Notes: generated by a model not told the origin, from the sequence alone. Counted from the stretch's first letter, positions 1 through 51,446 are shown. The stretch is DNA of 51,446 nucleotides from Bryobacteraceae bacterium (GCA_041485845.1 JBGPKH010000001.1:1-51446); one strand, 5' to 3'. Made by a program: numbers and translations.

Positions 1-1
1 G

Positions 2-181
2 GTGGGCGCGTTGGCGCTGAGCCGCCTGGTGGAGTCGCAACTGTTCGGCATGAAGGCGGCGGATCCGAGGGTGCTGTCGGGGGCGGCGGTGACATTAGCG
101 GTTGTGGCGCTGCTCGCGGCGTTTGTGCCCGGATGGCGGGCGTCGCGCATCGACCCGGTGCGGGCGCTGAAGCACGAATAG
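2..181 (+). CDS. C-terminal end of an FtsX/MacB-type (ADOP-like) ABC transporter permease, 5' partial at the window edge
   Basis: Frame 2 reads ...LVESQLFGMKAADPRVLSGAAVTLAVVALLAAFVPGWRASRIDPVRALKHE* with stop at 179-181. A hydrophobic last TM helix followed by P-x-x-RA-x-RIDP-x-x-AL is the usual FtsX-family C-terminus. It is not in the ORF track because no start codon lies inside the window. Confidence 0.75.
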   Translation: MGALALSRLVESQLFGMKAADPRVLSGAAVTLAVVALLAAFVPGWRASRIDPVRALKHE

Positions 182-242
182 GGCGAGGGACTCCGGGCGC
201 GAACACCGTATCTGGCAGGGGGAACCGCAAGTATAATGAAGG

Positions 243-527
243 TTGGCTTTGGAATTCGAGTGGGCCCCCCAAAAGGCTGCGGCAAATCTGGCCAAACACA
301 AAGTGTCATTCGAGGAAGCAGCGACGGTCTTCGGCGATCCATTAGGCCGCATTGTGGCCGATCCGCGGAGTTCGTCGGAGGAGGAGCGGTTGGTGCTGCT
401 GGGCCTGTCGCAAGACCAGCGATTGCTTGCGGTCATGTATGTCGACCGGGGCAGGGCCATTCGCATGATCAGCGCGCGGCAGGCCACACGCCATGAGCGA
501 AGGAACTATGAAGAGACCGCGCAGTAA
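243..527 (+). CDS. brnT: BrnT-family (DUF497) type II toxin
   Basis: 94-aa ORF. The N-terminus FEWAPQKAAANLAKHKVSFEEAATVFGDP and the later ...LLGLSQDQRLLAVMYVDRG..IRMISARQATRHERRNY match the DUF497/BrnT pattern. It overlaps the downstream partner ORF. Confidence 0.85.
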   Translation: MALEFEWAPQKAAANLAKHKVSFEEAATVFGDPLGRIVADPRSSSEEERLVLLGLSQDQRLLAVMYVDRGRAIRMISARQATRHERRNYEETAQ

Positions 528-765
528 AGGCGAGGCCGCCGATCGGGCCGATGCCGACGAGATTCTTCCGGAGTATGATTTCAGCCGGGCGTCGCTCAAC
601 AAGTACGCATCGCGGTATGCGGCGGGAAGTGCTGTCGTTGTGTTGGAACCCGATGTAGGCGCCGCATTTCCAAGTTCAGGAGAGGCCAATGAGGCACTTC
701 GCGCTCTGGCGGAGATCATTCAGAAACATCGCTCCCGCCGGCCGTCGTCGCGCCGCAGTTACTAA
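493..765 (+). CDS. brnA: BrnA-like antitoxin partner of BrnT
   Basis: 90-aa ORF overlapping the brnT 3' end. The motif ILPEYDFSRA..NKYA is typical of BrnA-type partners. The exact start (493 or ATG 508) is uncertain. Confidence 0.65.
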   Translation: MSEGTMKRPRSKGEAADRADADEILPEYDFSRASLNKYASRYAAGSAVVVLEPDVGAAFPSSGEANEALRALAEIIQKHRSRRPSSRRSY

Positions 766-1009
766 GAGACAGACAAGCAGGTTTGCGTTTTGGACTTGCA
801 TCGGTGCCCTCGTCCGAAGCCGGCCGCAGTTGTCCAGGTCAGTCTGAAGATAAGCTGTGCCGGGGATGATCGCCACAATGCCCGTGATCCGGGGTCTAGG
901 CACGACAGCAAACGAGAAGCCATGAGCAAACCCAGCCCTTCGATCTTTCGCGACGCGCTCCAGGTGTCTCCCGAACTCATCGCATTAATTGGCGATGATG
1001 ATCTGAACG

Positions 1010-1130
1010 TTGGCGGTGTTTGCCGCCTTCGAGCGGAAGATTCTGCGGGAACGCGTGAGCGCCGGCGCCGTCAGGTCCAGGCTTCGGTCTAGGAAACGAA
1101 GCCGGCCCCGAGCCGGTCCGTTCCGCCAAA
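1010..1130 (+). pseudogene. Remnant of a serine recombinase/resolvase (central fragment only)
   Basis: Translation AVFAAFERKILRERVSAGAVRSRLRSRKRSRPR resembles the resolvase segment (A)EFERxxIRERVxAGLxxAxxxGKxxGRPR. No catalytic N-terminal domain or HTH is present. The upstream ORF piece (MSKPSPSIFRDALQVSPELIALIGDDDLN) is in another frame. Confidence 0.35.
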
Positions 1131-1132
1131 CT

Positions 1133-1153
1133 GTAATATACTATGATATATAC
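1133..1153 (+). promoter_or_regulatory. AT-rich patch with two ATATAC direct repeats 12 bp apart, likely vapBC promoter/operator
   Basis: gtaATATACtatgatATATACc lies just upstream of the GGAGG (1159-1163) and ATG 1168 of vapB. It is the only AT-rich stretch in the locality. AbrB-type VapB antitoxins bind repeated half-sites. Confidence 0.35.
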
Positions 1154-1167
1154 CAATGGAGGACCCC

Positions 1168-1410
1168 ATGCCACGCACGGCAAAGCTGTTTCGCAATGGC
1201 CGCAGTCAGGCAGTTCGCCTGCCTTCCGAGTTTCGGTTCGAAGGCAGTGAAGTCTATATTCGGCGGGACCTCGCGACCGGAGATGTGATCCTGTCGCGGC
1301 GGCCGGAGTCCTGGGAGAGCTTTTTCAAACTCACCGAGCAAGCAGGCGTGCCGGAAGACTTCATGTCCGATCGTCAGGATGGACCGGCGCAGAACCGCGA
1401 GCCGTTGTGA
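1168..1410 (+). CDS. vapB: VapB antitoxin (AbrB/SpoVT-type)
   Basis: [34 protein letters not shown] is the classical AbrB-fold VapB N-terminus. GGAGG sits 5 nt upstream of ATG 1168. The stop overlaps the vapC start (GTGATG). Confidence 0.8.
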
Positions 1411-1817
1411 TGACGGGCCGATACCTGCTGGACACCAACATTGCCAGCTACGTCATCAAGGGCAACATTCCGGCTGTCCGCCGCCGCATCGTCAGAGTGC
1501 CCATGGCGCAGCTCGCCATCTCCACGGTGACCGAGGGCGAGTTGCGCTATGGACTGGCGCGGCGTCCTGACGCCACGCGCTTGCAGACCATCGTCGAGGA
1601 ATTCCTGGTTAGAGTTGTGATCGTGCCTTGGGATTCCGAAGCGGCACAGCACTACGGGAAGATCCGGACCGCGCTCGAACGCGAGGGCCGGCCGATGGGG
1701 AGCCTCGACATGATGATCGGCGCTCACGCCCTGTCGTTGGGAGCTGTCCTGGTCACCAACGACCGAGCGTTCAAACGGATCAAGAATCTGAGCGTCGAAG
1801 ACTGGACCCGGCGGTAG
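1407..1817 (+). CDS. vapC: VapC PIN-domain ribonuclease toxin
   Basis: 136 aa. [14 protein letters not shown] (first acidic PIN residue), ...TEGELRYG..., ...[22 protein letters not shown] (last acidic residues). Translationally coupled to vapB. Confidence 0.9.
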
Positions 1818-1825
1818 TTCCGGTG

Positions 1826-2966
1826 CTACGGCTTCCCCAGCGAGCACAGCGGATCCCCTAACACCACGCCCTGCCAGCTTAGAAACGGCATCGCCAGATA
1901 GTAGCTTTCTGGCCCTCGTAGTAGGCGGGCAGCAGGTAGTCCGGCCGCACGCACGCCACAAGGCACGGCTCATACACGTTCCCTGACGCGCCCGCCGCCC
2001 CCTCGTGGATGGCGTCCGCGCTCAAGCCCTGGGGCGAACCGGCGAACAGGTGCTTCGTATCCTTCCACGAGGTGTAGGTCCAATCGTCCAGCGGACGCTT
2101 CATGGTGCGGGCGTTGGTGGAGACGAACTCGGTGGCGATCGCGCCGGGCAGCCACTGGAATCCCAGGTGACGCCGCTTGCGGTTCTCGTCGTTCGATCCC
2201 CAGGAGGCGTAGCCGATCACGTCTTTCAGGTCGTAGAGCACCCTCGCGCTTTCGTCCACGGTGGTGCCGGCGGCGGGTAAGAGGATCGCGGCGTTGGGCA
2301 GCCAGTTGTCGCCCACTTCTTCGTTGCCGGAGCGGAGATCCAGCACGAATTTGCCGTGGTTCCGCGCTGCCAGCGCGCGGCCGATCATGGCTTTGACGTC
2401 GTTGACATCGAACGCGGCGAGCCTGGTCGCCAGGTAGATGGGGAATTGCGGGTGCCGGAACGGCGCATCGCGCTTCATGAAATACGGATTGGCAACCGGG
2501 CCTGCGCGCGGGTATTTCGCTCCCTTCAGTACTCGGCGTTCATGCGCGAGCCCCCGCCCTGCACTTTGAGCGGAGTCCCCGGGGTGGTCGCGATGTACAG
2601 CACACTCTCCGGAAGCGCCGCTTTCTTGAGGCACTCCGCGACCGGCCGCTCGATCTGCTGTTGGCAGACCGGCCACGGGATTTCCTCAGCGGAGGTGGTA
2701 TCGAGGTAGCAGACATGGGGCGCGGGGATGGAACGCCGCTGGCGGTAGTAGTCGCCGATCTGCCGGGAATCCGCGTCGTTGCGGTTGACCACCAGGAGCA
2801 GGTTCGCGCCGGTTTGCGCGTGCAGGCGGGGAAGCAGGGCCAAAAGCGGCAGGAGCAAGCCGACAGCGTGGATAGCCGCCGGGTTGGAGGTGCGGTTCCT
2901 TTTGTTACAATAAGTACCACACGACGGGCGTGAGCGAGATTCATTATTTCTATCCCGCCGATTCAT
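1826..2966 (-). pseudogene. TIGR03790-family secreted protein, disrupted by two apparent 1-nt frameshifts
   Basis: Three consecutive reading frames carry one protein. The N-terminal part (2526-2966) has a signal peptide plus LLVVNRNDADSRQIGDYYRQRRSIP...TPLKVQGGG. The middle part (1879-2676) reads ...AKYPRAGPVANPYF...GYASWGSNDE...GASGNVYEPCL...LLPAYYEG. The third frame reads PESYYLAMPFLSWQGVVLGDPLCSLGKP* and ends at 1826. The shifts lie at about 2553-2560 (a G5/C5 run) and about 1905-1912. Confidence 0.7.
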
Positions 2967-3012
2967 GATTTAACTGGCAGCCGGCCGGCAGCCCCAACGC
3001 CTCCGGCAACTT

Positions 3013-3909
3013 ATGGACTTCGATCAGCTTCACACGTTCCTCGAAATCGTCCGGCTGAAGAGTTTTTCGAAAGCCGCACAGACGTGTTACCGTACGCAGC
3101 CGGCCATCAGCGCCCAGGTGCGGCAGCTCGAGCAGGAACTCCACACCGAGCTGTTCGAGCGCTTCGGCAGCCGGATTTCACTCACCACGGCCGGCCGCAT
3201 CTTCGCCGAATACGCCGAGCAGTTACTCGATCTGCGCCGCCGCGCGCAGGACGCCATCGCCGAGCTGGAGACGAATCCCCGCGGCGAGCTGGTGATCGCG
3301 GCCAACGAAGCCACCTGCATCTACGTGCTGCCTGAGGTCTTTTCCGAATACCGGCAGCTCTTCCCGGCGGTGCAGCTCCAGGTCAACCGCTCCTTCGGGG
3401 CGCACGTAGTCGAAGCGGTGCTGGACAATTCGGCGGATTTCGGACTCACGCAACTGCCGGTGGAGGAGAAGCGCCTGCAAGTGGTGACCGTCCACAACGA
3501 CGAGATCCGGCTGATCGTTCCGGCGCGCCATGCGCTGGCCGACAAGAGGACGGTCAAGCCCGAGGATCTGGTGGAATACTACCTGGTGCTCCCCCAACAG
3601 GGAAAGACGCGCACGCGGCTGAATGAGTGGCTGTCGCCTGTGGAGGACGAAATCCGCATCTCCATGGAGCTGGACTCCACCGAAATGATGAAGCGGTTCG
3701 TCATGGCCGGGCTGGGAGTGAGCTTTCTGGCGGTCTCGAACTGCCGCGAGGAGATGGCCTCCGGAAAACTGCGCGCGGTGGCGCTTTCGCCGGAACCCAT
3801 GCTGCGCCGGTTGGGTTTAGTCTATCGTAAGGACAAGGCACTGTCGAAGGCCGCCCTGGGCTTCATCCAGGTCGTGCTGGATAATGTGAAAGACCGGGTG
3901 GTGGCTTGA
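3013..3909 (+). CDS. LysR-family transcriptional regulator
   Basis: 298 aa. The N-terminal wHTH reads LHTFLEIVRLKSFSKAAQTCYRTQPAISAQVRQLEQEL, followed by a LysR substrate-binding domain. Divergent from the TIGR03790 gene. Confidence 0.9.
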   Translation: MDFDQLHTFLEIVRLKSFSKAAQTCYRTQPAISAQVRQLEQELHTELFERFGSRISLTTAGRIFAEYAEQLLDLRRRAQDAIAELETNPRGELVIAANEATCIYVLPEVFSEYRQLFPAVQLQVNRSFGAHVVEAVLDNSADFGLTQLPVEEKRLQVVTVHNDEIRLIVPARHALADKRTVKPEDLVEYYLVLPQQGKTRTRLNEWLSPVEDEIRISMELDSTEMMKRFVMAGLGVSFLAVSNCREEMASGKLRAVALSPEPMLRRLGLVYRKDKALSKAALGFIQVVLDNVKDRVVA

Positions 3910-4343
3910 TGACTTGCAAACGCTGCCGGAAGAGCTTTGGAGCGGACCAAGCCCGCTGTCCGCATTGCGGGGAGCCGAAGCCGGACTCATCGGGGCTCTT
4001 CCAGACCTCGACCGTCCTGATCTCCGCTGAGGGGACGGACCAGGTCTACCGGTCGGTGGAGGACGTTCCGGCGCGCCTGCGAACCAAGCTGCTCAAGTCC
4101 ACCAACGGCGCCAACTCCGCCACCATCCTGATCGCCGACCAGCGGGGGCGGAAGGAAATCGCCAAGGCCATGCGCAACCTGCCGGGCCCCGCGCAACGCC
4201 GCCTGATGCACTCCATCCTCGGCGCCGAAGCTTCGCAAAACGCCCTGCGCTGGCTCACGCCGGGCCGCAAACGGGCGATTCTCGCCTTGGTTGGCGCACT
4301 CACCCTGGGGCTCATCGCGCTGGTATTCCTGCATCGCTGGTAG
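3909..4343 (+). CDS. Hypothetical membrane-anchored protein with N-terminal zinc-ribbon (CxxC...CxxC)
   Basis: MTCKRCRKSFGADQARCPHCGEP at the N-terminus and a C-terminal hydrophobic helix AILALVGALTLGLIALVFL. The start overlaps the LysR stop (TGATG). Confidence 0.6.
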   Translation: MTCKRCRKSFGADQARCPHCGEPKPDSSGLFQTSTVLISAEGTDQVYRSVEDVPARLRTKLLKSTNGANSATILIADQRGRKEIAKAMRNLPGPAQRRLMHSILGAEASQNALRWLTPGRKRAILALVGALTLGLIALVFLHRW

Positions 4344-4516
4344 CGCGACGTCCCATATACCGCTGACTTACGCGCGCGGCTCCGCATGCCGGTTCCGAGG
4401 CGCGACCGCGAGAAGCTGTGAAGAACTGTGGCCCGATTGGTTTTTTGGGCTTCGGAGGGAGCAGTTTGTCAGTTGTGCGCCCTACAGTTTTCCCGCGGTC
4501 CCACCGATTCTTGGGC

Positions 4517-4882
4517 ATGGACCAACGTCGTGAGCCCCGTTTCGCTACCAATCAATCCGTCGTCGTCACGGTTCTGGGCGAGCACGCCAGGCGGGAGACC
4601 GCCGTGGTGAAGAATGCTTCCGCCCGCGGACTGGCGATCGAGGTGCCGGGACCGATCGCTCCCGGTACTGCCCTCAAGATCGAATTCGAGGATTCGACGG
4701 TGCTGGGCGAAGCGGTATACTGCGGCGGCGGACCGGATTCCCATCTGGTGGGAGTGGAACTCGACCAGGTGATTTGCAGCTTGACTCAGCTTGGCAGGAA
4801 GCTACAGGAGTTTGCGGACGGGCGCAATGTCAGGACGGCAGGTGGCGCACGCCTTGAAAAACAGAACACGCCAATACCATGA
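4517..4882 (+). CDS. PilZ-domain protein
   Basis: MDQRREPRF (RxxxR) and VKNASARGLAI (D/N-x-S-x-x-G) are the two c-di-GMP-binding PilZ motifs. Start placed at ATG 4517 rather than the ORF-track 4418. Confidence 0.65.
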   Translation: MDQRREPRFATNQSVVVTVLGEHARRETAVVKNASARGLAIEVPGPIAPGTALKIEFEDSTVLGEAVYCGGGPDSHLVGVELDQVICSLTQLGRKLQEFADGRNVRTAGGARLEKQNTPIP

Positions 4883-4961
4883 GCAATCCCAGGAACAGCA
4901 GGATCGCCGCGTTATGCGCCACGCGGCCGCGCATCAGATTTGGGTGCAGGACTCTCCTCAT
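4830..4961 (-). CDS. Possible 43-aa small membrane protein
   Basis: Hand translation gives MRRVLHPNLMRGRVAHNAAILLFLGLLMVLACSVFQGVRHLPS*, with GGGGAG 6 nt upstream of the ATG and one hydrophobic helix. It is below the ORF-track cut-off and overlaps the 3' end of the PilZ ORF, so it is weak. Confidence 0.25.
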   Translation of the reverse strand: MRRVLHPNLMRGRVAHNAAILLFLGLLMVLACSVFQGVRHLPS

Positions 4962-5036
4962 CGGTTACTCCCCGGCCTCTGATTATATGAACGTAAGAGA
5001 AACCGCTGGGGTTACAGCGATGCGCTATCCTGTGAT

Positions 5037-5912
5037 GTGAATCGCAAAGCGGTGGTCTTTGGGGCCGCCGGACAGCTCGGCGTGGAGTTGGTCCGGGAGC
5101 TGAAAGCGCGGCAATACGAAGTCACGGGATGGCAGCGCTCCCAGGTAGATATCACGGACGCTGCCGCGGTGGAGAACGCGCTGGCCCGTTACGATGCTGA
5201 AGTAGTGTTCAATTCGGCGGCTTACAACCAGGTAGACGTAGCCGAAAAGGAACCCCAGGCGGCCTTCCTGGTGAACGGGCTGGCGGTGCGGAACCTGGCG
5301 CTGGCCTGCCGGCAGGTGGATGCCCGGCTGGTCCATTTCTCGACGGACTATGTGTTCGACGGGCTGGCCCGCCATCCTTATATCGAGGAAGATCCCACGC
5401 ACCCGCTGGGAGCCTATGCCGTTTCCAAACTGGCGGGTGAGCTCTACGCGCAGGCTTACCTGGATCGCGCCCTGGTGGTCCGGACGTCGGGGGTCTTCGG
5501 TCCCGGAGGGCTCTCGACCGCCCGCGGCAATTTTGTCGAGCTGATGCTGCGGCTGGCCGGGTCCAAGAATCCGATCCGCGTGGTGGAAGACCACGTGGCC
5601 TCTCCAACCTTCGCTCCGCTGTTGGCCGCCCGCACCGTCGATCTGGTGGAACGCGAGGTGGCGGGTGTCGTCCATGTAGGCGGGGGTACGCCCAGCTCGT
5701 GGTTCCACTTTGCGCGAACCATTTTCGAAGTGGCGGACCTACAGCCCATGCTGCTGGCCACCAACGAGCGGGAATACCGCACCTCGGCCCGCAGGCCGAA
5801 GTACTCGGCACTATCCAACGCCAAGATGGAGCGCTTGGGCCTGGAGCCTATGCCGCCGTTGCGCCAGGCCGTGGAAGCCTATTTCGCAGCTCGCGGCGCC
5901 CAAGGTTCTTAG
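5037..5912 (+). CDS. rfbD: dTDP-4-dehydrorhamnose reductase
   Basis: 291 aa with a GTG start. It has the Rossmann motif VVFGAAGQLG, then DITD...VFNSAAYNQVDVAEKEP..AF.VN, STDYVFDG, YAVSKLAGE (YxxxK), and an RmlD-type C-terminus. Confidence 0.85.
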   Translation: MNRKAVVFGAAGQLGVELVRELKARQYEVTGWQRSQVDITDAAAVENALARYDAEVVFNSAAYNQVDVAEKEPQAAFLVNGLAVRNLALACRQVDARLVHFSTDYVFDGLARHPYIEEDPTHPLGAYAVSKLAGELYAQAYLDRALVVRTSGVFGPGGLSTARGNFVELMLRLAGSKNPIRVVEDHVASPTFAPLLAARTVDLVEREVAGVVHVGGGTPSSWFHFARTIFEVADLQPMLLATNEREYRTSARRPKYSALSNAKMERLGLEPMPPLRQAVEAYFAARGAQGS

Positions 5913-5919
5913 GGAGCCT

Positions 5920-5939
5920 GACAGGCCAGGAGGCCTGTC
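5920..5939. terminator. GC-rich hairpin (gacaggcc-agga-ggcctgtc) between convergent genes; copy 1 of a reused 24-nt element
   Basis: Perfect 8-bp stem with a 4-nt loop in the 31-bp gap between the rfbD stop (5912) and the VWA gene stop (5944). The same 24-mer gacaggccaggaggcctgtcccac recurs at 14982-15005. Confidence 0.5.
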
Positions 5940-5943
5940 CCAC

Positions 5944-6927
5944 TTAACGCGACTCCGGCTTCACCGCGTAATAGCCCTTGCGCGCCTGAGCCTTGAGGTC
6001 CTTGTTCGACAGCTTGATATCCAGCTTACGGTAAGATCCGTCCTTGGTATCGTTGGCGGGGGTGTAGCCAATGGCGTACTGGCTGCGCATCTCGTCCTGC
6101 AATTCCTTGAAGATCTGGTCGAGCGTATGCTTCCGGTCCACCTTGTAGACATGCCCGCCGGTCTCCTCGGACATCTTGCGCAGGTAGCCCTCGCCGCCTC
6201 CGCCACCGAACACCATCCCGTATCCGCCATAGGCGCGCGGGTCGGAATAATCGATGCTGTAGATCACCGCGTCCGCCTTTTGCGCGGACTCGACCGCCTG
6301 GTTGAGCGTCAGCCGGCTGCCCTGGTCCACTCCGTCGGTGATCACTACGATCACCTTCCGCCCCACTTCCGTGCGCAGCTTTTCGTTGGCGGCCAGATAG
6401 ATCGCGTCGTACAGCACGGTGCCCCGGGGACCGCCGGCAGTCGGAACCGGCCCCGGGTGGATGCCGCCGACGCCCGAATTGGGCCGCAACTGGTTCAACG
6501 CGGCGCTGAGCAGCTTGGTTGAGTTGGTGTAGTCCTGCAAGAGCTCGGATTCTTCGCCGAACTGGATGAGGAAAGCTTCGTCCTTTTTGCGCAAAACCTG
6601 GGAGAAAAACTGCGAAGCGGCATTGCGCTCGATCTCGATGAGGTTGCGCTGGCTGCCGCTCACGTCCACCAGCAGCCCGATAGTCAAGGGGAGGTCCGTC
6701 TCCTTGGTGAAGTACTTGATATCCTGAGACTTGCCGTCCTCCAGGACGGTGAAGTCGTTCTTTTCGAGATTGGCCACCAGCGCCCCGCGCTTGTCCCGCA
6801 CGGAGGCCAGAATGCTGACCACGTCGACGTCCAGCTTGATGATCGGCGCCTCCTGGTCAGGCTTCGTCTGAGGGGGCGTCTGAGCCAGAAGCGCAGCGCC
6901 GAGGGCAGAAACAAGAAGTAGTCGCAT
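5944..6927 (-). CDS. Secreted VWA-domain protein (acidobacterial TIGR03436-like)
   Basis: Start placed at MRLLLVSALGAALLAQ (signal peptide). LDVDVVSILASVRDKRGALVANLEKNDFTVLEDGKSQDIKYF, then the MIDAS-like LLVDVSGS, ...VVITDGVD.GS..., and a C-terminal YRKLDIKL...ARKGYYA. Confidence 0.85.
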   Translation of the reverse strand: MRLLLVSALGAALLAQTPPQTKPDQEAPIIKLDVDVVSILASVRDKRGALVANLEKNDFTVLEDGKSQDIKYFTKETDLPLTIGLLVDVSGSQRNLIEIERNAASQFFSQVLRKKDEAFLIQFGEESELLQDYTNSTKLLSAALNQLRPNSGVGGIHPGPVPTAGGPRGTVLYDAIYLAANEKLRTEVGRKVIVVITDGVDQGSRLTLNQAVESAQKADAVIYSIDYSDPRAYGGYGMVFGGGGGEGYLRKMSEETGGHVYKVDRKHTLDQIFKELQDEMRSQYAIGYTPANDTKDGSYRKLDIKLSNKDLKAQARKGYYAVKPESR

Positions 6928-6970
6928 CCCGATACAATAGGGTGGACGTATCCCCGCGGACGATTGTTTC

Positions 6971-7573
6971 ATGCAAGAAGCCATACACCACCTCAGACGG
7001 TCCGATCCCATTCTATCGGAGATTATCGACCGGGTCGGCGAATATCGTATCCAGTTTCGCGACCCGGATTTTGAAACGCTGATCAAATCGATCGTTTACC
7101 AGCAGCTTAGCGGCCGCGTGGCGAGCGTCATTTTCGGCCGCCTGGCGAAAGCTGCCGGGGAAAAGGTCACGCCCCCGAACATCCTCAAGTTGCGGCCTTC
7201 GCGGATGCGCGCGCTGGGCCTCTCCAGGCAGAAGACCGCTTACATCCGCGACCTGGCCCGCCACGCGCGCGACGGCACCGTGATCTTCGAGGAACTACGG
7301 GAACTCTCCGACGCCGAGGTAATCGAACGCCTGACCCAGGTGAAGGGCGTCGGCGTATGGACGGTTCACATGTTTCTGATCTTCGCGCTGCGCCGCACCG
7401 ACGTGCTGCCGGTCGGCGACCTGGGGATCCGCAACGCCATCCGCAAGGCGTACGGCTTCGCGGAACTTCCGCAGCCGGCGGAGATGGAAGCGCTCGCCCG
7501 GCGCTGGCGGCCCTACTGCACGGTGGCAAGCTGGTACCTGTGGCGGAGTATGGAACCGAACGCCAACCTCTGA
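6971..7573 (+). CDS. alkA: DNA-3-methyladenine glycosylase II family (HhH-GPD) base-excision repair enzyme
   Basis: 200 aa. IVYQQLSGRVASVIFGRL, the HhH motif LTQVKGVGVWTVHMFLIF, and the catalytic region DVLPVGDLGIRNA. Confidence 0.85.
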   Translation: MQEAIHHLRRSDPILSEIIDRVGEYRIQFRDPDFETLIKSIVYQQLSGRVASVIFGRLAKAAGEKVTPPNILKLRPSRMRALGLSRQKTAYIRDLARHARDGTVIFEELRELSDAEVIERLTQVKGVGVWTVHMFLIFALRRTDVLPVGDLGIRNAIRKAYGFAELPQPAEMEALARRWRPYCTVASWYLWRSMEPNANL

Positions 7574-7676
7574 GAATCCGCATGGTGTTGAAATTCTCAA
7601 CGTTTGAGTTATAATTAGTTCAGGATATTCAGACCTCAGGAAGCGGTTACCCCTGGGGGACCAAGGAGAACAAACA

Positions 7677-7904
7677 ATGCGTGCGTTGAAACTGACGGTT
7701 CCGGCAGCCATCTTGATGTCGGGCTTCATACTGTGTACCACGGCATCATTCGGCAAACCCGAGTATATGAAGAAGGAGAGTGTCAAGAGCTGTACGGTCT
7801 GCCACTCGAAGATAGAAGCGAAAGAGGCGATGCCCAAGAACCTGAACGAGACCGGCAAGTGCTACGCCGAGAACGATCACTCTCTCGCCAAGTGCAAGAA
7901 GTAG
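7677..7904 (+). CDS. Small secreted protein with a single CxxCH haem-c motif
   Basis: 75 aa. AAGGAG-like RBS (ccaaggagaacaaacaATG), signal peptide, and CTVCH. The functional call rests on the motif only. Confidence 0.55.
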   Translation: MRALKLTVPAAILMSGFILCTTASFGKPEYMKKESVKSCTVCHSKIEAKEAMPKNLNETGKCYAENDHSLAKCKK

Positions 7905-7920
7905 TCCGACAAAACTGAGC

Positions 7921-7944
7921 GCGCCGGCCCGCCTGCGCCGGCGC
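7921..7944 (+). terminator. Possible intrinsic terminator hairpin after the small CxxCH gene
   Basis: gcgccggc-(8 nt)-gccggcgc followed by ttcccctgccattt. The T-tract is weak. Confidence 0.3.
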
Positions 7945-7992
7945 TTCCCCTGCCATTTGGCATCCCCTCCCTCTGGCCGCGGCTCGGTTTGC

Positions 7993-8009
7993 GGTAGCAT
8001 TATGCTACC
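7993..8009 (+). promoter_or_regulatory. Perfect palindrome ggtagcat-t-atgctacc upstream of the ParD-like antitoxin, candidate operator
   Basis: A 17-bp dyad 10 nt upstream of ATG 8019. Type II antitoxins normally autoregulate through dyad operators overlapping the promoter. Confidence 0.4.
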
Positions 8010-8018
8010 ATCACTGGT

Positions 8019-8405
8019 ATGAGCCAGCCCGTGAAACTCTCCGACGGCCTGGTCCTCGAGGCGCGACTCGCAGGCGATATTTTGGAGCGTTCCATTGCGG
8101 GGCAGGTCGAATTCTGGGCGCGACTCGGCCGGTCCGTTGACCTGTTGCTCGAAGGACAGCAGGTATTGGCGTTGTGCCGGAGCGCCACGGCTCGCCCGCT
8201 GTCCGCCTGCCTGGAGGCCGTGGATTCTCAAAAAGGACGCCAGCGCGTCGCGGACTTCCTCCAAAGCCAGCCGTTTCCTCACTACGAACCACACCCCGAT
8301 CGCCGCGGCCTGCTGGTACGCATCGATCAGGATGGCCGGCGAACGGTGGGGCGCTTCGTGAATCGGCAGTTCCGCCCGGCAAGAGTCAAGGCCAGGCAGC
8401 GGTGA
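8019..8405 (+). CDS. ParD-like antitoxin (partner of zeta/AAA-kinase-like toxins)
   Basis: MSQPVKLSDGLVLEARLAGDILERSIAGQVEFWARLGR resembles the ParD-like family pattern (V.isdeL...A...A....RS.agQiEhWArlGr). The stop overlaps the start of the next gene (GTGA). Confidence 0.7.
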   Translation: MSQPVKLSDGLVLEARLAGDILERSIAGQVEFWARLGRSVDLLLEGQQVLALCRSATARPLSACLEAVDSQKGRQRVADFLQSQPFPHYEPHPDRRGLLVRIDQDGRRTVGRFVNRQFRPARVKARQR

Positions 8406-8986
8406 GCCACCCGCTCGACCTGCGCCCCATGGTCGTCGCCATTGCAGGACCGGATGGAGCGGGCAAGACGACGTTCTACCGCGCCCATCTCCAACCGGCC
8501 GGGCTGCGCTCTGTCAATGCTGATTTAATCGCCCGGGAATTGAACATCGATCCCTATGCCGCCGCACGAGTGGCCGATGCCCTGCGACAGGAACTGGTAC
8601 GCCAACGGGAAAGCTTCGTCTTCGAGACCGTATTCTCCGGCCCGGTGGGCGAAAAGCTGGCCTTTCTCCAAGACGCCGCGCAGGCCGGTTACACTACGAT
8701 CTTGTGTTTTATCGGGACTTCCGGACCGGATGTCTCCGAACAGCGCGTGTCCATGCGCGTCTCCCAAGGCGGGCACGATGTTCCGAGCGAGAAGCTGATC
8801 GCGCGGTTCCCACGCACCCGGGCTAATCTTAAGGCCGCTCTCCACGAGCTACCCAATGTCTGGGTCTTCGACAATGACGATCTGCGAACCCCATTCCGTC
8901 TGGTTGCGGTTCTTGAAAACGGCCGGGTTGTCAAGCTGCGGCGGCCGGTTCCAAAGTGGCTCAAGCCGCTGCTGCCGAGACGGTGA
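8402..8986 (+). CDS. Zeta-toxin-like / AAA-family P-loop kinase (toxin partner)
   Basis: Walker A VVAIAGPDGAGKTT, then ...ESFVFETVFSG..., ...ILCFIGT...SEQRVSMRVSQGGHDVPSEKLIARFPR, typical of the zeta-toxin/COG4185 fold. Start is GTG 8402 (or ATG 8429). Confidence 0.8.
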   Translation: MSHPLDLRPMVVAIAGPDGAGKTTFYRAHLQPAGLRSVNADLIARELNIDPYAAARVADALRQELVRQRESFVFETVFSGPVGEKLAFLQDAAQAGYTTILCFIGTSGPDVSEQRVSMRVSQGGHDVPSEKLIARFPRTRANLKAALHELPNVWVFDNDDLRTPFRLVAVLENGRVVKLRRPVPKWLKPLLPRR

Positions 8987-9056
8987 TTGGCGCGTGGCCG
9001 CCAGCTCGCCGGCGAGGTCTGCACATCGACGTAGCGGCGCGGACGATAATATCGGA

Positions 9057-10925
9057 ATGAGAGTTCCCCTCCGTGCCGTCATATCGCTCCTGGCTACACT
9101 CCCCGTGCTGGCCGGCGCATCCATCGAATCCCGGCTTTCCCAGCCCTTGCTCAACTCCAGACAAACCATGGTCGAAGCGCAGATTTACCTGGCTTCACGC
9201 GTCAAGCCCATGCCGCCCGCCCGGGACCGCGCCGAGTGGGAGAAATACGCCGCCGGTCTGCGCGGCCAGATCCTTGACAACGTCGTCTTCCGGGGGGAAG
9301 CCGCGCAGTGGCGCAACATCCCGGTCAAGGTGGAATGGCTCGACATCGTCCCCGCGAGCGGTTACCGTCTGCGCAAGTTTCGCTACCAGGTGCTCCCGGG
9401 CCTGTGGCTGCCAGCCGTACTCTACGAGCCTGCCGGGTTGAAGGACCGGGTTCCGGTCGTCATCAACGTCAACGGGCACGAAGGCGACGGCATGGCCATT
9501 CCTTACATCCAGCAGCGGTGCATTCACCTGGCGCGCAACGGCGTACTCGCCTTTAACTATGAGTGGTACAGCAAGGGGCAGATGAACCTCAAGGGGTACA
9601 GCCACGCGCGCATGAACCAGCTCGATCTGACCGGCACCAGCGGCTTGGCGCCGTTCTTCCTTGCTATGCAGCATCTGCTCGATGTAGCCCTCAGCCATCC
9701 CAACGCCGATACTGCCCGCGTCGCAGTCACCGGCCTTTCCGGGGGCGGCTGGCAGACCATCCTTCTCAGCGCACTGGATCCACGGGTTACGCTGACTGCC
9801 CCGGTAGCCGGCTACTCCAGCTTTGTCACTCGTACTCAGTTTCCCGTGCAGGACCTCGGCGATTCCGAGCAAACCCCGGTCGACCTCGGCCGCTACGCCG
9901 ATTACACCCACCTCACCGCGCTGCTGGCGCCGCGGCCATCGCTCCTCACCCATAACGCCTTCGACAACTGCTGCTTCCGCGCCGATTACGCCATCGGTCC
10001 GCTCCTGGTGGCGGCGCAGCCCTTCTTCGCGCTGCTGGGGCGCCCCGAGCGGCTTCGTTACCACGCTAACTTCGACCAAGGCCACAATTACGGGGAGGAC
10101 AATCGCCAGACCTTCTACCGCTTCCTCGCCGAGTTCTACTTTGCCGGTGGCAGCTTCCCGGACCAGGAGGAACCCGCGGACCTGCGCACTCCCGAGGAAC
10201 TGCGCATGCCGCTGCCCGAACCGAACGAAGACTTCCACACGCTGGCGAAAGGACTGAGTGAGAAACTGCCGCGCCCGCTGGCGATTTCCACCGATGCATC
10301 GCGAGAGAAACTCCGCGAAATCGTCCGCTGGACCGATTATCGCGTGACGGTGCAGCCGGCTGGAGGCGACACTTCGGCCTGGCGTCTCTCCATGAACGGC
10401 AACTGGACTGTCCCGGCGGTGGAATTCGCCACCGAAGGCGCTGCGGGCGCCACACTCGTCCTGGGCGACGCCGGCAAGGCCAAGCTCGCCACGGACATCC
10501 AACAGCTTCTGGACCGGGGCCAGCGCGTGATCGCCATCGACCCCTTTTATTTCGGCGAATGCCGCATCGAAACGCGCGACTACCTGTACGCCCTGCTCAT
10601 CTCCGCGTTGGGCGAGCGGCCGCTGGGTGTGCAGGCCGGGCAAGTGGCGGCCGTGGCACGCTGGCTGCGACAGAAGTACGGTCCGGTCACGGTGGAATCC
10701 TTCGGTCCCCGCACCAGTCTGATCGCTCTGGTCGCCGCAGCCGTCGAAACCGGAGCCATCCGCGAGGTGAAGCTGCACCAGGCCATGGCGACGTTGCGGG
10801 AGCCCATCGAGCGCGATATGGAAGTCAGCGCCGCGCCCGAACTGTTCTGCTTCGGATTGCTCGAATGGTTCGATGTGAAGCAACTGGCGGCGCTGGTAGC
10901 GCCGCGGCCGTTGAGTAACGAATGA
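9057..10925 (+). CDS. Secreted alpha/beta-hydrolase (acetyl-xylan-esterase/dienelactone-hydrolase-like)
   Basis: Start placed at MRVPLRAVISLLATLPVLAGA (signal peptide). Nucleophile elbow VAVTGLSGGGWQT. N-terminal region as in AXE1-like esterases. Substrate unknown. Confidence 0.75.
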   Translation: MRVPLRAVISLLATLPVLAGASIESRLSQPLLNSRQTMVEAQIYLASRVKPMPPARDRAEWEKYAAGLRGQILDNVVFRGEAAQWRNIPVKVEWLDIVPASGYRLRKFRYQVLPGLWLPAVLYEPAGLKDRVPVVINVNGHEGDGMAIPYIQQRCIHLARNGVLAFNYEWYSKGQMNLKGYSHARMNQLDLTGTSGLAPFFLAMQHLLDVALSHPNADTARVAVTGLSGGGWQTILLSALDPRVTLTAPVAGYSSFVTRTQFPVQDLGDSEQTPVDLGRYADYTHLTALLAPRPSLLTHNAFDNCCFRADYAIGPLLVAAQPFFALLGRPERLRYHANFDQGHNYGEDNRQTFYRFLAEFYFAGGSFPDQEEPADLRTPEELRMPLPEPNEDFHTLAKGLSEKLPRPLAISTDASREKLREIVRWTDYRVTVQPAGGDTSAWRLSMNGNWTVPAVEFATEGAAGATLVLGDAGKAKLATDIQQLLDRGQRVIAIDPFYFGECRIETRDYLYALLISALGERPLGVQAGQVAAVARWLRQKYGPVTVESFGPRTSLIALVAAAVETGAIREVKLHQAMATLREPIERDMEVSAAPELFCFGLLEWFDVKQLAALVAPRPLSNE

Positions 10926-10941
10926 GCGGGCCAGACGTTCT

Positions 10942-12873
10942 TCACTCCGCAATTCGCAGTTGAATCCGCGATCCGTCCTCGCCGCCGAAGTACACGCGCT
11001 GCATGGCCTTCACGAAGTCGCTCGACAAAGCCTTGGGGATCTCCATGAACTTCTGCGGATTGCGGTCGGTCAGCGGGAACCACGAGCTCTGAATCTGCAC
11101 CATGATGCGATGGCCCGGCCGGAACGTGTGCGCGATGTCGGGCAGGTTGAACGTGATGCGATCGGGCTTGCCGGGCTCGAAGGGCGCCGGCTTCTCGAAG
11201 CTCTTGCGGAACTTGCCGCGGAACGGCTCGCCGCGGATGAGCTGCTGGTAGCCTCCGATGGGAACCGGCGAGGGCGTGGCGGTTTGGCCGGGTTGCTGCG
11301 GGAGACTGTTGTAGTCGGGCGAATCGCCGGGATAGACATCGATCACCTTCACCACGAAGTCGGCATCGGTGCCGGTAGTGGAGACTTTCAGGTCCACCGA
11401 GATCGGTCCGAAGACATTCACGTCGCGATCCAGCACGCCGGTCTTGTAGACCAGCACGTCGGGACGCGCGGCGGCGAAGCGCTGGTCCTCGGTCATGTAG
11501 CTGTTGAGCACGCCCATGGTGACGCGGCCGATGTAGGGCACCGGCTTGTTCGGGTCGGCCAGGTATTCGTCAAATGCGGCTTGCGCGGGCTGCTGCCACG
11601 AGAGCTTGCCCTTGCCATCCAGATACAGGCTGGTGGGCCGGACATCGGGGGGAGGCCATTTCTCGAAACGGCGCCACTGGTTCATGCCGGTCTGAAAGAG
11701 GTACGCCCGCGGAAACTTTCCGTCGCCCTTGCCTTTCAGGTAGAACTGAAAGAACGGGAACTCGATCCTCTCTCGGTAGTACTGCGCGGTCTTCGACCCG
11801 AAGTTGACATTGCCCAAACGGTCGCCATCGCCGCGCGAGAAGCCGCCGTGGTTCCACGGACCCATGACCAGCATGTCCACGGCGGGCGGCGTGTTCTTCT
11901 CCATGAAGTCGAACTGGCGCAGAGGCCCTTGCGGATCTTCGGTGTCGTACCAGCCGCCCACCAGCATGACCGCGGGCTTGATGGCCTTCAAATGTTTCCA
12001 GATGGCGCGCGACTGCCACACTTCGTCGTAAGTGGTGTGGTCGATGTTCAGATTCCAATACGGCTGCTTGTGCTTGAAATACTTCTCGTCGGCATTGGCC
12101 AGCGAGCCCATCTCCAGATAAAACTCGTAGCCGTCTGGCGTGCCGTACTGAAACGGCAGCGTGGGCTGCGGCGGCGCGGGGTCGCCCTCGCGGCCGCGGA
12201 ATCCCATGTAAAAGCTGAAGCGGTGGGCCAGCATGAAGGCGCCGTTGTGATAAACGTCGTCGCCCATGTAGTAATCGGTGACGGGCGCCTGCGGGGCCAC
12301 CGCCACCAGCGCGGGATGCGCGTCGATCATGCCGGCGGTCACGTAAAAGCCCGGCTGCGAGATCCCGTACATCCCGGCCTTGCCGGTATTGCCGGGAACG
12401 TTCTTGACAAGCCAGTCGATGGTGTCGTAAGTGTCGGTGCTCTCGTCGGTGTCTTTGGGACCGCTCTTGTTGGGCTTGTGCGGGCGGATGAGGACGTAGT
12501 CGCCTTCGCTCATGAATCGGCCGCGGACGTCCTGGTAGGCGAAGATGTATTTCTCGCGAAAGAACAGTTCCGAAGGCCCGAGCGTGGCGCGGTACTGGTC
12601 GATGCCGTATGGCGCGACGTTGTAGCCGGTGCGCTGCATCAGGATGGGGTAGGTCCTGGCGTCGGTGAAGACGTCCTTGGGAACGTAGACGGAGGTGAAG
12701 AGCTTCACGCCATCGCGCATGGCGATGCGGTACTCGAATTTGGTGTAGTTCTCGCGAACGGCAGCGGCGCCCGGAGCGTTTGGGGGCGGCGCGGGTGTGG
12801 GCGCCGCGGCTCCGCCACGGCCCTGGGCGGCAAGCTGGGAAGCGAAGAGCAGCAAAGCGGACAAAGTGCGCAT
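10942..12873 (-). CDS. CocE/NonD-family hydrolase / Xaa-Pro dipeptidyl-peptidase (S15)
   Basis: Start at MRTLSALLLFASQLAAQ (signal peptide). ...IAMRDGVKLFTSVYVPKD...YPILMQRTGYNVAPYG, nucleophile region AGMYGISQPGFY, and a C-terminal beta-sandwich ending ...HRIMVQIQSSWFPL.DRNPQ. Confidence 0.9.
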   Translation of the reverse strand: MRTLSALLLFASQLAAQGRGGAAAPTPAPPPNAPGAAAVRENYTKFEYRIAMRDGVKLFTSVYVPKDVFTDARTYPILMQRTGYNVAPYGIDQYRATLGPSELFFREKYIFAYQDVRGRFMSEGDYVLIRPHKPNKSGPKDTDESTDTYDTIDWLVKNVPGNTGKAGMYGISQPGFYVTAGMIDAHPALVAVAPQAPVTDYYMGDDVYHNGAFMLAHRFSFYMGFRGREGDPAPPQPTLPFQYGTPDGYEFYLEMGSLANADEKYFKHKQPYWNLNIDHTTYDEVWQSRAIWKHLKAIKPAVMLVGGWYDTEDPQGPLRQFDFMEKNTPPAVDMLVMGPWNHGGFSRGDGDRLGNVNFGSKTAQYYRERIEFPFFQFYLKGKGDGKFPRAYLFQTGMNQWRRFEKWPPPDVRPTSLYLDGKGKLSWQQPAQAAFDEYLADPNKPVPYIGRVTMGVLNSYMTEDQRFAAARPDVLVYKTGVLDRDVNVFGPISVDLKVSTTGTDADFVVKVIDVYPGDSPDYNSLPQQPGQTATPSPVPIGGYQQLIRGEPFRGKFRKSFEKPAPFEPGKPDRITFNLPDIAHTFRPGHRIMVQIQSSWFPLTDRNPQKFMEIPKALSSDFVKAMQRVYFGGEDGSRIQLRIAE

Positions 12874-12906
12874 GGCGATTGAGTTGATTCTAGCCCAACC
12901 GTGGCC
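12804..12906. repeat. Direct repeat copy A (103 bp), the functional 5' end and upstream region of the S15 peptidase gene
   Basis: Hand alignment with 14473-14575 gives equal length, 97 of 103 identical, and all 6 differences are transitions. Confidence 0.9.
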
Positions 12907-13339
12907 GGGCAGGCGCCGTTTGTCGATATCAGCGTGAACGCCGGCTTGCCCGAAACGCCTCCACCTTGTAGTTCGCCGGATCCGCGGCATTTCGGGATTG
13001 ATTCCGGTAACGATTCCGCCAAGCCTCAGGCGCTCTGGTTACGGGGGCGGCGCCGAAAGAAACTTCGGAGGCTCCATCATTGATCCACGTGCCCGGTGCA
13101 ATCCGGATCGATATGCCGGCGAACTTTCCCGGCCGCTGGAATGCCTGGCGCGAAAGTCATCCGGATGTGAAGTTGATTATGCGCGGCGCCAGCTTCAAGG
13201 GCCGCGAGCTCGCCACAGTAAATCTCAGCCATGCCGATTCGTGGCAGCGACTTTTGCGGTGCGCAACTCCCCGGCGCCAATCCGGGATATATGGTGGAAA
13301 TGATTCCCGAGAATAGAACCTGCGAGGTGCAATGCAGGT

Positions 13340-13648
13340 ATGGTTCGCGCTAGCAGAACCGTTTTAGTCGAGTACAAAGAGGGTCGCTGGACGGTTCGCA
13401 GGGTGCTTTACAAGCGTGCGCCCCGAACCTTCGCCACCAAGTCCGAAGCGGTGGCAGCCGCCAAGGCCATCGCGCTCGCCACGCAGCCGAGTCAGGTCAC
13501 CATCATAGGCCGCGATGGCCGTCTGCAGCGTGGTTTTGTCTACGGTCTCCCCAGAATCCCGCGGTCTCCCTATAGGGGCGCGATTTCCGACCAAATCGAG
13601 CGCGCAGTCCTGAAGGTCTCCGACATGATGGAAGCCCGAGGCGAGTGA
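13340..13648 (+). CDS. DUF2188-like small protein
   Basis: 102 aa. ...GRWTVRRV....RTFATKSEAVAAAKAIALATQPSQVTIIGRDGRLQ fits the DUF2188 pattern (gW.V......f.t..eAi..A..iA......l.ihgrDGri). GAGGTG lies upstream. The stop overlaps the next start (GTGA). Confidence 0.55.
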   Translation: MVRASRTVLVEYKEGRWTVRRVLYKRAPRTFATKSEAVAAAKAIALATQPSQVTIIGRDGRLQRGFVYGLPRIPRSPYRGAISDQIERAVLKVSDMMEARGE

Positions 13649-14262
13649 GCGCTCCATTAGGTTCGCCGAACGTCTTCATCAATTGCCCTTTTGACAAGGC
13701 CTATCGGCCCGTGTTCGAGGCGGTGGTGTTCACGGTCTACAATCTCGGCTTCGCTCCCCGATGTGCGCTCGAGGTCGATGACGGCAGTCAGGTGCGCATT
13801 GAGAAGATCGCCACCATGATCGCTCAGTGCCCGTACGGCGTGCACGATCTATCGTGGGTCGGCATCGATCCCAAGACGCGGCTGCCCAGATTCAATATGC
13901 CGCTGGAGCTTGGACTGTACTTGGGATGCCAGAGGTTTGGCGGCAAATCGCAGCGCGCCAAGAACTGTCTGATATTGGATCGCCACCCGTTTCGATATCG
14001 AGCCTTCATGTCCGACATCTCGGGCCAGGACATCCACGCCTACAATGGAACGCCCAGGGGGGCAATTGCCGCCGTGCGGGATTGGCTCTGCGCCGCGTCC
14101 AAACGCGGCGAGTTGCCCGGCGGCGCCGAAATGTACGCCCGGTATTGCCTGTTCAGACGCCAACTGCCTGGAATGTGCCGCCAATTCAAGCGCCGCCCCT
14201 CCGAACTTACCTACATGGACTACTCCGAAATGGCGCTGATCTGGCTGAGCCGAAACCGTTAG
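13645..14262 (+). CDS. Uncharacterised protein with a TIR-like / nucleoside-2-deoxyribosyltransferase-like N-terminal domain (inference)
   Basis: 205 aa. The beta-alpha pattern VFINCPFDKAYRPVFEAVVFTVYNLGFAPRCALE..., RIEKIATMIAQCPYGVHDLS, and PRFNMPLELGLYLG (conserved Glu88) resembles flavodoxin-fold TIR-like domains. The C-terminal roughly 60 aa match nothing I know. Codon usage is host-like and the gene is coupled to the upstream gene. Confidence 0.6.
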   Translation: MSAPLGSPNVFINCPFDKAYRPVFEAVVFTVYNLGFAPRCALEVDDGSQVRIEKIATMIAQCPYGVHDLSWVGIDPKTRLPRFNMPLELGLYLGCQRFGGKSQRAKNCLILDRHPFRYRAFMSDISGQDIHAYNGTPRGAIAAVRDWLCAASKRGELPGGAEMYARYCLFRRQLPGMCRQFKRRPSELTYMDYSEMALIWLSRNR

Positions 14263-14472
14263 ACCTTGTTACGAAACAACGTTGCCGTAGGCTTTTTTCT
14301 TGGTGTTCCGGCCGCAGGCCCATTGGGCACTCCCTTCGGTCGCGTCCCGGCAGGAGGTAAGTTACTGCGCCGCGACCAAAGGGAGCGAGGAGAAGGTTGT
14401 TTCATGACGAGCCCCCTTAGTGCGGCACCAGCCGCCAATCGCTCCACCGGTTGAGCCTCTGGCCGGTGCGGC

Positions 14473-14575
14473 CCGCGGCTCCGCCACGGCCCTGGGCGGC
14501 AGGCTGGGAAGCGAAGAGCGGCAAAGCAGACAAAGTGCGCACGGCGATTGAGTTGATTCCAGCCCAACCGCGGCC
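14473..14575. repeat. Direct repeat copy B (103 bp), a dead duplicate of the peptidase 5' end
   Basis: See copy A. The peptidase ATG is GTG here, and the reading frame runs into unrelated sequence after the repeat boundary. ORF-track entries 14417-14605 and 14259-14567 are artefacts of this duplicate. Confidence 0.9.
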
Positions 14576-14629
14576 TATGCTTGGAGTGGCACTCAGTTCA
14601 TTCAATCATTTCAGGAAGGAACGTATCGC

Positions 14630-14974
14630 ATGGCAGAAACCGGCCTCAAAGGTCCCTTTGCGCTTACCGAACCGGCGCTCCAGCAGGAGGTGAACGAGAA
14701 GTCCCCGGGCGCTTACGCCCTGGATCAGTCCCACGATTCCGGCGGCTTCCACATCAGCTACGTCGGCCGGTCGGACACCGATGTGAACGAACGGCTGCGC
14801 CAGCACGTGGGCAAATACAAGCGCTTCAAGTTCGATTACTACGCGACCCCCAGGGATGCTTTCGACAAGGAATGCGGGCTCTACCACGACTTCAACCCGC
14901 CGGCCAAGATCAACCATCCCGAGCGGCCTTCGCACTCGGGGTGGAAATGCCCGCGGTGCAAGATCTTCGGGTAG
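14630..14974 (+). CDS. Small GIY-YIG-like nuclease-domain protein with C-terminal CxxC
   Basis: 114 aa. PGAYAL...HISYVGRSDTDVNERLRQHV (GIY...YIG-like with the conserved R), FDKECGLYHDF (catalytic-type Glu), NHPERP...WKCPRCKIFG. AGGAAGGA RBS upstream. Confidence 0.6.
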   Translation: MAETGLKGPFALTEPALQQEVNEKSPGAYALDQSHDSGGFHISYVGRSDTDVNERLRQHVGKYKRFKFDYYATPRDAFDKECGLYHDFNPPAKINHPERPSHSGWKCPRCKIFG

Positions 14975-14980
14975 GGGAAA

Positions 14981-15002
14981 GGACAGGCCAGGAGGCCTGT
15001 CC
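14981..15002. terminator. GC-rich hairpin (ggacaggcc-agga-ggcctgtcc) between convergent genes; copy 2 of the reused 24-nt element
   Basis: 9-bp stem with a 4-nt loop in the 31-bp gap between the GIY-YIG stop (14974) and the DUF4159 stop (15006). Identical core to 5920-5943. Confidence 0.5.
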
Positions 15003-15005
15003 CAC

Positions 15006-15830
15006 CTAGTGGGTCATCGCATAGGTCAAGTAGTTGACGCCAATGCGGAGGGCCAGCGAGGCGTACTTTTCCGGATAACGGGGCTCGTCGGCATACTGCC
15101 AGGCATCGCCGAGATCCATGTTATGGCAGATGGCCACCTGGATGCGCCCCCGGTCATCGTAAATTCCAGCCCAGCGCTCGTGGTAGCCATCGTACTCATA
15201 GGTACGGCCACTGTGCAGGAACTGCGCGCCGGGAACCTGGACGCGGCTGCTCAAATCGCTGACGTTGTGGAAAATCGGGTCGTCGTCGGGAATGTCGACC
15301 ACCGGCCGGTCCGGAAAGATTTGCCGCAGACCTTGCATGAAGACTTCCCATTCATAGGTCCCGTGAAAGTCATCCACCATGAGGAAGCCGCCGCGGTCCA
15401 GGTATTCGCGGATCTTCTTGGCTTGGGCGGGAGTGAGACCCCAATGACCGACCTCCACGGCATACAGCCAGGGATAGTCCAGCATCGGGCCATCGTCGAT
15501 GTCGATGACCTCTTCCACCGACCGGGTGTGAATGCGCGTCAGGCGCCGCGTGGCGACCTCGAAGAGGCGGTCCGCGCGGTTGGAATCGATGCCCCAACTG
15601 GATCTGCGGCGATAGCCATACCCGAACCCCTGCCCGCCGCCTCCGTACTGGCGATACCGCAGCCGGGCGAAGGCAAACTCGGCCTTCTCGCCGGCGTCCG
15701 GCGGATCGTCGACCGGATCCTGCATCTCCCTTTCCCATTGTTGGGAGTGGCGCACCTGGAATCCGCGCAGGATGACTACCGGCGCCAGCGTCAATGCGAG
15801 CAGTACCAGGACGGCAGAACGCTTTTTCAT
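15006..15830 (-). CDS. DUF4159-domain protein (signal-anchored)
   Basis: Start placed at MKKRSAVLVLLALTLAPVV, with GGAG upstream. FAFARLRY..., WGIDSNRADRLF, YPWLYAVEVGHWGLTPAQAKKIREYLDRGGFLMVDDFHG, and IFPDRP..DIPDDDPIFH are typical of DUF4159. Confidence 0.8.
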   Translation of the reverse strand: MKKRSAVLVLLALTLAPVVILRGFQVRHSQQWEREMQDPVDDPPDAGEKAEFAFARLRYRQYGGGGQGFGYGYRRRSSWGIDSNRADRLFEVATRRLTRIHTRSVEEVIDIDDGPMLDYPWLYAVEVGHWGLTPAQAKKIREYLDRGGFLMVDDFHGTYEWEVFMQGLRQIFPDRPVVDIPDDDPIFHNVSDLSSRVQVPGAQFLHSGRTYEYDGYHERWAGIYDDRGRIQVAICHNMDLGDAWQYADEPRYPEKYASLALRIGVNYLTYAMTH

Positions 15831-15946
15831 AACTCCGTCACTCGGGGCGTAGTGGGATCTGCGTAACCAGTGTACTCCATGGCGGGGCAGTGACGCCGTG
15901 CTTCGATTCGGTGCAAGGTCACCGGCTTTTCTACCGCACGCTCCAG

Positions 15947-16252
15947 GTCCCCATCGCTGCCATCCCGTGCCGTGGGCCTCGGCGATGTCGCGTCGCGCCC
16001 CGTAAATCACACGATTACCAGCAAACGCTCCCGCGGCCCGATTTCCTATAGGTTCGGCACGCCACGTGCATTTTCGATCCATCGGGAATTCCGGTGTTGC
16101 TGAAGTTCGGCGGCTGTCCATTATCGCGTGCCGGCCGGACAGGAATCCGTTGCCCCAAATGGGGCATCGCCGTGAACCTGGTGGCGCATATCCGGCAGGG
16201 GCGCGACGCGACATCGCCGAGGCCAACGGCACGGGATGGCAAGCGATGGGAC
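15947..16252. repeat. MITE-like element: 55-bp terminal inverted repeats around a 196-bp core
   Basis: The left arm (15947-16001) and right arm (16198-16252) are reverse complements, apart from 1 mismatch and one compensated 1-nt indel (hand alignment). It lies in the intergenic region between the DUF4159 gene and the histidine kinase. Confidence 0.75.
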
Positions 16253-16320
16253 TTGGCGTTTGCCGCGGTTGCGACGGCAGCGCGCTATGATCCAGAGAGA
16301 CGGCGCAGAATGAGAGACAA

Positions 16321-17409
16321 TTGAAAGACACACAGGCAGTTGCGCGCATTCTCGTAGTGGCGGCCGGCATCGGGGCCGCCACGGCCCTGCATTACCTGAC
16401 GTCACCCTCGCTGCTCCTCTGGCACGAACTGTTTCAGCGCCTTTATTATCTGCCGATCATTTACGCCGCCATCTACTTTGGCTGGCGCGGCGGCCTGGTG
16501 GCGTCAGCCTGTGCGGCCCTGTGCTACATTCCCCACATCCTTCGTGCCTGGCACCACATGCCCGACTACACCATGAACCAGTACGCCGAGATCATTGTCT
16601 TTTTCCTGGTTGGCACGGTTACGGGCGTTCTGGCAGACCAAGGACGGAAGCACCGCATGGAATTGGAAGCCGCTTCAGAAGAGCTGGCCAGGGTGAACCG
16701 CGACCTCCAGGACAGCTTCGAGCAGATCAAGAGGGCGGACCGCCTGTCCGCGATAGGCCAACTCTCGGCCAGTCTGGCTCACGAGATACGAAACCCGCTG
16801 GCGAGTATTGACGGGGCGGCAAACCTGATTGAATCTGCGCAAACCTCCGACGAAATGCGGAGAAATTCCCTGACGATCATTCACAAGGAGATCCAGCGGT
16901 TGAACCGCTTGCTGACCAACCTGCTGGACTTCGCTCGTCCACGGAAGCCCGAATTCCAGGCTGTGGAGCCGGGCCGCCTATTCGATGCGATCATCGATCT
17001 GACCGGCCATTCCGCCCAGCAAACGGGAATCGCCATTTCGAAAGATATTCCGTCCCCGGCGCCTGCGTTCGAGTGCGATCCGGAACAGATGACGCAGGTG
17101 ATTCTAAACCTGGCAATCAATGCTGTACAGTCCATGACCGAACCCGGCCGGATTGTCTTATCGGCTCAGCAGAACGGCGCTTCGGTCGTGATCGCCGTTC
17201 GCGATCAGGGCCCCGGGATTCCCGAACAGGATCTCGACAAGATTTTCGATCCCTTTTTTACCACGAAGGATGCCGGCACCGGACTTGGCCTGTCGGTGGT
17301 CCATCAAATCGTGACCCAGCATGGTGGCACGGTGACGGTGCAGAAAAACCCCGATCGCGGCATGACGTTCTCGCTGGTCCTCCCATTGCAACAGAGGAGA
17401 GAGAGTTGA
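16321..17409 (+). CDS. Membrane sensor histidine kinase (NtrB/AtoS-like)
   Basis: TTG start. N-terminal TM sensor region, coiled coil, H-box SASLAHEIRNPLASI, N-box LNLAINAVQS, G1 VRDQGPGIP, and G2 TGLGLSV. The stop overlaps the response-regulator start. Confidence 0.85.
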   Translation: MKDTQAVARILVVAAGIGAATALHYLTSPSLLLWHELFQRLYYLPIIYAAIYFGWRGGLVASACAALCYIPHILRAWHHMPDYTMNQYAEIIVFFLVGTVTGVLADQGRKHRMELEAASEELARVNRDLQDSFEQIKRADRLSAIGQLSASLAHEIRNPLASIDGAANLIESAQTSDEMRRNSLTIIHKEIQRLNRLLTNLLDFARPRKPEFQAVEPGRLFDAIIDLTGHSAQQTGIAISKDIPSPAPAFECDPEQMTQVILNLAINAVQSMTEPGRIVLSAQQNGASVVIAVRDQGPGIPEQDLDKIFDPFFTTKDAGTGLGLSVVHQIVTQHGGTVTVQKNPDRGMTFSLVLPLQQRRES

Positions 17410-18803
17410 TCCAGAAACGAATACTGGTTGTCGACGATGACGAGAGTCTTCGCTGGGTGACCCAGGCGCAGCTACAGCAGAGCGGCTATCAGGTGGATGC
17501 GGCAGCCAATGGCAAGGAGGCTCTGGCGAAGGTTCAGGAGACTCCGCCCGACCTGGTGATCACGGATCTGATGATGCCGGGAATGTCCGGGGTCGAGTTG
17601 CTAAAGAAGATTCGCGCCGACTATCCGGAAATCATCGTGATCCTGGTCACCGCGTTTGGCTCCGTTGAGAACGCCGTTGAAGCCATGAAGGCCGGCGCCT
17701 ACGACTACATTACGAAGCCGGTGAATATGGAGGAGCTGCGGCTGATCGTGGGCCGCGGCCTCGAACACCTGGACCTTCGCCAGGAGGTGCGCAATCTCCG
17801 CAGCAGCCTCGACAAGAAGTACGGTTTCGAGAACATCCTGGGGCAGTCGAAGCCGCTGCTTTATGTGCTCGACATGGCATCGCGCGCCGCCAACGCTACC
17901 TCAACGGTGCTGATTCACGGTGAAACGGGCACGGGAAAGGAACTCTTGGCGAAAGCCGTCCACTTCAACAGTCGCCGGAAGGATAGGCCATTTGTCACGA
18001 TCAACTGCGGCGCGATTCCGAAAGACCTCCTCGAATCCGAGCTGTTTGGCCACGTCAGAGGTTCATTCACCGGCGCGCTCGCGAATAAGAGAGGCAAGGT
18101 TGAGCTGGCCGATGGTGGAACGTTATTCCTTGATGAAATCGGCGAGATGCCCCTTGAATTGCAGGTGAAACTGCTCCGCCTCATCCAGCAAGGCGAGATC
18201 GAAAAACTCGGGGTTGCCGGGGTGACGAAAGTGGACGTGCGAATCATCGCCGCTACGCACCGCAATTTGCAGGCGATGATTGAAGATGGGGCATTTCGTG
18301 AGGACCTGTATTACCGGCTGGCGGTCATCCCTCTCGAGCTTCCTCCATTGCGCGAGCGGGCGGACGATGTTCCGGAGCTTGTACAGCACTTTTTCCTGAA
18401 AGCTAAAGATCAACAAGGCCGGCCGGATCTGGTTCTCCCACCTTCGCTGCTGCCGTACTTCAGCGCATATCGCTGGCCGGGCAACGTCAGGGAGGTGGAA
18501 AACGTCATCGAGCGGATCGTGGTGCTGTCGCGCGGCAATGACATCGCCTTGAACGATCTACCTGAATTCCTGAGGCACGAACGGCCGGCGGCGGAGGAGT
18601 TCCATTTCGAGCTTCCGCCGCAGGGCATCAGCCTGGAAGGAGTGGAGAAGGAACTCATCGTCCGCACCCTGGAAAAGTTCAACTGGAACCAGACACGTGC
18701 GGCGCAATACCTGGATATCAGCCGAAAGACGCTCATCTACCGTATGGAGAAATTCGGGCTTCGCAAAGAACAGGCGGCGGCCGAGGACCAGCGGGCGGAC
18801 TGA
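17406..18803 (+). CDS. Sigma-54-dependent response regulator (NtrC family)
   Basis: TTG start overlapping the kinase stop. REC domain (ILVVDDDESL...DLVITDLMMPGMSG), AAA+ domain (VLIHGETGTGKELLAKAVH, GSFTGA = GAFTGA motif, LFLDEIGEM) and a Fis-type HTH (NQTRAAQYLDISRKTLIYRM). Confidence 0.92.
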   Translation: MIQKRILVVDDDESLRWVTQAQLQQSGYQVDAAANGKEALAKVQETPPDLVITDLMMPGMSGVELLKKIRADYPEIIVILVTAFGSVENAVEAMKAGAYDYITKPVNMEELRLIVGRGLEHLDLRQEVRNLRSSLDKKYGFENILGQSKPLLYVLDMASRAANATSTVLIHGETGTGKELLAKAVHFNSRRKDRPFVTINCGAIPKDLLESELFGHVRGSFTGALANKRGKVELADGGTLFLDEIGEMPLELQVKLLRLIQQGEIEKLGVAGVTKVDVRIIAATHRNLQAMIEDGAFREDLYYRLAVIPLELPPLRERADDVPELVQHFFLKAKDQQGRPDLVLPPSLLPYFSAYRWPGNVREVENVIERIVVLSRGNDIALNDLPEFLRHERPAAEEFHFELPPQGISLEGVEKELIVRTLEKFNWNQTRAAQYLDISRKTLIYRMEKFGLRKEQAAAEDQRAD

Positions 18804-18865
18804 CGGCGCCATTTCGGAGAGGTCATTCCCGGACCACTTGGTGTAGAATCCAGAGGGGGTGACCT

Positions 18866-19354
18866 ATGGAGCGACGATCCTGGTTCGGAGCCTTCATCGG
18901 TGTCCTGACGCTGGCGGTTCTGGGGTACGCCGGGTGGCGGACGTTCAGCTCGAATGCCGATGCGTGCTATGCGTGCCAACGGCCGGTTCACGCTCACTCC
19001 AAGACGGTGGCAGTCGCCAACGGACACGCCCGGCTCTTCTGCTGTCCAGCGTGTGCCCTTTCCGAGCACCAGCAGGCGGGCAAGCCAATCCAGGTCACTC
19101 AACTGACATCATTTCTGAACGGAAAAGTCCTGTCGCCTGAAAACGCCTACCTCGTGAAAGGCAGCAACGTGAATTTATGCGAAAGAACGCACGAGCTTAT
19201 CCAGGAGGACAAACGGTCTGCGGATTTGCGCTATGACCGTTGTGCCCCCAGCCTGATCGCTTTCGCCCAGCGGAGCGAAGCCCTGGCGTTCGCGCGCGAG
19301 CACGGCGGCGAGGTGGCGCCGTTCAGCGAGACGGCAGCCGCATTCGTGAAGTAG
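18866..19354 (+). CDS. Membrane-anchored Cys-rich protein, NosL-like/metal-chaperone-like (tentative)
   Basis: 162 aa. N-terminal TM helix, CYACQRPV...FCCPAC, and a C-terminal ...IAFAQRSEALAFAREHGGEVAPF that resembles the NosL C-terminus. Confidence 0.5.
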   Translation: MERRSWFGAFIGVLTLAVLGYAGWRTFSSNADACYACQRPVHAHSKTVAVANGHARLFCCPACALSEHQQAGKPIQVTQLTSFLNGKVLSPENAYLVKGSNVNLCERTHELIQEDKRSADLRYDRCAPSLIAFAQRSEALAFAREHGGEVAPFSETAAAFVK

Positions 19355-19648
19355 CCTGGCGGCAGCCGCCTTCTTTCTTGCGCGGCAATCGGTGTCGATG
19401 ACCTGAGTGTCCCGCGTGTCCCGCTTCGGTTCCAGCGCGTTTGGCCGGCGCAGTTGGGGCCTGAACCCCGGCGGCGATCGAGTCCACTTCTTCGGCGCTT
19501 TCGAAAAGTGAACCGCCCGTGCTTTCCAAAAACCACCCACGCTGCTTTAGCACGGTTCCCAGGAGCGGTATCGTTGATCCGGTCTCTGTGGAGCTCATCC
19601 GCCAGATTAGTTTACTCCCGCTCCGCACGGTTACAATGAGAGCGTCAG

Positions 19649-21628
19649 ATGACCCCCGATCGCTCCCACGATTCCCGAAACCTGTTCGCGCGCTGGTTCC
19701 GCCTTTCCCTGCGCGCGCGGGGCGTCGCCGTGCTGGTGGTGCCGATTGCCGCGCTGTTCGTCGCGCTGTTCAGTGTTTACTGGATGGAGCGTGAATCCAG
19801 CGATGCCGAGCGGACCCTGGCGCGCGTCTCCGATACGCGAGCCGAACTGCTTCAGCTTACGATCCTTCTGCGCGACCTGGACGCCGCCGTGAGCGGATAC
19901 CTGACCGCCCGCGAGGGCCGCTACCTCGCGTCGTACGACACCGCCCGCGCCGCGGCGGAACAGTCCCTGCAACACCTGGCTTTCCTGGCGAGCGGCGATC
20001 CGGCCAGCGCCGGCGCGCTCGAAGAAATTCGCCGTTCCTACCGGGAAGCCGCACAGATCTTCGACGAATTGCGCTCCGGTCAGGCCGCCTCGCCCGCCCG
20101 CCTGCTCGACCGGGCCAAGCCGGCGATCGGCCAGATCCAGACTCGTCTCGCGAGCTTGAACCGGGTTCAGGATGCCCGGCTCTTGGGTGGGCGCAACGAG
20201 CGCGACATGGCCCGCCGGAAACTCTTCCGGATCGTCATGTTCTGCGGTGTTCTGGGGCCGCTGGGAGCGCTTTTCGTCAACCTGATCGTGGCCGGCAGGC
20301 TGGTGCGGCGTCTCCAGGCGGTGGGAGAGAACGCACGGCTGATGGCCCACGGCCTGCCCCTCGAACGGTTCGCTTCGGGCGACGACGAAATCGCCTGGCT
20401 GGCCCGGGGGATCGAGGATGCGGCCTGCCTGTTGCGCGAGCGCGAGCGCGAACTTCGCGACAGCGAAAGACGCTATCGCGACCTGTTCGACCAGGCGCCC
20501 ATCCCTTACGAAGAGACCGGCCGGGAGGGCGTGATCCGGCGTTTCAACCAGGCCGTCTGCACTCTTCTCAAGTGCCCGCCGGACCGCATTCTCGGCCGCC
20601 GCGCATGGGACTTCGCCGCGCCGGATCGGCAGGACAGCTTGCGCGCGGCCATGATGGAACGACTCGCGTCGGGGTCGGAAACGGGCCCGTATGAATGTGA
20701 GTACTTCCTGGAAGACGGCTCCCGGATTGAGGTGGAAATCCGCGAAACTCCGATCCGCGACAACAGCGGAGCGGTGACCGGGGTCTGCCGCTCGCTGATG
20801 GACGTGACCGAGCGGAACATCGCCGCCATGGCGGCCCGCAAGGTGGAGCAGTACGCCATGGAACTGCGCAACAAGAACGAGCAGCTCGCACGGGCGCTGG
20901 ATGCCGCGCGTTCGGCCACAGAGGCCAAGAGCCGGTTCCTGGCGGGCATCTCACACGAGCTGCGAACGCCGTTAAACGGAATCATCGGGTTCTCCGAGCT
21001 GATGCACGACGGCCGGGTGGGCCCCGTCTCCGACCAACACCGCGAGTTTCTCAGCGACATTCTCACGAGCGCCCGCCACCTGCTGCGGCTCATCAACGAC
21101 ATTCTCGACCTTTCCAAGATCGAGGCGGGAAGAATGGAGTTTCGCCCGGAGCGCCGCTTGGTTCATGCGCTGGTTTACGAGGTCTGCGACGTGATCCGGC
21201 CCCTCGCCGAAAAGAAGAACATGCAAATCTCGACGGATGTGCCGCGGGACGTCGTGGTGGTCCTGGACGCCTCCCGCTTCAAGCAGGTTCTGTACAATTA
21301 CCTGTCGAACGCCGTGAAGTTTACGCCGCCCGGCGGCGACGTCTCGGTGCGCGTGTCGCTCGAGGAGAACTCCCGCTTCCGTCTGGAAGTGGAGGACACC
21401 GGGATCGGCATCGAAACCGCTGAGCTGCCGCTGCTCTTCAAGGAGTTTCAGCAACTCCCCAACAGCCGTAAAGCGGAGCAAGGCACCGGTCTCGGCCTGG
21501 CTCTGACCCGGACCATTGTGGAAGCGCAGGGCGGGAGTGTGGCGGTGCGCAGCCAGCCCGGCCGCGGCAGCGTCTTTTCGGCGGTGTTGCCGCTGGATAC
21601 CACGGGGGTGGTTCCCGGGCAGGGGTGA
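19649..21628 (+). CDS. Hybrid-architecture sensor histidine kinase (CHASE3-HAMP-PAS-HisKA-HATPase)
   Basis: 659 aa. TM plus a CHASE3-like region (..RVSDTRAELLQLTILLRDLDAAVSGYLTAREGRYLASYDTA), a second TM/HAMP, a PAS domain (YRDLFDQAPIPYEE...), H-box FLAGISHELRTPLNGIIGF, N-box, and G-boxes DTGIGI...GTGLGLAL. Confidence 0.85.
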   Translation: MTPDRSHDSRNLFARWFRLSLRARGVAVLVVPIAALFVALFSVYWMERESSDAERTLARVSDTRAELLQLTILLRDLDAAVSGYLTAREGRYLASYDTARAAAEQSLQHLAFLASGDPASAGALEEIRRSYREAAQIFDELRSGQAASPARLLDRAKPAIGQIQTRLASLNRVQDARLLGGRNERDMARRKLFRIVMFCGVLGPLGALFVNLIVAGRLVRRLQAVGENARLMAHGLPLERFASGDDEIAWLARGIEDAACLLRERERELRDSERRYRDLFDQAPIPYEETGREGVIRRFNQAVCTLLKCPPDRILGRRAWDFAAPDRQDSLRAAMMERLASGSETGPYECEYFLEDGSRIEVEIRETPIRDNSGAVTGVCRSLMDVTERNIAAMAARKVEQYAMELRNKNEQLARALDAARSATEAKSRFLAGISHELRTPLNGIIGFSELMHDGRVGPVSDQHREFLSDILTSARHLLRLINDILDLSKIEAGRMEFRPERRLVHALVYEVCDVIRPLAEKKNMQISTDVPRDVVVVLDASRFKQVLYNYLSNAVKFTPPGGDVSVRVSLEENSRFRLEVEDTGIGIETAELPLLFKEFQQLPNSRKAEQGTGLGLALTRTIVEAQGGSVAVRSQPGRGSVFSAVLPLDTTGVVPGQG

Positions 21629-21903
21629 GCGCCTGAGACGTGCGTTTTGGGAATGGTTCGTGTGGTGGGATCGCCCCCGGGTGAAGCGGCATCGAACTCC
21701 GTGTCTTCCCGAGTTCGTGACGCAGAGCCGCCTTCCATCCGCGCCGAGGGCGATCCCGCGAGGCAGGCGTCCAACCGGCGCTCAGCGCGACCCCGGATTT
21801 GGAGACCGGGTCGGCGGCTGCCGGTTCATCGCTCCCCCGCAACCCGCGAACAGGCCAGTGTACCACATTTTCGTGTTTCAGGGGTGGTTATCTGGAAATG
21901 TCC

Positions 21904-22692
21904 TCACTGCGGCAACTGGATCTGCACGTGCCGCTCGCGGTTCAGTTGCACACTGAAATCGCGGTCCACCGCGTCGAGCGCCGCCTGCTTTTCCTCGCGC
22001 TCGAGGGTGATGTAATGCAGGGTCTTTCCATCCACCCAGTACGATACCGCCGCGCGAATCACGTGGTCCTTGAAGGCGATCAGGTAGATGGGCGAGCCGC
22101 CGCTGCCGGAGGAAGCGACTTCCTGGCCGTATTGATCGTACTGGCGAGTCACCGGCGTGGCGCGCTCCACATAGACCGTAGACGCCGGCTGGCTCTGGGA
22201 CGGATAGATCACGGTCACGTTGGGCGAAGTGTTGTAAGCCGCATAACCGTACCCGTAGCCGGAGTAATAAGGATCGTACGGATAGGAATCGTAATAGCCA
22301 TACCCATATCCCCCATACGGGTAAGAATAGGGCAGGTAGGATCCTCCGTAGAACGCGGTGCCGAAGCCGAAGCCGCGACTGAAGCCGCCCCGGAAGCCGC
22401 TGAACCCCCCGAAGCCGGGGCCGGCGCCACCATGAAAACCACCTCCCACGCCGCCGCGATAGCCGCCGGAGCCCATTCCGCCGCCGCGATAGCCGCCGGA
22501 GCCCATTCCGCCGCCGCGATAGCCGCCGCCGCCCATACCACCGCCCATGCCGCCCCCGCGAGATCCGCCGCCGCCCATACCGCCGCCCATGCCGCCCCCG
22601 CGAGATCCGCCGCCCATACCACCCCCGCGCCCTTGTGCCATGGCGCTGCCGGCCAGCAGGCCACATAAAGCCAGTTGCAGTAGAATCCTCAT
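21904..22692 (-). CDS. Secreted Gly/Tyr-rich low-complexity protein with a conserved-looking C-terminal globular domain
   Basis: AGGAG RBS and signal peptide MRILLQLALCGLLAGSAMAQ. Next come about 90 aa of (G)nRGGGMGGG / GGYRGGGMGS repeats, then a Tyr-rich segment SYLPYSYPYGGYGYGYYDSYPYDPYYSGYGYGY, then an ordered tail ...PIYLIAFKDHVIRAAVSYWVDGKTLHYITLEREEKQAALDAVDRDFSVQLNRER. Confidence 0.7.
   Translation of the reverse strand: MRILLQLALCGLLAGSAMAQGRGGGMGGGSRGGGMGGGMGGGGSRGGGMGGGMGGGGYRGGGMGSGGYRGGGMGSGGYRGGVGGGFHGGAGPGFGGFSGFRGGFSRGFGFGTAFYGGSYLPYSYPYGGYGYGYYDSYPYDPYYSGYGYGYAAYNTSPNVTVIYPSQSQPASTVYVERATPVTRQYDQYGQEVASSGSGGSPIYLIAFKDHVIRAAVSYWVDGKTLHYITLEREEKQAALDAVDRDFSVQLNRERHVQIQLPQ
22450..22611. 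repeat. Coding tandem repeats: 30-bp unit x2.6, then 42-bp unit x2
   Basis: gccgccgcgatagccgccggagcccattcc occurs at 22450-22479 and 22480-22509, with a partial copy to 22528. gcccatacc[a/g]ccgcccatgccgcccccgcgagatccgccgcc occurs at 22531-22572 and 22573-22611. They encode the GGYRGGGMGS and GGSRGGGMGGGMGG repeats. Confidence 0.9.
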
Positions 22693-22830
22693 GGAACGCT
22701 CCTACTCGGAGCTTACTCCCGATGGCCTGCCGCCGCAACCCGTCGGAGGCTGGCGGAATGTCAGCGCTCATGGAGATCCTCGCGCTTTCAGGTCCGCCGG
22801 CCCGCTTGCATACGAGAGGTGCGGAAGATC

Positions 22831-22995
22831 TCATCCAGTTGCGCCAAAGCGGCCAGCCGCTGGTTCTGTTCCCCGAACGAGCCGCGAGAGAGAATCGCGG
22901 ACCAGTTGGTTGACCGGCGAGTTGCGATCCATGGCCACCTTGCGCGCAGCGCGGAGCGGATTCCCGTCGAGGCTGAGCGTCAGGTTCCTGGGCAC
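22831..22995 (-). CDS. Orphan ribbon-helix-helix (CopG/Arc-like) antitoxin-type small ORF
   Basis: Hand translation (GTG start) gives VPRNLTLSLDGNPLRAARKVAMDRNSPVNQLVRDSLSRLVRGTEPAAGRFGATG*. The pattern RNLTLSLd..l...ak..A......svnqLvre.L is typical of RHH antitoxins. No toxin gene follows. Below the ORF-track cut-off. Confidence 0.4.
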   Translation of the reverse strand: MPRNLTLSLDGNPLRAARKVAMDRNSPVNQLVRDSLSRLVRGTEPAAGRFGATG

Positions 22996-23042
22996 ATAGC
23001 CTTGCTCGCCAAAGCGCGAGGACGGCCGCGGCTCGGTAACGC

Positions 23043-24254
23043 CTACGCCTTACTCTTGATGCGGCCGCCGCCGCGGAAGAACGCCGCCACCAGCAGCAGA
23101 ATGGCAAACGCGCCGGTTCCGCAACTGAGCCAGAAGGCGCGCCAGTCGTGCGCCGCCGCCCCGGCGTTCTTTCCAGTAAAGATGTCCAGGGCGACGCCGG
23201 AGAGCAGCGAACCGGCAAACATCCCCACGCCGTAGGTCACAAAGGTCAGAAAGCCCTGCGCCGTGATCCGGAGACGCGGCGGCGCTTCCTGGTCCGCGTA
23301 CAGTTGCCCCGTCATGAAGAAGAAATCGAAGCACACGCCGTGGAGCAAAATCGCCGCGTAGAACATCCACACGCCGGGGCCCGGATTGCCGTAGGCCAGC
23401 AGCCCGTACCGCAGCGACCATGACGCGAGACCGATCAGCAGAATGGCTTTCACCGTGACGCGGCGGAAAATCAGCGGCATGAGCAGCATCGCGCCCACCT
23501 CCGACATCTGCCCCAGGGTCATCTTGCCGGCGGCGTTCTGCACGCCAACCTCGTTCAGATAAGTATTGGTGAACGTGAAATAAAAGGTCAACGGAATGCA
23601 CGCCAGAAACGAGGCCACGATAAAAACCAGGTACGTGCGCTGCTTCAACATCACCAGGGCATCGAGGCCCAGCACGCTGCGCACGGTGACCGGCCCTCCC
23701 TTGCCCAGCGCCGGCGTGTGCGGCAGAAGCAGGCTGAACAGTCCCATGGCCACCGAGGCCCCCGCCGCCAGCAGGAACTGGGTCGAAGATTTCTCGATAG
23801 CCAGCCAACCGACAATCTGCCCGATCGCGATCCAGCCGATGGTCGCAAACACGCGAATCAGCGGGAACTCCGCGCCGGCGTCTTTCACCTGGCGCAAGGC
23901 GATGGAATTAGTCAGCGCGATGGTCGGGAAGAAGCACAGGCAGTACAAAAACATCAGGGCATAGACCGGCAGGAAGCTGGTGGCCTTGGTCACCAGGAAC
24001 AGAAAGACCGCGCCGGCCAGGTGCAGCACGGCAAGCACCCGCTCGGCGGCGAAGAAGCGATCGGCCACCATGGCCACGAAAAACGGAGAGATCATCGACG
24101 CCAGCGCGCTGGTGCCGAATACCGCGCCCGCCTCGGTTCCGGAGAATTTCAGGGTCGACGTGAGATAGGTCCCGATGGTCACGTACCACGCGCCCCAGAT
24201 CACGTAGTTCAGGAACATCATGATGCTGAGGCGGACGTTGACGGAAGTAGGCAT
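23043..24254 (-). CDS. Nucleoside:H+ symporter-family MFS transporter
   Basis: Start placed at MPTSVNVRLSIMMFLNYVIWGAWYVTIGTYL, a signature-like N-terminus of the Nuc_H_symport family (XapB/NupG/YegT). About 12 TM helices. Confidence 0.85.
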   Translation of the reverse strand: MPTSVNVRLSIMMFLNYVIWGAWYVTIGTYLTSTLKFSGTEAGAVFGTSALASMISPFFVAMVADRFFAAERVLAVLHLAGAVFLFLVTKATSFLPVYALMFLYCLCFFPTIALTNSIALRQVKDAGAEFPLIRVFATIGWIAIGQIVGWLAIEKSSTQFLLAAGASVAMGLFSLLLPHTPALGKGGPVTVRSVLGLDALVMLKQRTYLVFIVASFLACIPLTFYFTFTNTYLNEVGVQNAAGKMTLGQMSEVGAMLLMPLIFRRVTVKAILLIGLASWSLRYGLLAYGNPGPGVWMFYAAILLHGVCFDFFFMTGQLYADQEAPPRLRITAQGFLTFVTYGVGMFAGSLLSGVALDIFTGKNAGAAAHDWRAFWLSCGTGAFAILLLVAAFFRGGGRIKSKA

Positions 24255-24292
24255 ACGTTGCAGTGTACCAGTGGAACGTGCCTCCCGGCCGG

Positions 24293-24784
24293 TCAGGCTC
24301 GTCCCGGCTCGAACGCCGCCCGCAAACGGGACCAGGTAATCTCGAGATCCTCGGGCACCACGCGCGTCTCCCCCACCACGGTCATGAAATTGGTATCGCC
24401 GGTCCACCGCGGCAGGATGTGCAGGTGGATGTGTCCGGCGATGCCCGCCCCGGCGCTGCGCCCGATATTGAAACCCAGGTTCAGCCCCTCCGGCCGGTAG
24501 ACGGTGCGCAGGTGGCGCTCGCAGTCGCGGGCCATTCGGATGAGCTCCACGAGCGTGTCGTCGGACGCCTCTTCCATGGTCGCCACGTGCTCGTACGGCA
24601 CCACCATGATGTGGCCGGTGGTGTACGGAAACCGGTTGAGGATGACGAAGTTTCGCGCGCCGCGATGCACCACCAGCCACGCCTGGTCGTCGGCGCTCTT
24701 CCCGGCCGCGCAAAAGATGCACTCTACCGGCTCCCCTGTTTTGACGATGTACTGGTAGCGCCAGGGGGTCCAGAGATAGTCCAT
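24293..24784 (-). CDS. HIT-family nucleotide hydrolase/transferase
   Basis: 163 aa. CIFC..., NRFPYTTGHIMVVP, and the histidine triad AGIAGHIHLHILPRW. Confidence 0.9.
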   Translation of the reverse strand: MDYLWTPWRYQYIVKTGEPVECIFCAAGKSADDQAWLVVHRGARNFVILNRFPYTTGHIMVVPYEHVATMEEASDDTLVELIRMARDCERHLRTVYRPEGLNLGFNIGRSAGAGIAGHIHLHILPRWTGDTNFMTVVGETRVVPEDLEITWSRLRAAFEPGRA

Positions 24785-24802
24785 GCGGTTCCGGGAATTG
24801 GG

Positions 24803-25144
24803 CTACTGCGGGTTCGGAACCTGCTCGGGCGTTGCGGGCCCCGGGGCCGCCGACGGCATAGGCGCGGTTGAACTATTCACCACGTCCTTGAGCTCCTTGC
24901 TGGGCTTGAAATAGGGGATCTTCTTGGCCGGCACGTCCACGCGCGCGCCAGTCTTCGGGTTGCGTCCGATGCGAGGCTGCCTCTGACGCGTGCGGAAGCT
25001 GCCGAATCCGCGAATCTCGATCTTGTCGCCGGTGCGTAAGGAGCGCACGATACTGTCGAAAATGGCCTCCACGATGACTTCGGACTCTTTCCGGGTCATC
25101 TCCACCACGCGGGAGACTTCTTCAATCAGATCGGCCTTGGTCAT
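24803..25144 (-). CDS. ihfB: Integration host factor beta-like (HU/IHF family) DNA-binding protein
   Basis: MTKADLIEEVS...IVEAIFDSIVRSLRTGDKIEIRGFGSFRTRQRQPRIGRNPKTGARVDVPAKKIPYFKPSKELK, with an AGGAGA RBS. It lies directly downstream of rpsA, as in the conserved rpsA-ihfB arrangement. Confidence 0.85.
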   Translation of the reverse strand: MTKADLIEEVSRVVEMTRKESEVIVEAIFDSIVRSLRTGDKIEIRGFGSFRTRQRQPRIGRNPKTGARVDVPAKKIPYFKPSKELKDVVNSSTAPMPSAAPGPATPEQVPNPQ

Positions 25145-25221
25145 CGCATTCTCCTGATCAATCTTTTGGTGGTCAATCGTTTATGAACCGCAGTATCTCC
25201 TGAATACGAACAATTTGCAAG

Positions 25222-25356
25222 TCATTCGAGATTACGATCTTTCAAACTCATGACCTCTTCTATGGTCGTCGTGGCGGCGGCCGCCTGGCGCTGGTAGTCT
25301 TCCAGGCGGGTTATCTCCTCGTCGTCCGCCACCGCGCGGAGACTCAGCCCGATTTT
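25222..25356 (-). other. 44 in-frame codons after the rpsA TAG that still encode S1-domain sequence
   Basis: Reading on from TAG (25357-25359) gives KIGLSLRAVADDEEITRLEDYQRQAAAATTTIEEVMSLKDRNLE* (stop at 25222-25224). KIGLSLRA is the canonical last strand of an S1 domain. Confidence 0.6.
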
Positions 25357-26937
25357 CTACTCCGCTTCGCTCATCTTGATGATCTTGAAATCGAACTCCT
25401 GCCCCACCGAAAGCGGCGACTCCTCCGGCCCGCGCCGCCCCGAATATCCCGGCACCTCGGAGAAATGGCACAAACCTTCCACGCCTTCCGCCAGCTCCAC
25501 GAACGCGCCGAAGCTGGCCAGCCGGCACACCCGCCCGTGAACCGTATCGCCCACATGGTGATTCTGGAAGTAGCTCTCCCAGGCGTCCGGCTGGAGCTGC
25601 TTGATCCCCAGGGAAAGCCGGTGCGAGCTGGAATCGATGTTCAGAATCACCGCCTGCACAATCTGGCCCTTTTTCAGGATTTCCGAAGGATGCTTCACCC
25701 GCTTGGTCCACGACAGGTCGGAAACGTGGACCAGCCCGTCGATGCCTTCTTCGATCTCGATGAAGGCGCCGAAATCCGTCATGTTGCGCACCCGCCCTTC
25801 CACCACCGACCCCACGCTGTAGCGGCTGTCGATGGTAGTCCACGGGTTCGGTTCGAGCTGCTTCAGCCCGAGGGAAATCCGCCGGTCGCGCGGGTGTACT
25901 TCCAGAATCACGGCTTCTACCTGGTCGCCGGGCTTCACCACTTTCGACGGGTGTTTCATGCGCCGCGACCAGGTCATCTCGCTGATGTGGATCAGCCCCT
26001 CGACCCCGGCTTCCAGTTCCACGAAAGCTCCGTAGTCGGTCACGTTGACCACGCGGCCGATCACCCTGCCGTTCAGCGGATAGCGCTCCGCCACCGTCTC
26101 CCACGGGTCCGGTTCGAGCTGCTTGATGCCCAGCGAAACGCGTTCCTTCGAGCGGTCGAACTTCAGAACCTTGACCGTAATCTCCTGCCCCACGTGCAGC
26201 AGCTCCGAAGGATGCGTGACGCGCCCGTACGACAAATCGGTGACGTGCAGCAAACCGTCGATCCCGCCCAGGTCGATGAACGCGCCGTAATCGGTGAGGT
26301 TCTTCACCACGCCGGTGACCACCGCGCCCTCGGAGAGGTGCTCGAGCGTGGCGTGCTTGCGGACGTTGATCTCCTCCTCCACGGCCATCTTCCGCGAGAC
26401 CACCACATTGCCGCGCCGCCGGTTGAGCTTGATGATCTTGACCGGGATGTCCTGCCCGACCAGCGAGTCGAGATTGTGGACCGGGCGCGGGTCGGCCTGC
26501 GATCCCGGCATGAAGGCCTTGATCCCCACGTCCACCGCCAGCCCGCCTTTGACCCGCCCCAACACGTGGCCGGAAATGACCAGTTGTTCGGTGTACGCCT
26601 TTTCCAGATTGTCCCAGGTGCGCAGCCGCGCGGCCCGCGTGTGCGAGAGCAGCACATATCCTTCGGGCTGCTCGCCGTGTTCGATCATGACATCGATCAC
26701 GTCGCCCTTTTGCACGGTGATTTCGCCGGTTCGGCTCTGAAACTGCTCAATCGGGACGACGCCTTCCGATTTATAGCCGAAATCGACAATTACATCTTTC
26801 GCGGTGATACCCAGAACGGTACCCTGCAAAACTTCATCGGCGGCGGGAGGGGCGAAGTGGCTGTAATCATCGAGAAGATTCTCGTAGTTTTCGGGGACCG
26901 TCTGGTCCACTTGCCCGTTGTTAGGATCTACGGCCAT
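25357..26937 (-). CDS. rpsA: 30S ribosomal protein S1, apparently truncated by an in-frame TAG
   Basis: Six S1 repeats (e.g. GTVLGITAKDVIVDFGYKSEGVVP, GAVVTGVVKNLTDYGAFIDLGGIDGLLHVTD, GRVIGRVVNVTDYGAFVELEAGVEGLIHISE). Start placed at ATG 26937, with GGAGG 4 nt upstream. The ORF ends ...FDFKIIKMSEAE-TAG inside the last S1 domain. Confidence 0.9.
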   Translation of the reverse strand: MAVDPNNGQVDQTVPENYENLLDDYSHFAPPAADEVLQGTVLGITAKDVIVDFGYKSEGVVPIEQFQSRTGEITVQKGDVIDVMIEHGEQPEGYVLLSHTRAARLRTWDNLEKAYTEQLVISGHVLGRVKGGLAVDVGIKAFMPGSQADPRPVHNLDSLVGQDIPVKIIKLNRRRGNVVVSRKMAVEEEINVRKHATLEHLSEGAVVTGVVKNLTDYGAFIDLGGIDGLLHVTDLSYGRVTHPSELLHVGQEITVKVLKFDRSKERVSLGIKQLEPDPWETVAERYPLNGRVIGRVVNVTDYGAFVELEAGVEGLIHISEMTWSRRMKHPSKVVKPGDQVEAVILEVHPRDRRISLGLKQLEPNPWTTIDSRYSVGSVVEGRVRNMTDFGAFIEIEEGIDGLVHVSDLSWTKRVKHPSEILKKGQIVQAVILNIDSSSHRLSLGIKQLQPDAWESYFQNHHVGDTVHGRVCRLASFGAFVELAEGVEGLCHFSEVPGYSGRRGPEESPLSVGQEFDFKIIKMSEAE

Positions 26938-27101
26938 TACGCCTCCGCCAATCACTGATTCACCGATGGTCGCATGGACTGGGTATTCTGCGGCTGGCTG
27001 CAGGCAAATGGGACCGATGGCACTTCGCTATCACCGTTTCGCACGCTGGTCGAGACCATGCTCCAATTACCGACAACCACTGAGAGATCAGTATGTTAGC
27101 A

Positions 27102-27131
27102 AATATACGCCGACTCGTCCGACCTTGTCAA
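27102..27131 (-). promoter_or_regulatory. Sigma-70-type promoter candidate for rpsA (TTGACA-18-TATATT)
   Basis: The minus strand reads TTGACA aggtcggacgagtcggcg TATATT, about 165 nt upstream of the rpsA ATG. An 8-bp-stem hairpin (ccctttcc-cgc-ggaaaggg, 27134-27152) lies just upstream. Confidence 0.45.
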
Positions 27132-27232
27132 CGGCCCCTTTCCCGCGGAAAGGGCGAATTTGACCCTGCACCCCGCAGCCGCGGTTGGGAGCGAGTTGCT
27201 CCGCGGGCGTATGAGGGCGTACGATTTTGTAC

Positions 27233-27261
27233 TTGGAACTTTCCCGGATCGGGGATACAAT
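27233..27261 (+). promoter_or_regulatory. Sigma-70-type promoter candidate (TTGGAA-17-TACAAT) for the small membrane protein gene
   Basis: Hexamers with 17-nt spacing about 65 nt upstream of ATG 27326. Confidence 0.35.
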
Positions 27262-27325
27262 CGGGCTGCAAGGGTGCTCGTCGGACCGGGTATCGGTGTT
27301 TCATACCGGCCTTTTAGGAGGTTCC

Positions 27326-27472
27326 ATGTTCGACAGCCTCGCAGATCGGATCCGGGAGGACGAGCACAAAGAGGTGAAACCTACCGAGCGGGTCATCCGC
27401 TGGGTAGCCATCGTGGTGATATCGGTCGCGCTGTTCGGAGGCCTTTACTACGGCGTTCGCATGTTGGGTTAG
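27326..27472 (+). CDS. 48-aa small membrane protein
   Basis: TAGGAGG RBS 5 nt upstream of the ATG. MFDSLADRIREDEHKEVKPTERVIRWVAIVVISVALFGGLYYGVRMLG has one TM helix. It is the internal start of ORF-track entry 27227-27472. Confidence 0.5.
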   Translation: MFDSLADRIREDEHKEVKPTERVIRWVAIVVISVALFGGLYYGVRMLG

Positions 27473-27517
27473 ACCCCGGCCGGGACGGACGTTCCGGGTT
27501 CTCGGGCTCCGGGCCGG

Positions 27518-27994
27518 TCATTCCGACGGTGCAATCCGCCGCATGACGGATTTGACTTTCGCCACGTACTCCGCCTTGGGGTTGTACGTGATGAGAAGCT
27601 CGTCCAGGCCCTTGTCTTTATAACGCCCGGAGTGGGCCAGGCGATATCCAACGGTGTGAATCCCGGCCTCCGGGGTGGCGAACTCCGCCCGCCCCGAGTT
27701 CCAACCGAAGAGATTATTGTTGGGCGCGGACTTGCCCCCCGTCGATTCCACATAGGATATGCTTGGCAGAAGCCGCCAGTCGAGATTGTAATCGTCGGCG
27801 GCTTCCAGAAACACGTGGGCGTACTCCCAGGCCGGGCATTGGAACTTCTCAAAGAACCTGCGCAGTGAATGGAACCGGGGATCCTCGCGATAGTCGGGAG
27901 CGGGGACACGTTGCCCCGCGGTCCCCGCTGGACCCGACGGTAGGGACGCCATTCCCGCAACCATAACTAAACCACTGGAAAACAATTTACGCAT
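27518..27994 (-). CDS. Secreted protein with glucosaminidase-like (muramidase/FlgJ-type) region
   Basis: AAGGAG RBS. Start at MRKLFSSGLVMVAGMASL (signal peptide). LLPSISYVESTGGKSAPNNNLFGWNSGRAEFATPEAGIHTV resembles the PF01832-type motif (..E.g.G.S.....nNlFG......f.s...). Confidence 0.6.
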   Translation of the reverse strand: MRKLFSSGLVMVAGMASLPSGPAGTAGQRVPAPDYREDPRFHSLRRFFEKFQCPAWEYAHVFLEAADDYNLDWRLLPSISYVESTGGKSAPNNNLFGWNSGRAEFATPEAGIHTVGYRLAHSGRYKDKGLDELLITYNPKAEYVAKVKSVMRRIAPSE

Positions 27995-28276
27995 CCTGGC
28001 AAACTCCTTATTCTTAGGATCTGAGCTGCTCTGGGATCTCACCTGCCGGTGATCGCAGCCGAAGGGTCGGAGTGGCACTCGCTTCCGTGCCTGTGTAGGT
28101 GGCTATGGAACCGGCATAAGTCGGGATTATACCACTATCCAGCCGCTCGATTTCCAGCACCGGTCTTTTTCCTTACAGAATGATCCCGAATCGCACGAAG
28201 GTTTTGCAGGATGAGCGCCTGCCACTCGGGCCGGCGGCGGACGAGAGGCGGTGGTGAAGTTCGCGGCTATTTCGAA

Positions 28277-28845
28277 TCACGGGAAGTCGACCTGAAAGAG
28301 GTGACGGAGGCAGTGCAGACACTGAAAGACGTAGGCCGTGGGGCCATGGTCGCGATGCAGGGACTCGGCGAGCAGCGAGGCGCGGCGGCCCTGGTATTGC
28401 ATGTCTTCCATTCATGTAGGTCATCAGCGGCCCGAGGAGATCCACCGGCGCATGATTTCCATGTAGCCGAATGGGCCGAGGTAGGCTGCGGCGTCGTTGC
28501 AGCAGGCGGGCCATTCCTCGGCCTGCCAGGAGGGATACCCTGGAGTGCGTTCGACGAGTTGCGCGGCGACGGTCTCGGGCACGTCGTCGGGGATGCCATT
28601 AGCGGCGATGAATTCCGTCTGGATCTCTTTATGAGCCGAGCCGTCGGCGGTGCACGGGGGCAGAGGCTTTCCTCGTCGATGTCCTCCTCGGTGTAGGGCG
28701 CGAGGGTGTATGTAGCCCCGGCTGCGCCGGCAGCAACGGCACTCCTTGCCGGAGAGGGCGACGCTGCCGGGGCCAGGCTGGGAGCACATCAACCTGACCG
28801 GCGGCTATATCTGGCGGTAGAGCCGCAAACTTGCGCAGGGGAAAT
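28277..28845 (-). pseudogene. Decayed CbrC/UPF0167-family gene (at least 4 frameshifts and one internal stop)
   Basis: Family-typical pieces are found in different frames on the minus strand: PPDIAAGQV; SGKECRCCRRSRGYI; YTEEDIDEESLCP; CTADGSAHKEIQTEFIAANGIPDDVPETVAAQLVERTPGYPSWQAEEWPACCNDAAAYLG; and MEDMQYQGRRASLLAESLHRDHGPTAYVFQCLHCLRHLFQVDFP*. Confidence 0.6.
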
Positions 28846-28900
28846 TCAGCCGGTTGCAGCCGCTGACAACCTTTAGCGTACGCCCCCCCCGCGCCGCGCT

Positions 28901-31036
28901 TTACAGCGCAGCGGCCAACTGTTTCAACAGTGCGGCTTGGGCCGGCGTCAAGGGGTTGCCTGTTTTCGCGTCAACCTGGTTGTTGAAGGCTCCGAGAGCG
29001 CCGTTCTTGGCATTGGCATTCGGGGCGCTCACGATAGCGTTCACTTTGGCAATAAGTCCGCTTGCGTCGTTGCTGCCCAGGAACTGAGTAATCAGATTGG
29101 CGAGGCTCGCGGGGGTCACGATGACGGTGAAACTTACCGAGCCAATGCCGGTGTTGCCCGCCACGTCGGTCGCGCTGGCTGACCGGCTGGTGGCGCCTAG
29201 TCCGAAGCTCCAAGCCGGTCCGGTGATATTCGCGCAGGTCGACGCGGATATACCCGAGAGTGCGTCATAGGCGGCGCAGGTGATGTTGATCGTCTGGTCG
29301 ACGGTGTAGGTGCCTCGATTGCCCGTGTAGGTGACTACGGGCGCGGTCGTGTCTATGTTGATGCCCGAAATGCTCACGCTCGCCGAGCGGCCGGCTCTGT
29401 CGATGGTAATGCCCGACACCGACTGCCCAGCCCCCTGCCCGAGGATGCTAGAAGCTGGACAGGTTGCTACGCCAGAAATGGCGTCCGCACAGTTGAAGCT
29501 CACAGTGACGGCGGCGTTCCACCAGCCGTTGGCGTTGGCCGGCCGGTCCGTCTGCGCGCGTATCGTTGGATTGGTCAGGTCAACCAGCAGCCCGGAAGCG
29601 GAGTCATGGCGGACGTTGCCCGCGTTGTCGGTTGCTGTCCCGGCCACTGTCTGTGCGAAGGGGCTCTCGCCTAACGTTATGGAGGCACTGCCCCGTCCAT
29701 CCACCAGACAGCTCGCCAGACCCGAGCCGGCGTCCGAGCACGAGAATGTCACCGTTGGGGCGCTGGCATACCAGCCGTTCGAACCATCCGGCGACGGACT
29801 GACCACATGCCCGATCCCGGGGGGTGTTGCGTCCCGCTTGAATTCCAACGACCCAATCGTGGCCCCGCCCTCGCTTACCGCCACACACTTCATTATCGTC
29901 GAGGCGGTGTCGGTGACGATCGTCGTCGGCCCACAGCCCACCTGCGCCGAGATCGGGGACCCCAGGTCGACCACGCTCCAGTTGACGGTCAGGTCGCTCA
30001 CGTACCAGCCGTTTCTGCCGAGCGTGCCCGTAATCGTAGGTGTGATCACTGGCGGTGTCGTGTCGACGACAGTAACGCAGCCGTTGGCCAAGTTTGACCA
30101 ATAGGTCTCGACGAGGAGGCCGTTGGGGAGCCGAACTGGAGCCGTCGGGATTCCGTCCGGGGCACTAGCGTCGGGCTGACAGACATCGGCCGCTTCACCC
30201 GTATTCATCCATTTCCTAAGATCGCTGCTGTTGGCGTTGTCGATCCAACCGGTCGGCGGAAATGGGTCGGTCGCGGCCTCGAGGAGCTCGTGGGAAAAGA
30301 GTTGGGTGACAAAATCCAGCGTTGCTGCGGGGCTTCCTCCCCCTGCCCTGACCGCGCACTCTGCCGGGATCACGATGTACGGGTATCCCACGATCTTGAA
30401 GCCTGAGAGGATGCCTAACGCGATCAACGCAGGGTCGGGAACCGTTAACGCCGACCACCCGTGAAACGCTGCCGTTGGGAAGCAGGTTGCCCCGATTGCG
30501 CCAGTAATCGTCACACCCTCGGGCAGGAACACCGCGTAGATGGTGTTGTCGTCGGGGACCGGAACTCCGGTGGCGATAGAAGATTGCACTTCGCAGGTTA
30601 TCCAACCTTGGAAGCTGGAAAAATCGGTTGCACCGCTCGGCCGCATGGTTTGACACACCGTTGAAGACTCATGCTCACTATGGAAGTATCCTCTGGAAAC
30701 ACCGTACTGGTTCGCCTTGTCGAGGTAGTCGCTTGCCGTCATGAGCTGGACGAAGCCGTTGATTGTTGCGCGGCTGGGCGAGGACGGATTATTCGAATTC
30801 CAGTCGTTGTCCCAAAAGAGGTTCACGATGTGTGGCTGCGGCACGACCCGACCGCCGATGTGCACCGGCGGGAGACACAATGGCGGCAGGCATAGCAGGG
30901 ACGTGAATACCACCGTCAGGGCGACTTCGTGGCCAGGGGACCGATTGTCGGTGAGGTGAATCGGGGGGCGGTCCTGCGCCGGCGCCGTGGCGCAAAAAGC
31001 GCCAAGTAGAATTGTCAAACAGAACTTAATGAACAT
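28901..31036 (-). CDS. Large secreted protein: novel N-terminal domain (about 330 aa, contains HELLEAATDP) plus four Ig-like repeats and a helical tail
   Basis: 711 aa with signal peptide MFIKFCLTILLGAFCATAPAQ. Repeats are marked by TTPPVI/ATPPGI/TNPTI/TTAPVV followed by NGWY/NGWW ... DxxSG(L/V/I), as in Ig-like surface repeats. The C-terminal Ala/Asn-rich helix ends ...LTPAQAALLKQLAAAL. Confidence 0.8.
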   Translation of the reverse strand: MFIKFCLTILLGAFCATAPAQDRPPIHLTDNRSPGHEVALTVVFTSLLCLPPLCLPPVHIGGRVVPQPHIVNLFWDNDWNSNNPSSPSRATINGFVQLMTASDYLDKANQYGVSRGYFHSEHESSTVCQTMRPSGATDFSSFQGWITCEVQSSIATGVPVPDDNTIYAVFLPEGVTITGAIGATCFPTAAFHGWSALTVPDPALIALGILSGFKIVGYPYIVIPAECAVRAGGGSPAATLDFVTQLFSHELLEAATDPFPPTGWIDNANSSDLRKWMNTGEAADVCQPDASAPDGIPTAPVRLPNGLLVETYWSNLANGCVTVVDTTPPVITPTITGTLGRNGWYVSDLTVNWSVVDLGSPISAQVGCGPTTIVTDTASTIMKCVAVSEGGATIGSLEFKRDATPPGIGHVVSPSPDGSNGWYASAPTVTFSCSDAGSGLASCLVDGRGSASITLGESPFAQTVAGTATDNAGNVRHDSASGLLVDLTNPTIRAQTDRPANANGWWNAAVTVSFNCADAISGVATCPASSILGQGAGQSVSGITIDRAGRSASVSISGINIDTTAPVVTYTGNRGTYTVDQTINITCAAYDALSGISASTCANITGPAWSFGLGATSRSASATDVAGNTGIGSVSFTVIVTPASLANLITQFLGSNDASGLIAKVNAIVSAPNANAKNGALGAFNNQVDAKTGNPLTPAQAALLKQLAAAL

Positions 31037-31151
31037 TTTTCAGTTTCCCCTTCCAAATCGCCCAAAACGAATCGTGGCCACAAACCTTAAGTCATCTGCC
31101 ATGTAAGCCTCCAGGCGGGATGACCAGCTCAGTTTCTCTGTTTCGGGCCTG

Positions 31152-31180
31152 ATTATATGCATATTCCCCTGAATATGCAA
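31152..31180 (-). promoter_or_regulatory. Near-consensus sigma-70 promoter (TTGCAT-17-TATAAT) with a perfect 8-bp inverted repeat inside the spacer
   Basis: The minus strand reads TTGCAT attcaggggaatatgca TATAAT. The dyad GCATATTC-aggg-GAATATGC (31159-31178) overlaps the -35/spacer. It lies about 115 nt upstream of the ATG (31036) of the large secreted protein. Confidence 0.55.
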
Positions 31181-31190
31181 CTGAAATTGC

Positions 31191-31250
31191 GCGGCGTGAG
31201 CGGCGTGCGCGGCGTGCGCGGTGTTTCGAGGCGTTTCGTGGCGTTCGAGA
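31191..31250. repeat. Two short tandem direct-repeat arrays with helical-turn periodicity, just upstream of the -35 box
   Basis: gcggcgtg[a/c] x3 plus a partial copy (31191-31223), then tttcg[a/t]ggcg x2 plus a partial copy (31224-31250). Units are 9-10 bp. Confidence 0.7.
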
Positions 31251-31324
31251 CGATCGCGGAAATGGCTGCCCGATCCAAATGGCTTGTTCACTTCAGTGGC
31301 CGCTTGTAACATTTGATAAGCGAG

Positions 31325-31690
31325 ATGATGTTGTTGAGTATGCTTCTTCATCTCTTCCTCCTGTGGCTGGCTGCATGGGAATCGGACCAGCCGTGCAAGG
31401 CCCATCGCGGCCTGGCCGGCAAGTGCTTCGTGGTGCATGGCCGGCTTCGCGCCTATAACGGCAATCCGACATATCGAATCTGGAGAATCGGCGCGCGCCA
31501 GATCCTGGGCGTGACCGGCGCGCATCCCGGCGAAGAGCCCATCTTGCCGGCCGGCATCGCGTGCGGATTCGATTGCGATGTGTACGCCGATTTCGAAGTC
31601 TGCCCGTTCACGCCGGAGAAGCCCGGCGTGATGCAGTGGGTGTGCGTGGAATCGGCCGCGAACCGCAAAGTGACGCGTTCAGACCGCTGA
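31325..31690 (+). CDS. Hypothetical secreted Cys-containing protein
   Basis: MMLLSMLLHLFLLWLAAW (signal-like), then ...GKCFVVHGRLRAYNGNPTYRIWRIGARQILGV...DFEVCPFTPEKPGVMQWVCVESA. Good GC3. Divergent from the large secreted protein gene. Confidence 0.5.
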   Translation: MMLLSMLLHLFLLWLAAWESDQPCKAHRGLAGKCFVVHGRLRAYNGNPTYRIWRIGARQILGVTGAHPGEEPILPAGIACGFDCDVYADFEVCPFTPEKPGVMQWVCVESAANRKVTRSDR

Positions 31691-32032
31691 AGGGATGCGC
31701 TTCCGCTGGGGCCCGGCATCCAGCGGATGGGCTCCCATCCGGGCGTCGTGGTGCATGGTGCAGACCAGACCGCGCTCGATGCCGTCGTGGGCGCCGCGGT
31801 GGTTGTGGATCCGGACGCAGGGGTCGAGGGTCAGACTCTGCATGAGGCGTTGGCAGTCGAGCACCGCGTCGAAATAGGCCCAGAGGTGACAGTTGCCGGA
31901 CCACGGCCGGCAGTCGGTGAGGCGCTCGGGCGATTCCGCGGGGGCGTGGCGGAGGGCCTGTTCCATTAGCGGCATGGCGGTGCCGTACTGGCGCTGGTTT
32001 AACAGGCGCGCGAATTCGTTGGTCGGGCTCAT
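31679..32032 (-). CDS. Hypothetical protein (117 aa, His/Cys-rich)
   Basis: Start placed at MSPTNEFARLLNQRQYG. ...CRPWSGNCHLWAYFDAVLDCQRL...DPCVRIHNHRGAHDGIERGLVCTMHHDA. No family recognised. Overlaps the convergent upstream gene by 12 nt. Confidence 0.45.
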   Translation of the reverse strand: MSPTNEFARLLNQRQYGTAMPLMEQALRHAPAESPERLTDCRPWSGNCHLWAYFDAVLDCQRLMQSLTLDPCVRIHNHRGAHDGIERGLVCTMHHDARMGAHPLDAGPQRKRIPSAV

Positions 32033-32087
32033 GAGGTCGCTCTGATAATGGTAACCCCGCGGCGATTCCGTACATCCTCTTAACCAA

Positions 32088-33131
32088 ATGGGATGTGAAG
32101 GAATTTCCCGGCGGCGACTGATCACCGCGCTTTCCGCGTTCCCGGCGGCTCGGTTCCTGCGCGGCCAACAGGATCGGCAGAGCCCCACATTCTCCGCGGG
32201 CGTCAAGGTGGTAAACCTGTTCGCCACCGTGCGCGACAAGAAGGGGCAGATTGTCCGCGACTTGAACAAGGAGGACTTCCTGCTGGACGAAGACGACCGT
32301 CCGCAGTCGATTCAGTATTTCGCCCGGGAGAACAACCTTCCCCTGACGCTCGGTTTGCTGGTGGACACCAGTGGCAGCACGCGGCGTGTTTTGCCCGACG
32401 AGAGGAGCGCCAGCTACCGCTTCCTGGAACAAGTATTACGCCAAGACAAAGACCTCGCGTTTCTCATTCACTTTGACTTCGAAGTAGAACTTCTGCAAGA
32501 TCTTACAGGATCGCGAAAGAGCCTGGAAAAAGCCCTGGACCTACTCGAAACCGGACAGGGGCAGCGGCGGCTGGCGAATCGCGGGCAGAATCCGTATCCC
32601 TACCCTGGGGGAAGAGGGCCCGGCGGGAGGGGCCCCCGTGGTGGCGGCAGGCGCGGCGGAGGCGGCACCACGATGTACGACGCGGTGATGCTGGCGTCGG
32701 ACGAATTGATGAAGAAGCAGACCGGCCGCAAGGCGCTGATCCTGCTGACCGATGGGGTGGACAACGGCAGCAAGGTGACCTTGTCCACCGCGGTCGAAGC
32801 CGCGCAGAGGGCCGACACGCTGGTCTACTCGATTCTTTTCGAGGACCCCGAAGGCGGATTCGGCGGAGGATGGGGCCGGCTGAATCAGCCGGACGGCAGG
32901 AAGGTTCTGGGGCAGATCGCGCGCGAGACCGGAGGGCGTTTCTTCGAGGTCTCGCGGAAACAGCCGATCGACAAGGTTTTTGCGGCGATCGAAGAGGATC
33001 TGCGCAACCAGTACAGCCTGGGCTATTCGCCGGACAGGCCGGAGCGGGCGGGCGGCTATCGGCGCATTCATCTGACGACGAAGCAGAAGGGGCTGCTCGT
33101 GCAGACCCGCGAGGGTTATTACCCGGCGTGA
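32088..33131 (+). CDS. Secreted VWA-domain protein (TIGR03436-like), paralogue of 5944-6927
   Basis: Same architecture as the other copy: FSAGVKVVNLFATVRDKKGQIVRDLNKEDFLLDEDDRPQSIQYF, LLVDTSGS, LILLTDGVDNGS, YRRIHLTTK...TREGYYPA. It also has an inserted Gly/Arg tract PGGRGPGGRGPRGGGRRGGGG. Confidence 0.85.
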   Translation: MGCEGISRRRLITALSAFPAARFLRGQQDRQSPTFSAGVKVVNLFATVRDKKGQIVRDLNKEDFLLDEDDRPQSIQYFARENNLPLTLGLLVDTSGSTRRVLPDERSASYRFLEQVLRQDKDLAFLIHFDFEVELLQDLTGSRKSLEKALDLLETGQGQRRLANRGQNPYPYPGGRGPGGRGPRGGGRRGGGGTTMYDAVMLASDELMKKQTGRKALILLTDGVDNGSKVTLSTAVEAAQRADTLVYSILFEDPEGGFGGGWGRLNQPDGRKVLGQIARETGGRFFEVSRKQPIDKVFAAIEEDLRNQYSLGYSPDRPERAGGYRRIHLTTKQKGLLVQTREGYYPA

Positions 33132-33138
33132 CAGGTGG

Positions 33139-33166
33139 GACAGACGATCGCCTTTTGTCGTCTGTC
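33139..33166. terminator. Hairpin between convergent genes (gacagacga-10 nt-tcgtctgtc)
   Basis: 9-bp stem in the 47-bp gap between the VWA stop (33131) and the oxidoreductase stop (33179). The loop contains tttt. Confidence 0.45.
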
Positions 33167-33178
33167 ACCCGTCGGCTT

Positions 33179-34429
33179 TCAGCCGGCATTTGGCTGGCTG
33201 AAGGCCTGGCTGCCAGCCTGCCCCACCTTGCCGTCCCAGGCGTAAGTCTTCCCGTAACGGACCGCCAGCACACCCATCAGCGTGGGGAGCGTCGAGTAGA
33301 ATCCGGTGTCGATGCTGACGAGCGGATCCTGACGGCTCTTCACGCAGTCGAGGAAGTTGCGGACGTGCGCGTGGTCGGACGGCCCGCCGGCATAGGGGGA
33401 GCTCTGGCTGACCGGCTCAAACGGCGCAGCGGCGGCGGACCCGCGGGGAGCCGGGTTCGCGCGGAAGCGGTATCCGGTCCGGTTCACCTGAAGCCATCCG
33501 ACGGCGCCCAGGAAGTGGTTTCCCTGAACGTCGAAGTCCGGACTCTGGCGCACGCAGTTGGTGTAAGTCATGACGAACTTGGGATATTTCCAGGTGACCG
33601 CCATGGTGTCGGGCAACTGTTCGGGCAGGGGCGCGGCGCGGACGTACTGTCCCGACGCGCTGCAGGTGAGAGGCTCCTGCGCGTTCATGTACCAGTGCGC
33701 CACATCGGTGAGGTGCGTTCCCCAGTCGAGCAGCGTGCCGCCGGAATAGTCGTAGAAAGAGCGCCACGAGCGCTGCCGCATGGCAGTGTAGGGGCGGCGT
33801 TCGGCGGGTCCCTGGAAGAGATCCCAATCGAGGTCCGGCGGCGGATCGGTGGGCTCGCCGGCGGGCCGCGTATAGTTGCCCTGGTAGACGCACTCCACGT
33901 GGTACACGTTGCCAATCAGACCGTCCTGCACGCGTTTGGCGTTGGCCTGGAAGTGGTCCCAGGAGCGCTGCTGCAGGCCGATCTGCACGACGCGCTTGTA
34001 CTGGCGGACCGCGGCGCGCATCTTCTGGCCCACTTCGATGCTGTTGCTGAGCGGCTTCTCGCAGTAAGCGTCCTTGCCTGCCTGGCTGGCCTCGATGACC
34101 ATGGGGCCGTGCCAGTGATCGGGCGTGGTGATGAGCACCGCGTCGACGTCCTTGCGGTCGAGCACCTTGCGGTAGTCGGTGACGGGCTCGGGCTTGCTCT
34201 TGGTTTTCTCGCCCAGGCGGGCGGCCTGCTGCTCGCGCGTGGGCTTGAAGACGTCGCACACTGCCACGAGCTCCACGTCGGGAAAGTCGGTGAAGACTCC
34301 TCCGACGTAGCTGCCGCGGGTGCCGGCGCCGAGGATGGCAAATCGGATTCGATCGTTCGCGCCGATGGCGGAGCGCGAGAGAGCCGCGGTGGCAGCGGTG
34401 CTGACCAGAAACCTGCGTCTGCTTTGCAT
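33179..34429 (-). CDS. Gfo/Idh/MocA-family oxidoreductase with Tat signal
   Basis: Start at MQSRRRFLVSTAATAAL (twin-arginine). Rossmann IRFAILGAGTRGS, and ...VLITTPDHWHGPMVIEASQAGKDAYCEKPL. Confidence 0.88.
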   Translation of the reverse strand: MQSRRRFLVSTAATAALSRSAIGANDRIRFAILGAGTRGSYVGGVFTDFPDVELVAVCDVFKPTREQQAARLGEKTKSKPEPVTDYRKVLDRKDVDAVLITTPDHWHGPMVIEASQAGKDAYCEKPLSNSIEVGQKMRAAVRQYKRVVQIGLQQRSWDHFQANAKRVQDGLIGNVYHVECVYQGNYTRPAGEPTDPPPDLDWDLFQGPAERRPYTAMRQRSWRSFYDYSGGTLLDWGTHLTDVAHWYMNAQEPLTCSASGQYVRAAPLPEQLPDTMAVTWKYPKFVMTYTNCVRQSPDFDVQGNHFLGAVGWLQVNRTGYRFRANPAPRGSAAAAPFEPVSQSSPYAGGPSDHAHVRNFLDCVKSRQDPLVSIDTGFYSTLPTLMGVLAVRYGKTYAWDGKVGQAGSQAFSQPNAG

Positions 34430-34437
34430 GTGATCCT

Positions 34438-35376
34438 TCAATTCACCTTGGGATGAGAAGTGGTGCTGCCTTCGGATCTCCGCATGGCCCACTTGATGGC
34501 TTCCAGATACATCTTCTGCACGTCGGGATTCTCCCACGCCTCGCTGGTGTGTCCGAGACTGGAATAGAAGACGCGGCCCTTGCCGTACATTTTCGACCAG
34601 GCGATGGCCTGATCCTTGTCGGGGCGGGTGGCAGCCACGCCGTACTGCGGGTTGGTGTAGTTGAGCTGCGATTCGTCGAGCCGCATGAGCACGTTCACCT
34701 TGTCGCGCGACCAGTTCTTCGGCGAATACATTTCGTCGTGAATGAAGAGTCGCGGCGGGAAGTGGCGCATGGCGGGGAAGGTGGGATCTTCGACGATCAC
34801 CGGCGCGTCGAAGGTTCCCCACGGGTGGGCTTGAAACCAGCCTCCGGTCATTTCGGCGAACTCCGGCCAGTCGTAGTTGGCGTCGATGGCGGCATGGGCA
34901 AGAACCAGTCCTTTGCCGTCATCGTGCACGAAGGCGAGCAGCGACTGCTTCTGTTCGTCGTCCAGTTTCCAGTTGCCGGTGGTATTGACGAACACCACGG
35001 CGTCAAACCAATCCAGGCTGTGGGCCTCGCTGGAGGGCGGCTTCTTGGTGACCCACTCCATGTCGGTCTTGATCTCGGTGTCCCAGACCTGGGAGTCCTT
35101 GCCGAGCTTCCAGAAGGTAGCAACGGCGTTGGAGGTGGAGCCGTGGTGGTAGCCGCGGGTCATACCGACCACCAGGAGGTGCTTCCTGGGAACGGGCGCG
35201 GGCCCGCCGCGTCCGCCGGGAACGGGAGTACCGCGGCCGCCACGGCCCGGCTGGGCGGTGGCGCCGGGAGGCTGGGGCTGGCTTTGCGGCGCCTGGGCTC
35301 GGGTGGCGCCGATCCAGAGAGCCGCTCCGCTCAACGCCAACAGCGTGGTGCAGGCTGATGTCGACAGTTTACGCAT
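34438..35376 (-). CDS. ThuA-domain protein (secreted)
   Basis: Signal peptide, a Gly/Arg/Pro tract, then ...FDAVVFVNTTG...LLAFVHDDGKGLVLAHAA...GWFQAHPWG...RVFYSSLGH, typical of ThuA. Adjacent to a Gfo/Idh/MocA gene, as is usual for this pairing. Confidence 0.88.
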   Translation of the reverse strand: MRKLSTSACTTLLALSGAALWIGATRAQAPQSQPQPPGATAQPGRGGRGTPVPGGRGGPAPVPRKHLLVVGMTRGYHHGSTSNAVATFWKLGKDSQVWDTEIKTDMEWVTKKPPSSEAHSLDWFDAVVFVNTTGNWKLDDEQKQSLLAFVHDDGKGLVLAHAAIDANYDWPEFAEMTGGWFQAHPWGTFDAPVIVEDPTFPAMRHFPPRLFIHDEMYSPKNWSRDKVNVLMRLDESQLNYTNPQYGVAATRPDKDQAIAWSKMYGKGRVFYSSLGHTSEAWENPDVQKMYLEAIKWAMRRSEGSTTSHPKVN

Positions 35377-35563
35377 GCGATCTGCCTTTCGGAACGCTTA
35401 TTCTCGCCGGTTTCACGTCCGGCGTCAAAGGGGTTCGGAGCTTGAGAACTGAAAATAACAGAGATTTCGCAACGGCGTCTCCCGATTCAGGACCTTCGCT
35501 TTGAGCGACGCTAAAAAGCCCCCCGCAGGGTCGTCCCGCAGCCTGGGTATATAATGGCCCAAA

Positions 35564-38500
35564 ATGCGCAAACTACGTCTTACGGTGCTGATTTCGGCCG
35601 CTGCGGCTCTGTGTGCGGCCGCGGTGTACGATCCCTCGATCTTCGCCTCGCTGCAATGGCGGAGCATCGGGCCTGCGCGCGGCGGGCGATCCATCACCGC
35701 GGCCGGAAGTCCCAGCCGCCCGAATGAGTATTACTTCGGCGCCACCGGCGGCGGCCTGTGGAAGACCACCGACGGCGGCCTGACCTGGCGGGCGGTCACC
35801 GACGGCCAGCTCCACAGCTCATCGGTGGGCGCGGTGGCGGTTTCGGAATCGAACCCCGACGTCGTCTACCTCGGCATGGGCGAGACGGAGCTGCGCGGCA
35901 ACATCATGCAGGGCGATGGCGTCTACAAGTCGACCGACTCCGGGAGGACATGGAAGCACATCGGCCTCGCGGACACGCAGGCGATTTCGCGCATCCGCAT
36001 TCATCCGGCCAATCCCGATGTCGTGTATGTTTCGGCGCTGGGGCATCCGTACGGCAAGAACGCGGAGCGCGGCGTGTTCCGCTCCCAGGACGGCGGCGCC
36101 ACCTGGCAGAAAGTGCTCTATCGCAACGACCATGCGGGCGCGGTGGATCTGTCGATGGACCCGCACAACCCGCAGGTGCTTTTCGCCGCGATCTGGGACG
36201 CCAACCGGACGCCGTGGAGCCTGACCAGCGGCGGCGACGCTAGCGGCCTGTTCAAGACCACCGACGGCGGCGGCCACTGGACCGAGATCACGCGGAACTC
36301 CGGCCTGCCGCAGGGAATCGTTGGGAAGATCGGGGTCGCGGTCTCGGGCGCCGATTCCAATCGCGTGTACGCCATCGTGGAAAACGAGAACGGCGGCGTG
36401 TTCGTCAGCGACGACGGCGGTGCTGCCTGGAAGAAGGTCAGTGAGGATCGCAGCCTCCGCCAGCGCGCCTTCTATTACAGCCGCACCTACGCCGACCCGA
36501 AGGCCAAGGACACGATGTACGTGCTCAACACGGGCTTCTACAAATCCACCGACGGCGGCAAGACCTATCGGCAGCTTCGCCCGCCGCATGGCGACAACCA
36601 CGACCTGTGGATCGACCCCACGAATCCGCTGCGCATGATCAACAGCAACGATGGCGGCGGCAACGTCTCCATCAACGGCGGGCAGACGTGGACCGGCCAG
36701 CAGTACGCCACCGCGCAGCTCTACCACGTGGCGGTGACGCGCGACATTCCGTATCACGTGTGCGGCGCCCAGCAGGACAGCTCGACCATCTGCGTGCCGA
36801 GCTCGGGCGGAGGGGGGCGCGGAGGTGGCGGGGGCGGTGGCCGCGGCGCGGTCAACAGCTACAGCGTGGGCGGCGGTGAGAGCGGCTACATCGCGCCGCA
36901 TCCTACTAATCCCAACCTGTTCTATGCCGGCAGCCAGGGCGCGCTGCTCACGCGCTTCGACCGGCGCACCAGCTACTCCCGTGACATCCAGGTGTACCCG
37001 CTGTTCTTCTCGGGCGAATCGGCCGGCTCGCTGCCCGAGCGCTGGCAGTGGACCTTCCCCATCGTTTTTTCGCCGCTCAATCCCGACGTGATCTACACCT
37101 CGTCGCAGCACCTGTGGAAGACCACCGACGACGGGCACAGTTGGCAGAAGATCAGTCCCGATCTGACGCGCAACGATCCCCAGACGCTCGGCGATTCGGG
37201 CGGACCCATCACGCACGACCAGAACGGTCCGGAAATTTACGGGACCATTTTCACCATCGCGCCTTCGCGCAAGGATGCCAACACCATCTGGACGGGCTCG
37301 GACGACGGGCTGGTATACATCACCCGCGACGGCGGCAAGAACTGGAGCAAGATCACGCCGCCGGGGATGCCGGACTTCGGCCGCGTGAGCCTGATCGACG
37401 CATCGCCCCACAACCCCGCGGCCGCCTACGTGGCGGTGAAGAACTACCAGAACGACGACCGCAAGCCGTACATCTTCAAGACCGCGGACTTTGGCAAGAG
37501 CTGGACCAAGATTGTAAACGGCATTCCCGGCCACGACTACGTGCATGCGGTGCGCGAAGATCCGGGGCGGGCCGGGCTGCTGTTCGCCGGAGCCGAGCAC
37601 GGCATCTACGTGTCCTTCGACGACGGCGCGCAGTGGCAATCGATTTCGCTCAATCTGCCGGACACGCAGGTCTCGGACCTGGTGATCGAGGGGAAGGACG
37701 TCGTCATTGCCACGCACGGCCGCTCGTTCTACATCCTCGACGACATCACCCCGCTGCGGCAGCTTACCCCGTCGCTCGTGACCGAAGACGTGCACCTCTT
37801 CCGTCCGCCCGCCGCACAGCGCAACGTCAACGCGGCGCGCATCGACTACTTCCTGAGGCAGGCGGCCGATAAGATCGCGATCGACATCCTGGACGCCAAG
37901 GGACAGGCGGTGCGCTCGTTCACCGGCAGCCCGGAGGAGGACCGCAATCGCGCCGCGAGTGGGCGCGGGGGACGCGGCGCGGGCGGGGCAGGCGCGCCGG
38001 CCCCTGAGGATGCCGCCGCTCCCGCCGAGGGCGGCGACGATTTCGGCGGTGGAGGTGGTGGCGGCGGCGGACGCGGCGGAGCCGCTGCGCCACCCGTGCC
38101 GCGCAAGGCCGGCATCAACCACTTCCAATGGGACGGACGTTATCCCGGCGCCAAGACTTTCCAGGGCATGGTCCTCTGGGGAGGCAGCACGCAGGGACCG
38201 ATGGCCGTGCCGGGAACCTACCAGGTGCGGCTCACGGCCAATGGCAAGACGCTCAGCGAGATGTTCGAGATCCAGAAGGACCCGCGGCTGGACAACGTGA
38301 CCATCGCCGATCTCGCCGAGCAGTTCGCGTTGGCGATGAAGGTACGCGACAAGGTCTCCGTAGCGGACGAGATGGTGATCCTGGTCCGCGAGTTGAAGAA
38401 GCAGATGGACGACCGGCTGAAGAAGAACCAGGACGCCGCGCTCAAGACTGCCTTGGACAACTTCCGCGCGAAGCTCAGCGCGGTGGAGGAGGAGGTCTAC

Positions 38501-38776
38501 CAGGTGCGCAACCGCAGCGGCCAGGATCCGCTCAACTTCCCGATCAAGCTGAACAACAAGCTGGCCGCGCTGGGTTCCAGCGTCGAGCGCGGCGACGGCC
38601 AACCGACCGCCGCGTCGGCCGAGGTGTTCAAGGTGTTGTCCGACCGGCTGGCCGTGCAGAAGACCAAGCTCGATGCTACGTTGAAAACGGATCTGCCGGC
38701 GGTGAACAAGCTGCTGGCAGACCGGCGCCTGGATGCGCTGACGCCCACGACAACGGAATCGAAGGAAACCCCATGA
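35564..38776 (+). CDS. BNR/Asp-box repeat, sortilin/Vps10-like beta-propeller protein (secreted)
   Basis: 1070 aa with a signal peptide. More than 10 Asp-box-like motifs (TTDGGLTWRA, STDSGRTWKH, SQDGGATWQK, TTDGGGHWTE, SDDGGAAWKK, STDGGKTYRQ, TTDDGHSWQK, TRDGGKNWSK, TADFGKSWTK, FDDGAQWQS) and two poly-Gly/Arg inserts. Confidence 0.88.
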   Translation: MRKLRLTVLISAAAALCAAAVYDPSIFASLQWRSIGPARGGRSITAAGSPSRPNEYYFGATGGGLWKTTDGGLTWRAVTDGQLHSSSVGAVAVSESNPDVVYLGMGETELRGNIMQGDGVYKSTDSGRTWKHIGLADTQAISRIRIHPANPDVVYVSALGHPYGKNAERGVFRSQDGGATWQKVLYRNDHAGAVDLSMDPHNPQVLFAAIWDANRTPWSLTSGGDASGLFKTTDGGGHWTEITRNSGLPQGIVGKIGVAVSGADSNRVYAIVENENGGVFVSDDGGAAWKKVSEDRSLRQRAFYYSRTYADPKAKDTMYVLNTGFYKSTDGGKTYRQLRPPHGDNHDLWIDPTNPLRMINSNDGGGNVSINGGQTWTGQQYATAQLYHVAVTRDIPYHVCGAQQDSSTICVPSSGGGGRGGGGGGGRGAVNSYSVGGGESGYIAPHPTNPNLFYAGSQGALLTRFDRRTSYSRDIQVYPLFFSGESAGSLPERWQWTFPIVFSPLNPDVIYTSSQHLWKTTDDGHSWQKISPDLTRNDPQTLGDSGGPITHDQNGPEIYGTIFTIAPSRKDANTIWTGSDDGLVYITRDGGKNWSKITPPGMPDFGRVSLIDASPHNPAAAYVAVKNYQNDDRKPYIFKTADFGKSWTKIVNGIPGHDYVHAVREDPGRAGLLFAGAEHGIYVSFDDGAQWQSISLNLPDTQVSDLVIEGKDVVIATHGRSFYILDDITPLRQLTPSLVTEDVHLFRPPAAQRNVNAARIDYFLRQAADKIAIDILDAKGQAVRSFTGSPEEDRNRAASGRGGRGAGGAGAPAPEDAAAPAEGGDDFGGGGGGGGGRGGAAAPPVPRKAGINHFQWDGRYPGAKTFQGMVLWGGSTQGPMAVPGTYQVRLTANGKTLSEMFEIQKDPRLDNVTIADLAEQFALAMKVRDKVSVADEMVILVRELKKQMDDRLKKNQDAALKTALDNFRAKLSAVEEEVYQVRNRSGQDPLNFPIKLNNKLAALGSSVERGDGQPTAASAEVFKVLSDRLAVQKTKLDATLKTDLPAVNKLLADRRLDALTPTTTESKETP

Positions 38777-40257
38777 ACCGAAGAAACTTTCTCCACACCA
38801 CCGCGGCCGGCGCTCTCGCCGCCGCGGCCAGCGCGGCGCCGCCCGCTACCAACAAGATGATCGGCATCCAGGTGGGCGCCGTATCCTTCGTCGATGAAGG
38901 CGTCGAGAAGGTGCTGGATGAATTCCAGCAGGACGCCTCCATCAACACGCTCTTCGTGGCCACCTTCACCTACGGCCGCGGCATCGCGGGCCGGCAGGTG
39001 CCGGGCAATCCGCTGCCCGATCACGGCAAGCAGGAATACGATAACGGCAGCGGCCCGGGAACCTTCCACGGGGGATCCTACACCAAGATCCACTCGCAAT
39101 ACTACAAGGACACCGTCCTCCAGGATTTCCGCGCGCCGGAGTTCGGCGATTACGACGTCCTGGAGGCTGTCATCCCGTCGGCCCGCAAACGCGGGATGAA
39201 GACCATCTGCTGGTTCGAAGACGTGTGGAGCAACAGCGTTCCCAATGTACAGCAGGCGCAGGAGCGCAACTTCGACGGCACCCACGCCACCACCCTGTGC
39301 TTCAACAATCCCAACTACCACAACTGGCTGCTGGGAATGGTGGAGGACTACGCGCGGTCGTACGAGATCGATGGGATCATGTGGGGCTCCGAGCGGCAGG
39401 GCGCGTTTGCCAACGCTCTGCGCGGGGCGCATGGAGGGGCAGCCGGCAATCCCGTCAAGGTCACGTGCTTCTGTGAATTCTGCGAGCGCAGGGCGCAGCA
39501 GCGCGGAATCAACGTCGCGCGGGCGCGCGAGGGGTTCCAGGCGCTGGCCAACTTCGCGCAGGCGAGCCGCAACGGGCGGCGGCCGGTGGATGGCTACTAC
39601 GTCACCTTGTGGCGGTTGATGCTGAGGTATCCGGAGCTGCTGGCGTGGGAGATGCTGTGGACCGACAGCCTGCGCGACACCTACTCGGCGATGTACAACA
39701 AGGTGAAATCGGTGAAGGCGTCGGTGGGCGTGGGCTGGCACATCTGGCACAACAACTCGTTCAGCCCGATCTATCGCGCGGAGCAGGACCTCTCGGTGAT
39801 CTCGCCGTACTCGGACTTTCTGAAAATGGTGATGTACCACAATTGCGGCGGCGAGCGCATGGCCGGCTACATCCGCAATATCGGGCAGACCATGTTCGGC
39901 GACGTGCCGCACCAGGAGTTACTGGACTTCCACTATCGTGTGCTCGACTACAAGCAGGAGAAAAACCTGGAGCAGTTGCCGGTGACTGGCTTCTCCGCGG
40001 ACTACGTCTACCGCGAGGCCAAGCGGGCGCGCGAGGCGCTGAACGGGACGAAGACGCAACTGTGGCCGGGCATCGACATCGATATTCCGACCGCCCGCGC
40101 CTCCAGCAAGTCCGCTCCGGATGGGACGCGCGACGCCGTGCTCGCGGCATTCCGCGCCGGCGCCGACGGAGTGCTGCTCTCGCGCAAGTACTCCGAAATG
40201 AAGCTGGCCAATCTGCGGGGCGCCGGAGCGGCGATCAAGCAACTGGGTCTGGCATAG
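38773..40257 (+). CDS. Tat-signal hypothetical protein, possibly glycoside-hydrolase-like TIM barrel
   Basis: The ATG overlaps the upstream stop (ATGA). MNRRNFLHTTAAGALAAAASA (twin-arginine-like). 494 aa with good GC3. The function call is a weak inference from alternating beta/alpha character and genomic context. Confidence 0.7.
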   Translation: MNRRNFLHTTAAGALAAAASAAPPATNKMIGIQVGAVSFVDEGVEKVLDEFQQDASINTLFVATFTYGRGIAGRQVPGNPLPDHGKQEYDNGSGPGTFHGGSYTKIHSQYYKDTVLQDFRAPEFGDYDVLEAVIPSARKRGMKTICWFEDVWSNSVPNVQQAQERNFDGTHATTLCFNNPNYHNWLLGMVEDYARSYEIDGIMWGSERQGAFANALRGAHGGAAGNPVKVTCFCEFCERRAQQRGINVARAREGFQALANFAQASRNGRRPVDGYYVTLWRLMLRYPELLAWEMLWTDSLRDTYSAMYNKVKSVKASVGVGWHIWHNNSFSPIYRAEQDLSVISPYSDFLKMVMYHNCGGERMAGYIRNIGQTMFGDVPHQELLDFHYRVLDYKQEKNLEQLPVTGFSADYVYREAKRAREALNGTKTQLWPGIDIDIPTARASSKSAPDGTRDAVLAAFRAGADGVLLSRKYSEMKLANLRGAGAAIKQLGLA

Positions 40258-40270
40258 TAGGAAAGCCCTC

Positions 40271-40501
40271 CCGGCCCGATGCCGCTTATTTTAGGCACAA
40301 TCGGATGTTCGTCATTCATTGTGGGGCGGACCCCCTGGTCCGCGGCCCGACGCCCTCGTCGGCCTTTCGCGGAATACATGCGACGGATGGGATTGGGCGA
40401 ACAGCGGGACGGGGGCGTCCCGCGCGGACCAGGGGCGTCCGCCCCACGACTTGTGCAGAATTCCCGGCGCTGCCTAAAGTAAGCGGAATTGGGCCTCCCG
40501 G
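40271..40501. repeat. Nested-palindrome (MITE/REP-like) element, about 231 bp
   Basis: The outer arms (40271-40297 and 40471-40501) match in reverse complement with 3 mismatches over the 25-nt core. The inner arms gtggggcggaccccctggtccgcg (40321-40344) and cgcgcggaccaggggcgtccgccccac (40421-40447) match with 1 indel. There are also small internal hairpins (ccgacg-ccc-tcgtcgg; gggacg-gggg-cgtccc). Confidence 0.7.
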
Positions 40502-40684
40502 CCTGTCCCGTTGATCGAAAGCAGGCCTCGTTTGCGCCCTACTGATTGATGGCCTGCCTTGCATCGATTCTCATCGGCTTACTCACGCAAGGGGATACCG
40601 GCGGAACGCGAGCGGCCCATCCTGCGTGTGGCGGAGGAACGGCACGCGGAACTGGCCAGTGACATTCGTTCCTAGGACGACCGC

Positions 40685-41047
40685 GTGGCCGAGACGGCGA
40701 TGCACCCCGTCGTCAAGCTCACCGCGATCCATCCGGATGTCGTGCAGGCTATCCGCGACGTGGCGCGCGACCTCGCCGGTGACATCCGGCGCTTCAATGC
40801 GATGCAAACCGGTGAAACCGGCTACGTCGATCTCGGCGCGCGCATCCGCGGCCGGTTCGGCGACTGGCATCGCGCCTGGTGGACCGTCCATCGCGTCACT
40901 GGCCTGGATGGCCGCCCGCCGCTCGAGGAGTTGCTGGCGCTGGCCAGGGTGCGTTCGGATAAGGGCTTCATGCAGGAAGTGATCTTGAACGCCGAAGCTC
41001 ACCTGGCTAGCCCGTCGAGCAGCAGGAGGATGTCGGAGCCGGGTTGA
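40685..41047 (+). CDS. Hypothetical protein
   Basis: 120-aa ORF with a GTG start. Third-position G+C is clearly higher than in the codon-aligned antisense ORF 40583-41002, and codon position 1 is G-rich. No family recognised and no clear RBS. Confidence 0.4.
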   Translation: MAETAMHPVVKLTAIHPDVVQAIRDVARDLAGDIRRFNAMQTGETGYVDLGARIRGRFGDWHRAWWTVHRVTGLDGRPPLEELLALARVRSDKGFMQEVILNAEAHLASPSSSRRMSEPG

Positions 41048-41059
41048 GTCACTCGCACA

Positions 41060-41344
41060 CTACACGACTCGCAGAATCTCCCGGCCGCCGCTTTCCCAGA
41101 GCTCGGTGTAGCCCTTCATTTTGGCCTTCCAGTCCGGATTGGACATGTAGTCCTTCCAGCGAGCTTCCATATCGGCGAAACTGTCGACCTCGGTCTCCAT
41201 GATTACGCGGTTGAATTCGCCGGTCATATCGGTGAGCACGCGGCTCTTGCCGGGCGCAGAGATCGCGCTGATCTCTTTCAGCAGGGACGCCAGCGGCCCG
41301 GCCTGTCCCGGTTTGGCGACAAAGTACTCTCGCAGAATATACAT
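41060..41344 (-). CDS. Small alpha+beta protein (NIPSNAP/dimeric alpha-beta-barrel-like, tentative)
   Basis: GGAGGAG RBS. The 94 aa read MYILREYFVAKPGQAGPLASLLKEI...VIMETEVDSFADMEARWKDYMSNPDWKAKMKGY. Confidence 0.65.
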   Translation of the reverse strand: MYILREYFVAKPGQAGPLASLLKEISAISAPGKSRVLTDMTGEFNRVIMETEVDSFADMEARWKDYMSNPDWKAKMKGYTELWESGGREILRVV

Positions 41345-41410
41345 GTGTTCTCCTCCGGAACACGATTATACCGGATGCGGAATTGGCCGGCGAAACCGCC
41401 TGCCCCACCC

Positions 41411-42349
41411 CTACCGGCGCCACTCGGCGATCTGTTCCCGCATCTTCGCCGCCTGCGGCCAATCGGGGTGGTGCTTCAGAAATTCATCCAGGTCGGCGGC
41501 GGCGGCCGATCGCTCACCACGCCGGAGGTGGATCTCCGCCAGGAAGAGCTGCGGGTGGGAGAAGTGGGCCGGGTCGATCTGCCGCGCCTGCGCGAAGTGC
41601 TTCTCGGCCAGTTCCATCTTCCCCAGCTCGAAGTAGGTCATGCCGAGTTGCGAATTGGCCAGCGCATCGTTGGGACGGGTGAGCACGGCGTACACGTTGT
41701 ACTTCCAGGCCTCGTCCAGGTTGTGCAGGTTGACCAGCACGCCTCCCAGGTTCACCAGCGGCTCGTACGCCCCGGGGTCGGCGTCCAAGGCTGCGCGAAA
41801 ACATTCCTCGGCGCGTTCGTAGTGGCGGGTCTGGTAGGCGATGGTTCCCAGATTGTTCCAGGCCGCGGAGAACTGCGGCGCGATCTCCACCGCCCGCTGC
41901 AAGCGCTTCACGGCGGAATCGATGTCGCGGCGGGCGAGGTCCTTCTGCGCGTCTTCGTACTCGCGCACGGCCTTTTCCGGCACCGCGAGCTGCTTTGCGG
42001 GAACGGAATGCCGGCGTCGCAAGACGTCAGCCACCACGAAGTCGGATTCCTTGAAGTTCAGGGTGAGTCGCACGCGCTGCCGCGCGTCGGCCGTGCCGGG
42101 GCCCACTTCCACGGTCTGGCGCGCTTCCCCGCGCCCGGGCACGAATATCGAAAGGGTGTAGGCGCCCGGCTGCAGTTTCTTGAAGGTGAACCGGCCGTCA
42201 TCGCTCAGGGTGGTAGCGACGAACGGACTGGCCACGCCGAATAGCGAGACCGAGGCCCGCCCTTCCGGTGAGAACCTTCCGGACAGTTCGTACGGCTGTT
42301 GACAGAAGGCCGCCACCACAAACAGAGCCGGCAACCACAAGCGAGTCAT
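41411..42349 (-). CDS. Secreted CarboxypepD_reg-like domain plus TPR-repeat protein
   Basis: Start at MTRLWLPALFVVAAFCQ. N-terminal beta-sandwich (GRFTFKKLQPGAYTLSIFVPGRGE), then TPR repeats (AWNNLGTIAYQTRHYERAEECFRAALDADPG..., ANSQLGMTYFELGKMELAEKHFAQARQIDP). Confidence 0.8.
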   Translation of the reverse strand: MTRLWLPALFVVAAFCQQPYELSGRFSPEGRASVSLFGVASPFVATTLSDDGRFTFKKLQPGAYTLSIFVPGRGEARQTVEVGPGTADARQRVRLTLNFKESDFVVADVLRRRHSVPAKQLAVPEKAVREYEDAQKDLARRDIDSAVKRLQRAVEIAPQFSAAWNNLGTIAYQTRHYERAEECFRAALDADPGAYEPLVNLGGVLVNLHNLDEAWKYNVYAVLTRPNDALANSQLGMTYFELGKMELAEKHFAQARQIDPAHFSHPQLFLAEIHLRRGERSAAAADLDEFLKHHPDWPQAAKMREQIAEWRR

Positions 42350-42426
42350 TTGCCGATTCGATTGTAATCCGGGACAGTAAAGAAAGATAGCCACGAATGA
42401 ACACGAATGAACACGAATAAGAATGG

Positions 42427-43230
42427 CTAACTCACGCTCTCCGCGCTATAGCGCGCGATGAGGCCGGTTCGCACGGCGTGCCGGTAGGTGCGCGTGAAGA
42501 ACCAGCAGGCGAGCAGCAGGTAGAGCGCGGCCAGTCCGCTGCCGCCAAGCAGCGCCGCCGCCGGGACCGCATGGCCTGCGACCACCTTGCGCACGCTCTC
42601 GAATACGTAAGACGGCGGCAACGGGCGCGAGAGAAGCTGCATCCACGGGGGCAGCGTCGAGATCGGATAGAAGACCCCGGCGAATGGCGAAAGCAGCGCC
42701 GGAATCGGCCAGATGAACCACTCCGCCGCCGGCCCGAACCGCAGCACCACGGCGCTGCCGAAGATGCCGAGCGCGATGCCCGACAGGAACAGCACGAGGA
42801 GGAACGGAATCAGCATCAGGCCATACCCCAGGAAGGAGAGTCCGAAGGCCGCGGCGGCCAGAACCAGCATCACCGCCAGCCCTACAGCGCTGGTGGCGAT
42901 GCTGGAGAGCGCCAGGCCGCTCACGTATTCGGAGATCTTGAGCGGGGTGGCGAAGATATTCAGGAAATTGCGCGACCACACGTCCTCGAAGAACGCGGTG
43001 GTCACTCCCAACATCACGCGCACCAGGAAGTCCCAGAGCAGCACGGCTCCCAGGAGCGACGGAACGAAATTGAAGCCGGGCGCGGCGACCGTATTCAGGT
43101 ACCGGGTGATGAAGCCCCAGAGCACGATATCGATGGCCACCCATGCGAACAGCGGCAACACGCGGGCCGGACTCCCGCGCAGCAGGTAGCAGTAGCGGAG
43201 CACGATGGCCGCGATGCGCACGGGCTGCAT
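42427..43230 (-). CDS. ABC-2-type transporter permease
   Basis: Start at MQPVRIAAIVLRYCYLLRGSPARVL. Six predicted TM helices, immediately downstream of an ABC ATPase. Confidence 0.85.
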   Translation of the reverse strand: MQPVRIAAIVLRYCYLLRGSPARVLPLFAWVAIDIVLWGFITRYLNTVAAPGFNFVPSLLGAVLLWDFLVRVMLGVTTAFFEDVWSRNFLNIFATPLKISEYVSGLALSSIATSAVGLAVMLVLAAAAFGLSFLGYGLMLIPFLLVLFLSGIALGIFGSAVVLRFGPAAEWFIWPIPALLSPFAGVFYPISTLPPWMQLLSRPLPPSYVFESVRKVVAGHAVPAAALLGGSGLAALYLLLACWFFTRTYRHAVRTGLIARYSAESVS

Positions 43231-43234
43231 GGCT

Positions 43235-44002
43235 CTATCCGCGCTCCAGCGCCAGCGGCTCGCGCGCCACGGTGATGAAGAGCTCCTCGAGGGTCTCTTT
43301 GCCGTGCTCGCGCGGCAGAGTCTTCGGGTCGCCTGCGAGCAGGACCTTGCCGCGCGAAAGGAAAAGCACTCGGTCGCAGACCTCTTGGACCTCGTACATG
43401 TTGTGCGACGTCCACAGCACGCCGCCCGTGCCATGGGCGGTCAACTCGCGAAGGTGGGCGCGAATCTCACGCGCCGTGGCGGGATCGAGCGACGCCGTGG
43501 GTTCGTCCAGCAGCAGAACCGTCGGGCGATTCAGCATCGCCTTGGCCAGGCACACACGGGTCTGCTCTCCGGATGAGAGCACGCCGCACCTGGTGTTGCG
43601 GAAGCCCAGGAGGTCGAACTCCGCGAGCAGCGTTTCGATTCGTTCCGTGAGATTCCGGACCCCGTAAATCATTCCGAAAATCCGCAGATTCTGAGCCACG
43701 CTGAGGTTACCCGGCAGCGGCGCATAGACCGCCGCGAAGTTGGTGAGGGCGAGAGCTTGCGAGCGGTGCGCGGCGAGGTCCACGCCTTCGATGTGGATGC
43801 TGCCGCCATCCGGTTCGAGCACCCCGAGAATCATGTTGATGGTGCTGGTTTTGCCGGCTCCGTTCGGGCCCAGCAGCCCGACGATCTCGTGGCGGCCGAC
43901 GTCGAAGGATACGCGGTCTACGGCGACGGTATCGCCGTACGACTTACACAGATCCCTGACGGAAAGAACGGGAACGCTAGGAGCGCCAGACCAGCCAATC
44001 AT
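43235..44002 (-). CDS. ABC transporter ATP-binding protein
   Basis: Walker A GLLGPNGAGKTS, Q-loop, signature LSSGEQTR, Walker B LLLDEPTASLD, and H-loop TSHNM. Confidence 0.92.
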   Translation of the reverse strand: MIGWSGAPSVPVLSVRDLCKSYGDTVAVDRVSFDVGRHEIVGLLGPNGAGKTSTINMILGVLEPDGGSIHIEGVDLAAHRSQALALTNFAAVYAPLPGNLSVAQNLRIFGMIYGVRNLTERIETLLAEFDLLGFRNTRCGVLSSGEQTRVCLAKAMLNRPTVLLLDEPTASLDPATAREIRAHLRELTAHGTGGVLWTSHNMYEVQEVCDRVLFLSRGKVLLAGDPKTLPREHGKETLEELFITVAREPLALERG

Positions 44003-44246
44003 TATCCCCCGACGGGGCCCACTCGGCCTGCTCCAGAACGGGAAGTTCTTCGTGCTTGATGTCGTGGATGTAATTCCGGGCGACGGTCAAGGCATGTTCC
44101 TTGGCCTTGGCCTCACCGAACTGGTGCGCGCCGTGGATGGTAGTGCCCGGAGCGTAGATGAGCACTCTCCAATCGTTGAATTCCGAAATGACCAGCATGG
44201 TCAGGTAATGATACTGGGCCTTGAAACCGGACATGGAGCGAAACAT
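43977..44246 (-). CDS. Hypothetical protein (89 aa), first gene of the ABC operon
   Basis: Host-like codon usage. The 3' end overlaps the ATPase start by 26 nt. No family recognised. Confidence 0.5.
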   Translation of the reverse strand: MFRSMSGFKAQYHYLTMLVISEFNDWRVLIYAPGTTIHGAHQFGEAKAKEHALTVARNYIHDIKHEELPVLEQAEWAPSGDNDWLVWRS

Positions 44247-44331
44247 AACCGCCTGCTTTCCTCTTACCGGGCGACTGTCGGCCGCCCATCCGTATTATAG
44301 ATCTGCTTGTCCGTTCACGCGGCGGTGGTGA

Positions 44332-44622
44332 ACCCTGCTGGCCGTCTTCGCCGCCATCGCGCTGGCGCTGGCGGCGGTCGGGACCTACGGCGTGATGTCG
44401 TACCTGGTGACCCAGCGCACCCGCGAGATCGGCATCCCGATCGCGCTGGGCGCGGGCTCGGTGAATGCGCTCGCGCTGGTGGTGCGCCGCGGCGCGATGC
44501 TGGCGCTGGCGGGAAGCGCGATCGGCGCGGCGGCGCTCGCCGCAGTGGCGCTGGTGGCCAGCTACATTCCCGCGCGCCGGGCGAGATCGCTGGACCCATC
44601 ATCGGCATTGCGGGCGGAGTAG
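44332..44622 (+). pseudogene. 3' fragment of an FtsX/ADOP-type permease gene
   Basis: The open frame begins right after a TGA and reads TLLAVFAAIALALAAVGTYGVMSYLVTQRTREIGIPIALGAGSV...VASYIPARRARSLDPSSALRAE*. This is only the last roughly 95 aa of a permease that is normally 400-800 aa, and it appears to carry an internal deletion before the last helix. Confidence 0.6.
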
Positions 44623-44669
44623 GCAAACCGCTTTGACCCAATACTGTTCACTTGACGCCACGCTGTGGG

Positions 44670-44705
44670 GCAGGTTGTCAACCTGCGGCCGATTGTCAAT
44701 AGGCC
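44670..44705. repeat. Twin adjacent hairpins (gcaggttg-t-caacctgc; ggccgattg-t-caataggcc)
   Basis: The first stem is a perfect 8 bp; the second is 9 bp with 1 mismatch. Both share a ttgtcaa centre. They lie between the convergent permease fragment and the hydrolase gene. Confidence 0.6.
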
Positions 44706-44747
44706 TGCTGGCGCCGTGTGCGCTCTCGCAACTCATTGTTGTTGGCG

Positions 44748-45683
44748 TCAAATGGCGCGGCGCTGGCGCCATTGTCGCTCCAGGAACTCTACCACCGCCT
44801 GCTGGAAGGTTGGTTGGTAAGGCGTCGAGGAATGGTCGCCCTCGCATTCGCCGGCACGTGCATTTGGGATTTCTTTCAGTAAGCCGGCGGTCCTTTGGTT
44901 GGCCACGTCCGTCTTCCCGTTGAGTACTAATACTGGTACGCGAATTCTGTTGAGCCCTTCTGCAGTCATTTGTTTCGCCACGGCTCCCCGAATCACAGCC
45001 GCCAGGACCTTGGGATCCGCTCCCGTAGCCCGAGCCGCGATTATGTGTGCCGAGGCGAGATGCCCGGGGACGATCTCGCCCTGATCCAGTATTCTCGCCC
45101 CCTCCTCTGCCCAAATTCTGGCAGTGAGCGGCTTTGGCACATACTCCGGCGCCGGCCAATTCTTCGGAAACTCGAGGATGGTTCCTTCCACGGCATAGTC
45201 CCCAATCCCAGCCAGGATCGCCGATTTTACTTGAGGCGGGCGCAGGATGAGCAACCGGGCTGCGGTCCCAGCTCCCATGGAGAAGCCGACCACGTCTATG
45301 GCGTCCAGGCGCAGATGGTCAACTAGAGCGATTACATCGCGTGCCATAGCAGAGTCCGCATAGGCTGCGACTTCGCGTGGTTTGGAGGAAGCTCCGAAGC
45401 CGCGCATATCCGGGACAATGACGCGCGCATTCGCCGCCAGCAGTGGAGGGATCAGGCCGGGTCGTCCTTCGAGAGGAGGATCGGGCAGCGGCATAGCCCT
45501 CCCGAACGCTTCCAGAAACATTTCCCGCGTTTTTTGCATCAGGGGAAGATTGCGCTCGAAAGGTCCATATTGGCCCAGGCCATCGACGCCATAGCCATGC
45601 AAAAGGACGACTGCAGGGCCGCTGCCTTCATCATGATAGGCGATCGTGGCTCCGTCAAAAGATGCGAAAGTGTTCACGAGCAT
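44748..45683 (-). CDS. Alpha/beta-fold hydrolase
   Basis: 311 aa. HG motif VVLLHGYG, nucleophile elbow VVGFSMGAG, C-terminal ...CEGDHSS (catalytic His region). Confidence 0.85.
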   Translation of the reverse strand: MLVNTFASFDGATIAYHDEGSGPAVVLLHGYGVDGLGQYGPFERNLPLMQKTREMFLEAFGRAMPLPDPPLEGRPGLIPPLLAANARVIVPDMRGFGASSKPREVAAYADSAMARDVIALVDHLRLDAIDVVGFSMGAGTAARLLILRPPQVKSAILAGIGDYAVEGTILEFPKNWPAPEYVPKPLTARIWAEEGARILDQGEIVPGHLASAHIIAARATGADPKVLAAVIRGAVAKQMTAEGLNRIRVPVLVLNGKTDVANQRTAGLLKEIPNARAGECEGDHSSTPYQPTFQQAVVEFLERQWRQRRAI

Positions 45684-45792
45684 CTTTATTCAGACTACAA
45701 GATTCAACGATCCCTATCATTCGTGGCATTGACCAGCGGTTTCAGATTTTGGGGCTCTGCTTCCACTACATCCAGCTAGGATTTGGAACGGA

Positions 45793-46074
45793 TCAGAACA
45801 CGAACCGCGCCACAATCTGCACCTGGCGCGAGTTGCTGGCGAAGAACCCGTCGTACTTGCCGAAGAAGACGCTGCTCGGAACCAGGAAGTTGCGGCTGAT
45901 CGCGGCCGTCGAAAAGGAGGAAACGTCTGACAAATAGCCGCCGACGAACTGCGAGTGGTTGAACAGGTTAGAAGCCGAAGCCCCGATTTCGAGAGTCTTG
46001 CCTTCCGTGAAGCTCAGGCGCTTCTTGATTTGAGCGTCGAAATTGTTGGTATGGTCCAACGGGAAGGTATTGCG
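45793..46074 (-). other. C-terminal beta-barrel segment of the TonB-dependent receptor, cut off by an in-frame TGA
   Basis: In frame with 46075-49104. It reads RNTFPLDHTNNFDAQIKKRLSFTEGKTLEIGASASNLFNHSQF...RQVQIVARFVF*, the canonical TBDR end with a terminal aromatic residue. Confidence 0.8.
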
Positions 46075-49000
46075 TCAGGCGTTGGAGCGAGCGCCCAAAC
46101 CAGCTACAATGTATCGCGCGTTCGGATTGTTGGCCACGTACGCCACAATCGAAGGCGAACCGGCGGCGACCACCTGTCCCGCCGCGTTCAAGGGAGTGAC
46201 GCCGCTGCCGACGCGCGGGTCGCCGGTGGGATTGACGATCGACCGGTCGAGAGCGTCGCCATTCAGGTTCGAATCGACGCCGCTCTGCACGACAGCGTAT
46301 TCCGGCGACTGGAAAGTATAGGTCATCGAGAGGTTCCAGTTCCCGACGATGTTTTTCAGGAGGTAACTGCGGTTCTGGAACGGCCGAAGATCGTAAATCG
46401 GCGCGAACGTGAAGCGGTGCCGCCGGTCAAGCGCCGAGGAGGCCCACTCGGCGCGCAGATTCTGGAAGTCCTGGGCGCGGCGCGGCGACAGGACCGTGGA
46501 GAAGTTGGTCGCGGTGGAATCGTCGAAGCCGTGGCTCCAGGTGTACGCCAGAGCGTAGGAGAAGTTGCGCGAGTAGCGCTTGTTCATTTGAATGGCGAGG
46601 CCGCTGTAGCGCGAGTTCCCCCACGGATGGTACCCCGTCACGTTCTGCGTGAAACCATACGAAGACCAGACATTGGCCGGCTTGGCAACCGTAGCGCCGG
46701 GAAGCGGCGTGGTCTGCAGGTCCTTCAGCGTCAGGGTGCTCGCAGCCAATTGGCCGGCGCTGGGGGCGGTCAGAAAGGTTGGAATGAAGCGCGTGGGCGT
46801 CACCAGCGAGTCGATATTCATACGGGTCTGGTTCCACAGGTGGACACCCTTGGTGTATACATACCGCGCTTCGATGGTATAGTCGTGCGCCAGAGACCGC
46901 TGCACTCCCAGGCTCGCGGTCATAGCGTAAGGACGGGTCTGGTCGAAGGTGTAGGAGGCAGTCGCAGCGCGCGCCTCGGCAGCCGTGGGCGAGGCGCCCG
47001 TCAAGGATGCCTTCAAACCGCCGTTTTGCAGGAAATTGCTGACCGGCTGCAAGTCGTTCACATCCACGGTGGTCTGATAGTACGGCGGTGAGGCGTTCTG
47101 GTTGAGGTTGACGTAAGTATTGTTGAACGAGCGGGAAAAGCCGCCCCGAATGGACCATACGCCGGACTTCCCCGGAGAGTACGCAAAGCCGATACGCGGC
47201 GACCATTCGTTCTTGTTCGACTGCGGCGATCGGAAGGTGATCACGCCTGGGACGTCTGCGATCGAGTTGTACTGCTGCGCGCGCGAACCCACCGGGACGG
47301 TGACGAACTCGTAACGCACTCCCAAATTCAGCGTGAGGTTGGAGCGAACCCGGAAATCGTCGCTGGCATATCCACCGTACTGTATGAAACCGAAGGGGAC
47401 GCCATTGGCGGTTCCCACGCTACGCTCGCCGGATACGCCGCTCAGGTCCGATCCGCTCGGCTGTTTGTCGAGCAAATATTCCTCGAGAGAGGTGTAATCG
47501 TAGTCGCCGCGGGCGCGCTGCACGAAGAACCCCGCCATGATCATATCGGCAATGCTCAGACCCGCCTTGAACGTATGCCGGCCCGACGTCTTGGTGATGT
47601 TCTCCTGAAGCTGAGACAGGTTCTCGATGCTCCCCGAAGGCGCGTTCGGATCCGGTCCGAGCTGCAGTTGGATATCGTCGATAGCGATATTCGGAAATAC
47701 CTCCAGGCCGGGGAACTGGAAGTTTCCGGCGGGCGTATTGGCGTTGTTGCGGACATACGATACGCGGAACTCGTTCTCCATAGTAGGCGAGAAATTGTGG
47801 AATTCCGAAATCGAGATGCTGTTGTTGGTGATCGGTTGGGGTTGGTAAAAGACAGGCAATGCGGCGAAGAAATCCAAGCCCCTGGTGCGGTTGTGCAGAT
47901 ACCGGCCCCGTATCTGGTCTTTACCGCTGATGTTCCAGTCGATCGAGCCCACAACATTGTAATTGTTGTTGTAATTCGGCGAAGCGAACGAGAGCGGTCC
48001 GTCGGGAATGTTCACGCCATTGACCTTGATGGGATTGGCCGGGTCGGCGGTGGGGGCAACCGGGACGTACTTGGTGAAGATCCCGAGATTCGTCTTACTG
48101 AGATTGTTCATGCCGTTGAGGAGCGTGAGCCCGGCCGCCGTCGGCGCGTACACGGTCTGGCCGGGTTGCGAGGCCTGTCCGATCGGGTTGTACTCAAAAT
48201 TCCCAAAGTAAAAAAGCTTGTCCTTGCGAATCGGCCCACCCGCGGTGCCGCCCAGCCGGTTGTTATCGTAGCGGGGGTTCGATCGGAGGCCTTGCTGCAC
48301 CTCCTGCTGGTCCACCGCGTTCAACTTGCGGTTCTGCAAATATTCGTACAGCGACCCGTGAAGCTGGTTGGTTCCGCTCTTGACGATGGCGTTGAATATC
48401 CCGCCGGAAGCGACGCCGAATTCGGCGCTGAACTGGTTCTGCAGCAGGGTGAACTCCCGTACGGCCTCCGTCGAAACATACATCTGTGGACCGGGGTTGT
48501 AGTGGCTGTCGTTCATCACGCCGTCGATGTTGAAGGCGTTGCTGTCCGGCCTCTGCCCCGCTACACTCGGACCGATTCCCTGGCCAACGCCGCCCGAGGT
48601 GGCGACACCGGCCGAGAGCAGACTTAGATTGTAGATGCCCGATCCGTTGACCAGCTTGGAACTGGCAGCCAGCCCCATGTCGACTGCCGCCCGGGCGTCG
48701 TACGTGGTCTGCAATTGCGCCGTGGATGTGTCGAGGGCCGCCGCCGCCTCCGATACTTCGACAGTGGTGGTGACAGCGCCAACTTCCAGCGTCAGGTTAA
48801 TCGCCGTGGTGTGGTTCAATTGCAACTGGACATTGCCAATGGTGGGTGTCGTAAACCCGGTCTTGGCGGCCGAAACGCTGTAGGTGCCAACCGGAATGTT
48901 GTTCAGGCGATACTGCCCTTCCGCGTTGGTGGACGTCGTGTATTTTACGCCGGTGTCCCGGCTGGTCGCGGTGATGTTCGCTCCCGCAATTGCGGCCCCA

Positions 49001-49104
49001 CTGGTGTCGGTCACGGTCCCGACCAGAATGGCATCGGTGGCTTGCCCGAAGCTGAGAGCTGAAAAACCAAACAACATGAGCGCTGCTAGTAACAGATTTC
49101 GCAT
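46075..49104 (-). CDS. TonB-dependent receptor with N-terminal CarboxypepD_reg-like domain, interrupted near the 3' end
   Basis: GGGAGA RBS and signal peptide MRNLLLAALMLFGFSALSFGQ. It has ILVGTVTDTSGAAIAGANITATSRDTGVKYTTSTNAEGQYRLNNIPVGTYSV, plug and barrel regions, and ends ...VAGLGARSNA-TGA. Confidence 0.85.
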   Translation of the reverse strand: MRNLLLAALMLFGFSALSFGQATDAILVGTVTDTSGAAIAGANITATSRDTGVKYTTSTNAEGQYRLNNIPVGTYSVSAAKTGFTTPTIGNVQLQLNHTTAINLTLEVGAVTTTVEVSEAAAALDTSTAQLQTTYDARAAVDMGLAASSKLVNGSGIYNLSLLSAGVATSGGVGQGIGPSVAGQRPDSNAFNIDGVMNDSHYNPGPQMYVSTEAVREFTLLQNQFSAEFGVASGGIFNAIVKSGTNQLHGSLYEYLQNRKLNAVDQQEVQQGLRSNPRYDNNRLGGTAGGPIRKDKLFYFGNFEYNPIGQASQPGQTVYAPTAAGLTLLNGMNNLSKTNLGIFTKYVPVAPTADPANPIKVNGVNIPDGPLSFASPNYNNNYNVVGSIDWNISGKDQIRGRYLHNRTRGLDFFAALPVFYQPQPITNNSISISEFHNFSPTMENEFRVSYVRNNANTPAGNFQFPGLEVFPNIAIDDIQLQLGPDPNAPSGSIENLSQLQENITKTSGRHTFKAGLSIADMIMAGFFVQRARGDYDYTSLEEYLLDKQPSGSDLSGVSGERSVGTANGVPFGFIQYGGYASDDFRVRSNLTLNLGVRYEFVTVPVGSRAQQYNSIADVPGVITFRSPQSNKNEWSPRIGFAYSPGKSGVWSIRGGFSRSFNNTYVNLNQNASPPYYQTTVDVNDLQPVSNFLQNGGLKASLTGASPTAAEARAATASYTFDQTRPYAMTASLGVQRSLAHDYTIEARYVYTKGVHLWNQTRMNIDSLVTPTRFIPTFLTAPSAGQLAASTLTLKDLQTTPLPGATVAKPANVWSSYGFTQNVTGYHPWGNSRYSGLAIQMNKRYSRNFSYALAYTWSHGFDDSTATNFSTVLSPRRAQDFQNLRAEWASSALDRRHRFTFAPIYDLRPFQNRSYLLKNIVGNWNLSMTYTFQSPEYAVVQSGVDSNLNGDALDRSIVNPTGDPRVGSGVTPLNAAGQVVAAGSPSIVAYVANNPNARYIVAGLGARSNA

Positions 49105-49575
49105 ATTCTCCCTCTGAAGATTACCTTGAGATTTTCGTTAAGATCCCGGTCGCGGCTCTTTGAGCACGTGGTTCACCAAAGAAAACGAATATGTCAGTAC
49201 CGCTGCAAACCTCCGCCACCGTTCTCGTGGCGAGTTTACTGTTAACCAATCCAAAGTGACTTCCCCGCACATCGGAAGTTTGTCGCCAAAAGCCAGAAGT
49301 TAATTCGTAGTTATGACTGGCACTTCGACGTCCCGCGAGGCTAATCGTCCCGCAGGATCTTAGCGATTTACCGTAAAGAATCCACTGCGGGAGAGTGGCA
49401 TTTTGAGGTATACGTAATATTCCTTACATTTTGCAGTCACGGATCGATGGGTAGGAGCGGCTCATCGTGACCGAGTGAGCCTTTCCTATAAGATTTGGAA
49501 GCCTGGGGATACGGTTTCAAATAGGTGGTTAAGCCGCCACTGCTTTTACGTCGGGAGTTTCGAGAGGTCGTCTAT

Positions 49576-50967
49576 TCAGGCCGGGCACGGGGGAATCCCT
49601 ACACCGCCATCTTCCAGGGCAGCGCCGATTCTCAGGATCAGCGCTTCTTCAAATGGGGGACCGACGATTTGCAGGCCGGCCGGCAGACCGGAACCGCTCA
49701 ACCCGCACGGTAGGGAAAGCGCCGGCAGACCCAGCGCGTTGATGCCCCGGACCAGGCGCGTGCTTGCCAGCCGGACATCCTCATCGCGACCTCCCAGCCG
49801 AACGGTCGTATCCCCGATGACGGGAGCCACGTTCGGGGTGGTGGGCATGCACAGGCAGTCCACCTCCGCCCAAAGCTTCGAGAATTCGAGCTGCATTCTG
49901 CGACGGAGCCGTTGCGCATTGACGTAGTCCACGGCGGGCACCAGGCGGCCCTGGTCAAGGAGCGCCAGCACGTCGGCGCCGAACTGGCTCCGGGGCTCCA
50001 TGTACGGCTCCATCACGGCCGAAGCTTCCGCCAGCAGGATGACGCGCGCCACCGCATTCAAAGCCGCAACATCCGGCACGGTCACCGGTTTGATGGCCGC
50101 GCCCAGCGACTCCGCGCGCGCGATCGCTCCTCTTACGGCTGATTCCACGTCGCCGTCCAACCGGTCGAAAAAGAAGTTCTCCGCGAACCCGATGCGAACG
50201 CCGCGGATGCCGCAGCCTTCATCGGGAACGTAATCGACCACCGGACGCCGCGACGAGGTCCCGTCCCGGCGGTCGTAACCCGCGATGGCATTCAGCACCA
50301 TCGCGGCATCGCGCACCGAACGCGTGAGAGGGCCCATGTGGTCCAGACTGTAGCCCAGCGGGAGAACGCCGTAGCGGCTGACCCGGCCGTAAGTGGGCTT
50401 CAACCCGACGGCGCCGCAGAAGGCGGCCGGAATGCGGATGGAGCCGCCGGTATCGCTCCCCATGGCGGCGTACACGATTCCCGCCGCCACGGCCGCTCCC
50501 GAACCGCCGCTCGATCCACCGGGGCTGTGCTCCAGATTCCAGGGGTTGCGAACGGCCCCGAAATGCGGATTGGCCGACGTGATCCCGTATGCCAGCTCGT
50601 GCATGTTGAGCTTGCCCAGCATGACCGCCCCCGCCGCTTCCAACTTCTCCACCACCGTTGAGTCGGCGTCCGGCACGAAATGCTCGTAGACCTTGGACCC
50701 GGCAGTGGTGCGCACGCCGCGGGTGGCGAAGAGATCCTTGACGGCGATCGGAATCCCGTGGAGCGGTCCGCGGTCGCGGCCGGCGGCCAACTCGGCGTCG
50801 GCCTGCCGCGCGCGGTCGAGCGCGTGTTCGGCCGTCACCGTGATGAACGCCTGGAGCCTGGGGTTGTAGTGGTCCACCCGGCTGAGCGCGGCAGTCGTTA
50901 GTTCGACCGCCGAGAAGCGCCGCGCGCGCAGCGATTCCGCGGCTTCGCGAATGTTCATGCCGGTCAC
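49576..50967 (-). CDS. Amidase-signature enzyme (GatA/AtzE-like)
   Basis: 463 aa. GIPIAVKDLF, and the GGSSGGSGAAVAAG...GSDTGGSIRIPAAFCG amidase signature. The GTG start overlaps the stop of the upstream small ORF (GTGA). Confidence 0.9.
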   Translation of the reverse strand: MTGMNIREAAESLRARRFSAVELTTAALSRVDHYNPRLQAFITVTAEHALDRARQADAELAAGRDRGPLHGIPIAVKDLFATRGVRTTAGSKVYEHFVPDADSTVVEKLEAAGAVMLGKLNMHELAYGITSANPHFGAVRNPWNLEHSPGGSSGGSGAAVAAGIVYAAMGSDTGGSIRIPAAFCGAVGLKPTYGRVSRYGVLPLGYSLDHMGPLTRSVRDAAMVLNAIAGYDRRDGTSSRRPVVDYVPDEGCGIRGVRIGFAENFFFDRLDGDVESAVRGAIARAESLGAAIKPVTVPDVAALNAVARVILLAEASAVMEPYMEPRSQFGADVLALLDQGRLVPAVDYVNAQRLRRRMQLEFSKLWAEVDCLCMPTTPNVAPVIGDTTVRLGGRDEDVRLASTRLVRGINALGLPALSLPCGLSGSGLPAGLQIVGPPFEEALILRIGAALEDGGVGIPPCPA

Positions 50968-51140
50968 TCGCCCTCCTCCCCGGCACAGAACGCCGTGGCC
51001 GGCTCGTGTTCCGCTTTCAACCCCTTCACCAGCGGGCGAAAGGCCTCCTCCAGTGCTTCCAGGGGCGCGACGATGCGATCCAGATCCCGGTCCGAAACTA
51101 CGAGTCCGTTCGCCTTGGCGATGCTTTTCCAGTCTTTCAC
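50964..51140 (-). CDS. 58-aa AtzG/GatC-like small subunit candidate (DUF4089-like)
   Basis: Hand translation gives MKDWKSIAKANGLVVSDRDLDRIVAPLEALEEAFRPLVKGLKAEHEPATAFCAGEEGE*. GTG start with GGGAG 5 nt upstream, high GC3, and a stop overlapping the amidase start. Below the ORF-track cut-off. Confidence 0.5.
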   Translation of the reverse strand: MKDWKSIAKANGLVVSDRDLDRIVAPLEALEEAFRPLVKGLKAEHEPATAFCAGEEGE

Positions 51141-51167
51141 GATTACTCCCAGGCCTTCAGGATGATT

Positions 51168-51446
51168 CTAAGATAGCGGATCTGCCTTGTCCTGGCGCGC
51201 GGTCCAGTGTGCGCCGGCCAGCACGATCATCGCCGCGGCGAAGCTCCACAGCAGGATGGTCACGGAAAAGCGAAAGACGTCGTACTCGCGCTTCAGTTTT
51301 TCGGTGAGCATCGGCGAAATCAGCAGATTCACGTATTTCAAGCTTTCCAGCAGAAGGCCGACCACGATGGCCACAGGCGCCACGCGCCGCGGCTCGATGG
51401 GCCGATTCGGCAGCAGCCAGTACACCAGAAACAGGGCCAGGATGGA
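51168..51446 (-). CDS. YihY/BrkB-family membrane protein, 5' partial (runs off the window)
   Basis: ...ILALFLVYWLLPNRPIEPRRVAPVAIVVGLLLESLKYVNLLISPML...FSVTILLWSFAAAMIVLAGAHWTA matches the C-terminal half of YihY (former RNase BN) family proteins. Confidence 0.8.
   Translation of the reverse strand, partial: SILALFLVYWLLPNRPIEPRRVAPVAIVVGLLLESLKYVNLLISPMLTEKLKREYDVFRFSVTILLWSFAAAMIVLAGAHWTARQDKADPLS

Follow-up and report, generated by a model that had tools for sequence, protein, structure and literature searches.

Genes and repeats at the locus

The window (the whole stretch of DNA analysed here, 51,446 nucleotides from a sediment acidobacterium of the Bryobacteraceae) contains two direct copies of a 103-bp segment. 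Copy A forms the 5' end of a gene encoding a secreted peptidase. Copy B lies upstream of a small GIY-YIG-like gene that points the other way. The features of the locus, with the strand where one applies, are as follows.

10942-12873, minus strand: gene for a secreted peptidase of the S15 family (X-Pro dipeptidyl-peptidase-like; Pfam Peptidase_S15, E = 4.5e-46, and PepX_C, 7.3e-28)
12804-12906, minus strand: copy A, made up of 33 bp 5' of the peptidase ATG and the first 70 coding bases (-33 to +70)
12907-13282: lineage-specific segment of 376 bp
13283-13339, plus strand: conserved upstream region of the DUF2188 operon, 84% identical to the DNA directly 5' of the DUF2188 gene in L086, L002 and L003
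13340-13648, plus strand: DUF2188 gene, 102 aa (Pfam PF09954, 1.5e-10; PADLOC PDC-S16, 2e-10; PHROG 3220)
13645-14262, plus strand: gene for a 205-aa protein of a large uncharacterised family with a predicted flavodoxin/TIR-like fold
14263-14414: MITE/REP-like dispersed element, palindromic and about 150 bp long, recognised by inverted repeats and excess depth
14438-14472: linker from the cargo to copy B, the old right-hand junction
14473-14575, minus strand: copy B, the relic of the peptidase 5' end, no longer functional
14576-14629, plus strand: ancestral intergenic DNA leading into the GIY-YIG-like gene
14630-14974, plus strand: gene for a small GIY-YIG-like protein of 114 aa (Pfam GIY-YIG, weak, E = 0.033; PADLOC PDC-S14, 8e-6)

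The peptidase combines the Peptidase_S15 catalytic domain with PepX_C, which places it in the S15 family, and its orthologues (70-94% amino acid identity) occur on more than 80 Bryobacteraceae/Terriglobia contigs. Its working start is the ATG at 12873-12871 on the minus strand. Copy A carries the signal peptide MRTLSALLLFASQLAAQG, its upstream part includes the conserved block ATTGAGTTGATTCTA, and it runs unbroken into the peptidase in the window, in the relative L087 and at every empty site (see below). The start codon and the domains agree with the preliminary description of this DNA, which took copy A for the working ATG and signal peptide of the peptidase.

Copy B had been described as a dead duplicate, and the alignment to copy A bears this out. 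The ATG has become GTG (M1V), the hydrophobic core carries two Leu to Pro changes (L8P and L14P), and the reading V-RTLSALPLFASQPAAQG... passes into unrelated sequence up to a stop at 14417. Orthologous relics are found in L087 (2167-2233) and L086 (4740-4828). Copy B remains joined to the ancestral intergenic DNA 5' of the GIY-YIG-like gene, positions 14576-14629 being collinear with the corresponding sequence (TATGCTTGG...ATG) in L127, L133, L089, L007, L009 and L013. The GIY-YIG-like gene is the conserved right-hand neighbour at empty and occupied sites alike. Its product has 118 homologues, with 89-91% amino acid identity in L086, L087 and L133. The Pfam GIY-YIG match is below threshold (14.9 bits against a cutoff of 22.6) and covers residues 43-65 only; one distant homologue carries PF01541.

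The two copies are identical at 97 of 103 positions and align without gaps by both MAFFT and a repeat finder (BLAST E = 3e-42), which reproduces the earlier hand alignment. The differences, A to B, are 12833/14502 A>G, 12851/14520 A>G, 12859/14528 G>A, 12873/14542 T>C, 12891/14560 T>C and 12902/14571 T>C. All six are transitions, as had been reported. With transitions usually making up about two thirds of changes this has p of about 0.09, so no special explanation is required. A third copy is found neither in the 51-kb window nor in 131 related loci outside the orthologous position, and metagenome depth across the repeat is that of two single-copy contigs. This answers the question raised at the outset of how many copies exist: the segment is present twice and is not a dispersed repeat.

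The interval between the repeats

Between the repeats lie 1566 bp (12907-14472), in which two genes are preceded by 433 bp and followed by 210 bp of non-coding DNA. The preliminary description gave the length, the gene pair and about 430 bp free of genes correctly, and it did not itemise the right-hand 210 bp.

The DUF2188 match scores 41.5 bits, above the gathering threshold of 22, and the stop codon of this gene overlaps the start of the next (GTGA). The pair is a translationally coupled operon. The 205-aa protein has more than 7,900 homologues from Acidobacteriota, most of them 205 aa long, and its gene is preceded by a DUF2188 gene in seven of the eight other genomic contexts examined, no DUF2188 being called in L139/L140. 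It has no sequence match in Pfam, NCBIfam, PHROG or PADLOC, and none among PDB sequences even with a 46-sequence profile. The AF2 model (pLDDT 84, pTM 0.84) finds its best PDB matches by Foldseek in the TIR domains of SPARTA (E = 6.5e-3, TM 0.48). The TIR domain of AbTir is matched as well, and the TIR hits are mixed with NQO1 and CheY folds. The label "TIR-like" given earlier thus stands as a weak fold match, but not as membership by sequence profile in any TIR family. Residue E88 is nearly invariant in the family and sits at the start of predicted helix 87-98. Topologically it may correspond to the catalytic Glu that begins helix C in TIR domains.

The operon adjoins unrelated genes in every genome examined, which suggests that it relocates on evolutionary time scales. 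Homology to the other contexts is limited to the two coding regions. No flanking duplication surrounds the operon in the five contexts examined for it (L004, L005, L136, L138 and L139), nor does an insert with the same ends occur there.

Of the non-coding DNA, the leftmost 376 bp are missing from L087 and L086 in a three-way alignment. They have no blastn or tblastx match, the open reading frame at 13080-13316 has no homologue or family match, and the fold z-scores (-0.8 and +0.3) give no significant RNA structure. A weak 14-nt inverted repeat marks the ends of the segment. On the right, directly 3' of the stop codon of the 205-aa gene, is the palindromic element, with a terminal inverted repeat of 19 nt (14265-14283/14393-14411, 79%) and an inner hairpin of 15 nt (14330-14344/14371-14385, 93%). 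It is covered at 60-190x where the genome has 3-7x, a 20-40x excess, with many different flanks and loose ends, and it is absent from the orthologous spot in L086 and L087. It matches no Rfam family, and neither the window nor the related loci that were retrieved contain a second full-length copy. Like MITE and REP-like elements it is short, non-coding and multi-copy in varied contexts, ends in inverted repeats that enclose a hairpin, and follows a stop codon. Among its copies, which are known solely from metagenome depth and loose ends, neither a target-site duplication nor a parent transposon was found. Beyond it the linker contains the motifs TCGCTCCAC and GCCGG, which by eye recur in the segment of L086 and L087 that separates the 205-aa stop codon from the relic. 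Homology of the linker in L086 to that in L087 is clear; the window resembles them over a short stretch of about 35 bp, a match judged by eye with no computed significance. The interval is composite, uniting the operon with 376 bp that only this lineage has and with the dispersed palindromic element.

Empty sites and occupied relatives

An empty site, at which the peptidase and GIY-YIG-like genes diverge directly from one another and the repeat is single, had been predicted from the window alone, and it is found in six relatives (L007, L009, L013, L089, L127 and L133/L134). The single copy runs continuously into both genes, and no operon lies near the GIY-YIG-like gene in any of these genomes. 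The earlier claim of an insertion flanked by a duplicated peptidase 5' end is supported.

Two other lineages, at about 85% DNA identity, are occupied with the same repeat boundaries. L087 has the peptidase (94% amino acid identity), copy A, operon, linker, relic and GIY-YIG-like gene, and L086/L002/L003 have the operon, linker, relic and GIY-YIG-like gene. Between the window and L087, DNA identity is 87% for the peptidase gene, 85% for the 205-aa gene and 85.5% for the GIY-YIG-like gene; between the window and L086 it is 87% for the 205-aa gene and 84% for the GIY-YIG-like gene. L087 and L086 are 88-89% identical in the cargo as well as in the GIY-YIG-like gene. Cargo and flanks have thus diverged congruently. 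Together with a scar common to lineages that differ by about 15%, this points to an ancient event that was vertically inherited.

If the event is old, why are A and B still 94% identical? In L087 the two copies share 80% over a 56-nt core and 56% across the 103 columns. One clue comes from five sites (12841, 12847, 12853, 12857 and 12893) at which A and B of the window agree with each other, whereas both L087 copies and the L086 relic share an alternative state. Copies that share lineage-specific states would have been re-homogenised in the window lineage, and the 94% identity probably reflects this later step and not a young event. Judging from these five sites, gene conversion is the most likely mechanism. 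Gene conversion has been described as a cause of concerted evolution among short repeats within a chromosome, as in duplicated tuf genes and rRNA operons. There, as here, copies in the same genome share lineage-specific substitutions that are missing from sister-lineage orthologues. In the window, by contrast, one of the partners is a 103-bp relic that no longer functions rather than another working gene.

Another aspect concerns L127, which has an empty site and yet is closest to the window on the GIY-YIG side (87.6% over 153 nt). Loss by recombination between A and B could account for this, and hence there could be some continuing instability.

Origin of the duplication

The locus is probably the scar of one old duplicative insertion that is now fixed and immobile. 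In this scenario an ancestor of at least three Bryobacteraceae lineages had the S15 peptidase and GIY-YIG-like genes divergent and about 90 bp apart, and DNA with the coupled DUF2188/205-aa operon would have inserted between them, leaving the 103-bp target segment (-33 to +70 of the peptidase) on both sides. The peptidase would have retained its start, 5' leader and signal peptide through copy A, and the GIY-YIG-like gene its proximal upstream DNA through copy B. Perhaps the duplication was tolerated because both divergent genes kept their control regions. Copy B, with no coding role, would then be free to decay, and the sister lineages conserve just the right-hand block beside the GIY-YIG-like gene. 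In the window lineage A and B would later have been homogenised, most likely by A-to-B gene conversion between direct repeats, before gaining the six transitions, four of which would be AT>GC changes in B, including M1V and the two Leu to Pro replacements. Meanwhile the interval would have been remodelled, the palindromic element landing after the 205-aa stop codon and the 376 bp 5' of the operon becoming specific to the lineage.

The founding duplication itself would be attributable to host recombination (single crossover of a circular fragment, or unequal crossing-over) rather than to a dedicated integrase or transposase. A Pfam scan of the open reading frames in the interval, and of the larger ones within about 10 kb on either side, finds no integrase or transposase, and no tRNA lies within the same distance; the preliminary description was right in this respect. 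Insertion of a transposon or IS is not supported. There is no transposase, no terminal inverted repeat pairs 12907 onwards with the sequence ending at 14472, and the duplication is 103 bp as opposed to the short target-site duplications (2-15 bp) of such elements. Nor is an integron gene cassette supported, which would end in an attC hairpin and have an integron integrase with attI nearby: there is no integrase, and no Rfam or structured element at a boundary except the unrelated palindromic element.

Campbell-type integration had been offered as the origin. Suicide plasmids or circular fragments enter in this way, by RecA-dependent single crossover over short homology. The direct repeats and the empty site are what it leaves: the repeats are the homologous segment, one restoring the gene and the other a truncated dead copy, with a single copy at the empty site. 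However, the contigs show neither a circular form nor a vector backbone, nothing points to a recent event, and the scar is present in lineages that differ by about 15%. The circle would also have had to bring 103 bp of the peptidase 5' end with it. Campbell-type entry is thus one possible origin among others.

The alternative that survives best, although we consider it rather unlikely, is that an integrase-mediated element, an island or something prophage-like, entered the 5' end of the peptidase gene site-specifically and brought a replacement end. The repeats would be attL and attR, and the integrase and most of the cargo would have been deleted later in the window and L087 lineages. Direct repeats, empty site and restored gene start fit, since in integrase-mediated islands and prophages a duplicated gene terminus likewise flanks foreign cargo and the gene stays intact. 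The L086 contig ends 3.6 kb left of the operon, short of the peptidase, and the DNA differs all the way, so the original insert may have been larger and may have carried a recombinase that was later lost. In addition, the operon in L005, an unrelated genome, adjoins tyrosine integrase, resolvase and PIN/MazE genes. Nevertheless, there is no integrase in the window, in L087 or in the available 3.6 kb of L086, whose operon neighbours are ordinary signalling genes (response regulator, SpoIIE) that also flank the operon in L004 and L005. Phage and conjugation genes are absent from the locus as well as the tRNA, the cargo is a two-gene operon, and the window repeats greatly exceed most att core identities in length.

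Distinctly unlikely is a separate, more recent Campbell-type re-integration, in which an A x B circle from a close relative entered an empty site by RecA and the 6% difference between A and B is the divergence of donor and recipient. This would give the identical five-site pattern. It fits the higher A/B identity here than in L087 and the existence of empty-site alleles in related lineages, including L127 with its close GIY-YIG side. What does not fit is that no relative resembles the window more in the cargo genes than in the flanks. No circle or A/B deletion junction occurs in the Logan contigs of eight runs, contigs of a kind that drop rare variants. Moreover, the donor would have to be at most about 6% divergent and already carry the scar; these are extra steps, and they explain no more than gene conversion does.

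One duplication elsewhere has to be considered here. At the orthologous gene in L081, a duplicate of about 260 bp of the peptidase 5' end lies 5.16 kb upstream, where it adjoins a C-terminal fragment from the neighbouring OMP gene. What if the peptidase 5' end is a recurrent hotspot of duplicative insertion, through a specific, undescribed recombination mechanism that produced two independent events, in the window clade and in L081, and relics that conversion keeps similar to the live gene? On this reading the cargo could be a defence or toxin module of TIR type, new and minimal, able to relocate though it has no recombinase of its own. We give this idea about the same small chance as re-integration.

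L081 is also a precedent for a tandem duplication that began on the left within the peptidase gene; subsequent loss of redundant copies would have moved the operon between the two genes and left copy B at the joint. In both cases a truncated 5' fragment lies upstream of the intact gene with other DNA between, as tandem duplication with random loss, or unequal crossing-over, leaves it. We regard this origin as very unlikely. The L081 insert holds a fragment of an adjacent native gene, whereas the window cargo is absent near the locus in all empty-site relatives; past the GIY-YIG-like gene, the window, L086 and L087 contain neither a second operon nor a remnant of one; and at least three events would be needed.

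Slimmer still are the prospects of an active, integrase-less cassette mobilised in trans, with the 103-bp repeats as att-like sites. The changing neighbours of the operon favour mobility of some kind. However, the repeats are host target sequence and not the ends of a cassette, the operon elsewhere has neither conserved ends nor a flanking duplication, the scar is shared by lineages about 15% apart, and the contigs of the eight runs yield no excision product. The suggestion of a discrete 1.57-kb cassette, possibly still mobilised, is not supported in view of the shared old scar, the congruent divergence, the composite interval and the five other contexts that lack a duplication.

Finally, the genome depth of only 3-7x in public runs might raise the suspicion that strain variants were misjoined in a metagenome-assembled contig, but this can practically be dismissed: the arrangement is not an assembly artefact. 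A and B have no 31-mer in common (their longest identical run is 29 nt) and L087 has the same architecture. Error-free Logan contigs from independent assemblies of five sediment samples/runs span the left junction (12723-13080 in X1, 12781-13045 in X5) and the right (14416-14603 in X6, 14348-14586 in X7, 14420-14570 in X8), and the independent JGI contig L132 reproduces the order of 205-aa gene, copy B and GIY-YIG-like gene.

The duplicated peptidase start and its surroundings

The two direct repeats, copy A and copy B, align without gaps and are identical at 97 of 103 positions (BLAST E = 3e-42). As the preliminary description had it, all six differences are transitions (from A to B: A>G, A>G, G>A, T>C, T>C, T>C). 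With n=6 there is no need to invoke a special mutational process such as deamination. BLAST found no third copy of the 103-mer in the window. The features of the locus are as follows.

12804-12906, minus strand: copy A, 33 bp upstream of the peptidase ATG (12873-12871) plus the first 70 coding bases
13340-13648: DUF2188 gene (Pfam 1.5e-10)
13645-14262: 205-aa gene, with a GTG start overlapping the DUF2188 stop
14263-14414: palindromic element of ~150 bp, directly after the 205-aa stop codon, with a 19-nt terminal inverted repeat and a 15-nt inner hairpin
14473-14575: copy B, whose ATG is replaced by GTG and whose hydrophobic core has two Leu>Pro changes
14630-14974, plus strand: small GIY-YIG-like gene of 114 aa (the GIY gene), the right-hand neighbour

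The coding bases in copy A specify the signal peptide MRTLSALLLFASQLAAQG, and the protein that starts there has 643 aa with Peptidase_S15 and PepX_C domains. The reading frame of copy B enters unrelated sequence and stops at 14417. This agrees with the earlier view of A as the working start of the peptidase gene, signal peptide included, and of B as a dead duplicate. The 1566 bp between them consist of 433 bp of gene-free DNA, the DUF2188 and 205-aa genes and another 210 bp, the last of which was missing from the earlier account of the insert. That account also noted that no integrase, transposase or tRNA is present. Indeed, the window contains no tRNA, tmRNA or Rfam family, and neither the interval ORFs nor the larger ORFs within ~10 kb on each side include an integrase or transposase.

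Could the arrangement be an artefact of assembly? The genome is a low-abundance member of its sediment metagenomes (3-7x). The longest identical run shared by A and B is 29 nt and therefore assemblers using 31-mers cannot confuse them. The junction of peptidase gene, copy A and insert is covered by Logan contigs from two metagenome runs (12723-13080 in X1, 12781-13045 in X5), and that of insert, copy B and flank by contigs from three others (14416-14603 in X6, 14348-14586 in X7, 14420-14570 in X8). In addition, L132, a JGI contig of the same locus, carries the 205-aa gene, copy B, the GIY gene and DUF4159 in order at 99.6% identity. The contigs from five runs together with L132 rule out an assembly artefact. 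A dispersed repeat is also ruled out. Metagenome depth over the repeat is that of two single-copy contigs, and the count of the 103-mer is two in the window and, across 131 loci, at orthologous positions only. A 6-nt CTTAGT indel is polymorphic between samples at 14415/14416 (the X7 contig; L132 is 6 nt longer).

Empty and occupied sites

Relatives were sought by searching the peptidase against one genome per species (GTDB) and the 114-aa neighbour against JGI metagenome contigs, after which all window proteins were mapped onto the loci retrieved. The preliminary description had predicted an empty site, with a single repeat copy and the GIY gene directly divergent from the peptidase gene. This is the arrangement in six relatives: three MAGs (L007, L009, L013), two metagenome contigs (L089, L127) and L133/L134. 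In L127 and L133 the sequence reads ...GATTGAGTTGATTCTA.CCCAAC....GCC/CTATGCTTGG...ATG(GIY), and the copy A sequence passes directly into the right flank of copy B. Copy A plus the DNA to the right of copy B thus rebuild the ancestral locus, as predicted. The empty-site genomes are farther from the window (76-81% nucleotide identity for GIY, 78-85% for the peptidase). L127, a 1356-bp contig, has the GIY side nearest of all to the window (87.6%), and its peptidase (77.8%) is one of the most distant. Recombination at the locus, insert loss by repeat recombination or a chimeric contig may explain this.

Other relatives are occupied. In L087 the order is peptidase (94% amino acid identity to that of the window), copy A, ~38 bp, DUF2188, the 205-aa gene, a ~40-bp linker, the copy B relic and GIY. 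L086, L002 and L003 share the order from DUF2188 through the 205-aa gene, linker and relic to GIY, with the relic present as a minus-strand ORF (MRTLSVYMLFVCRLAAQGRS...*). To the left of their operon lie response-regulator and SpoIIE genes, with no peptidase within 3.6 kb. The left boundary of the relic and the right boundary of copy A coincide across the aligned loci. L086 and L087 have clearly homologous linkers between the 205-aa stop codon and the relic, and the linker motifs TCGCTCCAC and GCCGG recur in the window at 14438-14472, a short match judged by eye from the alignments. Upstream of its main module, L086 also has another, diverged one (283-1904 vs 1895-4700), made up of a paralogue of the response regulator, a DUF2188 remnant and a 205-aa paralogue at 71% identity; the 300-nt direct repeats are 71-80% identical.

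How old is the insertion? Nucleotide identities between the window and L087 are 87% for the peptidase gene, 80% for DUF2188, 85% for the 205-aa gene and 85.5% for GIY. The corresponding values for the window and L086 are 87, 87 and 84% (DUF2188, 205-aa gene, GIY), and for L087 and L086 they are 82.6, 88.7 and 88.4%. Cargo and flanks are therefore congruent, and nothing in this comparison is a sign of recent horizontal spread of the cargo. The simplest reading is a single insertion in the common ancestor of the three lineages, followed by vertical inheritance. The original proposal of an insertion flanked by a duplication, with an empty site in relatives, is upheld; the idea of a recent or active cassette is not, since the insertion is old and common to three lineages. 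The identity of the repeats is thus a poor clock, because 94% pointed to a young event whereas the comparative data show an old one.

Why, then, are A and B still so alike? The two copies in L087 are only 80% identical over the best 56 nt and 56% over all 103 columns, and the sole part of the L087 relic to remain intact is the block CGATTGAGTTGATTCTATCC, adjoining the GIY side. One clue lies in five sites (12841, 12847, 12853, 12857, 12893) at which both window copies share one state. The other state is found in both L087 copies, in copy B of L086 and in most empty sites. Because one A copy and two B copies agree on it, this other state was the one present at duplication, and the state in the window must have passed between A and B later. 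Gene conversion is the most likely means, probably from A to B because A is under selection. Re-duplication or re-integration would account for the shared states less simply. Four of the six present differences are derived in copy B, all of them AT>GC (M1V, L8P, L14P and a fourth in the leader), which fits relaxed constraint on B after conversion. A dead 103-bp relic can evidently keep step with its live twin, most likely via gene conversion.

Origin of the duplication

The scar is an ordinary kind of rearrangement, well documented by empty and occupied alleles. The favoured explanation, which we consider probable although well short of certain, is an ancient duplicative insertion by host recombination, most simply a single crossover, that is now immobile and whose repeats were later converted. 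Such a crossover would have wedged the operon between the peptidase and GIY genes, with the conversion following. The preliminary description had likewise proposed single-crossover entry of a circular fragment, and this fits the geometry. It requires the circle to have already contained 103 bp of the peptidase gene. The geometry is also that of Campbell-type integration and of att-flanked islands. However, the locus differs from these in having no recombinase and no recurrence of the same unit elsewhere. A search for an excised circle or deletion junction found neither a circle junction nor a joint between the left flank of A and the right flank of B in Logan contigs of eight runs, a level at which rare forms are invisible.

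A genuine alternative is unequal crossing-over, or a tandem duplication followed by losses. Evidence for this is an independent duplication in L081, a 4.9-Mb contig from a different Terriglobia genome, where ~260 bp from the 5' end of the orthologous peptidase gene recur 5.16 kb upstream (2895-3056 vs 8058-8218; also 2253-2321 vs 3513-3581). The relic there adjoins a C-terminal piece of the neighbouring OMP gene, with a 1331-aa FG-GAP/Ig-like gene between the copies. L081 is the only one of 82 screened peptidase loci with such a 5' duplication. Its relic matches the gene at 91% over 175 bp but at only ~57% in the signal-peptide part, which suggests conversion there too. Against a tandem origin in the window clade, no empty-site genome has a copy of the operon near the locus.

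An integrase-mediated island that later lost its recombinase is a less likely origin; the L086 contig ends 3.6 kb to the left of the operon. A transposase-type target duplication is ruled out by the 103-bp length and the lack of terminal inverted repeats, and the scar belongs to neither a transposon nor an integron cassette.

Because the 103-bp target segment was duplicated, each neighbour keeps its own 5' control region, and the insertion was probably tolerated because both divergent genes kept these proximal regions. This makes the locus a clean natural example of a small operon wedged between divergent genes with neither inactivated. A sigma-70 scan of 12700-14750 gave no promoter-like site at threshold, and terminators there are fewer than in shuffles. 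By eye, putative promoter elements are TTGATT-17 nt-TATGCT upstream of GIY on the plus strand (only an 8/12 match) and TAGAAT upstream of the peptidase ATG on the minus strand (5/6). A block close to the peptidase ATG on its upstream side, ATTGAGTTGATTCTA (12880-12895 / 14549-14564), is kept in every A copy, in every near-clade empty site and in the B relics of L086 and L087, which have otherwise decayed. It is probably a control element shared by the divergent peptidase and GIY genes, with TAGAAT serving the former and TTGATT-17 nt-TATGCT the latter.

Cargo and the composite interval

The family of the 205-aa protein counts more than 7,900 clusters from Acidobacteriota, mostly of exactly 205 aa (homologues P0001-P0120 included). 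The protein has no sequence match in Pfam, NCBIfam, PHROGs, PADLOC or PDB, profile search included. In a confident AF2 model (pLDDT 84, pTM 0.84) it takes a flavodoxin-like alpha/beta fold, with helices at the C-terminus. Among PDB folds the top matches are the TIR domains of SPARTA TIR-APAZ and AbTir, at only E 6.5e-3 and TM 0.48 and interspersed with NQO1 and CheY folds. The N-terminal strand VFINCPFD is similar to the first strand of TIR, and the nearly invariant Glu88, at the start of predicted helix 87-98, may be equivalent to the TIR catalytic Glu. "TIR-like" is therefore a lead and not a family membership.

Eight other genomic contexts were examined, and in seven of them a DUF2188 gene precedes the 205-aa gene; the exception is L139/L140, where the 480-bp upstream gap has no DUF2188 call. 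The surrounding genes vary from one context to the next, with SpoIIE, GAF and response-regulator genes in L002, L004 and L005, an MFS transporter in L136, an aminotransferase plus chlorite dismutase in L138 and, beside the 205-aa gene of L139, NAD synthase. This implies that the operon relocates over evolutionary time. Other contexts of the insert had been suggested as a check, but homology between them ends at the coding regions, and none of the sites examined has a flanking duplication. DUF2188 matches the PADLOC candidate PDC-S16 and has been reported beside TIR/Thoeris and CapH/CapP-regulated (CBASS-type) operons (bioRxiv 10.64898/2025.12.03.692087; 10.1101/2022.04.27.489752). A toxin/defence-type or signalling role for the cargo is plausible. 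The family, very large and wholly uncharacterised, is among the more promising leads.

Another such lead is the palindromic element. Alignment with L087 and L086 reveals two extra pieces in the window, 12907-13282 and 14263-14414, the second being this element, which is absent from this spot in both relatives. Its depth is 60-190x vs 3-7x for the genome in the same metagenomes (20-40x over-represented), and many contigs branch into other sequences at its ends. It has no Rfam family and no other copy in the window, the related loci fetched or plasmids, and it was found only in the same sediment runs. It is read as a dispersed MITE/REP-like element, a ~150-bp repeat of sediment Acidobacteriota.

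The other piece, of 376 bp, has no gene, homologue or RNA-structure signal, and the whole of 12907-13339 likewise gave no family match, homologue, tblastx match or RNA-structure signal. The last 57 bp (13283-13339) are common to L086 and constitute the operon upstream region. The exact ends of the 376 bp (12905-12918 and 13272-13285) form a weak 14-nt inverted repeat (79%), which may be the trace of a further small inserted element or have arisen by chance in GC-rich DNA.

Two further features lie nearby. About 4 kb from the scar, and preceding an esterase-like gene, a plus-strand ORF at 8174-8986 has Zeta_toxin/AAA_33 kinase-like domains (2.8e-11). Between the DUF4159 and histidine-kinase genes is a 66-nt inverted repeat (15936-16001 / 16198-16263), 83% complementary with 196 nt between its arms, at single-copy metagenome depth.
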